NCBI GenBank assembly: GCA_038208905.1
Contig: JBBQYG010000013.1
Location: forward strand, 1-43,194
Source of the DNA: Candidatus Sumerlaeia bacterium
Lineage (GTDB): Bacteria; Sumerlaeota; Sumerlaeia; SLMS01
DNA length: 43,194 bases
Reading direction: 5' to 3'
Numbering within the stretch: the first letter of the stretch is position 1; each line of letters begins with the position of its first letter. This document shows, piece by piece, positions 1-43,194 of this stretch. The notes below the pieces were generated by a model. That model was not told the DNA's origin. It saw only the letters and a list, made by a program, of their open reading frames with translations, and made no database searches. Position numbers and translations under genes: made by a program.

Positions 1-1235
1 CGCGCAACGGCGACGGCAATGCTCCCCGGTTTCTCGCCCAGGGCCTCGTCCGCGTTTCTCAGGAGGTTTAGGACAATCTGGCGCAGCCGATCCTCCGAGA
101 AAAGCACGAGCCATGATTCGCGCGGGGTTTCGGCGCCCTCCGCGGGGCGGTGGGGAATCCGCGTATCCACGCGGCGGCGTTCGGGGGAGAGGCCCTTTGC
201 CCACAGGCGAACTGTGGTCTCAACGACCTCGGCGATGTCCACCGGGGCGGGCTGATAGCCTGCCTGCGCGCTGGCGGAGGCAAAGCGCAGGAAGTCCTCC
301 GTGAGACCCTTTAGCCGTTTGGTCTCCGCACGGAGTTCCGTGGCGATGGATTCGAGGGAAACTCGCGATGAGCCGACCGGAAGCTCGCGCAGGAGGACCT
401 CCAGCTCCTCAAGCTGAAGCGTGATGATCCCGAGTGGATTGCGGATCTCGTGGGAGATGCCCGCCGTCATGGTGCCCAGCGCGCGCAAGCGGTCGGCATG
501 ACCCGCCGCGCGTTCCGCCTCGAGTGTGCGCCGCACGAGGCGTACGGTTCCGAAGTAAAGGAACACGAGCACTGCGCCGGAAATTAGGAAGCCGACGAAG
601 AGCCTGTTTCTGAGCAACGCGAGGGGGGAGGACCGCCCGCTTTCGGCTTCGAGCCGCAGCAACGCGACCACGCGGTTTTCCCGGTTGAGGAGCGGCAGAT
701 AAGTCCGGCGCGCTTCCGCGCGCGAGCGGGGCCTGACCTCCTGTTGATTCCCCGCGGCGGCGGCGGCGATGGCGGTGTCGTCTTCGGCGGCAAACTTCTC
801 GCGCTCCTCGGGCGGCACGGTCGTTCCATCGCCGCGCATGATTACGCTGCCTCCCGTTGTCAACACGTGGACTCCGCGCAGGAAGGGCTGGCGACGGAGC
901 GACTGGAGGGAATTGGCGACCTCCACCCAATAGAGAGAGCCTTCGTAGTCGGCCAGTGCATCCTCGTTGAGTCGCCCGGTGCTCGCGTCCGTCAGGAACT
1001 CGAGAAAGAAGTAGTAGTCGCGTGGTCCCACCAGCGAGGAACTGGCGACAGAGATGTAATCGGGGAGGAGTTCCTCCTGAGCGCGGACAAGGACACGGAT
1101 GCTGGCGATGGCGCTCAGGAACAGGAGCAGCAGATAGACGCCCAGAAAGATGATGGCCCATTGGGCGCCGCGCGCCAACCGCCCCCCGCCCGGGGCGGGG
1201 GCGCGGGGGCCGGGGGTTTGTGACTTACCGCTCAT
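1..1235 (-). CDS. Membrane-bound sensor histidine kinase (HisKA + HATPase), 3' end runs off the window
   Basis: Absent from the ORF track because there is no stop in the window; translated by hand from ATG 1235. MSGKSQTP..., TM segment WAIIFLGVYLLLLFLSAIASI, extracytoplasmic region, second TM LFVGFLISGAVLVFLYF, H-box GTMTAGISHEIRNPL, N-box RLRQIVLNLLRNADEA. Confidence 0.92.
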   Translation of the reverse strand, partial: MSGKSQTPGPRAPAPGGGRLARGAQWAIIFLGVYLLLLFLSAIASIRVLVRAQEELLPDYISVASSSLVGPRDYYFFLEFLTDASTGRLNEDALADYEGSLYWVEVANSLQSLRRQPFLRGVHVLTTGGSVIMRGDGTTVPPEEREKFAAEDDTAIAAAAAGNQQEVRPRSRAEARRTYLPLLNRENRVVALLRLEAESGRSSPLALLRNRLFVGFLISGAVLVFLYFGTVRLVRRTLEAERAAGHADRLRALGTMTAGISHEIRNPLGIITLQLEELEVLLRELPVGSSRVSLESIATELRAETKRLKGLTEDFLRFASASAQAGYQPAPVDIAEVVETTVRLWAKGLSPERRRVDTRIPHRPAEGAETPRESWLVLFSEDRLRQIVLNLLRNADEALGEKPGSIAVAVA

Positions 1236-1333
1236 GGGGGCGCTCCAACTGAAACACTTGACCCATTTTGGGCTGGAACCTGACTCTTGGGTGCCAACAG
1301 TACCCCGATCCCCCTTCGATGGAATGAAGCACC

Positions 1334-2488
1334 GTGGAAAACTCCCCCTTCGGCGTAAAGGAAATGATTCTCCACTTCTGGAGACGCCGCTATCTGATCC
1401 TTGTCCTACCCCCGGTTTTTGTGATTCTCGCCTACTTCTACGTCAGAAACACCATGGGGGAGACATTCAGGGTCACGGCCTTGGTCCAGCTTCGGGAGGA
1501 GGCCAGCGGACTTCGCGTGGGCACGCGACCAAACCAGATGGAGCCGCCAGTTTACGAGGAGATCCTGCTAAACGACTTCCTTCTTCGTCAGGTGGTCGAG
1601 GACACGCGCTCAAAGTACCCCAACTATCCCCGGTCGGGATTCGAGGGGCTTCGCGGGGCATTCACCGTCGAGACGATCACGACCCGGGAGACGGCGGTCA
1701 TCACGGAATTCTCCCCGGTGCTCCGACTGGAGTTGCTCGGTTCGCCTCCCGCCATGATTCACGATATGATGAATATTTGGCTGACTCGGGCCGAGGAATT
1801 GTATGGCAGGCTCCGCGACGGCGAAGCGCGGGCGATGCGGGAAGCGTTCGAGAAGCAGTTCGAGACGCTGAGCGTGGAAGTCGAGAGCCTGCAAGGGGAG
1901 GAGGAAGCTGCACAGCAGACGATGCAGCAGGCCTCGAACCTCCTCATGGCCCGAAACAGGACGCTCTATGGCGGGGCCACGGGACGCATCGGGGGCGGCG
2001 ATGGAACTCGCGGAGACGATGGCCTCCTTGCGGAACGGGTCCGGCTTGATCTCGACATCGCGGAGGCGCGCGCAGCGGAGACGCCCGAAGCGCGCAATCG
2101 CCTTGCCGGCCTCGAAGCGCGTCTTGCCAAGGTGGACGAGTTGATTGCCTCAACTTCGGAGGAGTCCACGCGGGCCGGAGCAAGCAAGGCGGAACAAGTC
2201 CGCAAGATCGACCGCGTCCGCGAGAAGCTATTGGCGCGGCGCGAGATGCTTTCCGACGCGCGCGAGATCATCGTGACCACCTTTGCCGATACGGCGCGGG
2301 ACTTGGCCGACAACCCTGGCGTGTTCAGCGTCATCGCGCCGCCGGTGGTTCCCGAGACACGCGTCGCCCCGCCGAGGGCGCTGTATGCGATCATGATCGG
2401 AGGCCTGCTGGCGGCGGTTATGCTCGCCCTGATGCTTCTCGAGTTCTACATTCGCTCCGCGATCCGTGAGGACGATGCATCCCGCTAG
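1334..2488 (+). CDS. Wzz/polysaccharide co-polymerase-like chain-length determinant
   Basis: N-terminal TM (WRRRYLILVLPPVFVILAYFYV), long coiled-coil middle, Pro-rich motif VIAPPVVPETRVAPPR followed by a C-terminal TM; no kinase domain. Confidence 0.8.
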   Translation: MENSPFGVKEMILHFWRRRYLILVLPPVFVILAYFYVRNTMGETFRVTALVQLREEASGLRVGTRPNQMEPPVYEEILLNDFLLRQVVEDTRSKYPNYPRSGFEGLRGAFTVETITTRETAVITEFSPVLRLELLGSPPAMIHDMMNIWLTRAEELYGRLRDGEARAMREAFEKQFETLSVEVESLQGEEEAAQQTMQQASNLLMARNRTLYGGATGRIGGGDGTRGDDGLLAERVRLDLDIAEARAAETPEARNRLAGLEARLAKVDELIASTSEESTRAGASKAEQVRKIDRVREKLLARREMLSDAREIIVTTFADTARDLADNPGVFSVIAPPVVPETRVAPPRALYAIMIGGLLAAVMLALMLLEFYIRSAIREDDASR

Positions 2489-2521
2489 GCTCGGGCAGAA
2501 AACTTGCGAAGCAGGGCAGGT

Positions 2522-4333
2522 ATGACCAACTCTCCCGTTCGCAATATCGGCCAATTCGTTGATCTCCTCCGCCGGGATCGGGACATTGCCGTGATCGAGG
2601 CGCCGGTCTCCGCCGACCAGGAGATCGCCGAAATCCATCGCCGAGTCGTCGCCGCCGGGGGCCCGGCGCTCCTTTTCGCCAACGTCGAGCGTAGCGACTT
2701 CCCCGTTGCCACCAATCTATTCGGCACGCTTCGCCGCGTTGAGAGGGCCTTCGGCAAGCGTCCGCTGGACTTTGTCAAGGAAGCGGTTCGCTTCGTGCAC
2801 GAAGGACTCCCCCCCACACCGCGCAAACTATGGGGATTTCGCAATTTAGGGCTTCAGGGTCTGAAGGTTGGTTTTCGCAGGAACGGTACGGGGCCCGTGC
2901 GCGAAGTGGTCGAGCGCCCCGCGCGCCTGACCAAAATCCCGCTGCTCAAGCTCTGGCCGGAGGACGGCGGGCATTTCGTCACACTTCCCCTTGTCTATAC
3001 GGAGCATCCCGAGACGAAAAAGCCCAATCTGGGCATGTACCGAATCCAGCGCTACAACGATCGGGAGACCGGTATCCACTGGCAGATTGGCAAGGGGGGC
3101 GGATTTCACCACAATGTGGCGGAGGCCAAGGGCGAGTCACTCCCCCTCACAATCTTCATTGGCGGCCCACCCGCGCTGATTCTATCGGCCATCGCTCCCC
3201 TGCCGGAGGACGTGCCGGAGATGCTTCTGGCGTCGCTGCTGCTCGGCGAGCGTCTTCCGCTCTGCGCCAACCCGGCGGGGCCTCATCCACTGGTCGCGGA
3301 GGCTGAATTTGCGCTGGTGGGCCGGGTGCCCGCGCGAAAGCGCCGCCCCGAAGGCCCTTTCGGCGATCACTATGGCTACTACTCGCTCAAGCACGAATAT
3401 CCCGTTTTCCAGTGCCGCGCGGTATGCCGCCGTAAGAAGCCGATCTATCCGGCCACGGTGGTTGGGAAGCCCCGGCAGGAGGACTTCTTCATCGGCGACT
3501 ACCTGCAGGAGTTGCTGAGCCCGCTCTTTCCGCTCGTGATGCCGTCGGTGCTCGACCTGTGGTCCTATGGCGAGACGGGATTTCATTCGCTGGCGGCGGC
3601 GGTGGTGAAGGACCGCTATCCACGGGAGGCAATGCAGTCCGCGTTCCGCATCCTTGGCGAGGGACAACTCTCGCTCACGAAGTTTCTCCTCCTCACGGAC
3701 AAGCGCATGGACCTGCGCGATTTCAAGGGGCTGCTGACGCACCTGCTCGAACGCGTCCGGTGGGAGACCGATCTCTATGTGTTCTCCAACCTCTCGATGG
3801 ACACACTCGACTACACGGGCCCCAAGGTGAACAGCGGCAGCAAGGGCGTGATTGTCGGGCTGGGCGACGCGATTCGGGAACTTCCGCGCGCGTGGTCGGG
3901 CGAGTTGCCATCGGGCCTTCGCGACGCTCGCGTCTATTGCCCCGGCACGTTGGTGGTTGGCGGAAGTTCCTTTGCCGACTCTCCCGAGCAGGGAGCGGAG
4001 GTCGCGCGGCTCGACGCCCTGGCAGAGTGGCCGCTCATCATCCTGTGCGACGATCCGAAGCAGACGGTGGCCAGCGACATCACTTTCCTGTGGACGGTGT
4101 TCACGCGCTTCGAGCCGGCGGCGGACATCCACTCCAGGGAGATTCGCCTTGTCCGAGCCCACCCCTGCCGCACCGGGCCTATTGTGATCGATGCCCGCGT
4201 CAAGCCCTGGTATCCGAAGGAAGTTTTTCCCGATCCCGCGATCAAGTCCCGGGTTACGGCCCGGTGGAAAGAATACTTTCCCGGCGGGATGAAGATGGGC
4301 GATGGAGATCACGGGCACCTGACCCCCGGATAG
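2522..4333 (+). CDS. UbiD-family (prFMN-dependent) decarboxylase, long menaquinone/futalosine-pathway type
   Basis: GPALLF, NLFG, NLGMYR, EGPFGDHYGYYS, DTLDY and IDARVKP motifs; about 600 aa. Start placed at ATG 2522. Confidence 0.9.
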   Translation: MTNSPVRNIGQFVDLLRRDRDIAVIEAPVSADQEIAEIHRRVVAAGGPALLFANVERSDFPVATNLFGTLRRVERAFGKRPLDFVKEAVRFVHEGLPPTPRKLWGFRNLGLQGLKVGFRRNGTGPVREVVERPARLTKIPLLKLWPEDGGHFVTLPLVYTEHPETKKPNLGMYRIQRYNDRETGIHWQIGKGGGFHHNVAEAKGESLPLTIFIGGPPALILSAIAPLPEDVPEMLLASLLLGERLPLCANPAGPHPLVAEAEFALVGRVPARKRRPEGPFGDHYGYYSLKHEYPVFQCRAVCRRKKPIYPATVVGKPRQEDFFIGDYLQELLSPLFPLVMPSVLDLWSYGETGFHSLAAAVVKDRYPREAMQSAFRILGEGQLSLTKFLLLTDKRMDLRDFKGLLTHLLERVRWETDLYVFSNLSMDTLDYTGPKVNSGSKGVIVGLGDAIRELPRAWSGELPSGLRDARVYCPGTLVVGGSSFADSPEQGAEVARLDALAEWPLIILCDDPKQTVASDITFLWTVFTRFEPAADIHSREIRLVRAHPCRTGPIVIDARVKPWYPKEVFPDPAIKSRVTARWKEYFPGGMKMGDGDHGHLTPG

Positions 4334-4399
4334 AAACGCCTTGCGGTTCCGCAATCGCGGGCCGTTGCTTCGGCCCATCGCCCCCTCTCAGGAGATCAG

Positions 4400-5185
4400 A
4401 TGGGCCTCTTGTTCAGGATCGCCAAGAAAGTCGCCCCCGCGGATTTCCATCCCGAGATAGACGCCGTCGGCGACAAGATCGGCCTGCGGCGGCGGCGCGC
4501 ACGGTACGCGGGCACGCGCTACCATTGCCCCTGCTGCGACGGGAGGTTTAGCGAGTTCCTCCCATTCGGGGTGGCGCGAGCCACTAGACAGGGGGCCATG
4601 TGCCCCGCCTGCGGATCGCTCGAGCGGCACAGGATGCTAACGCTGTATCTGCGGCGGCGGACCAAGCTCCTCGAGGTGCCAACGTCCCTCCTCCATTTCG
4701 CGCCGGAGCGGCGCATCGCCAATTGGCTGAAGGGGCATTCGAACATCAACTACGTCTCCACCGACTTGTTTTCCCCGGAGGCCGCCGTGCGGTCCGACAT
4801 CACGGACCTCCTGTTTCGCGACGCCACATTCGACGCGGTCATTTGCTTCCACGTGCTGGAGCACATACCCGACGACCACAAGGCGATGACCGAGCTGCTG
4901 CGCGTCCTGAGGCCGGGGGGCGAGGCACTCATTCAGGTGCCTCTCTATCCCGACCAGGAGGAGACATTCGAGGACCCCACCGTGACCGACCCCAGGGAAC
5001 GGGAGAGGATCTTCGACCAGTCCGACCATGTCCGACGCTATGGGCGGGATTTTCCCCGAAAGCTGGAAAGGGCCGGCTTCGAGGTGGAATGGGTAGAGGC
5101 GGATTCCTACTGCACGCCGGAGGAGATCGCCCTGCATGGACTTACGCGCGACACATGGGTCGCCCACTGCCGGCGGCCCCGCTAA
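4400..5185 (+). CDS. Class I SAM-dependent methyltransferase with N-terminal Cys cluster
   Basis: CPCC...CPACGSLERHR, LLHFAPE, FDAVICFHVLEHIPDD, LRVLRPGG, DHVRRYG; GGAG RBS at 4391-4394. Confidence 0.85.
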   Translation: MGLLFRIAKKVAPADFHPEIDAVGDKIGLRRRRARYAGTRYHCPCCDGRFSEFLPFGVARATRQGAMCPACGSLERHRMLTLYLRRRTKLLEVPTSLLHFAPERRIANWLKGHSNINYVSTDLFSPEAAVRSDITDLLFRDATFDAVICFHVLEHIPDDHKAMTELLRVLRPGGEALIQVPLYPDQEETFEDPTVTDPRERERIFDQSDHVRRYGRDFPRKLERAGFEVEWVEADSYCTPEEIALHGLTRDTWVAHCRRPR

Positions 5186-5353
5186 GGACCCGCTCGGCGG
5201 GGGGGGCAATTTCCCTCTTTCCTGTTGCGACAAGAGGACTTCGGAGCGACCTAAAGGGCGGGAGCGCGTCTCCGGACGGCCCACGCCATCCTTACTTGTC
5301 ATTGCCGGGCCCCATCCCCTTGCCGCCACGGACTCCTCGAGGAGAAAAATACC

Positions 5354-7282
5354 ATGAGCTTCCTGAGGAACTTCATCAAGAAGGACACCCCCGAGAAGCC
5401 GGGCGATTCCAAGGCTAAGGCGCCCATCGACCGCGAGGCCGCCGCGCCTGTTGCGGACAAGTCCAGCCGCCCCAATCCGATCGCCGGGATGGATGCTGCG
5501 GCGCCACTCCCCGGCTCCACGCGCAAGGCCAAGATTCCCTCCGAGGAGCAGCGCAAGTGGCATGACTCCGCCTCTCGCACCACGCAGAGCCGCATCGCCA
5601 GGATCCTAACCGACTCCGGCCTCGTGAACGAGGACATGGTCAAGGAGGCCCTCAAGAACCTCGGCAAGGAAGGCGCCACCACGATTCAGGCCAGCCTGGT
5701 CGAGCAGGGCTTCGTTCGCGAGGACGACGTGCTGGAGGCGCTCGCCGCAGAACTTGGGATGGAGAAGATATCCCTGAGCAAGGTGGAGGTCACCCCCGAG
5801 CTACTCGCGATGATCCCCAAGCGCGTGGCGCGTGAGTACCGCGTCTTCCCCGTGTCGTTTTCCGAAAACGAGATCGGCATCGCCATCTCTGACCCGCTCA
5901 ACATTCAGGTGATGGACGACCTCCAGCGGATTCTGGGACGACCCGTAAAGACGTCCATCGCGGGCGAGGATGAGATCGACCGCTACTACAAGCGATACTA
6001 CGAAGGTAGCGAGATCGAGAATATCTACGGCCAGCTCACGGAGGACATGCGTCAAAAAGAGCTGGACGCGATGAACGACAACGAAGTGGAGCTGGACTCG
6101 GACGAGGATGCTCCGCCCGTCGTCCGCTTTGTGGACCTCATCTTCAAGCAGGCGGTGCATGACCGCGCCTCGGATATTCACATCGAGCCCAACCGCAACG
6201 GCGTGGGGATTCGGTTCAGGGTGGACGGCGTGCTGGGCGAGGTGCCGTCGCCGCCCAAGAAGTGGCAGAACGCCATCATCTCCCGCTTGAAAGTTCTGAG
6301 CGGCATGGACCTCGCCGAGAAGCGGATTCCGCAGGATGGTCGCATCAAGTTGTCGCTCCCAGACCGCAAGCTCGACCTCCGCGTTTCCGCCCTCCCGTCG
6401 ATCTACGGGGAGACGATCGTCATGCGTATTCTCGACCAGAGTTCCGTCATGCTCGGCCTCGAGGACGTTGGGTTCCTGCCCGACAACATCGCGCTCTTCA
6501 ACGAGCTGATCCGGCGGCCCACGGGCGTTATCCTGATGACGGGCCCCACGGGATCGGGGAAGACCACGACCCTGTATTCCGCCCTCTCCACGATCAACAC
6601 GCCGGAAGTGAAGATCGTGACGATCGAGAATCCCGTCGAGTACATGCTGGAGGGCGTGAATCAGGTGCAGGTGAACGAGGAGATCGGCTTGGACTTCAAG
6701 CTGGGCCTTCGCTCGATCCTCCGTCAGTCTCCCGACGTTCTGCTGGTGGGAGAGATGCGCGATCTCGAGACGGCGGAGATTGGCATTCGGGCCGCACTCA
6801 CTGGCCATCTGGTTTTCTCAACGCTGCACACCAACGACGCCGCCTCGGCCCCCAGCCGCCTGGTGGACATGGGGGTGAAGCCTTTCCTGGTTGCATCCTC
6901 CCTTCAGGCCGTTGTGGCCCAGCGCCTTCTGCGCCGCCTCTGCGCGCATTGCAAGAAGCCGCGGATCCCGACGCCGGAAATCTTGAAGGAAATTGCCGCG
7001 TCGCCCGCGGACATCGAAAACATCGAAACCTTCAACATTCACGGGCCAGTGGGATGCGACCGGTGCTCGGGCAACGGATATCGCGGGCGCACCGCCATCC
7101 ACGAGATATTCGTGATCGAGTCCCGCGCCCGCGCGATGATCATCAAGGGCGAGTCGGGCTTCCGCCTCAAGCGCGTCGCGATCAAGAACGGCATGAGGTC
7201 CCTCCGCATGGACGGCTGGCAGAAGGTGAAGCTCGGGCAAACGTCCACGGACGAAGTTCTGCGTATTACGCAGCCCGACTAG
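5354..7282 (+). CDS. GspE/PilB-family secretion or type IV pilus assembly ATPase
   Basis: MshEN-like N-domain, ASDIHIEP, RFRVDG, PQDGR, Walker A GPTGSGKTT, Walker B VLLVGEMRD, His box GHLVFSTLH, tetracysteine CAHC/CDRC, GYRGR; AGGAG RBS at 5340-5344. Confidence 0.95.
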   Translation: MSFLRNFIKKDTPEKPGDSKAKAPIDREAAAPVADKSSRPNPIAGMDAAAPLPGSTRKAKIPSEEQRKWHDSASRTTQSRIARILTDSGLVNEDMVKEALKNLGKEGATTIQASLVEQGFVREDDVLEALAAELGMEKISLSKVEVTPELLAMIPKRVAREYRVFPVSFSENEIGIAISDPLNIQVMDDLQRILGRPVKTSIAGEDEIDRYYKRYYEGSEIENIYGQLTEDMRQKELDAMNDNEVELDSDEDAPPVVRFVDLIFKQAVHDRASDIHIEPNRNGVGIRFRVDGVLGEVPSPPKKWQNAIISRLKVLSGMDLAEKRIPQDGRIKLSLPDRKLDLRVSALPSIYGETIVMRILDQSSVMLGLEDVGFLPDNIALFNELIRRPTGVILMTGPTGSGKTTTLYSALSTINTPEVKIVTIENPVEYMLEGVNQVQVNEEIGLDFKLGLRSILRQSPDVLLVGEMRDLETAEIGIRAALTGHLVFSTLHTNDAASAPSRLVDMGVKPFLVASSLQAVVAQRLLRRLCAHCKKPRIPTPEILKEIAASPADIENIETFNIHGPVGCDRCSGNGYRGRTAIHEIFVIESRARAMIIKGESGFRLKRVAIKNGMRSLRMDGWQKVKLGQTSTDEVLRITQPD

Positions 7283-7294
7283 CGAAGCGGCGAC

Positions 7295-7744
7295 TCATTT
7301 TCCTGGGTGCAGATGCTCTTCGACTTCCATGCGCAATGCTCTAAGGGACAGGACGATATCCCCCAGAAAGTACATGATCGACGCGATCAGCGATGCGAGG
7401 CTGGCCACGAAAAGGCTGATGATGATCCAGCCGATCTCGGGCCGAAAAAGCACCATGACCAGTAGTCCGATCACCGTGAGGCTGACAAAGAAAACACAGA
7501 GTCCCCCGCAGAGGATCGACGTCCTGAGCACTTCGGCGCGGCGATAGAGAATGCGGATTTGGTCTGCGGCGCCCGGCTTGTCCAGTTCAGGGGCTGTACG
7601 GTGGTACTGGGCCATCTGCCGCGCGCGGTCAGTCGCGCGGCCAAGCCGGTTAGTCAGCGTCAGCAGAAGCAGCCCCACGCCGGAAATCAGGACCACCGGG
7701 CTGATGGAGGTCTGAAGAATCTGGATCGCACTGGCGGAGTTCAT
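7295..7744 (-). CDS. Small membrane protein, DUF2721-like
   Basis: ISPVVLISGVGLLLLTLTNRLGRATDRAR signature, three hydrophobic segments, 149 aa. Confidence 0.8.
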   Translation of the reverse strand: MNSASAIQILQTSISPVVLISGVGLLLLTLTNRLGRATDRARQMAQYHRTAPELDKPGAADQIRILYRRAEVLRTSILCGGLCVFFVSLTVIGLLVMVLFRPEIGWIIISLFVASLASLIASIMYFLGDIVLSLRALRMEVEEHLHPGK

Positions 7745-7750
7745 CGAGAC

Positions 7751-9946
7751 CTACTTTCCGGTCGAAACGACCGCCGTGACCCATCCGTCGAGTCCGGTTG
7801 TATAGACAACACCATCCTCCACCACGGGTGTCGAGTGGACAAAGAGCTTCGGTGAGACGCGGTAGCGCCAGGCAAGCGTTCCCGTCTCCGCGTCGGAAAC
7901 GCTCAGCAGGCCGATGCCACTCGTCATATAGGCGTAGCCACCTGCAATGGTGCCCGGGGCTGGAGTACGATCTCCGTTCGCGGTTGTGGTCCAGACCGGC
8001 GATCCATCGACGGCAATCATGCTCCAAGGCTTTTCCAGATTCCTAGTCAGCAGCCTCAAGCCATCCCCGCTGGCGGTGATTGCTGAGACATTCTCCGCAA
8101 TCTTGCCTACGTACTTTCCGTCCAGCGTATAGCGCCCGAGCCAATAGCCGCGGTCGGTCACGAAGATCGAATCGCCGAGCACAACCGGCGCGGTGTCGGC
8201 GGAGCCATAGTAGCGGACAAGTCGCTCCTGGCTGCGGGGGCTGGCCGTCTTCCATGCGGACTTTCCCGTCCTGCGGTCAACTGCGTGGAGATAGCCATCC
8301 CATGCGCCAAAGAGGAGCAGATCGCCCGCGATGGTCGGCGCCGCCTCGATGGCATAGTCGGGATCGGTATTGCGCCAGACCTCCTTGCCGGTCTCTGCGT
8401 TGAGCGCTATCAGGTCGGCGCCATTGGTGCCGAAATAGACGATGCCCTTTTCATCCACCGTGGGCGAGGAATAGACGCCCTTGGCGTCCTTCCATATCCA
8501 TGCCTCGTTGCCGTTTTCCAGCAGAGAGCGGAAGGTGCCGTCGGTTGCGCCAAACAGAATCTGGCCGCCATAGGTTGTGGCCGAGCCGATTACCTCTGCG
8601 CCGATCTCCTTCTTCCATCGCTCCTTGCCGTCCTTGGCGCGCAAGGAGTAGAAGGAGCCGTCGTTCGCTCCAACATAGAGGTTTCCATTATAGAGAAGTG
8701 GTGTCGCGCGCGAACCGCCGTCGAGTTGCGTCCTCCAGACCGCGCGGCCCTGACCGGGCGCGTTCTTGCGCTCCACGAAAAAGGAAACGCTGCGCTGATA
8801 CTTCCCACCGTCGGCGGTCTCGAAGCGAACGCGCAGGAAATGGGCGCCGTTGTCGAGGGTTGTGGTGTCTATCTTGCCGGTAGCCTTGCCGCTCCTGAGG
8901 GTCAGTTCGACGGTCTTCTCGTCGTCGATATCGGCAAAGACCTTGGGCGTTGTCGCATCGCCCAGCGAGGTGGAGACAGAGATGGAAAGCGAGTCGCCGG
9001 TATAGCGGCGCGACTCCCGGGGGGAGGAAAATTCGATGCGGGGATACGGCGCACCCGGAGCCAAGGGCTTGTGCAGGAGTTCCTTGGTCGCGTTCTCCTG
9101 GCCAAGGTAGCGATACACCACGGAGAGCATCCCCTTGTCCACGAGGCAGACGCTGTAGCCATCGACCGGATTGGCGGCGGCCTCCTTGGAGAAGGTTGAC
9201 CCGCCGTGGACTTCGTCGAGCTCGCCATAGGTCTTCTTATAGACAGCCGCGTGGTGATGTCCCACGAAGAGCGATACGACATTGTGACCGCGAAGGGCAT
9301 CAACGAGCCGATCCTTGTCATAGTTGGAGGCAAATCCATCGTTCTCCAGCGGATGATGGAAGAGGACGAAAACGGGGGCGGCGACTGGGATGCCGGCCAG
9401 TGTGCCCTTGAGGTACTCGATCGTTTCATGACTGAAGGAGGGGAGGGGATCCTGAATGGAGGCGCTGTTGAGGAAGATGAAGTGGACCCCCTCGTATTCG
9501 AAGGCATAGTTCACGCCGCCGTGGCGCCGCCGGAGCTCGTTATTGTCGGAGACCCAGGTATTGTCATGGTTCCCCGTGGTCCAAAACTGGGGGATGGAAA
9601 TTCCCCCGAAGTATTTGTCGTAAACGGCAAGCGTGGGATCGGGAAAGCCGTACTCCACCACGTCGCCCGTGAGCGCGACGAATTCCGGAGGTGGCGCGGT
9701 GATGCGCAGGGGCTCCAGCAGAACGGAGCCAAGGCCGACAATAGTGCGTATCGCCTTGTAGCTTCGCTGGTCATCAAGGCTGGCAGGCATTTCGAGGTGT
9801 GGCCCCAGATGCGGGTCGGATACGTGCAGGAAGGAGAACGTGCCGATCGGCTCGCGCGGAGGCGGTGGCGTTACCGCCGGCGGCGCCTGCGCGGGGGCGG
9901 TGCCGACAATGGCGAGGAGTAGCGAAACGGCGGCGATTTTTTTCAA
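7751..9946 (-). CDS. Secreted calcineurin-like metallophosphoesterase fused to an Ig-like domain and a PQQ/BamB-type beta-propeller
   Basis: Signal peptide (TTG start 9946 with GGGAG upstream; KKIAAVSLLLAIVGTAPAQA). Motifs HVSDPH, GDVVE, GNHD, FHHP, GHHH. C-terminal propeller repeats such as LIALNAETGKEVW and LHAVDRRTGKSAW. Confidence 0.88.
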   Translation of the reverse strand: MKKIAAVSLLLAIVGTAPAQAPPAVTPPPPREPIGTFSFLHVSDPHLGPHLEMPASLDDQRSYKAIRTIVGLGSVLLEPLRITAPPPEFVALTGDVVEYGFPDPTLAVYDKYFGGISIPQFWTTGNHDNTWVSDNNELRRRHGGVNYAFEYEGVHFIFLNSASIQDPLPSFSHETIEYLKGTLAGIPVAAPVFVLFHHPLENDGFASNYDKDRLVDALRGHNVVSLFVGHHHAAVYKKTYGELDEVHGGSTFSKEAAANPVDGYSVCLVDKGMLSVVYRYLGQENATKELLHKPLAPGAPYPRIEFSSPRESRRYTGDSLSISVSTSLGDATTPKVFADIDDEKTVELTLRSGKATGKIDTTTLDNGAHFLRVRFETADGGKYQRSVSFFVERKNAPGQGRAVWRTQLDGGSRATPLLYNGNLYVGANDGSFYSLRAKDGKERWKKEIGAEVIGSATTYGGQILFGATDGTFRSLLENGNEAWIWKDAKGVYSSPTVDEKGIVYFGTNGADLIALNAETGKEVWRNTDPDYAIEAAPTIAGDLLLFGAWDGYLHAVDRRTGKSAWKTASPRSQERLVRYYGSADTAPVVLGDSIFVTDRGYWLGRYTLDGKYVGKIAENVSAITASGDGLRLLTRNLEKPWSMIAVDGSPVWTTTANGDRTPAPGTIAGGYAYMTSGIGLLSVSDAETGTLAWRYRVSPKLFVHSTPVVEDGVVYTTGLDGWVTAVVSTGK

Positions 9947-9983
9947 GGCACGTGCTCCCGGCTGGAATAGATCCAAATCGTGG

Positions 9984-10062
9984 CGTCAAGCGCGCGAGCG
10001 TCCAGCGGAATGTGGATTTGTACATACGGAGAGAAGGCTTGCCTCATGGCGCGCGCTTGTCG
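9984..10062. promoter_or_regulatory. 13-bp imperfect inverted repeat in a divergent intergenic region
   Basis: CGTCAAGCGCGCG (9984-9996) and CGCGCGCTTGTCG (10050-10062) are 12/13 complementary with a 53-bp spacer. Function is inferred only. Confidence 0.35.
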
Positions 10063-10126
10063 ACAAAGACTCTCGCGCCTTGGAGGAGAACATCGCGCTG
10101 CCGTTAATTCCCGGGGAGAACTAATC

Positions 10127-12634
10127 ATGGTGCATTCGCGAATTGCGGCGATTGGGTGCATCGTGGCGCTCGTGCTCGTCGCCACGTTCGGCAAGTCGCG
10201 GGCCGCGGACACGGAGCGCAAGCTCGTCGATATCCCGGTTCCGGATCTCTTCGTGCTGAACTCCATCACGGAGTTGGGGCTCGACGTGTGGGAGATCCGG
10301 GACGGCGCGGCGTTGGCGTATATCGATGCGGGCGAGGAGGCGCGCTTGGCGGCCGAGGCAATCGCCTTCGTGCCGTCCTCCGCCTACTCCGCCGTCCCCG
10401 ATCCCAAGGGCACCCCGAGCTATCCAACCTTCGACGAGTACGTTGCCGAGATGCAAGCGTGGAGCACCACCTATCCAGAGATCACAAGCCTGTTCTCCAT
10501 GGGCCAGAGCGGAGAGGGGCGCGAACTGTGGGTTCTTAGAATTAGCGACAACCCGGCGGTGGACGAGGGCGAGCCGGAAGTGCTGCTGATGTCCCTCCAG
10601 CACGCGCGGGAGTGGCTTTCGGGCACGACCCTGCAGGGGATCGCGGAGCACATACTCTCAGGCTATGGAAGCGACCCCGACGCGACGGCGATTGTCGATG
10701 GAATGCAGCTTTACGTGATGCTGGTTTCCAATCCAGACGGCTATGTCTATACGCACACGACACAACGACTATGGCGCAAGAACCGCACGCCAAATAACGA
10801 CGGCACATTTGGCGTGGATCTGAACCGCAACTGGCCCTATCAGTGGAACACGGCGACCTCCCAAACTTCCAGCAACCTCTATCGTGGGCCGTCTCCCCTC
10901 AGCGAGCCTGAGAACATCGCGCTGAACAACTGGATCGCCTCCCGGGGGGAGAAGCTCCTCGGCATTCTCAACTACCATACCTATGGCCAGCTCATCATGT
11001 ATAGCTGGGCCTATACCACGGCCGATCCGCCAAACAAGGAAGCCTACGGTCCCGTCATCCGCGAGATGAAGAACCTGATCCTTGCGGCGGGCGGCGCGAC
11101 CTATACCGACGGACCGTGGGCACAGGCCCTCGGCTATGTCGGCGGAGGAACGACCGACGACTACGTCCACGCGGTGCTCGGCGTGCCCACGATCACGCTG
11201 GAGCTTCGGCCCGCGACCGAAAGCCAGGGCGGATTCACGCCGCCGACCACCTTCATCGAGCCGACACTGGCGGAGAACATCCCCGCCGCGATCTATTTCC
11301 TGAAATGGGTACTCGGCTCGGCGGACGGCGGCGAAGATTTCCGAATCGCCAACATCCGGGCGACCGCCGGAGCCACGACGATTCGTTTCGACTACGAGAC
11401 GAATCAGCAGGCGCGATGCGCCATCGAGTTTGGCCCGACTCCGGAACTGGGCCAAGTTATAGAGAACCTCAAGCTAAACGACCTGCGCCATATCACGACG
11501 CTGACCGGACTCACGTCCGGATCGGTTGTCCATGCACGCGTCCGGGCAGACCGCTATGGCGGGGGGCGGTACTATTCCAGCATCGTGCGGGTTCCACTCG
11601 AAGTTCAACCCGCCTCGCCGACTCTCCTCGCTGTGACAAGGGGGGGCGATCACCGGGTGCGGCTCTCATGGTCGCCGCAGGCGGGGGTTGCGGGATTCCG
11701 AATACAGGAGAGCCTCGACCGCTCGACGTGGACAACGGTTGCCGACGAGTCAATGGTGCTCGCCGCCGCCACCTCGATTGAGCTCAATATAGACAATGAG
11801 TTCTTGGTTCGCCACTATCGGATCGTCGCGGTATCGGCAACGCTCCTAGTGTCGGAGAGCGCGCCGAGCGATGTCTATTCGATCCTGCCAACGAATGATG
11901 CGCCGGGCATCCTGCTGGTGGACGGCTATGATCGGTGGAATGCGAAGGCGCCGCCGCAAGGGGGGAGCCAGGACTTCCTGACGGATGTTGGTGTCTGCGT
12001 GGCTGCGTATCCCGCTGGATTCGAGAGTTGCGCCAACGAGGCGCTGGGATCTGCCATCGACATTTCCGGGTATGGGACCCTGATCTGGATGCTCGGCGAC
12101 GAATCCACCGTGGATCGAAGCTTCACGCAGGGCGAACAGGCGATCGTGCGCGAGTTTCTGGAGGTGGGCGGCAACCTGTTCGTGACGGGCTCGGCAACGG
12201 CATTCGATCTGGGGCGCACGGGTGCAGCGGCGAACGACATCGCATTCCTGAGGGACTATCTGGGCGCGGGTTTCGTCGCGGAGAACCCCTCCGCCGACAC
12301 AGCCACGGGGGCCGGTGCGGGAACGCCGTTTGGCAGCCGTGTGATTCGCTTCAACGACAGCCGGTGGGGTACGTTTGGCGTAGCCTCTCCGGATACCATT
12401 TCCGCACAGGGTGGCGGAATCGTCGCATTGACCTTCGCCGGTGGCGCCGTCGCGGGCGTGCACGCGACCAGGCAGTTTGGCAACTCCGCAGAAACAGGCC
12501 GCGTCGTATTTTTTGGCTTCCCCTTCGAGCTCATCCTGACAGACTCCGCGCGCGAAGGAGTGATGGCCGATGTGCTGGACTACTTCGCCCATCAGAAGGT
12601 AGCGGTTCCCGAGTCATGGATGCTACTCTTCTAG
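10127..12634 (+). CDS. Secreted M14 zinc carboxypeptidase (carboxypeptidase T-like) with FN3-like domains and a C-terminal alpha/beta domain
   Basis: Signal peptide after ATG 10127 (GGAG RBS). HAREW, NPDG, WRKNR, GVDLNRNW, SEPE, HTY and TLEL motifs, followed by beta-rich FN3-like segments; ends ...AVPESWMLLF. Confidence 0.9.
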   Translation: MVHSRIAAIGCIVALVLVATFGKSRAADTERKLVDIPVPDLFVLNSITELGLDVWEIRDGAALAYIDAGEEARLAAEAIAFVPSSAYSAVPDPKGTPSYPTFDEYVAEMQAWSTTYPEITSLFSMGQSGEGRELWVLRISDNPAVDEGEPEVLLMSLQHAREWLSGTTLQGIAEHILSGYGSDPDATAIVDGMQLYVMLVSNPDGYVYTHTTQRLWRKNRTPNNDGTFGVDLNRNWPYQWNTATSQTSSNLYRGPSPLSEPENIALNNWIASRGEKLLGILNYHTYGQLIMYSWAYTTADPPNKEAYGPVIREMKNLILAAGGATYTDGPWAQALGYVGGGTTDDYVHAVLGVPTITLELRPATESQGGFTPPTTFIEPTLAENIPAAIYFLKWVLGSADGGEDFRIANIRATAGATTIRFDYETNQQARCAIEFGPTPELGQVIENLKLNDLRHITTLTGLTSGSVVHARVRADRYGGGRYYSSIVRVPLEVQPASPTLLAVTRGGDHRVRLSWSPQAGVAGFRIQESLDRSTWTTVADESMVLAAATSIELNIDNEFLVRHYRIVAVSATLLVSESAPSDVYSILPTNDAPGILLVDGYDRWNAKAPPQGGSQDFLTDVGVCVAAYPAGFESCANEALGSAIDISGYGTLIWMLGDESTVDRSFTQGEQAIVREFLEVGGNLFVTGSATAFDLGRTGAAANDIAFLRDYLGAGFVAENPSADTATGAGAGTPFGSRVIRFNDSRWGTFGVASPDTISAQGGGIVALTFAGGAVAGVHATRQFGNSAETGRVVFFGFPFELILTDSAREGVMADVLDYFAHQKVAVPESWMLLF

Positions 12635-12667
12635 GCTCGCAAGAGACTTCCCGCTAAGGATATCTTC

Positions 12668-14902
12668 ATGACACGACGCAGTTTTTGGCTCGCGCTGACG
12701 ACAGTCGCCGTTCTTCCCAGCATGGTTGCAGCGCAGTATCCGACGAGCGCGGGGTATTCGGAGGGTACCGACCTGGTGCTGGAGCGTTCGCTGGCCCGCG
12801 GCGTCACGCATCGCTTCGAGGCAAAGGCGGAGGGTCCCTTGACGATCAACACGCTGGAGTTCGACCCCAAGGATCCTCGCCTGCGACTCGAATCAGAGAA
12901 GGGTCATGCGAAGATGGGCGGCCGCGAGCCGGTGGGGGCCATGATGGAGCGCATCGCGACGGAGGACCTTCGCCCGATTGCGGGTATCAATGGCGATTTC
13001 TACGGGGGCGGCGGAGAGCCTGTCCACATGTTCGTGGACGAGGGTACAATCTGGCGCGGGCCGTGGACGCAGCGCAGCGAGGAAGGCACGAAAACGCGCC
13101 CAGTGGTGGCAGTGGATGCAGCGGGAAACTCCTTCGTCGGCACTCCGCGCTTCACGGCGAATCTGCGCGGCGGCGCGGGCGAGGTGCTGCTGATCGACAA
13201 GATCAACTTTCATGACAACGCCTCGCTGGCCACCGCATATACATGGGCCAAGGGCGAGCGCACTGCCGCGATCCGCGAAAACCAGTCGCAGATCGTGCTG
13301 GAACTGGCGACGCCGGAGTGGCTCCCCAACTCCCCCGCCACCGTCACGGTCAAGACCGTTGACCAAGGGCCCGACGCGGCGCTGACAAAGACGACCGTCG
13401 TGATCCACGCCGACAACCCGATTCCCAATTGGATCGCAGCCGACGCGAAGCTCACGCTCGACGCGCGATTCGAAGGACTCCCCGGCAAAGTGACTGCGGT
13501 GATGGGCGGGCTCCCCCGCCTGATCGACAACGGCGTGAAGGATCCCAAGCGATTCGGCGCCGAGGACGCTGCGGGCGCGACATTCGTTACCGACCTTCAT
13601 CCGCGCACCGGCGTGGGCCGAAAGCCCGATGGAACGCTGGTTTTCGTCACCGTGGATGGTCGCCAGCCCAGGCGCAGCCGCGGCATCGACTTGATCGATT
13701 TCGCCGACTACTTCGAGTCGATCGGCTGCACCGATGCGGTCAATCTGGACGGTGGCGGATCGACGACGATGGTGACTCGCGGGGAGGTCGTCAACTTTCC
13801 GTCGGATCCTGGCGGCTCGCGGTCTGTCAGCAACGCACTCATCCTCAGCCGCACGGGTCCTCGCGGCCCGCTTGCGAAGATTGCCGTGCTACCGCCCGGC
13901 GCCATCGTTCCCGTGGGGAGCATCGTGACTTTCAAAGTAGAGGGCTACGACGCGGAGGGCGAGCAAGTTCCGCTGACCGCCATGCCCCGCATCGAGTACC
14001 GGGAGGGGAAGTCCACCACGCCGTTCACAGAGAGCGTGTCCTTCACGAAGGCAGGCACGGGTACCGTGGTCGCCACGATGCCGGGCGAGAAGCCCATCAT
14101 GGCCGTTACGACGGTGCAGGCAATGGTGCCCGCGACGGTGCGCCTGCATCCGCGGACGCTGCTGCTGGACCGCGGCGCGGCGAAGCAGGTCTCCTTTGAG
14201 CTGACCGGAAAAGCCGGTGAGCGATTCCACCCCAACTTTGCGCCAGCCGACGTGACAATTCCCGACTGCGTTGCTTTCGACGCGGAGACGAGGACGGTTA
14301 CGGCCAAGGGCACGGGATCGGGAGTCATCAAGTTCATGTTCGGCGAGGTGGTTGCCGAGCTCCCCGTGGCGGCGGAGACATACGCAACCTCCATCGCGGA
14401 TTCGTTCGAGGCAGCGCCCAGGCTGCCGCTGGAACTGCTCCGCGCCAATGACGCGAAGACGACGCTGACGCTTGATGCTTCGCGCTCCCGCGACGGCGCG
14501 GCGAGCTGGAAGCTGGACTATGCGATGCGGCCGGGCGGCGTGACCAAGATCGGCGTCAACATGGCGGTCGAGCTCCCCGGCGATCCGATCGAAGTGGGCC
14601 TGTGGGTCTATGGCGATGGCAACGCCCAGTGGCTGCGAGGCGACCTCAAGGATTCGCGGAATCTGACCTACAAGATGGACTTCACGGATTCGGCCAACGG
14701 GATCGACTGGAAGGACGAGTGGAAGTTCCTGCGCGCGTCGATCCAGGACGCGGGGAGCCTTGGCGGCGGTGTGCCACCGCCCACCCCCCCCTATCGCCTG
14801 GTGAGCGTGTACATCGCCCAGCCCCAGGAGGCCGCCAAGCGCGACGGCACCATTTGGATCGACGCGGCCACGGCGATTGCCCTTCCCGCGGGGGCTCCAT
14901 GA
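12668..14902 (+). CDS. Secreted phosphodiester glycosidase (NAGPA-family) protein with Ig-like and C-terminal CBM-like domains
   Basis: Signal peptide; GINGDFY, HPRTGVG, VTVDGRQ, AVNLDGGGSTTM, NFPSD...RSVSNAL; C-terminal beta domain with GLWVYGDG...WLRG and IDWKDEWK. Confidence 0.88.
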   Translation: MTRRSFWLALTTVAVLPSMVAAQYPTSAGYSEGTDLVLERSLARGVTHRFEAKAEGPLTINTLEFDPKDPRLRLESEKGHAKMGGREPVGAMMERIATEDLRPIAGINGDFYGGGGEPVHMFVDEGTIWRGPWTQRSEEGTKTRPVVAVDAAGNSFVGTPRFTANLRGGAGEVLLIDKINFHDNASLATAYTWAKGERTAAIRENQSQIVLELATPEWLPNSPATVTVKTVDQGPDAALTKTTVVIHADNPIPNWIAADAKLTLDARFEGLPGKVTAVMGGLPRLIDNGVKDPKRFGAEDAAGATFVTDLHPRTGVGRKPDGTLVFVTVDGRQPRRSRGIDLIDFADYFESIGCTDAVNLDGGGSTTMVTRGEVVNFPSDPGGSRSVSNALILSRTGPRGPLAKIAVLPPGAIVPVGSIVTFKVEGYDAEGEQVPLTAMPRIEYREGKSTTPFTESVSFTKAGTGTVVATMPGEKPIMAVTTVQAMVPATVRLHPRTLLLDRGAAKQVSFELTGKAGERFHPNFAPADVTIPDCVAFDAETRTVTAKGTGSGVIKFMFGEVVAELPVAAETYATSIADSFEAAPRLPLELLRANDAKTTLTLDASRSRDGAASWKLDYAMRPGGVTKIGVNMAVELPGDPIEVGLWVYGDGNAQWLRGDLKDSRNLTYKMDFTDSANGIDWKDEWKFLRASIQDAGSLGGGVPPPTPPYRLVSVYIAQPQEAAKRDGTIWIDAATAIALPAGAP

Positions 14903-14917
14903 CGGCGCCTCTCCGCC

Positions 14918-14946
14918 TTGACACTCGACACCGAGCGTCCCATCAT
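14918..14946 (+). promoter_or_regulatory. Putative sigma70 promoter of gmk-coaBC
   Basis: TTGACA (14918-14923), 17-nt spacer, CATCAT (14941-14946), 50 nt upstream of the gmk GTG. Confidence 0.6.
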
Positions 14947-14996
14947 ATCACCGAATTGAAGGGCGCCCCACCCCGCCATCCAGGAGCACCCACCGC

Positions 14997-15641
14997 GTGA
15001 TCGAGTTCGAGCTGAAGAGGTCTGGAATACTTTTCGTCGTTTCCGCCCCCAGCGGAGGCGGAAAGTCCACGATTATCCGCGAACTGCTCGCCAACGATGC
15101 CACGCTTTCCTATTCGATCAGCGGCACGACGCGGGCCGCCCGCAGCGACGAGCAGGAAGGCCGAGAGTACTACTTCTACTCCATTGAGGACTTTCAGCGA
15201 CTCATCGACGAGGATCGCCTCTATGAGTATGCGCTCGTTCACGGCAACTATTACGGCACGCTGAAGTCAGAGGTGGACAGCAAGCTGCACGCGGGCGGCG
15301 ATGTGATTCTGGACCTCGATGTGCAGGGAAGCGTGGAGCTGAAGAAGAAGGCTCCAGAATGCGTCTCGATCTTCATCCTTCCCCCCTCCCTCGCCACGCT
15401 GGAGAAGCGCCTGCGCGGCCGCGGGAGCGACGAGGAAGAGACGATCCAGCGGCGCTTGCTGAACGCGCGCACGGAGTTGCGCATGGCCGAGCGGTACGAC
15501 TACGTGCTGGTGAACCGGGTGCTGACCGAAACCATCGAACAAATGAAGACCATCATCGCGGCCGAACGATTCCGCGCGTCGCGCCTCACCGTGCGCGACA
15601 GCCTCGGCAGCCTCCTCGTCTCGGCGGGTAGCGAAGCCTGA
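14997..15641 (+). CDS. gmk: Guanylate kinase
   Basis: SAPSGGGKSTI, SISGTTR, GREYYF, EYALVHGNYYGT, LDLDVQG, SIFILPPS; AGGAG RBS. Confidence 0.97.
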   Translation: MIEFELKRSGILFVVSAPSGGGKSTIIRELLANDATLSYSISGTTRAARSDEQEGREYYFYSIEDFQRLIDEDRLYEYALVHGNYYGTLKSEVDSKLHAGGDVILDLDVQGSVELKKKAPECVSIFILPPSLATLEKRLRGRGSDEEETIQRRLLNARTELRMAERYDYVLVNRVLTETIEQMKTIIAAERFRASRLTVRDSLGSLLVSAGSEA

Positions 15642-15661
15642 GCGCCGCATCCCGGACGCCG

Positions 15662-16894
15662 ATGGATTTGCTTGACGGATTGCGCGGTGCCCGCGTGCTC
15701 CTCGGCGTGTCGTCCTCGATCGCCGCGCACCGGGCGCTGGACCTTGCGAGCCTGCTGCGCAAGCAGGGGGCCGAGGTCCGCGCGGTCCTCACGGCCAATG
15801 TTCCCAACCTGATCGGCGCTGCCGCTTTCGATGCCATCACCCACCAGCGCACCATCACCAGCCTGTGGGACAGCCCGACGGCGGGAGAGATGGATCATCT
15901 GGCGGTAACGAAGTGGGCCGAGGTTTTCGTGGTGTGCCCGTGCACGGCGAATACGCTGGCTGTGCTGGCCCACGGAATTGCCTCGGACGCCCTCGGCACC
16001 TTTGCGATCGCGTGGAACAAGTCCCCACTGCTGATTGCGCCCGCGATGAATCCCGAGATGTGGCGCAATGCCGCGGTGCGCGCGAATATGGAGACCCTGA
16101 GGGCGCGCGGCCATGTTTTTGTGGGGCCGGTGGAGGGCCGCACCGCCTGCGACGACGATGGCGCGGGACGCTTGGCCCCGGTGGAATCCATCGCGTCGGC
16201 CGTGGCTGAACAGCTTCGCGGCCGTGCCGGGAAAGGACCGCTGGCGGGTCGCACAATCCTGGTCACCAGCGGCCCGACGCGCGAATTCGCCGACCACGTG
16301 CGCTGCATCACGAATCCATCCACGGGGCGCCAGGGAATCGCACTCGCCCGCGAGGCGACGCGCCAAGGCGCCAATGTGATCCTGATCCTCGGCCCAACTT
16401 CCGTGGCAGTGCCCGGCGAGATCGGCCACACCATCCGAGTGACGAGCGCCGAAGAGATGCTGGCGGCGGTGCTGGAGAATCTCCCAACCGCCGATGCCAC
16501 AATCTTCGCGGCGGCGGTCAGCGACTGGCGGCCTGTCGATTTCCTCAACGGCAAGGCCAAGAAGGAAGACGGCGAGCGGGAAATGACGCTTCGCCTGGAG
16601 CGAACCCCCGACATCGCCGCCACGGCCAACCAGCGGCGTCGCCCCGGGCAGGTCTTCGTCGGTTTTGCCGCCGAGAGCGAGAACCTCGAGGGCTATGCGG
16701 GAGAGAAGATGCACCGAAAGGGATTCGCCATCGTCTTTGCCAACCCGATCAACGAGGCGGGCGCCGGATTCGCCAGCGAGACCAATCGCGGCCTTCTCCT
16801 GCGCGACGACGGCTCCAAGCGCGAGGTTGCATCGGCAAGCAAGGATGAGATCGCACAGATCATACTTGGCGAGCTGACAGCGCAGCTTCAGTAG
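15662..16894 (+). CDS. coaBC: Bifunctional phosphopantothenoylcysteine decarboxylase / phosphopantothenate-cysteine ligase
   Basis: PCTANT, APAMNPEMW, ACDDDGAGRL, TSGPTRE..D.VR.ITNPSTG, AAAVSDW, VGFAAES. Confidence 0.96.
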   Translation: MDLLDGLRGARVLLGVSSSIAAHRALDLASLLRKQGAEVRAVLTANVPNLIGAAAFDAITHQRTITSLWDSPTAGEMDHLAVTKWAEVFVVCPCTANTLAVLAHGIASDALGTFAIAWNKSPLLIAPAMNPEMWRNAAVRANMETLRARGHVFVGPVEGRTACDDDGAGRLAPVESIASAVAEQLRGRAGKGPLAGRTILVTSGPTREFADHVRCITNPSTGRQGIALAREATRQGANVILILGPTSVAVPGEIGHTIRVTSAEEMLAAVLENLPTADATIFAAAVSDWRPVDFLNGKAKKEDGEREMTLRLERTPDIAATANQRRRPGQVFVGFAAESENLEGYAGEKMHRKGFAIVFANPINEAGAGFASETNRGLLLRDDGSKREVASASKDEIAQIILGELTAQLQ

Positions 16895-16996
16895 CCGACC
16901 TCAGTTTTCCGCTCGCAATGCTTGACACCGTCGATTCCCGGGAGAGCCATTTGGACCCTCGAGGGCGCGCCCTTGATTCAAGCGAGGCGGACGGGA

Positions 16997-18286
16997 ATGA
17001 GCGAGAACAGCGATCAGCGCGGGGCATCAGTGGATGGCCACATGCCGGGGACGGATTTCGACAAAGCCAAGGTCGAGATGTTCTATGGCAAGCACTCGCG
17101 GACGAAGTTCATCAGGAACTTTGTCCGGGGGAACCGGCGCACTCATTCGCAGAAATGGTTTCTGGTACGGGCCTTTCCACGCGGCGCGGGGCGCGTGCTG
17201 GTGGTGGGCTGTGCCTCGGGCGAGGTGTGTCGCTGGCTAGCCCGGACAGTTGCGCGCAAGGCTTCTATTCTGGGCGTGGATATCAGCGCGGATTATATCG
17301 AGATCGCCGGCAGACTCTTTCCCCACAAGCGCGTCACGTATGCCGTGGCCAATGTTCTGGAGTCGTTGCCCCCGGGGCCCTGGGACGTGGTGGTGTTTCC
17401 CGATGTCTATGAGCACCTTCCCGCTGGCTCGCGGGCAAAGTTATACGAGAACATCAAGGCCACCGCGGGGCCAAACGCTACCTTGCTGATCACGGCGCCA
17501 TCGCCCGCGCACCAACGGCTGCTGATCAAGCGTGGCTGGGGATTGCAGCCGGTGGACGAGTTGGTGGGGCTCGCTGACTATCGAGAATTGGCGGATGCGT
17601 TGGGGATGGAGGTAACTTGCTTCCTCTCCGCATCCGTGTTTCGGAGGCTGGACTACAACTATGTGGTGATCGAGCCGGTGGGCGAGGTATGTCCAGAGCT
17701 GGGCAGCGAAGACAAATTGCCGATCCGTTCATGGCCTCTCAACCCGAGAAGGGAAAAAGCCCTGCGAATTCTGGGCAGTATCGTTGCCCCGAAGAGCGCC
17801 CGGCTGGCGATCAGGGAGTGGAGGCTCGCCTCGCGCCTGAGTCCGGCTAGGCCCCTGCACTTGTCGTGGCGCGTCGCGGCGGCAGTTTTGTTGCTGATGG
17901 TGGTGGGCTTGGGCGGATTCAGCGCCATTCGCAACCAGCGGTCGACTGACCGGGCCGCGATCATCACGGCTTACAACGACAGCCGCGGCTCCGGGGATGC
18001 AACGCTTGTCCTGCTGGGGCGCCCATGGCTGTCAGCTGACCCGGGATTTGGCACCCTGACACTGGCCTTTGGCGATGTTGAGGACATCGTCGTCCACCTT
18101 CTCGACAAGAATGAGGACTACTATGTGATCGACGAAGAGGACGCTGCGCGCCTCAGTCGTATCGACAGCCGAAACCGATTGGAGCTGGTGGCGGGGTGTG
18201 GCGACTATCAGCTCTATCGAGAAATTGAGCCAACGGTCAGGACCCTCTCCGCAAAGACAAGACCTCCACTCGAGAAGTCCCTTTGA
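16997..18286 (+). CDS. Class I SAM-dependent methyltransferase fused to a TM helix and a C-terminal extracytoplasmic-type domain
   Basis: RVLVVGCASG (motif I), GVDIS, WDVVVFPDVYEHLP; TM VAAAVLLLMVVGLGGFSAI. Start uncertain: ATG 16997 chosen because the TTG at 16922 is part of a TTGACA -35-like hexamer. Confidence 0.75.
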   Translation: MSENSDQRGASVDGHMPGTDFDKAKVEMFYGKHSRTKFIRNFVRGNRRTHSQKWFLVRAFPRGAGRVLVVGCASGEVCRWLARTVARKASILGVDISADYIEIAGRLFPHKRVTYAVANVLESLPPGPWDVVVFPDVYEHLPAGSRAKLYENIKATAGPNATLLITAPSPAHQRLLIKRGWGLQPVDELVGLADYRELADALGMEVTCFLSASVFRRLDYNYVVIEPVGEVCPELGSEDKLPIRSWPLNPRREKALRILGSIVAPKSARLAIREWRLASRLSPARPLHLSWRVAAAVLLLMVVGLGGFSAIRNQRSTDRAAIITAYNDSRGSGDATLVLLGRPWLSADPGFGTLTLAFGDVEDIVVHLLDKNEDYYVIDEEDAARLSRIDSRNRLELVAGCGDYQLYREIEPTVRTLSAKTRPPLEKSL

Positions 18287-20127
18287 GAATCGCCATCGCA
18301 TCACTCATGATTGTCGCCGTGGCCAGCGTTGGCGTGGCGCAGACAGCCACGCAGTTCTCCGCGTGGAGTCTCTCCGAATCGGAGCACGCATTGATCAAGG
18401 ATGGAGTATTCATCCCGCGTAGCTTGATCGATTCGCTGGGTCTGGGGCGCGGCGGCGCAGTGGAGCTCAGGGCCGCCGGTGGCGACCCCGTAACGGCATT
18501 CGTTTGGCCCGGTGGCGATGACACCAAGGCGCTTCAGATTTCGCCCGACCTCCGCGACGCACTGGCGCTGACCGGTGAAAACGGAACCACGACCATCGGC
18601 TTGAGCAAGTGGACCGGCGAGGGGAAGCCACCGGAACCATCGCTTCCGCCAGTTTCAGTGGAAGTTCTGCCCGGCGATATCGTCCGCTGGAAGGGGTTGG
18701 TTGTTGGCGCGCCGCACGGCGACTACGACGCTCGCACGGGGGAGATCGTCGAGGAACTGAACAGGACCTACAAAGTGCCTGCGATCGTTGCATGGGGGGC
18801 GCGTCTCCCATCAATGGGGCGCTGGGTGGACGCCAATCGCCCCACGCAACGGCTTGCGGGAGAAGGCAGCACGCTACGCGAGGATCGGGAATGGACCGCG
18901 GCGGCGGACGACGTCTATACGCGATACCGCGAGGCCCTTCTGTTGGCAACGAAGACCAGCGATCGTATCGGCGAGGTTCCCATCGACCTGTACGTGGATT
19001 TCCACGGCCACGCCCTTACGGTTCGATCCGCCGACGGAAAGACAATTCGGCGCAATGTGTTCGAGTGTGTTGCGCGCGGCTTCACGCGCGATGAAGTGCG
19101 CCTTTTGAAGGCGGCGCTGGACGAGGCACTTGCCGCGGAGCTGGGCGACAAGGCGATGCCGACGAAGTGGGACAATCTACCGGAGGAAACTGTCTATACA
19201 GTCGAGGGCATCTCGACGCCGCTCACTTTCAACGCCCTCGGCAGCCGGGTGAACGGGACACTTTCCAGCGACGTCTCGCTTCGGGCAATTCACATCGAGA
19301 CACCGAACGCGCTCAGGACCAACGCTGCGACGCGAAAGAAGCTCCCCGCGGTGCTTGCCCGATTTCTGACGAAGCTTCACTCCGAGATCGGCCCCGCATC
19401 GCTGTCTCGCAACAGGAAGCCCGCTCCAACCTTCCCCGCATCCGAACCTCAGGCTGGCAGATTTGCCAGGCTGCCGAGCGGAGTGGAAATAGGCATCACC
19501 GAAGTAACCAACCAAGAGTATGCCGCCTTTGCAAGAAAAGCCATCGCCGCTGGCGCGGCCAAGTTGACGGGTGGCGCGGTTGTCGGGAAGAATGGGACCA
19601 CGTGGCTGGAGATCTATCCCGCCGCTCCGCTCTCGCTGATTGCCGCCGAGGATTCGGGTGCCTTGGCCCCGCGGGCTGGCCGCTCCGATCATCCTGTTCT
19701 CAATGTGACATGGCATGGCGCCGATGCCTATGCGCAGGACCTGGGCGGAAGGCTGCCGACCTCCACCGAATGGCGCGCGGCGGCGCAGGGAATCAAGGAG
19801 GGATCGAGCGCGAACTATATGCACGGCCCGGGCGCGGTGGAATCCGGGCCGTTTCCGTGGACGGCCCCCGTGGGCTGCTACCCCGCATCGGCGTCCGCGA
19901 TTGGATGCCTGGACATGGCGGGGAATGCCTACGAGTGGACGGCGGACTGGTTTGAAAGCTCCGACGGGTTGCTGTTCGACACGGAGTACAAACCGACCAT
20001 GAAGTACCTGCGCGGCGGCGCGTGGGATACCGAGGGCCGGTCGATTGCGCCTGGCTTTTCGCTTCAGGCGGCGCCCCACGCCGCGATGCCCAACGTGGGA
20101 TTCCGGATCGCGCGCGATCCCAAGTGA
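18283..20127 (+). CDS. Secreted protein: Zn-dependent amidohydrolase-like domain plus C-terminal FGE/SUMF1-like domain
   Basis: Signal peptide; middle region with GAPHGDYD, DANRP, DFHGH, HIETP; C-terminal TEVTNQEY, HPVLNVTWHGADAYA, GRLPTSTEW, DMAGNAYEW, RGGAW, GFRIAR. Confidence 0.8.
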   Translation: MRIAIASLMIVAVASVGVAQTATQFSAWSLSESEHALIKDGVFIPRSLIDSLGLGRGGAVELRAAGGDPVTAFVWPGGDDTKALQISPDLRDALALTGENGTTTIGLSKWTGEGKPPEPSLPPVSVEVLPGDIVRWKGLVVGAPHGDYDARTGEIVEELNRTYKVPAIVAWGARLPSMGRWVDANRPTQRLAGEGSTLREDREWTAAADDVYTRYREALLLATKTSDRIGEVPIDLYVDFHGHALTVRSADGKTIRRNVFECVARGFTRDEVRLLKAALDEALAAELGDKAMPTKWDNLPEETVYTVEGISTPLTFNALGSRVNGTLSSDVSLRAIHIETPNALRTNAATRKKLPAVLARFLTKLHSEIGPASLSRNRKPAPTFPASEPQAGRFARLPSGVEIGITEVTNQEYAAFARKAIAAGAAKLTGGAVVGKNGTTWLEIYPAAPLSLIAAEDSGALAPRAGRSDHPVLNVTWHGADAYAQDLGGRLPTSTEWRAAAQGIKEGSSANYMHGPGAVESGPFPWTAPVGCYPASASAIGCLDMAGNAYEWTADWFESSDGLLFDTEYKPTMKYLRGGAWDTEGRSIAPGFSLQAAPHAAMPNVGFRIARDPK

Positions 20128-20205
20128 CCGAAAAAGCCATTGATCGTCCCGGGAGACCGGGCTGAAACTGTCGCAGATTCAGCCAGAAACCCGGGTAAGC
20201 CACCG

Positions 20206-21792
20206 ATGAGCAACAAGCCGCGCCGCATCTGCCTGATGGACACCACACTTCGCGATGGGGAGCAGACCCACGGCGTGTCGATTCCCGGGCACGAGAAGCT
20301 GATGGTCGCGCAGCGGCTGCTTTTCGAAGTCGGCGTGGATCGCATCGAGGTCGCGAGTTGCCGCGTGAGCGAGGGCGAGGCCAAGTCACTCTCGCGCATC
20401 ATGGAGTGGGCGGCCAAGAACAACTTCGTGGACCGCGTGGAGGTGCTCTCCTTCGTGGATCGCGAGGTATCCGTCGATTGGCTGACGACGGCGGGCTGCC
20501 GCCGGATGAACCTGCTGACCAAGGGCTCGCGCCATCACTGCGAAAAGCAGCTCCGCAAGACGCTGGCCCAACACCTCGTGGACATTCAGGTGACGCTCGA
20601 CTATGCCCACGCAAAGGGCGTCGCATCGTGTATATACCTCGAGGACTGGTCCAACGGGATGCTGAATTCTTCCGACTATGTTTTCGAGATGATCGGGGCG
20701 CTGATCAATATGCCGGTGGAGCGCATCCACCTTTGCGATACGCTCGGGATTCTGAATCCCTCCCAGGTCGGCAGGTTCGTGGCGGAGACGACGCAGCTGT
20801 TCCCGGACTTTCCCTTCGAGTTTCACGGCCACAATGATTACGGGATGGCCACAGCCAACTGCTTCGAGGCGGTGAAGGCCGGCGCGGTGGGGCTCCATGT
20901 GACGGTGAATGGCCTGGGCGAGCGCGCGGGCAATTCCTCGCTTGCCGAAGTGACGGCGATGCTGCGCGACCACGCGGGAGCCGAGGTTGGCGTGGACGAG
21001 TTGAAGCTGAAGGATATCAGCCGCCTCGTGGAGGCCTTCAGCGGGAAGCGCATCGCCGCCAACACGCCGATCACGGGGAACGATGTCTATACACAGACGG
21101 CGGGAATCCACGCCGACGGCGACAAGAAGGGGAACCTCTACGAGAGCACGCTGACCCCCGCGCGCTTTGGCCGCGATCGCGTCTATGCGCTGGGCAAGCT
21201 TTCCGGCAAGAGCAACCTCGACTTCAACCTCGACAAGCTCAACCTCGAGCTCTCCCCCGAGGAGCGCAAGGCGGTGCTCCAGCGCATCATCGAGCTGGGC
21301 GACAGCAAGAAGACTGTGACCACGGAGGACCTGCCGTTCCTGATCGCGGACCTTTTCTCGACGCCGGAGGCACTGGATTTCCAGGTCGCAGAATGCGTCA
21401 TCACGACGACGCTGGGCATGAAGCCCGCCGCCAACATCCGCGTCCGCCACAAGGGGAGCGAGTACGAGGCAATCGCCCACGGCAACGGCGGGTATGACGC
21501 CTTCATGAACGCGCTCCGCGAGGTGACGCCGCGGATGGGGCTGCACCTGCCGCGACTGTTGGACTTCGAGATTCACATCCCCCCCGGCGGGCGCACCAAC
21601 GCGCTGGTCGAGGCGACGATCACCTGGGAGGGCGGCCTGAAGACGCGCGCCGTCTCCAGCGATCAGGTACTTGCCTCGGTCAAGGCCACCGAGCGCATGA
21701 TCAACCTGATGATCAAGCAGCGACTGACCTTCGCAGACAACGGCGCATCGTCAGAAGCGGTGGAGATCGCCGCGTCGGAAGCCGCCACTTGA
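20206..21792 (+). CDS. cimA: (R)-citramalate synthase, Leptospira/Bacteroidetes-like type (DRE-TIM family)
   Basis: MDTTLRDGEQ, VDRIEVASCRVSEGE, NLLTKGS, YLEDWSNGM, HGHNDYG, TQTAGIHADGDKK, YALGK, and a C-terminal regulatory domain (GNGGYDAFMNAL, IPPGGRTNALV). A LeuA-type specificity cannot be fully excluded by eye. Confidence 0.85.
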   Translation: MSNKPRRICLMDTTLRDGEQTHGVSIPGHEKLMVAQRLLFEVGVDRIEVASCRVSEGEAKSLSRIMEWAAKNNFVDRVEVLSFVDREVSVDWLTTAGCRRMNLLTKGSRHHCEKQLRKTLAQHLVDIQVTLDYAHAKGVASCIYLEDWSNGMLNSSDYVFEMIGALINMPVERIHLCDTLGILNPSQVGRFVAETTQLFPDFPFEFHGHNDYGMATANCFEAVKAGAVGLHVTVNGLGERAGNSSLAEVTAMLRDHAGAEVGVDELKLKDISRLVEAFSGKRIAANTPITGNDVYTQTAGIHADGDKKGNLYESTLTPARFGRDRVYALGKLSGKSNLDFNLDKLNLELSPEERKAVLQRIIELGDSKKTVTTEDLPFLIADLFSTPEALDFQVAECVITTTLGMKPAANIRVRHKGSEYEAIAHGNGGYDAFMNALREVTPRMGLHLPRLLDFEIHIPPGGRTNALVEATITWEGGLKTRAVSSDQVLASVKATERMINLMIKQRLTFADNGASSEAVEIAASEAAT

Positions 21793-22079
21793 CGGCATTG
21801 CCCACCAACGACGCACCGAGGGAACTGGAGTGGCAGACCTGCCGCCTACTGGTACCGCTCGATCAAATCGCCTATGTGGTGGCGATTCTGGAAGGCTACG
21901 ACAACGACTTTCTTGTCAGGACGGAAACGCGCGGCCTTGGCTTCCTGCGTATCTGGTATCCGGTGGACAGGCGGCCTCTCTTTGACGAAATCCTGATCGA
22001 ATTCGCGGCGGAGTTCGACGCGCGGGCGCTGGAGTACCTTCCGGGGATGGATGGCCTCGAGGAGATCTACCCGGAATGA
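21789..22079 (+). CDS. Small DUF4911-like protein
   Basis: IAYVVAILEGYDN...VRT pattern, 96 aa, 4-nt overlaps with both neighbours. Confidence 0.7.
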   Translation: MTALPTNDAPRELEWQTCRLLVPLDQIAYVVAILEGYDNDFLVRTETRGLGFLRIWYPVDRRPLFDEILIEFAAEFDARALEYLPGMDGLEEIYPE

Positions 22080-24619
22080 GCGGCGTGGCGGCCTATGATC
22101 CCGAAGTCCTGCCGCCATGGCCCGTGAGGGCGGGGTTCCTGCTCTATTGCGCGTGCACCGCGCTGGTGATCCTGGGACTGACGGCGTATACCCACCAGCT
22201 CGACGACATCAAGATACCGTTCCTATTGATCGGCGGCGCCGCAATGTTTGTGGCGTGGGCCGGATTGCTTCTGGCGGGGCTGGTGGAGCTTCCGCCGCGC
22301 ATCGTCTGGATCGCCTATGGCGTGTACATCGCCGTGTGTGTGGCTTCCACGATTACGGCTCGTGATTTCGCCCACTGGATCGGGTGGCAGTCAACGGCGA
22401 TGTATGTATCGGCGCTCGGCTTCGTCCTGCTCGGCTCCGCCGTGATTCAGACGAAGAAGATGGCCGAGCGCGCGCTCAAGTTCTGGGTGGTGATCACACT
22501 CGTCACCACGGGCTTCGGGCTGCTGCACTACGCCGGCTTCATGGAGCCATTCTACAAGTTCCTTTATCCCCGCGGCGCTCCTCTGGATGAGGACCGACTG
22601 CACGATCTGGTAAAGACCTTCCGCGACAACCGCAGCATGTTGTCCACGATCCTGAACGTGCAGTTCTTCGGGAATTTCCTGACGATGACGCTGCCGGTCA
22701 CTGCCGCGTGTACGATGTTCGTGTTCCATAACCTGAGGAGGCGCATCGCGGAGAACGAGCCTGGCTATCTGGTGGGCATCTCTGTCGCGTGGATGGTGGC
22801 GTCGGGGCTGGCGCTGGTGTTCGCGCTGACGTGCGTCTTCACGACATTCGCGAAGTCGGCGATCCTGATTCTGCCGGTGCTGCTGGTACTGTTCTTCGGC
22901 GCGGCGTTCTGGTTTGCGGGGCTGCGGCGCATACCCCACCTGTGGCTGATGGTGGCTTGCGGAGCGATCATGACGGCAACGGTGCTCTTCTTCACGTGGG
23001 GCGACCTGAGGGCGCAGATCAAAGACCTGGACGAGAGTCTGGGCCCGCGCAAGGCGATCTGGAGCGGCGCCCTCGCGATCTTTCGCGACAATCCAGTGCT
23101 GGGCGGCGGGCCGGGAAGCTTCCGTATCCTCTTTCCCGAGTACCGCAATCCCGAATACCATCTGATGCGCATCAGCAACCTCACCATCTATGCCCACAAC
23201 TGGGTGCTGGATCTGCTTTCTGATACCGGCGTGCTCGGCGCCGCCGCGTATCTGACATTCCTTGGGTCCATCTTTGGCCTGGGCTATCTCGCGCTGCGCC
23301 GCTGCCCCGACATGACGATCCGCGTGGCTGTGATCGGTTGCCTTGTTGGAGTGGTCAGCATTCTAGCCGGATCGATGACAACGCCGATGACGCGTTGGCC
23401 GGTGGGGGTGGGATCGCTTCACGCGATGCTGGGCACAGCACTGGGCGTTGCACTGCTGGGACTGCGCGCGCCGGGCGGGGGCGAGCCATCGCGCCGCGCA
23501 CGCGGCAACGGGGCGGCGGGAATCGCTTCCGTTCGTACGTATCCAATGATCGCCAAGGGCCTGCTTGCCGCCTCCGCGATTTTCCTCCTATGGATCACCC
23601 CAACGAGCATTCGCGCCTTTCGCGCCGCCTACTACCATAACGAGGGGCTCAAGCTCTCCGAGTTTCCCGACAGCTTTTTCGGCGCCTCGGGTCAGGCCGA
23701 GGACCCGATGGTGATCGACTATCTGCAGAAGGCCGTGGCCCACCTTCGCCAATCAATCGCGCTCGATCCCACGCGCATGACGACCTACTACAAGCTGGCG
23801 AATGTGGAGAACCGCCTGGGGCGAATCGACACGGCGCTCGCCACCTACAAGGCTTTGCAGAAGTACGGGCCCGACTATTCGGAGGTACACTACAACCTCG
23901 CGATTCTCTACTACAACAGCGCGCGCGTCGCACAAGCCTCCTCAAAGGGCGGCGAGAAGGGCGATGCCATCCTGACGCTGATGCGCAGGGCCGTGGAAGA
24001 GGGCGACCACTCTGCCCGACTGAGTCGGAAGATTTCCGTCGTGTACTTCCAAGGTAGCCTCCACTCGATGCTGGCCCAGCAGCTTGCGCAAGGCACCGGG
24101 GAATCGCGCGCGGCCTATCTGCGCGCGGGAGAGATTTTCCAGTCCGTCGCCGACCTGCGTGTGGCGACGGTGATCCAAGAGCCCGGCCAGAAGGAGCGCG
24201 AGGAGATCGAGCGGCTCGCGTCCCTCAAGTCTGCGATCGAAATGTTCGAACTCGCAGGCGACTACGCCAAGGCGGCTCGCGCGGCCGAGCGTCACTTGGC
24301 GCTGTCCCCCGGCGGTGCTGCTCCGATACAGAACGCCGTGCGCCTCTACCTGCTCGCGAAAGAAGAGACCGAAGCGATGCGGGTGATCGATGCGAGCCTG
24401 GCGGAGAACCCGCTGGGCGCGGACATGATCCTCCTGAAGATGCGCGTCTACCGCGAGACGGGAAAGGCGCGAGAGGCATTCGAGGAGGGCCACTATCTGC
24501 TGGCCCTCGACGCGGGCTTGCGGCAAAAGGGGGTCTCTCTTCTTCCGGCTGAGCGCGAGGGCGCCCTGCGCGCGGAACTCGCTTCGCTCAAGGAAGCACT
24601 GCAAAAGGAAACACCATGA
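22076..24619 (+). CDS. O-antigen ligase/Wzy_C-family polytopic membrane protein with C-terminal TPR repeats
   Basis: About 12 hydrophobic segments; STILNVQFFG, RKAIWSGALAIFRDNPVLGGGPGSF, AHNWVLDLLSDTGVLG; TPR-like helices (IALDPTRMTTYYKLA, YSEVHYNLA). Confidence 0.88.
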   Translation: MSGVAAYDPEVLPPWPVRAGFLLYCACTALVILGLTAYTHQLDDIKIPFLLIGGAAMFVAWAGLLLAGLVELPPRIVWIAYGVYIAVCVASTITARDFAHWIGWQSTAMYVSALGFVLLGSAVIQTKKMAERALKFWVVITLVTTGFGLLHYAGFMEPFYKFLYPRGAPLDEDRLHDLVKTFRDNRSMLSTILNVQFFGNFLTMTLPVTAACTMFVFHNLRRRIAENEPGYLVGISVAWMVASGLALVFALTCVFTTFAKSAILILPVLLVLFFGAAFWFAGLRRIPHLWLMVACGAIMTATVLFFTWGDLRAQIKDLDESLGPRKAIWSGALAIFRDNPVLGGGPGSFRILFPEYRNPEYHLMRISNLTIYAHNWVLDLLSDTGVLGAAAYLTFLGSIFGLGYLALRRCPDMTIRVAVIGCLVGVVSILAGSMTTPMTRWPVGVGSLHAMLGTALGVALLGLRAPGGGEPSRRARGNGAAGIASVRTYPMIAKGLLAASAIFLLWITPTSIRAFRAAYYHNEGLKLSEFPDSFFGASGQAEDPMVIDYLQKAVAHLRQSIALDPTRMTTYYKLANVENRLGRIDTALATYKALQKYGPDYSEVHYNLAILYYNSARVAQASSKGGEKGDAILTLMRRAVEEGDHSARLSRKISVVYFQGSLHSMLAQQLAQGTGESRAAYLRAGEIFQSVADLRVATVIQEPGQKEREEIERLASLKSAIEMFELAGDYAKAARAAERHLALSPGGAAPIQNAVRLYLLAKEETEAMRVIDASLAENPLGADMILLKMRVYRETGKAREAFEEGHYLLALDAGLRQKGVSLLPAEREGALRAELASLKEALQKETP

Positions 24620-25572
24620 CGCCGGAGAGCGCCGCGATGCAGCCGGGCACGAAATGCCAAGTGATTGTTCCCGGGTCCACAGCCAATATTGGCCCGGGAT
24701 TCGACAGCCTTGGCTGCGCGATCTCGATCCACAACGAGTTCGAGTTCGAGGTACTCGCGCCCGGCGCTTCCGACGAAGTGGTTCTGGAGGGAAGCTGCCA
24801 AGCGGGAATTCCCGCCACGGCGGACAACTTGGCGCTGACCACGGCGAAGAACTTCATCCGCGCCCAGGGGATCGAGCCTCCGCCGCTGCGCCTGCGCGCA
24901 CGCATCGAGGTGCCGAATGCGCGGGGGCTCGGCAGTAGCAGCACGGCCATTGTTGCCGGACTCGTGGGCGCCAACTCTCTCCTGGGCAACCCGCTCGACG
25001 AGGGCGCGATCCTCGACTTGGCAGTCAGCATCGAGGGACATCCGGACAACGTGGCACCGACGCTCCTCGGCGGGCTCGTGGTCAGCGCAGCATTCTCGGT
25101 CCCGCTGGCATGGACACGCGTTCCCGTTCACCCCGATCTGCGATTCGTTTTCGTGATTCCCGACTACGAAGTCCGCACGGCGCAGGCGCGCTCCGTCCTG
25201 CCCGCGACGATACCCCGCGAGGACGCCATCTTCAACCTCTCGCGGACGCCGCTGGTGGTGCTCGCCTTGCAGTCCGGCGATGCCGACTTGCTGGCGGCTG
25301 TGCTCGACGACCGGCTCCACCAACCCCAGCGCAAGCCGCTCTTCCGGCGTTATGACGATTTTGCGGCAGCCGCAAAGGCTGCGGGTGCGGCTGGCTTCTG
25401 CGTCAGCGGCGCGGGACCCACGATGCTCGCGATCTGCGAATCGAGTAAAGTAGATACCGTCCGCGAATCGCTGGAGGAATTTCTGACATCGTGCGACTTC
25501 GGCGGGCGCATCGCTGAACTCGCCCCCGACAATGAGGGGACAGTGGTTCACGGGACAGTTCCCGCGCGCTGA
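24616..25572 (+). CDS. thrB: Homoserine kinase
   Basis: VPGSTANIGPGFDSLG, PNARGLGSSS, EGHPDNVAP, DRLHQPQR, SGAGPT. Confidence 0.97.
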   Translation: MTPESAAMQPGTKCQVIVPGSTANIGPGFDSLGCAISIHNEFEFEVLAPGASDEVVLEGSCQAGIPATADNLALTTAKNFIRAQGIEPPPLRLRARIEVPNARGLGSSSTAIVAGLVGANSLLGNPLDEGAILDLAVSIEGHPDNVAPTLLGGLVVSAAFSVPLAWTRVPVHPDLRFVFVIPDYEVRTAQARSVLPATIPREDAIFNLSRTPLVVLALQSGDADLLAAVLDDRLHQPQRKPLFRRYDDFAAAAKAAGAAGFCVSGAGPTMLAICESSKVDTVRESLEEFLTSCDFGGRIAELAPDNEGTVVHGTVPAR

Positions 25573-25655
25573 GTCTCCGCTACTCCACCAACCTAACCGC
25601 AGCGATCGGGGGCAGTTCCGCGAGTTCATTCGCGAACGCCGACGCGCGCCCGTGG

Positions 25656-28361
25656 CTATTCCTTCGCCAACGACCTCAGCACCGTCTGCAGGATGCCCTT
25701 GTTCCGATAGTACTCGATTTCCACCGGCGTATCGATGCGGTTCAGTGTGGGGAAGGTTCCCTTGGTACCGTCCTCGCGGACGAACTCGACGGTGACCTTC
25801 TGGCCCGGTTGGAGGGTGTCGTCGAGGGCGATGGAGAAAGTCTCGCGTCCCGTGATGCCGAGGCCCGCGGCGGAGTCGCCAGCCTGAAACTGCAGGGGGA
25901 TGATTCCCATGCCGATCAGGTTGCTGCGGTGGATGCGCTCATAGCTCTCCGCGATGACGGCCTTGACGCCTTGGAGCGCGGGCCCTTTCGCGGCCCAGTC
26001 GCGCGAAGAGCCGGAACCGTATTCCTTCCCCGCGAGGATCACGAGCGGCGTACCCGCCTGTATATACCGCTGGGAGGCGTCGAAGAAGCTCATCTGTTCG
26101 CCGGTGGGGAGGTGGAGGGTGACGTTCCCTTCCACTCCTGGGACCAAGCCGTTCTTGATGCGGATGTTGGCAAAGGTGCCGCGCATCATGACGTGATGGT
26201 TGCCGCGTCGCGCGCCATAGCTGTTCCAGTCCTCGCGGTCGACGCCCTTGCTGACGAGGTAGTTGCCGGCCGGGGAATTCTTGGCGATCGAGCCAGCGGG
26301 TGAGATGTGGTCGGTGGTGACGGAGTCGCCGAAGACGCCGAGCACGCGGGCACCTTTGATGGAGCCGATGTGCATTTCGTCCAGGCTGAGTCCGTCGAAG
26401 AAGGGAGGCTTCTGAACGTAGGTCGATTCGGCGTCCCACTCGTACAATTCGCTGGTGGTGGTCTTCACGGCCTGCCACGCCTCGGAGCCTTTCCACACGT
26501 CGGCATAGCGCTCGATAAACTGCTCGCGCGAGACGGAATTGCGAACGGTCTCGGCGACTTCCTCCGTGGTAGGCCAGATGTCGCGAAGGTACACGGGCTG
26601 GCCATCGCTGCCGGTGCCGATGGGATCCTTCGTGATGTCGATGGCGGTGGAACCCGCTAGGGCGTAGGCCACCACGAGGGGTGGCGACGCGAGATAGTTC
26701 GTCCGCGTGAGGGGGTTCACGCGGCCCTCGAAATTGCGGTTACCGGAGAGCACCGCCGAGACCACCAGGTCACCGTCCCCGATAGCCTTGCCCACGGCGT
26801 CGGGAAGAGGCCCGGAGTTGCCGATACAGGTGGTGCAGCCGTAGCCGACCACGTTGAAGCCGATCTTCTCGAGATAGGGGAGCAGGCCGGACTTGCGGAG
26901 ATACTCCGTGACCACGGTGGAGCCCGGGGCGAGCGACGTCTTGACGTAATTCTTCACGGTAAGGCCGCGCTCGACAGCCTTCTTGGCGACGAGCCCCGCG
27001 CCAAGCATCACGGACGGGTTGCTGGTGTTGGTGCACGAAGTAATCGCCGCGATCACGACGGCCCCGTGGCCGATGGTCTCCTCGTGACCTTCACTGTGGA
27101 CGATGGAGGTGCGGGAAAGCTCCTCCTCCTTTAGTCCCATGCCCCGTGGCCCGACGGGCGCGGTGAGCATTGAACGATAGGTCGGTCCGACCTGGCTGAG
27201 GGGGACGCGATCATGGGGGCGCTTGGGGCCGGCCAGCGCGGGCTCCACGGTGGAGAGGTTGAGTTCCATCACGTCGGTGAACTCGGGCTCCGGCGCGCCG
27301 GGCGTGAGGAACATCCCCTGCTCCTTCGCATAGCGCTCAGTCAGGTCGATGTACTCCTCGGGGCGCCCCGTCAGGCGCATGTAGTCGAGCGTCTTCCGGT
27401 CGATGGGAAAGAAGCTGACGGTGCTCCCCTGCTCCGGCGCCATGTTGCCGATGGTGGCGCGGTCGGCGACGGACATGGTCTCTACACCCTCGCCGAAGAA
27501 TTCGATAAACTTGCCGACGACGCCCTTCTTGCGGCACATCTCGGTGATGCGAAGGACGAGGTCGGTTGCGGTGGTTCCCTCGGGAAGGCGACCGGTCAGC
27601 TTGAATCCTATCACGTCGGGCACGAGCATGTAGATCGGCTGGGCCAGCATCACGGCCTCGGCCTCGATGCCGCCCACGCCCCACGCCAGCACGCCAAGGC
27701 CGTTGACCATGGGGGTGTGGCTGTCGGTGCCGACGCAGGAGTCCGGATAAACCTCGTTCAGCTTCTTGTTCCAGAAAGTGACGGGGGAAAGGTGCTCCAG
27801 ATTCACCTGATGCACGATGCCCGTGGAGGGCGGCACCACGCGGAAGTTGTTGAACGCCGTCTGGCCCCACTTGAGGAACTGGTAACGCTCGCCGTTGCGC
27901 TCGAACTCGACTTTCTCGTTCTTGAAGAGCGAGTCGCTCGTTCCATAGTAGTCAACCTGCACCGAATGGTCGATCACGAGGTCGCAGGGAATCTGGGGGT
28001 TGATGCGGGAGGGGTCGCCGCCAAGACGCTTTACCGCGTCGCGCATTCCGGCAAGGTCCACGACGGCGGGAACGCCGGTGAAATCCTGCAGGACGACGCG
28101 GGCTGGCATGTAGGGCGTCTCCTCGCGGTTGGGATCGACGGCCTTCCAGCTCGCGAGCTTGCGGACGTGCTCCTCCGTGTAGGCGAAGTTGTCGAGATTG
28201 CGCAGCACAGACTCCAGCAGGATGCGGATGGACACCGGAAGGCGCGAGAGATCCCCCAGACCGCTGTTGGACAGCTTTGAAAGGGAGTAGTAGTTGGCCT
28301 TCTGACCGGAACCAAAGCTAAGGCTGCCAAGGGCTCCGAAAGCATTTACACGGGTGGCCAT
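25656..28361 (-). CDS. acnA: Aconitate hydratase A
   Basis: [81 protein letters not shown] 28361 with AGGAG upstream. Confidence 0.98.
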
Positions 28362-28514
28362 CGCGGGGTAGTCTCCTGTTTGACGAGTCGTTGCGGCGGT
28401 TGCCGCGCGGCAAGGAGCCTTGGCCACCACGGAGCGGGTGGGCAAAGGAGAAATTCGGCGCTGTCGATGGCCTCGATTTCGCTCCCCGCTATTGTGGACC
28501 GGAGGACTGACGAC

Positions 28515-29045
28515 GTGAACCTCGAAGGACTAACGACCAAGGACTTGATTGTCCGGAGCTTGGGCTTTGGATTCTGCATCTTCATCGCCGTCGTGGTCCT
28601 TGCGCGCGTCACCGGGATCACGGCACCGCCCGGGAGCGACGTTGGGAGCGTTGCGCCATCGATATCGGGCCGGACTGCGAGCGGGGTAGAGATTTCGGAG
28701 TACGATTTCTCCGGCAAGGTGGTGGTCGTCGATTTCTGGGCGACCTGGTGCGGGCCGTGTCGGGAGAAGATTCCCGAGATGATTGCGCTTCACGGGGAGT
28801 ATGCGGATCAGGACGTGCAATTCGTTGGGATCAGCGGTGATCGCGATTCGCAGACGCTGGCAGACTACGAGTCGGCCAACGGGATCACGTTCCCGACCAT
28901 TTTCTCCGGCGCGGACCGCCTCCTCAGCGAGTTCGAAATCCGGGGATTCCCGACAGTGGTGGTCATTGATCGGGCGGGGCGGGTTGTCTATCGCCAGCAC
29001 CACGGTGACGTTCGCGCCGCCATCGAAGAGGCGTTGAAGAGCTAA
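28515..29045 (+). CDS. Membrane-anchored TlpA/ResA-family thiol:disulfide oxidoreductase
   Basis: N-terminal [33 protein letters not shown] 28515 preceded by GGAGG. Confidence 0.92.
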
Positions 29046-29084
29046 GCTTGCGCCGGGAGCGTGTCCTCCTCCCCTTCTCTCGAC

Positions 29085-30239
29085 ATGAGAAGGCGTGTCT
29101 ACATCGCAGCGATGGGAGTCGTCGGGCCGTGGGGGCGCGGAATCGCCGCTCAGGAGAAGGGCCTCATTGAAGGGTGCGTGGCTATTGCTCCGGAGCACTT
29201 CGATGGCCTTGGCACCCTCCCTGTCGCGCGCTGCCGGAACATAGATTCAATCCCCGGGGAAGATCGCACGATCACGCTGCTGCGCACTGCCGCCGACGAG
29301 GTCGCACACGCGATGCGGCGGCTCTCCGAGCGCACACCGCCAGAATGCCGGGGCGTCGCCGCCGCCACCAGCAAGGGATCGATTCTGCTCTGCGTCGAGG
29401 ATCGCGCACACATCGATCGGCACTTCTTGGATTTTCCCGCAGACCTGCCCGCGCGAGTACTCGCGAGGCGATTCGATCTTAGGGGCCCGTCGCAGGCCCT
29501 CGTGAGCGCCTGCGCCACGGGACTTCACAATATCACGCGAGCAGCGGAGTGGATAGCGGATGGGCGGGCGGACTTCGCCATTGCAGGGAGTTCTGAGGCG
29601 GCCTTGACGCCGCTCTACCTCGCCAGCTTTCGCAATCTGGGCGCGATGTCTGCGAAGGGATGCTTCCCCTTCGATGCGCGGCATGATGGGTTTGTTGCGG
29701 GCGAGGGAGCGGCGCTTTTTGTGCTCGCCACTGAGGATGCATGCCTTCGCGCGGGCATCGAGCCGTTGGCGGAATTGCGAGGCTGGGCCTCCGCCAGCGA
29801 GGCTCACCACTGGACCAGCACGAAGCCCGATGGAAAGCACGTTGCTTCGCTCGCGCGTCGCGCGATGCGCGATGCCGGCGTCGTTGCGGGCGATATTGAC
29901 CTAGTCTCTCTCCACGGCACCGGGACACCGCTGAACGACGAGGCGGAGTCGCGCGCATTGGCGGATCTCTTCGCGGGATGTCCCATGCCGCCGGCCTTTG
30001 GGGTGAAGGGCGCCATCGGTCACCTGATGGGCGCGGCGGGGAGCGTCGAGCTGGCGTGCAGCGTCATCGCGCTTCGCGGACAGTTTGCGCCGGGAACGCC
30101 GGGCATGGAGACCGCCGCGCCAAATTGCGGCAGCGCGCACCTCTTGAAATCCGCGGAACGCCATCGCATCGAATGCGTGTTGAAGTGGAACATGGGATTT
30201 GGCGGGCATCTGGCGGGATGCGTGATTGCGCGGCCATAG
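29085..30239 (+). CDS. FabF-like beta-ketoacyl-ACP synthase family protein (divergent)
   Basis: SACATG (Cys), PFD..HDGFVAGEGAA, HGTGTPLND, KGAIGHLMGAAG, NMGFGG. Confidence 0.9.
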   Translation: MRRRVYIAAMGVVGPWGRGIAAQEKGLIEGCVAIAPEHFDGLGTLPVARCRNIDSIPGEDRTITLLRTAADEVAHAMRRLSERTPPECRGVAAATSKGSILLCVEDRAHIDRHFLDFPADLPARVLARRFDLRGPSQALVSACATGLHNITRAAEWIADGRADFAIAGSSEAALTPLYLASFRNLGAMSAKGCFPFDARHDGFVAGEGAALFVLATEDACLRAGIEPLAELRGWASASEAHHWTSTKPDGKHVASLARRAMRDAGVVAGDIDLVSLHGTGTPLNDEAESRALADLFAGCPMPPAFGVKGAIGHLMGAAGSVELACSVIALRGQFAPGTPGMETAAPNCGSAHLLKSAERHRIECVLKWNMGFGGHLAGCVIARP

Positions 30240-30284
30240 CGGTTGGCGATTGCACTTCGAGAGGGAGGCAGGCACTCCTCTGGC

Positions 30285-31457
30285 ATGAGCGGGACGAATC
30301 CTGAGAGCGGCGATCTGGGCATCTACATTCACGTGCCCTTTTGCAAGCACGCTTGCCCGTACTGTGATTTCTACAAGATCGAGCTCCGTGACCGCCCGGC
30401 GCGCGCGCGGCTGGAATTTCCGGCGATGCTTGCGATGGAGTTACGGCTCCTGATGGCGGAGTATCCCGACCTCCCGGCTCGGCCGCTCTCCACGATCTAC
30501 TTTGGCGGAGGCACACCGAGCACGCTGGTGCCTGAGACAGTCGGCGACCTGGTAGCGGAGCTGAAGGGTGCATTTGTCAGCGCGGATACGGAAATCACTC
30601 TCGAGGCGAACCCCGAAAACCTCACCCCTGAGCGTTGCGCAAAATGGCGCGCAGCGGGAGTCACGCGACTAAGTATTGGCGTGCAGAGCTTTGCCGAACG
30701 CGATCTCAAGCAGTTGGAGCGCCTGCACGACGCGACGGCAATTCGACGGGCGATTGCCAACGCTCGCGCGGCGGGATTCGGAAACATCTCCATCGATCTG
30801 ATGTTCGCTCTGCCGGGACAAAGCCAGCTCGATTGGGAGAGCAACTTGACGCAGGCGCTGGACCTCGCGCCGGATCACATAAGCTTCTATGGCCTCACCT
30901 ATCACGAGGACACTCCCTTCGAAAAGTGGAGGGCCGAGCGGCGTATTGCGGAGATCGACGAGGATTCCCAGGCCGACATGTATCTGGCGGGAGCGGCGCT
31001 GCTGGAGCGGGAGGGATTCGATCACTACGAAATCAGCAACTTCGCGCGGCCTGGATTCCGTTCAAGGCACAACCAGCGCTACTGGAGCCGGGCCGACGTG
31101 ATCGCGCTGGGGCCCTCCGCCCATAGCAATCTCGGGGCGCTCCGCTGGCATAATCCGCCCGACATCGACCAGTGGGGTCAGGCGCTTGCGCTTGGTCGCC
31201 TCCCCCGCGTGCCGACGGAGACACTGGACGACCGCGCGCGGATGGAGGAACGCCTCTTCACGGGCCTGCGCCGACGCGATGGCTTTGGCGCGAAGGACGA
31301 TGCGGATCTCTACCAAGCGCTTAGCTCATGGATACTGGAGCACCGCGCCGTGGAGCAGGGATGGGTGGAGCTCTCGGAAGACCGCGTCTCGCTGCGGCCG
31401 GAAGGATGGCTGATCTGTGACGCAATCATCGCGAGCGTGCTGAAATCGCCTGTATAG
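30285..31457 (+). CDS. hemW: Radical SAM heme chaperone HemW (HemN-like)
   Basis: YIHVPFCKHACPYCDF (CX3CX2C), YFGGGTPS, EITLEANP, RLSIGVQSF, YEISNFA, HNQRYW; lacks the long HemN N-terminus. Confidence 0.9.
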   Translation: MSGTNPESGDLGIYIHVPFCKHACPYCDFYKIELRDRPARARLEFPAMLAMELRLLMAEYPDLPARPLSTIYFGGGTPSTLVPETVGDLVAELKGAFVSADTEITLEANPENLTPERCAKWRAAGVTRLSIGVQSFAERDLKQLERLHDATAIRRAIANARAAGFGNISIDLMFALPGQSQLDWESNLTQALDLAPDHISFYGLTYHEDTPFEKWRAERRIAEIDEDSQADMYLAGAALLEREGFDHYEISNFARPGFRSRHNQRYWSRADVIALGPSAHSNLGALRWHNPPDIDQWGQALALGRLPRVPTETLDDRARMEERLFTGLRRRDGFGAKDDADLYQALSSWILEHRAVEQGWVELSEDRVSLRPEGWLICDAIIASVLKSPV

Positions 31458-31493
31458 ACGCGGCGGAGGAGGAGTAACTCTCCCCCGCCGCGT
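31458..31493. terminator. GC-rich hairpin between convergent hemW and glycoside hydrolase genes
   Basis: ACGCGGCGG (31458-31466) pairs perfectly with CCGCCGCGT (31485-31493), with an imperfect inner stem (GGAGGAG/CTCTCC). No U-tract, so the terminator role is inferred from position. Confidence 0.55.
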
Positions 31494-31498
31494 GGCGG

Positions 31499-34400
31499 TC
31501 ACGGATCCCGTATATCTCCGGCATCGACCAAACTATCGCCATTCCGATCAAACGTGGCATTACTGGCGATCCTGCCGGTCAGGGCGTCGATAATCTGACG
31601 CGCCGTGGCGCCGGTGGTCGTCGGCGTCACGGTGACAGGCGAGGTGGCACTGGCCGTTGGGGGTTGGGCGGTGGCCGAGGGCCCGGTGGTGGATGATGGC
31701 TGGGGGGTGGATGAGGCCGTGGGCGTGGCAGTATCTGTCGGCGAGGGGGACGTGGTGAGAGTCGTGCCCGTCGGGCTCGCCGTCGCGCTCTCGGTTGGCT
31801 CCGGTGTCGAGGTGGCTGTGGCGCTTGGCGTGGCAGTCCCGGTGATCGTTGCGCTCGGGGTCGCCGATGATGTGGGAGATTCAGTGGGCGGTAGGGTCGC
31901 AGTGGCGGAGCTGCTTGGCGATGGTGAAGCAGTAGGCGAAGCCGTCGCCGAGATCGACGCCGTTGCGGTAGCGCTCGCGGTGACAATCGGAGTGGCCGAC
32001 GGGCTCGGCGAAGAGATGGCGCCGCTGCCGTTTACGTCGAGCGTGATCGAGAATCCGAATGTGCCTGTGCCCGAGACCTCGACCTGATGGGTCTTGGCGA
32101 GATTTCGAGGGGTGTTGGTGGTGCCGTCTCCCGCCGCGGGATTGAATTGGGCGGTACCGAATTCCACGGCGACCGCGGCGTTGGTTGTGGTGTTGCGAAG
32201 CTCCGCGCGCGTGGCATCGGAGGTGAAGCTCAGCGCAGACTGGCCAGTCTCCAGCACGTTGAGAAGATCGCCCACCAGCCCGTTGCGTATATACAGCCTC
32301 CCGCGGTCCGGGTTCAGCTGATAGTTTACATGCAGGGCTGCCGAACCATCCCTTAGGACCACCGTCCGGCTGATCTTACCGTCGCCCGAAGCAAAAGAAA
32401 CCGTCGATCCGCCAGGTCCGCCGCCCGGAAGCGCATCATCAATGAACACGGTCCGGACATCGTTTACGTACTGGCTTGTCTGAGCGGTCTCAGCCCAGCG
32501 GTCGTGCAGGATCGAGATCCTGCGCGCTCCGACATCTGCGTCCGTCTCCCACTCGTCATCCCGGTCGGGGAAGCCAACTAGATTCCCACCAAGGACGGCT
32601 ACTTGACCCGTGGATGGATTGCGTCCCACCAGGAGTATCAGTCGCCCGCCGTCATTCTCGAAGACGGCAAAGACCCTGTCGTTGAAAAGTAGAAATTCCA
32701 TCTCGCTGTCGTGGTCGATGTCCGACATCATCGAGACGGAGACAGCGGCTGGGCTCGATGATGCCCACTGAGCTGCCCGAGTCAGCAGCCCCACCTTGCG
32801 CAGGTTGTGGAACTGCTGGTCCTTGGCAAACTGTGCGATGGCGTCGGGGCCATTGTCCGTGCGGCAGTTGTACGTGCCATCGGGGCACCGCTCCGCGTCG
32901 GTCTCGTCGTGCCATGCGGTCTCAAACGTTGCCGTGCTATATCCGATGCGGGCGAGCCTGCGCAGCGGGTTGTCGATTCCCGGACCATAGACCGAATCGA
33001 AGACATCCTGAGCGATCGTTCCCGGCCCGCTGGTGGTTTGGCGTCCAGCTGTCGCCGCATAGGTTGTCAACGCACCGAAGGGCTTCGTCCCTCGCGAGTT
33101 GAGATCCTGCCGAATCCAAGGGGCGAACCCGTCGAAATCCTCCTCGATGGAGTTGCCGTGATACCAGTTCTGATAGTTCCCCTGGGTGGCGAAGTTGAGG
33201 AAGTCGTATGACTCGAACGGAAGATCGATGTTGTCCCCGCGATCGATGGGCGTCCAGCCGCGACTCGCCACGTCCTCCAGCGTCACGATCTCGATCCATG
33301 GCTTGTTGGCAAGCCAGCGGATGTTGGTGTTGAAGTTGTCGGGATTGTCGGTCCCTTGATTGAAGCTGAGGAACGAGCGCCCCGCATAGGCCTCCCAGTC
33401 GTCGAAGACAAGGAGGACCTGCTCTTGATCGCCGGAACGGGCGAGGTCAATCAGCGTGCGCCGTGTGTCGAACCACAGGCCGCCATCGCTATTGGCAAAC
33501 TTGAATCTGTCGGCGTCGTCGTTGATCATGAACGCGCCAACCCCGTTGATGCGGTTTATCTTGTACTTGCCCGCCTGCTCGGCGGCGGCGCCATACCACT
33601 TTCTCAAGTGATCGATCTGATCGAGAATCGTGAACCGATAACCGGTGGCGACGAGATCGGCGAAGGTGCGCCCGCGAGCAACGCGCTCGGGAATCCAGAA
33701 GAGCGCGCTATCGGTGGGCGGGCCGATTCCCAGAACAGACTGGAGATAGTCGTCGTTCAGCGCGATGGAGTCCTGGTTCATCGTGCCTTCGAAGAATGGC
33801 ATGATGTGCTCGGAGTAAACGCCCCAAATGACGGCGCCCTCTCCGTTGGTGGAATCGCCGTCGAGGAAGTCGGCGATCTCCCTAACGAAGGAGGGCCCAT
33901 CATCGGGCGCATCCGGGTCGGCCTTGGCGGCCCACATGGCGGATGAAAGGAGAGTCGCGCTGACGTGGATGTTCGGCGCGGCGCCAAAGATACGCGCCGA
34001 TTCAAGGGCCCGGCGGTATCCCGTTGGGTTGCCGCCGGGTGTGGTTACGGTGGTGTTGTGGACCAATTGCTGAATATAGTCCGCCGGGCTGATCGCCTGA
34101 TTCCCGTGCAGGACATAAGCGAACTTTGCCGTGGGGCAGGAGGATGTACTCGCGATCGACCCCGAATCGGGAAGTCGATCAGCGAGCGCCGGATTGAAGT
34201 CGCGGGTTGTGCCGATCTGGAAGTTGATCGACGACACGCCATCCCAGCCGTTCTCGGTCAACAGGGCGCGGTCGATGCCCAACTCCACCGCGTCGAGGTC
34301 GGAGCGATAGTAAGCGCCGCGAAACCGCAGAGCGTTGGAATCCTGACTGGAAAGCACGTTGCCATTCGCGGCGCGGATGTTCCAGAACTGGCCACTGTAA

Positions 34401-37400
34401 AGCGCCAGCGAAAGGTCCCATTGCTCGGCGACGGCGCCATTGACGCCATCGGGCCAGGCCGTCGCGCCAACGGTTGGGGTGCCGAAGTCCATGAGCACAT
34501 AGAGGTCGAGCACGCTGTTCTCCGCCTCTAGGAAGAGATCGAAGAAATCGGCGCGCATGTAGAAGGTTCCCGCCTCATCGTCGTCAAAGCTCGAGAACGA
34601 AACGAGATCGCGGGCGTTCTCTCCCCCGCCGAGATTCACGGAGTCGCCGTAGGCGTCGATCGCGCGGCAATCGCCATACTCCCAGTCCTGAAGCTCCTCG
34701 AAAAAGACCTGGCCAGCCGTCTCCCCGATCTGATCTCCGGGGCCGATGGTGATGCGCCGGGAGGCCGGCGGCGGGGTGACTGTTGGAGTTGCGGAAGGCG
34801 GCGGCGTGGTGGGAGCGGTGGTTGAGGCAGGCGTGGTCGTCGTCGGGGGCGGAGTGGTCGCCGTCAGCGACGGAGTCGGCGATGCGGCCGTACAGAGCGA
34901 GACTCCGGTAACGACCTCAACGAACTCGGTGCCGTCGATGTTGCCGTTCCCGTTCTGCGTCGGCGGCGACTGAATCTGGAGAGCGCCTGCGTCGTTTGTA
35001 CCATAGATTCCGAGCGCAACGAAGGCGGACCCTGTCCCAACGAGGTTCTTGCGGATGGCGCCCTCTACGAACACGCCATTGCGTGCGTGGACGTAGCTGG
35101 CCGCGGAATCGGCGAGCTGGTTCTGGGTTGCGCCGTACCAGCTCGAGAAGTTGCCGCCGTTGCCTTCCACCGCGAGGAAGTGGCTCCACGTGCCGACCTG
35201 TCCCGCCTTGGCCCAGTTTACGTTGATGAGCGTAGTTGGATCGGGAGACAGATAGACAAAGTGGTCGTTGGGGAGTGATCCATTGGCGGCGATGTAAAGC
35301 CATCCGTTGGCCTCGGCAACGTATAGACGTCCTGTTCCATCCACATCGCACGCGTTGGAATCAAGCGTGCCGTCCATAGCGAAGGGATTGGCGTCGGGGG
35401 CGACGGTGGGCGTCGCAACGGGATCGCCCGTGGTGACGAATGTCCAGTCGCCACCGCCGTTGTTGTCCCACTGGCCAGCGTTCCCGGTGCCTGCGGTGGT
35501 GAAGACCATCTTGAGGTCCAATGCGTCGGGATCGACGGTGAAGGTGTGGGTCCACTTGTCCCCGCTCAGGATCATCGCGGGGCGCGGGGTCTGGGCGCCT
35601 CCGACCCAGTTGTTCTTGCCAAGGTGGATATGCACCTCGGGGGAACTGGCGAGGGGACGTCCGGCGGGATCGTAGGTGATTGCCACCTGCTCGCCGCGCA
35701 CGGGGGGGTTGGGCTCCGCGACAACGACCGTGCCGCCTCCTCCACCAGTGGAACCCGATCCATCGCCGATATAGACGTGCTGGATGTCGGACTTGGTGAC
35801 GTTGCCGGTGCTGTCGGTCGCCTCGACATAGTAGTCGATCAGTACACTGCGCAGGCCGGTGATCGGGGCGGAATAGTGCCGCGCGATGTGGTTTGGAAGG
35901 ATGAAGTAGTCCAACCCGCCCTTGCCATAGATGTTCGTCATCGGGAACTCCCGCCCGGCCATGGGAAGGCTCACCCAGCTCCCAACTTCGGCGCCGCCGG
36001 CGAACGTCTCGTTTTGGTTGGTGGAGAGCGGATTGGCGCCGTCGGCGTCTATACGGTACTTCAGCACCGCATCGACGGGACCAGCGGTGTCGGAGACGAA
36101 AGTCCAGATGTGGAAATCGCCGTTGTTGATATACTGGCGCCCTGGATAGAGCGTCGCGTTGCCGGCATAGGCGACGCCGAAGTTAAGGCTGCCGGGATTC
36201 CAGGGAAAGCGCTGGGGCACCCATACCGTCGGCTTGGTCGCATCGGCGGAGCCACCGGCAATGATCGGATCGACAAGGCGCGCGACTTCGTTGGCGCCGA
36301 GCGTTCCCTTGATCTCGAAATCTTCGACGGTGCCATAGTACACGTTGCCAGAATCGAACGAGGCCAGGTGGTAGTGCCACGCGCGGTCGATGGGATGCGT
36401 TCCCGCGTCGGGCGTCATGATCTTAGCCATGTTGCGCGTATATGCGGGGGTAACCTTTTCCGCCGCCAGGATGCGCTGCTCCGCGGCGACGAAGATCGCC
36501 ATCTCGCGTACCTTCTCGTGCCATCCATTGACGGGGTCGTGGTTGCCGCTGGCATCAAGCAGGGGATAGTTCCAGTTGATGAAACTCGGCGATCCGAAGT
36601 CGCCATCGGCGTTCACCCACGCCCCATCCTCCACGTGGATAACCTTCGCCGCACTGGGCGGAAAATCGTGGAGATACTGCTGGATCGACGTCACCCCGTT
36701 GCCGAGCGCGTTCGCGGAGTTGGCGAGCGCGGAGACGTTCTCCATGTAATAGCTGAACCCGCCGGCATAGGCGTTGTCGCCGTCGTGGGACATGAGCACC
36801 AGCGAGGGTTGGGCGGGATTGTTTCGCGCCTCCAGCCGTTGCAGGAAGTTGGTGCCGATGGGGCCGTATCCTTCGAGCCATCCCGTCGCCTGATCCGCCG
36901 GGACGGCGATGAGGAAATCCTCCACGCCCGTTTCGGGATTCACGCGCTTCATGTAGGACGGCTGATAGGAGAGCGGATTCGCGTTCACTGGCGAGCAGCC
37001 GCGCTGGATCGTCTCGCGGATGAACTCGACGCCCGCGGGATTGATCTGGTCCGCGGAGTTGGGCGGGTCGCAACCGACGCCACCGCTGCCGAGAACGACC
37101 GGGAAGTCCGGGCAAGCGCGCGCGATGTGCTCGCCGCTGACGATGCTCCACTCGATGCCGAGGTCCTTGAGGATCGGGATCAGGCGAGTCGAGAAGGCCA
37201 TCTCCGTGGGAAAAAAGCCCTTGCTGATGGAGTCGGCGCCGAACTCGCGCTTGAGGATCTCCTGCTGGAGGCGGATCGACATGCTGCTGGTCTCGGCGGG
37301 AAGCAGCGCCAGAAGGCCGTGGTGCGCGGAGAAGTTGGTGAACTCCAGCCGCTTGTAGCCGCTGGCCGTCGTCCAGTCGTTTGCCTGGTTCAGGGCACCG

Positions 37401-37819
37401 TTCCAGCCGGGCGAAAACCCAAGTTGGCTGGCGTCGCCGATGCTGTTTACGTTCTCGATCAACGCCCCGGAGTAGCTGACCGCCACGCCAGACCGGGTGT
37501 ATCCGCCGATGGTGCCGAGGGAATCGCGCATCCGAAACTGATAGGCCGCAATGCGATCATCGAGGCCGAAGATCCCGCGTAAGTCGTTGGTCGGATGAGG
37601 ATCGCCGCCATCCTTTTGCTGGATGGACTCCCAGGCGAACTCCACACGGTCGGGGGCGCCAGCGGCGCGAGAGGGTCCGTTCCAGTAGTTGGGCTGGTGA
37701 ACGTGCCAGTGCCACGACATCTGGGGGCGTGTGGTGGGCTGGGCAAAGGCGACACCTGCCGAGGTGGAAATCAGGACGGATGCGGCGGTGCCCAGCGAGT
37801 AGGAGCTCAGTCGTTTCAT
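31499..37819 (-). CDS. Giant secreted alpha-glucan-active enzyme (~2106 aa) with two GH57/GH119-type domains, a starch-binding CBM, Thr/Pro linkers and a dockerin-like tail
   Basis: Signal peptide MKRLSSYSLGTAASVLISTSAGVAFA (ATG 37819). Domain 1: HWHVHQP, FFPTEMAF, SHDGDN. CBM-like VAITYDP...HLGKNNW...WDNNGGGDW. Domain 2: VLHGNQ, FWIPERV, TILDQ, FDDWEAYAG. Tail DRNGDSLVDAGD. Confidence 0.88.
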   Translation of the reverse strand: MKRLSSYSLGTAASVLISTSAGVAFAQPTTRPQMSWHWHVHQPNYWNGPSRAAGAPDRVEFAWESIQQKDGGDPHPTNDLRGIFGLDDRIAAYQFRMRDSLGTIGGYTRSGVAVSYSGALIENVNSIGDASQLGFSPGWNGALNQANDWTTASGYKRLEFTNFSAHHGLLALLPAETSSMSIRLQQEILKREFGADSISKGFFPTEMAFSTRLIPILKDLGIEWSIVSGEHIARACPDFPVVLGSGGVGCDPPNSADQINPAGVEFIRETIQRGCSPVNANPLSYQPSYMKRVNPETGVEDFLIAVPADQATGWLEGYGPIGTNFLQRLEARNNPAQPSLVLMSHDGDNAYAGGFSYYMENVSALANSANALGNGVTSIQQYLHDFPPSAAKVIHVEDGAWVNADGDFGSPSFINWNYPLLDASGNHDPVNGWHEKVREMAIFVAAEQRILAAEKVTPAYTRNMAKIMTPDAGTHPIDRAWHYHLASFDSGNVYYGTVEDFEIKGTLGANEVARLVDPIIAGGSADATKPTVWVPQRFPWNPGSLNFGVAYAGNATLYPGRQYINNGDFHIWTFVSDTAGPVDAVLKYRIDADGANPLSTNQNETFAGGAEVGSWVSLPMAGREFPMTNIYGKGGLDYFILPNHIARHYSAPITGLRSVLIDYYVEATDSTGNVTKSDIQHVYIGDGSGSTGGGGGTVVVAEPNPPVRGEQVAITYDPAGRPLASSPEVHIHLGKNNWVGGAQTPRPAMILSGDKWTHTFTVDPDALDLKMVFTTAGTGNAGQWDNNGGGDWTFVTTGDPVATPTVAPDANPFAMDGTLDSNACDVDGTGRLYVAEANGWLYIAANGSLPNDHFVYLSPDPTTLINVNWAKAGQVGTWSHFLAVEGNGGNFSSWYGATQNQLADSAASYVHARNGVFVEGAIRKNLVGTGSAFVALGIYGTNDAGALQIQSPPTQNGNGNIDGTEFVEVVTGVSLCTAASPTPSLTATTPPPTTTTPASTTAPTTPPPSATPTVTPPPASRRITIGPGDQIGETAGQVFFEELQDWEYGDCRAIDAYGDSVNLGGGENARDLVSFSSFDDDEAGTFYMRADFFDLFLEAENSVLDLYVLMDFGTPTVGATAWPDGVNGAVAEQWDLSLALYSGQFWNIRAANGNVLSSQDSNALRFRGAYYRSDLDAVELGIDRALLTENGWDGVSSINFQIGTTRDFNPALADRLPDSGSIASTSSCPTAKFAYVLHGNQAISPADYIQQLVHNTTVTTPGGNPTGYRRALESARIFGAAPNIHVSATLLSSAMWAAKADPDAPDDGPSFVREIADFLDGDSTNGEGAVIWGVYSEHIMPFFEGTMNQDSIALNDDYLQSVLGIGPPTDSALFWIPERVARGRTFADLVATGYRFTILDQIDHLRKWYGAAAEQAGKYKINRINGVGAFMINDDADRFKFANSDGGLWFDTRRTLIDLARSGDQEQVLLVFDDWEAYAGRSFLSFNQGTDNPDNFNTNIRWLANKPWIEIVTLEDVASRGWTPIDRGDNIDLPFESYDFLNFATQGNYQNWYHGNSIEEDFDGFAPWIRQDLNSRGTKPFGALTTYAATAGRQTTSGPGTIAQDVFDSVYGPGIDNPLRRLARIGYSTATFETAWHDETDAERCPDGTYNCRTDNGPDAIAQFAKDQQFHNLRKVGLLTRAAQWASSSPAAVSVSMMSDIDHDSEMEFLLFNDRVFAVFENDGGRLILLVGRNPSTGQVAVLGGNLVGFPDRDDEWETDADVGARRISILHDRWAETAQTSQYVNDVRTVFIDDALPGGGPGGSTVSFASGDGKISRTVVLRDGSAALHVNYQLNPDRGRLYIRNGLVGDLLNVLETGQSALSFTSDATRAELRNTTTNAAVAVEFGTAQFNPAAGDGTTNTPRNLAKTHQVEVSGTGTFGFSITLDVNGSGAISSPSPSATPIVTASATATASISATASPTASPSPSSSATATLPPTESPTSSATPSATITGTATPSATATSTPEPTESATASPTGTTLTTSPSPTDTATPTASSTPQPSSTTGPSATAQPPTASATSPVTVTPTTTGATARQIIDALTGRIASNATFDRNGDSLVDAGDIRDP
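31600..32020 (-). repeat. Low-complexity Thr/Pro/Ser/Ala-rich linker (~140 aa) within the giant enzyme
   Basis: Translation SPSPSATPIVTASATAT...PTASATSPVTVTPTTT. A second, shorter linker lies at about 34760-34890. The DNA is not a perfect tandem repeat. Confidence 0.85.
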
Positions 37820-37868
37820 AGGATTGCGGAATCCCGGCGATGGTTTGCTTGGTTGGGGGCTGCGACTT

Positions 37869-37886
37869 TGTGCAAATCTTTGCACA
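37869..37886. promoter_or_regulatory. 18-bp palindrome, LacI-family operator-like
   Basis: TGTGCAAA-TC-TTTGCACA, about 50 nt upstream of the glycoside hydrolase start codon. Confidence 0.7.
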
Positions 37887-37901
37887 GCCAATAGTGGATC
37901 C

Positions 37902-37930
37902 ATGCAATCATCGGAAGTCAGTCCTGTCAA
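37902..37930 (-). promoter_or_regulatory. Putative sigma70 promoter of the giant glycoside hydrolase gene
   Basis: Minus strand TTGACA (37930-37925), 17-nt spacer ending TGA, then TTGCAT (37907-37902). Perfect -35, weak -10. Confidence 0.5.
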
Positions 37931-37962
37931 TGGGGTTGGATGACTATGCGCATGAAGCATGA

Positions 37963-37981
37963 TTTGCGCGGATTTGCACAA
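37963..37981. promoter_or_regulatory. Second (auxiliary) operator-like site
   Basis: TTTGCGCG-GA-TTTGCACAA. GATTTGCACAA (37971-37981) is the exact reverse complement of TTGTGCAAATC (37868-37878). Confidence 0.5.
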
Positions 37982-38151
37982 GCCGGGTCCTGGATTCGGG
38001 GCGCCACGGCGGCTGCCCATTTCCGTGGACCCGATGGCGTGTGTGCAGGTCCATCAGCAGGCGCTGATCGGGCCGTGATGCTCGACTTCGCAGTCGCGCT
38101 GTGGATTGCTTCACAAGTCCAATGGCAACGCCCACCCGGGTCTCGTGATCA

Positions 38152-38700
38152 ATGCAGATTTACAGCCGTGCGAATTCCCTGCCTTTCCTGACGCTGGGCA
38201 TAGCTCTTACGGGCGGTGTCCTCGCGGGCCCGCAACCCACGCCCACCTGCGCGCCCAGTACTCCCGAGTACCCGCCGATTGCGGAGTTGCGATACGGATT
38301 CGCGTACTTCGGCCGGGAAGAGTTTGATTTGGAGATCGTCTTCGGCGAGTATGCGGGTTCCTGCGGGCTGCGCCCGGAGCCCGATCCCGTGGTGGCGGAG
38401 TGCGTTGGGGCCGAGTTGCCGTGCCTGATCGATGGCGCAGTTACTTGGAACTCGCGACTGCCGGGTGATCGGCTGCGCTTCCAAGCGGCTGGGCCGGGGA
38501 TTGCAGTGTTCGAGATCATACCGCATCCGGACTTCCGGCGGAACGATCCCGATGAGCCGGGTATCTTTGCGGCGATTAGGGTCTTCGCCCTGGCTTCGGA
38601 GCTTAATAGCGCCGCACTCCGAGGCGATGCGTTGGTGCCTGCGGGCCGCGACCTCAACGGCGATGGAATCGTGGATGCTGCCGACTTGATGTTTGATTAA
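38152..38700 (+). CDS. Secreted hypothetical protein with a C-terminal dockerin-like Ca-binding motif
   Basis: Signal-like N-terminus (LPFLTLGIALTGGVLA), four Cys, ends LRGDALVPAGRDLNGDGIVDAADLMFD. Confidence 0.7.
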   Translation: MQIYSRANSLPFLTLGIALTGGVLAGPQPTPTCAPSTPEYPPIAELRYGFAYFGREEFDLEIVFGEYAGSCGLRPEPDPVVAECVGAELPCLIDGAVTWNSRLPGDRLRFQAAGPGIAVFEIIPHPDFRRNDPDEPGIFAAIRVFALASELNSAALRGDALVPAGRDLNGDGIVDAADLMFD

Positions 38701-38736
38701 CTTCAACGGTTCATCCCTCATCCCTTATCCCTGCCT

Positions 38737-39603
38737 CTACATTTCCCAGGGCTTCAGCAAGTCCTTGATCGTCCGATTGTAGCGGACGCTGTCCATGCGT
38801 TCCTTCTCCGAGGAACTCTCGTGGACTTGGAGGTCCTTCCATGTGCGGGGCTTGGAGGACTTGTTGTCGGCGGCGGCTTCGTCGCGGCGAGTTTCGAAGG
38901 AGAGGATGACATCATAGAGGCTGTTTGCGAGGAGCGCCGTGCCGGAGAATCCGAAGACCAGAAACCCCGCCATGCGGAGGAGCAGTCCGCCAATGAGGGA
39001 CAAAAGAATCAGCACAAACACGGCGCCAAGCACGGTGCCCGGATACTTGATCAGAATCGCGAGGCTGATGCGGAAGACGCGGCGGATGGCAGGCTGGGGC
39101 TCCGCGAGGAGAGGAAGCGCGGGGAGCAGCGTGATAGCGACGAGCACCGCGGCCCAGAAGCAGAGCCCCGCCGCCAGGTATCCGGGAATCCGCATCGCAT
39201 CGGGGAGGCGTCCGCTGAAGACATAGAACCATGCGTTGAAGAGGAGCACGGCAATCGCCGCGAACATCACCAGGAAATAGCGCCACGCCGGGAGAAACAG
39301 ACGGAACAGGCCGCGGCGGAATTCCGCGAAGTTGGGGTCCTTCTCCGCCGAGACTAGCCGTGCGAAGTGCGCCAGCGGCGCGACCCACAGCGCCATCCAG
39401 ATCGGCCCGATCACAACAATCGCCCCGAGCAGCGTGGCCACCGCGAGCAGTGGCGTGGCGGCGGAGACGAACGCCGCGATGATGATGCCGATATACAGCA
39501 GCGCGCCACCGAGCAGGAGCGCCAGAAGCACGTTGATTGCGATCAGCCGACCCAGATGGTCGTAGGAATCCCAGAGCCATTGCTTGAGGACTTGGCCGAT
39601 CAT
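38737..39603 (-). CDS. Integral membrane protein, DUF624/YesL-like
   Basis: WDSYDHLGRLIAINVLL start, about six TM segments, charged C-terminal tail; in apparent operon with the CBS/CorC genes. Confidence 0.65.
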   Translation of the reverse strand: MIGQVLKQWLWDSYDHLGRLIAINVLLALLLGGALLYIGIIIAAFVSAATPLLAVATLLGAIVVIGPIWMALWVAPLAHFARLVSAEKDPNFAEFRRGLFRLFLPAWRYFLVMFAAIAVLLFNAWFYVFSGRLPDAMRIPGYLAAGLCFWAAVLVAITLLPALPLLAEPQPAIRRVFRISLAILIKYPGTVLGAVFVLILLSLIGGLLLRMAGFLVFGFSGTALLANSLYDVILSFETRRDEAAADNKSSKPRTWKDLQVHESSSEKERMDSVRYNRTIKDLLKPWEM

Positions 39604-39610
39604 CGGAAGG

Positions 39611-40993
39611 TCAGGAGTCGGGCGAAGGGATGAAGTCGCCTGGCGGCGTCAGGCGGACCTTGCGGATGCGGTGGCGGTCGAGCTGGAGGACTTCGATCTG
39701 CCAGTCCTGCTCGTCGATGCTCTCTCCGCGGCGAGGCACGCGGCCGAGCCGGCGATAGATGAATCCCGCAAGCGTGTCGCAGTTGTCCTTCTCGAGCACG
39801 AGTCCCACGGCCTCGGCCAGATCGTCGAGGTCGATGGACGCATCGGCGACCCAGTGGTCCCGCTTCTTCTCGAGCTTGATGCCCTCGGGCCGGTCGTACT
39901 CGTCCATGATCTCGCCGGTTAGTTCCTCGATGATATCCTCGCGGGAAAGCAAGCCGCTGCATCCGCCAAACTCGTCGAAGCAGATGACGATCTGGGAACG
40001 GAGGCGCAGCATCTCCTGAAGGGCTTCGTCCACGCGGGCGATCTCGGGGATGAAGGGAGCGGTGTGGACGAGCTTTCGGAAATCCGTCGGCGGCACGGCG
40101 GTCTCCAGGAAGTCGTGGACATACAAATAGCCGATGAGATTCGTGATCTGGTCATAGTAGCAAGGGAACCGCGTATAGCCCTTCTTGCGGGCGACGGCGA
40201 GGAACTTTTCAGGGGTAAGATTGACGAGCGACACGGCCGTGACGTTGTTGAGGGGGCGCATGACCTCTCGCACCAGGGTGCGATCCATGCGCTGGATGGC
40301 GCGGACCATTTCGCGTTCCAGGCGCTTCTCGCGCGATTCCCCGGTATCGGCGGCGGATTTATCGGCGCGCGCGGCGCCGAGTTCCTCCTCCCCCACCGCA
40401 AGGAGGATCTGGTGGTCGCGCTCGACAAGATAGGCCTGTTGACGATTGGGAATCAGGCGCGAGGAGAACCACTCTCCGCCGCGCAGAACCCAGTCCCACA
40501 GGATGCCGCCAGTCGCGACGAGCGCGGGGATGGCGCGGTTCTTTTCGGCTAGCCACGGCGGGAGGCCATCCCGCGTGGAGGGCCGGGCCGGATCATAGAA
40601 CCCGCGCATGTGGGCGACGTTGAAAATACCAAACAGCAGGCCAACGATCGCGGCGATGCCCGAGAGGGAGAGAACTTCCGCAAGCGTCGGCGAGTTGGCG
40701 ACGAAATCGGGCGCGATGCGACGAAGAACCACGTCGCAAAGGATGATCAGCGGGGGCGCCACCATGAGCACCGACGCCAGCCGGGCGAGGCGCGCGGCGC
40801 TGAGCGCGACCACCGTGCGGTCGATCATGGTCTCGCGGATTGTGGAGTTGTCGTCGTCCTCGCCGGGGCGGCAGAGGAAGTCCCAGGCAAAGGCCAGATG
40901 GCGAGCCTCGAATCGCGCGGTGACCAGACGCAGGAGCACGCCAATGCCGAGAACGAGCAGGAGCGAAACGAGGAGGGGAGTATCCACCGCCAC
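39611..40993 (-). CDS. CNNM/hemolysin-family protein (divergent membrane domain + CBS pair + CorC_HlyC)
   Basis: VREVMRP, GYTRFPCY, DEFGGCSGLLSREDIIEELTGEIMDEYD, DTLAGFI..LGRVP. Confidence 0.88.
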   Translation of the reverse strand: MAVDTPLLVSLLLVLGIGVLLRLVTARFEARHLAFAWDFLCRPGEDDDNSTIRETMIDRTVVALSAARLARLASVLMVAPPLIILCDVVLRRIAPDFVANSPTLAEVLSLSGIAAIVGLLFGIFNVAHMRGFYDPARPSTRDGLPPWLAEKNRAIPALVATGGILWDWVLRGGEWFSSRLIPNRQQAYLVERDHQILLAVGEEELGAARADKSAADTGESREKRLEREMVRAIQRMDRTLVREVMRPLNNVTAVSLVNLTPEKFLAVARKKGYTRFPCYYDQITNLIGYLYVHDFLETAVPPTDFRKLVHTAPFIPEIARVDEALQEMLRLRSQIVICFDEFGGCSGLLSREDIIEELTGEIMDEYDRPEGIKLEKKRDHWVADASIDLDDLAEAVGLVLEKDNCDTLAGFIYRRLGRVPRRGESIDEQDWQIEVLQLDRHRIRKVRLTPPGDFIPSPDS

Positions 40994-42429
40994 TATTCCT
41001 TCTCCCCCGCAGAAGCGGGCTCGGCGGCCTCGAACTCGATCGTCACCACCTCCACGCGGTTGTCGCGGGCCTCGTCAACCCGGATGCGAATGGGTCCGAT
41101 TCTGACTTCGTCGCCATTCTCAGGCATTCGCGCGAGGTGATGAAAGACCACGCCACCGATCGTGCGGGCGGTCTCTTCGTCGAGTTCGAGGTCCAGCTCC
41201 TCGTTCAGCTCCCAGATTTCGACGCGACCGTTCAGGCGATAGGTCTTGTCGTCGAGCTTCTCGATCCACAGCTCCCCTTCGTCCTCAACGTCCTGGATAT
41301 GGCCTACGATCACTTCGAGGAGATCATGCAGCGTCACGATGCCCGACATGCCGCCGTACTCGTCGATGACGACAACGAGATGAGTGCGGTTCTCGCGGAT
41401 CATCTGGAGCAGTTCGGGAAGGCGGGCGCTCTCGGGCGCGATCAACGTCTGGCGAAGATACGGTGGCTTGAGTGGTTCCTTGGGGCGCTGGAGCAGGATT
41501 TCCTTCGCAAGCACGGTTCCCACGACATTGTCGAGGGAGCCGTGGTACACCACCAGGCGGCTATACACCGTCTTGCGCAGGCGGTCGTAGACTTCCGCGG
41601 GGGAAAGGTCGTCGGGGATACCCTCGACCTCCGTGCGCGGGGTCATCACTTCCTCGGCGGTCGTGGCGACGAAGTCGCGGACGGAGTCGATCATCTCGAA
41701 GGCGTCCTCGTCCAGGACGCGCTCGATCCCCTTGAGGCTCGGCAGCAGGCGCAGATGGCGGTCGGCCAGGGCGGCGGGATTGCTGCCCGGCGGAACCCCG
41801 GCGGGAAAAAGCCAGCTTGGCAGCATCAGCAGGCGGAATGGCTGGGAGAGAACAGCAGCCACCGGCACGGACCCGCGAAAGAAGACGAGCGGCCGGGCGA
41901 GCGCCTGGTTGCGGCAGATCACCTCGACCACGAAAAGTTGCAGGGTAAAGGCCACCACCATGCCCGCCACGGCGCCCAACGCCGGGATCCACGGGATGGC
42001 GCCGATGCCGATTCGCGCGAGTGCGAGCGCCAGCAGGATCAGCATGAAGAGCGCCCCCGTCGCCAACTGCTGCTCCAGGCGGCTCGACTTGCGCAGGTAG
42101 CCCGCCATGTGGCGGGAGACCATGTCCTCGCCCTCCAGGATTTCCTCGCAGGACTTCGGCCCCAACGCCGCAAGCGACGTCTGGGCGATGGTGAACAGGC
42201 AGTTCATCAGCAGCGCCAGAAGCGCCAGCAAAGCCGCCACCACGGCGGACGACGTGACAACGACGGGCACAACGATGCCCTCGCCTTCCGTCGCCGCCAC
42301 CGCCCCGGCCGCGAGGGCCAGAAGCGCGGGAACCGCGATCGCTACGAGACGGCGTGATTGGGCTTGGTCGGGGTCCAACTTGGCGTTTCGGGCCTTACTG
42401 CTGGCCTCTGGGGGAATGGGGAGCGGCAC
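40993..42429 (-). CDS. CNNM/hemolysin-family protein (DUF21 + CBS pair + CorC_HlyC)
   Basis: TM region, AEEVMTPR, YSRLVVY, VIDEYGGMSGIVTLHDLLEVIVG, TIGGVVF. 1-nt overlap with the next gene; start codon uncertain. Confidence 0.9.
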   Translation of the reverse strand: MPLPIPPEASSKARNAKLDPDQAQSRRLVAIAVPALLALAAGAVAATEGEGIVVPVVVTSSAVVAALLALLALLMNCLFTIAQTSLAALGPKSCEEILEGEDMVSRHMAGYLRKSSRLEQQLATGALFMLILLALALARIGIGAIPWIPALGAVAGMVVAFTLQLFVVEVICRNQALARPLVFFRGSVPVAAVLSQPFRLLMLPSWLFPAGVPPGSNPAALADRHLRLLPSLKGIERVLDEDAFEMIDSVRDFVATTAEEVMTPRTEVEGIPDDLSPAEVYDRLRKTVYSRLVVYHGSLDNVVGTVLAKEILLQRPKEPLKPPYLRQTLIAPESARLPELLQMIRENRTHLVVVIDEYGGMSGIVTLHDLLEVIVGHIQDVEDEGELWIEKLDDKTYRLNGRVEIWELNEELDLELDEETARTIGGVVFHHLARMPENGDEVRIGPIRIRVDEARDNRVEVVTIEFEAAEPASAGEKE

Positions 42430-42567
42430 CGCCGGGGCGCCGACAGCCCGTGTCGTTCCTGCGTGTTGGGAGCTAAAGGTTTCCCGACGGGGTCAATCAA
42501 GGGAAGATTGGCGGGCGGGGGGAACCGCGAAGCTCCTCCACGCCCGCAAGACACCGGTGCATCGGCC

Positions 42568-43194
42568 CTATTCGGGGAGGATCCCCATCCCCGCCAGCAC
42601 CAGATCGGCGGCATCGATGGTGCCGTCGCCATTTCGGTCCTGCCTCATCGAAAGCGCACCATGGCATCCCTCAATCAGCGACATGTTGACCGCCGCCGTC
42701 AGGATGCCTTGGGTCCCCACGAAATCGCCGATTCCATAGCCCGGGCGCTGCGACTCGGGATCAGGCATCAGCAACGGACGATAGAGCCACCAGGTATGTG
42801 TGGAGATGTCCAGCTCCAGGCACTCGGGGAAGTATCCCTCCAACTCGATGCAGATCAGCAGGCTGTCGGTCCCCAGCTCCTCGCCGAGGTAGTGGGAATA
42901 GGGTAGGTGGTCCGACTGCTCGAGTTCGCCCCAGCGCACCAATGCGAGGGCGCCGGGCAGATTGCCGGGGACTCCGTCGGTGTAGGGAAATACGAAGTCG
43001 GGCGGAGCGCCGGGGAGGGGGGTCGAGGTCAGGTACACCGTCGTCGTGCTGGCGCGGTCCCGCTCCGAGAAGGGGAGCGCGTTCAGGCTGGTGGCGAGCC
43101 CGGGGTGCGTCTTCGACTCCCCGATGTAAGGAATAACGCTTACATAAGATAGCGTCAGGGTGGGGGAAGCATCCAGGCGACGGGGCCGGGCGCC
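42568..43194 (-). CDS. Hypothetical protein with a C-terminal dockerin-like motif; 5' end lies beyond the window
   Basis: The frame of the 42568-43038 ORF stays open to 43194 (GARPRRLDASPTLTLSYVSV...). Ends QDRNGDGTIDAADLVLAGMGILPE. Confidence 0.7.
   Translation of the reverse strand, partial: GARPRRLDASPTLTLSYVSVIPYIGESKTHPGLATSLNALPFSERDRASTTTVYLTSTPLPGAPPDFVFPYTDGVPGNLPGALALVRWGELEQSDHLPYSHYLGEELGTDSLLICIELEGYFPECLELDISTHTWWLYRPLLMPDPESQRPGYGIGDFVGTQGILTAAVNMSLIEGCHGALSMRQDRNGDGTIDAADLVLAGMGILPE

Follow-up and report, generated by a model that had tools for sequence, protein, structure and literature searches.

The window analysed here, a stretch of 43,194 nucleotides from a Candidatus Sumerlaeia bacterium, carries the gene P0001, whose reading frame proved to be intact, in agreement with a sequence-only reading of this DNA that had described a single gene for a protein of ~2100 residues (Table 1). 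The motifs named in that reading were all located at the positions it had given. The start at 37819 is favoured by the third-position GC, which is 0.70-0.85 within the gene and drops to 0.48 upstream, and by a 99% identical database copy that is also 2106 residues long; on the same grounds an upstream ATG at 38020 was ruled out as the start. A 678-residue ORF on the opposite strand (35546-37582) shows a mirror codon pattern and was taken as a shadow. Neither a sigma-70 promoter nor a terminator pattern was found upstream of the gene. The gene is tiled by contigs of four runs with no indels listed. In run X2, the joint 31801-34497 has a shorter side of just 21 letters and lies between Thr/Pro-rich stretches. 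The datasets listed as containing this DNA are metagenomes from fresh water, sediments and mats, with no RNA dataset among them. The nearest relatives belong to Sumerlaeota. With the protein as a query, the single-sequence PDB search gave no significant match and NCBIfam no match; the sequence is absent from the ESM Atlas, where the homologue P0006 led to unnamed and GH57 clusters only.

Table 1. Gene P0001 and its features (window coordinates; all on the minus strand).
Feature	Position	Residues	Basis or remark
Whole gene P0001	31499-37819	2106 + stop	ORF free of internal stops
Putative Sec signal peptide	37742-37819	1-26	Ends A-F-A; by eye and hydropathy
D1 catalytic barrel and helical bundle, GH119-like	36245-37741	27-525	PF03065, AF2, Foldseek
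D1 HWHVHQP motif	37691-37711		
D1 Glu206	37202-37204		
D1 SHDGDN motif	36773-36790		
D1 Asp346	36782-36784		
Beta-domain conserved with D1	35762-36244	526-686	All-beta in model
CBM25/CBM53-type starch-binding module	35420-35731	697-800	Pfam and profile matches
Unclassified module B1	34895-35407	805-975	In a subset of homologues
Thr/Pro linker 1	34763-34888	978-1019	
DOMON-like/CBM9-fold module	34136-34762	1020-1228	Travels with D2
D2 catalytic barrel	33230-34135	1229-1530	AF2, profile match, hhalign
D2 VLHGNQ motif	34097-34114		
D2 Glu1378	33686-33688		In FWIPERV
D2 FDDWEAY motif	33386-33406		
D2 Asp1474	33398-33400		
D2 helical bundle	32750-33229		CSR-5-like TATFETAWH at 32909-32935
D2 C-terminal beta-sandwich	32024-32749		DxDxD loop at 32696-32722
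Linker 2	31610-32023	1933-2070	Ser/Thr/Pro/Ala-rich
Dockerin-like tail	31502-31609		Single calcium loop DxNxDxxVDAxD

The protein is likely exported, judging from a signal peptide recognised by eye; the same N-terminal pattern recurs in the homologues, and the protein has no further hydrophobic segment. The CBM25/CBM53-like module, expected at ~35430-35720, was recovered with nearly the same borders: it scored 27.6 bits with Pfam CBM53 (PF16760), which equals the cut-off of 27.6, and the D1 profile matched the PDB CBM25 chains 2c3v (E 3e-5) and 2laa (E 0.003). Pfam returned only a weak EF-hand match for B1 (E 0.049) and no match for the beta-domain associated with D1. The DOMON-like module precedes D2 in most homologues, and VIA-align superimposed it on the C-terminal part of glucodextranase (1ulv; Z 14.7, rmsd 2.8, 168 aligned) and on Sas6 (7uwu; Z 14.6, rmsd 2.9, 182 aligned). 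The tail profile detected 17 ORFs in the same genome, with the motif at the C-terminus in 13; Dockerin_1 matched the end of a 4040-residue relative. A comparison of profiles A3 and A4, in which the match was limited to shared C-terminal tails, was uninformative. The helical bundle and C-terminal beta-sandwich of D2, the second Ser/Thr/Pro linker and the dockerin-like tail had not figured in the sequence-only reading.

The proposal that the protein combines two different GH57-clan domains, each with an intact Glu/Asp pair, held up in per-domain structure prediction, and none of the results that the sequence-only reading had named as refuting it was obtained. Both regions were modelled by AF2 as GH57-like barrels of seven strands (pLDDT 88.4 for D1 and 93.9 for D2), and the best PDB matches of both are GH57 enzymes. 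Their mutual identity is only about 16% and the hhalign probability 15.5, so that a tandem duplication of one domain was ruled out. The two pairs align on the catalytic pair of 4-alpha-glucanotransferases and are conserved in the D1 rows and in the D2 rows fused to D1. D1 scored 46.8 bits with Pfam PF03065, and its top Foldseek match in the PDB was 7e1y (E 9.8e-15). The alignment of Glu206 and Asp346 was made on canonical GH57 4-alpha-glucanotransferases; both residues, together with HDGDN, are invariant in 122 of 122 D1 rows, while HDGDN occurs in none of the 1,602 catalogued GH57 rows, which makes the acid motif distinct from those of the catalogued GH57 groups. The D1 motifs resemble what we take to be those of GH119, and by this likeness D1 would be a retaining endo-alpha-amylase. 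GH119 is an alpha-amylase family related to GH57 (PMC6037648, PMC10647339). No named GH119 enzyme was present among the matches listed by the plasmid tblastn, the genome scan and the distant-paralogue search.

In the D2 model the seven barrel strands are followed by helices, and Asp1474 stands at the end of the seventh strand. The five top rows of VIA-align were all GH57-family chains (Z 22.9-29.1), Foldseek matched a GH57 enzyme at E 1.1e-19, the profile matched 1k1w at E 1.8e-9, and hhalign against 20 canonical 4-alpha-glucanotransferases gave a probability of 99.1. The WIPERV of D2 aligned on the WLTERV of 1k1w and, in hhalign, on WLAERV, which corresponds to the Glu nucleophile after beta4; FDDWEA aligned in hhalign on ADDGEK, that is, on the Asp proton donor at beta7. 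CSR-1, -3 and -4 and the segment after beta3 aligned as well; CSR-5 was out of register in hhalign and was set by eye on TATFETAWH. Over model residues 212-909, the superposition on 1k1w covered 489 residues (Z 28.3, rmsd 8.8, identity 16%), and the C-terminal beta-sandwich with its DxDxD loop is shared with this structure. In this protein D2 went unrecognised by PF03065, which scored above the cut-off in the D2 regions of several homologues. Glu1378 is conserved in 58 of 58 D2 rows, so that, as for D1 with its 122 rows, the motifs are no chance occurrence.

The likeness of D2 to the alpha-amylases and the 4-alpha-glucanotransferases of GH57, as suggested earlier, held only in part: its nearest relatives are indeed 4-alpha-glucanotransferases, but it fails the fingerprints of both groups. 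The D2 motif set matched none of the 1,602 catalogued GH57 sets. WxPERV was found in 17 of these rows, all of them 4-alpha-glucanotransferase or "like" rows, and the CSR-5 of D2 ends in WH, as in the 4-alpha-glucanotransferase group; however, this CSR-5 reads TFETAWH and not QCNxAYWH, and AWH occurs in none of the 1,602 rows. At fingerprint position 23, the Lys of DDGEK is replaced by Ala1477 (Ala in 22 of 23 D1-fused rows), whereas the basal members of the D2 lineage retain it (xDDWEK), and a Trp takes the place of the Gly found beside the acid in 4-alpha-glucanotransferase. The motifs are also unlike the amylopullulanase CSRs of the LDGEN type. By the published fingerprints, D2 is thus placed outside the alpha-amylase and 4-alpha-glucanotransferase groups. 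Its lineage comprises 287 cluster representatives at E<=0.001 and appears never to have been assayed as an enzyme.

The search for this architecture across genomes, which the sequence-only reading had recommended, revealed the D1-D2 fusion in 17 further distinct proteins and, within the phylum, in 10 of 75 genomes. Of these phylum genomes, D1 is present in 24 of the 25 that have D2 and in 10 of the 50 that lack it, an association overstated by these counts because kin are not independent. The two domains reside in separate ORFs in 14 of the 24 genomes having both, so that fusion is not required, although some of these cases may be assembly breaks. The tree of D1 disagrees with that of D2, which indicates that the pairing arose more than once. 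The partners of D2 are of the amylolytic type, D1, GH13, or both (G036, G041), and GH13 triad motifs were found in 40 of 44 giant D2-bearing proteins. The D2 Asp is kept in 23 of 23 D1-fused rows (28-61% identity), as are the Glu and the motif residues, vs. 8 of 45 GH13-fused rows. No conserved operon was detected around the relatives (9 loci; 35 of 79 called ORFs scanned), the neighbours being mostly unrelated; at one locus, in G046, a cyclomaltodextrinase-like gene adjoins the fusion (437 bits, below the cut-off of 540). That the fusion itself is an assembly chimera of two adjoining genes is hardly conceivable. No single contig of the four runs spans the whole gene, and many relatives carry D1 and D2 as two distinct genes, but contigs from X1 (33492-35304) and X3 (34884-36100) bridge the inter-domain region without indels, and the chimera is already refuted by independent homologues (P0003, P0004, P0005 and P0008; 57-66% identity) with the same order D1-CBM-B1-DOM-D2.

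Taken together, the data make it probable that both GH57-clan domains are active and act on alpha-glucans. The explanation we prefer, tentatively and at slightly less than an even chance, is an exported degrader of starch or glycogen that unites an endo-amylase, D1, and a dextrin hydrolase, D2, in one chain. D1 would make internal cuts in alpha-1,4 chains, and the resulting short or branched dextrins would likely be hydrolysed by D2, while the CBM25/53 and DOMON-like modules may capture the substrate and the putative dockerin-like tail may serve as a tether. The reaction of D2 is the least certain part. Since its Asp is lost in most GH13-fused rows and in no D1-fused row, the retention here is informative. 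The missing Lys-23 and QCNxAYWH favour a hydrolase over a transferase; a hydrolase also gains from family f3, where all 11 genomes encode separate canonical 4-alpha-glucanotransferases and 7 of the 11 have D2 as well, and from the resemblance of the DOMON-like module to part of glucodextranase, and amylase plus pullulanase is the known two-domain pattern according to PMC7410926. Against this two-step hydrolysis stand the Lys kept in the basal D2 lineage, the dissimilarity to amylopullulanase CSRs, the absence of sugar-uptake genes near the fusion gene in the window and the fact that the nearest characterised relative of D2 by profile and Foldseek is a transferase.

The last observation leads to a secreted glucanotransferase, which would disproportionate or cyclise the maltodextrins released by a D1 amylase into dextrins poorly used by competitors. 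The top profile and Foldseek match, the T. litoralis 4-alpha-glucanotransferase, extends from the barrel to the C-terminal sandwich including the DxDxD loop, and the restricted occurrence of WxPERV, the WH end of CSR-5 and the cyclomaltodextrinase-like neighbour in G046 point in the same direction. Nevertheless, we find this rather unlikely given Ala at position 23, Trp beside the acid, a structure-level identity of just 16%, a neighbour of this kind in only 1 of 9 loci, and a search of the own genome with PF09094 (the middle domain) that gave no match. That D2 acts on another linkage or a different glycan, for instance dextran, mixed or alpha-1,3 alpha-glucans or a non-glucan alpha-glycoside, thereby widening the substrate range, is quite unlikely: the unmatched motif set, the DOMON-like module resembling part of a dextran-degrading enzyme, and the existence within GH57 of alpha-galactosidases and a related group also having a C-terminal beta-domain (PMC6037648) would fit, yet D2 co-occurs with D1 and is fused to amylase-type domains and starch-type CBMs. 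It is distinctly improbable that D2 lacks a catalytic function and serves to bind glucan or as a spacer, as it probably does in GH13-fused relatives, leaving one working enzyme. GH57 "like" proteins without catalytic residues do exist (PMC6037648), and the module is retained in the 37 of 45 GH13-fused rows that lost the acid and hence has a value without the Asp; in this protein and its D1-fused relatives, however, Glu, Asp and the motif are invariant. The most novel view, doubtful but deserving consideration, sees in D2 a new secreted GH57-clan branch whose reaction has no precedent among family members so far, such as a new linkage specificity or the extracellular synthesis, by a glucanotransferase, of cyclic or branched dextrins for private use. 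This branch would have been plugged repeatedly behind GH119-like or GH13 amylases in uncultured phyla, giving single-chain "amylosomes" of 2,000-4,000 residues, and would have become a pseudoenzyme in one lineage.

The finding exposes a GH57-clan lineage overlooked by Pfam in this protein and without a matching group in the 2018 GH57 survey. The D2 domains, fused vs. free and acid-intact vs. acid-lost, provide natural controls for function assignment. If both barrels work, the enzyme would point to the way in which starch or cyanobacterial glycogen is used by Sumerlaeota in mats and sediments, an ecology that we infer. As for the two-domain architecture, we found no published description or characterised example of it in open-access full text, in line with the earlier reading, to which the characterised members had a single such domain.

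Among known systems, D1 is closest to the alpha-amylases of GH119, a family founded on a member from Bacillus circulans: presumably they share the GH57-type barrel, the Glu/Asp pair, HDGDN and a starch-type CBM behind, but in D1 a second catalytic domain follows. The T. litoralis GH57 4-alpha-glucanotransferase (1K1W/1K1X) has the same order of barrel, bundle and C-terminal beta-sandwich as D2, as well as the WxxERV nucleophile motif, the acid register, the DxDxD loop and the WH end of CSR-5. D2 differs from it in CSR-1 (HGNQA), CSR-4 (FDDWEAYA, without Lys-23) and CSR-5 (TFETAWH), shows 13-16% identity to it, and, unlike it, is preceded by a DOMON-like module within a signal-peptide protein. 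The GH57 amylopullulanases (S. marinus 7E1Y, A. aeolicus 9JLR) rank first or equal first among the fold matches of the two barrels, and the HDGDN of D1 resembles their xDGEN motif, but they have one catalytic centre and different CSR fingerprints. The two-domain alpha-amylase-pullulanases belong to GH13; in this protein, PF00128 (GH13) found no match. According to PMC7410926, amylolytic enzymes with two catalytic domains are already known in GH13, and the alpha-amylase-pullulanases combine, within a single chain, two catalytic domains with starch-binding modules, just as here. If both of its seven-stranded GH57-clan barrels work, the Sumerlaeota protein would be the GH57-clan counterpart of these GH13 enzymes.

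The minus-strand reading frame that ends at 31499 encodes 2106 residues from an ATG at 37819, and the catalytic motifs of two tandem GH57/GH119-type domains, as listed in the sequence-only reading, were all recovered at their positions. An alternative upstream start at 38020 was rejected: the 67 additional codons have a third-position GC of 0.48, versus 0.70-0.85 within the gene. The database copy is likewise 2106 aa long, with 12 residue differences. Contigs of four runs, the best-matching of which may be the source sample itself, covered 30, 29, 30 and 30 of 30 bins of the gene with no indel listed; no single contig contains it whole, and the inter-domain region is bridged by pieces. The nearest named relatives are Candidatus Sumerlaeota, and the neighbours in the window are housekeeping genes (aconitase, thioredoxin-like protein, ketoacyl synthase, HemN-like protein, CBS/CorC proteins).

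The GH57 Pfam match of the protein is confined to the first barrel, D1 (46.8 bits, aa 155-230). The AlphaFold model of aa 27-800 (mean pLDDT 88.4) has seven barrel strands, with Glu206 following strand four and Asp346 strand seven, and Foldseek placed GH57 enzymes on top (7e1y, E 9.8e-15; 1k1x, E 9.2e-14), GH38 mannosidases being interspersed lower. With aa 29-690 as a query, 489 long proteins were retrieved, and most of the 120 listed carry CBM25, CBM26 or CBM53 modules; here, the module after D1 matches solved CBM25 domains. Glu206 and HDGDN are unchanged across all 122 aligned D1 rows. The motif set resembles that of GH119, of which D1 is a candidate member. HDGDN occurs in none of the 1,602 GH57 rows in Table S1 of PMC6037648. 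A second D1-like subfamily (HHDGDNY/HSDGDNH, 27-37% identity) has 255 long relatives; the fusion of its member P0299 to a distant D2 adds another independent case of the pairing.

The second barrel, D2, retrieved 49 long proteins (query aa 1230-1935) and, with an E-value of <=0.001, 287 cluster representatives, of which 150 were listed. A 57-row D2 profile matched the T. litoralis 4-alpha-glucanotransferase 1k1w (E 1.8e-9), with WvPERV aligned on WLTERV and a second, weak piece covering the DxDxD loop of the C-terminal beta-sandwich. The model of aa 1020-1935 (pLDDT 93.9) ranked 1k1x first in Foldseek (E 1.1e-19). VIA-align gave a tie: 9jlr scored Z 29.1 over 340 aligned residues (rmsd 3.5), and 1k1w scored Z 28.3 over 489 (rmsd 8.8), the latter alignment extending across barrel, bundle and sandwich. 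The N-terminal module of the model aligned with glucodextranase 1ulv (Z 14.7) and Sas6 7uwu (Z 14.6). When compared by hhalign with 20 canonical 4-alpha-glucanotransferases, drawn from 23 loci in the phylum, D2 reached a probability of 99.1, with FDDWEA placed on ADDGEK; SHDGDN of D1 matched the same Asp, and D1 versus D2 reached just 15.5 (16% identity). HGNQ, DDWE and AWH are each absent from those 1,602 GH57 rows (PMC6037648). D2 is predicted to be a GH57-type enzyme, closest to the transferases yet outside their group.

Both domains exceeded 100 bits in 21 of 445 proteins, of which 17 remain when the window protein and its copy are set aside together with two cluster mates. The search across genomes suggested by the sequence-only reading bore out the architecture: D1 and D2 are joined in one ORF in 10 of 75 Sumerlaeota genomes, read out directly in G003, G033, G036, G041, G043, G046, G053 and the own genome, and judged by contig, strand and frame length in G002 and G050. 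D1 occurs in 34 genomes and D2 in 25; 24 have both, 10 D1 alone and one, 80% complete, D2 alone, counts that include kin genomes and are not independent. In G066, the sole single-contig genome with both, they are separate genes ~1 Mb apart. A GH13-like domain with catalytic motifs, giving no Pfam detection, sits between D1 and D2 in G036 and G041. In P0053, a CBM48, GH13 and C-domain unit is joined to D1 where D2 would stand.

Features of the window and of related loci
Feature	Location	Strand or source
Three large genes of hydrolase type: a metallophosphoesterase carrying a PQQ-type propeller, an M14 carboxypeptidase and a NAGPA phosphodiester glycosidase	window 7751-14902	
288-aa membrane-type ORF that matches no family and lies downstream of two CBS/CorC genes	window 38737-39603	(-)
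Dockerin-like tail sites/ORFs	window 38152-38700; 42568-43194; 31502-31609	(+); (-); (-)
D1 + GH13-like + D2, many CBM25/53, Dockerin_1 match at end, 4040 aa	L035:2616-14735	G036
D1 + GH13-like + D2, many CBM25/53, 3437 aa	L034:2027-12337	G041
Second D1-like subfamily	L124:764-3907; L123:3449-5572; P0299	G030; Thiodictyon plasmid, WP_100923212.1;
Internal tail motif after D1 part	~aa 896-1161	P0051, P0052, P0054-P0058, P0062
Single-case neighbour: cyclomaltodextrinase-like GH13	L038:13972-15549	G046
Single-case neighbour: LacI/MalI-type regulator	L039:2874-4025	G053
Single-case neighbour: sodium-solute symporter	L035:945-2450	G036

The D1-D2 pairing is repeated in evolution. In the D2 tree (135 rows), D1-fused rows are spread over several clades, intermixed with free forms, and in AU tests on 22 fused proteins each of the two trees, D1 and D2, is rejected by the other (p 3e-47 and 1.5e-4, with only 2,000 replicates and FastTree topologies). 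The D1 of the window protein is sister to those of P0051, P0052 and L039 (67-69% identity), the D2 of which is a different subtype (35-37%). In these three, the dockerin-like tail is internal, directly after the D1 part, the arrangement that extension of a complete D1 gene would leave; the internal motif is likely a relic of a stand-alone D1 gene. After a short helix, and often behind a Thr/Pro linker, the single-loop tail, with the motif DxNxDxxVDAxD, closes 13 ORFs of the own genome and is possibly an anchoring or sorting tag. P0006 and P0007 end in a short Trp-type tail instead.

In a separate clade of ~2,800-aa proteins, two of which bear the names Kiritimatiellia and Chthoniobacterales, D2 is placed behind a GH13 domain. 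The D2 acid position is Asp in 8 of 45 GH13-fused rows, in all 23 D1-fused rows (window protein and copy included) and in 57 of 67 others, and GH13 triad motifs are present in 40 of 44 GH13-fused proteins. The D2 of this clade (P0012-P0046 and relatives) is likely a pseudoenzyme lineage. The 1,000-aa middle region of these proteins is uncharacterised.

The protein thus unites two barrels, two acid pairs and a starch-type binding module. It would be exported, with D1 as an endo-amylase cutting through the retaining Glu/Asp mechanism that PMC6037648 gives for GH57, and D2 would act on the products of D1. For D2, hydrolysis of dextrins is the reading that we prefer, at somewhat below even chances; homology favours transfer, which is rather unlikely. 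The altered fingerprint, the presumed export and the canonical transferases carried separately by seven D2-bearing genomes of one family (f3) argue for hydrolysis, as does the known pattern of amylase-pullulanases, which have two catalytic domains (PMC7410926). Against dextrin hydrolysis count the absence of a conserved operon in the neighbourhoods of nine relative loci and the unfused state of D1 and D2 in 14 of the 24 genomes with both. Action on another substrate is improbable, and a D2 without catalysis still more so.

In the accessible part of a Sumerlaeota genome paper (PMC8092238), GH57 amylases come up a single time, with no mention of GH119 or the D1+D2 architecture, and the fusion is absent from the parts seen of PMC11046441, PMC13163881, PMC10647339, PMC12093494 and PMC5010890. 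No published description was found in the open-access full texts searched. Taken together, the architecture is real and conserved, and its most valuable part is the apparently unassayed GH57 lineage of D2. By the fingerprints published in PMC6037648, D2 resembles the 4-alpha-glucanotransferase group in WxPERV and the terminal WH but differs from it in lacking Lys-23.
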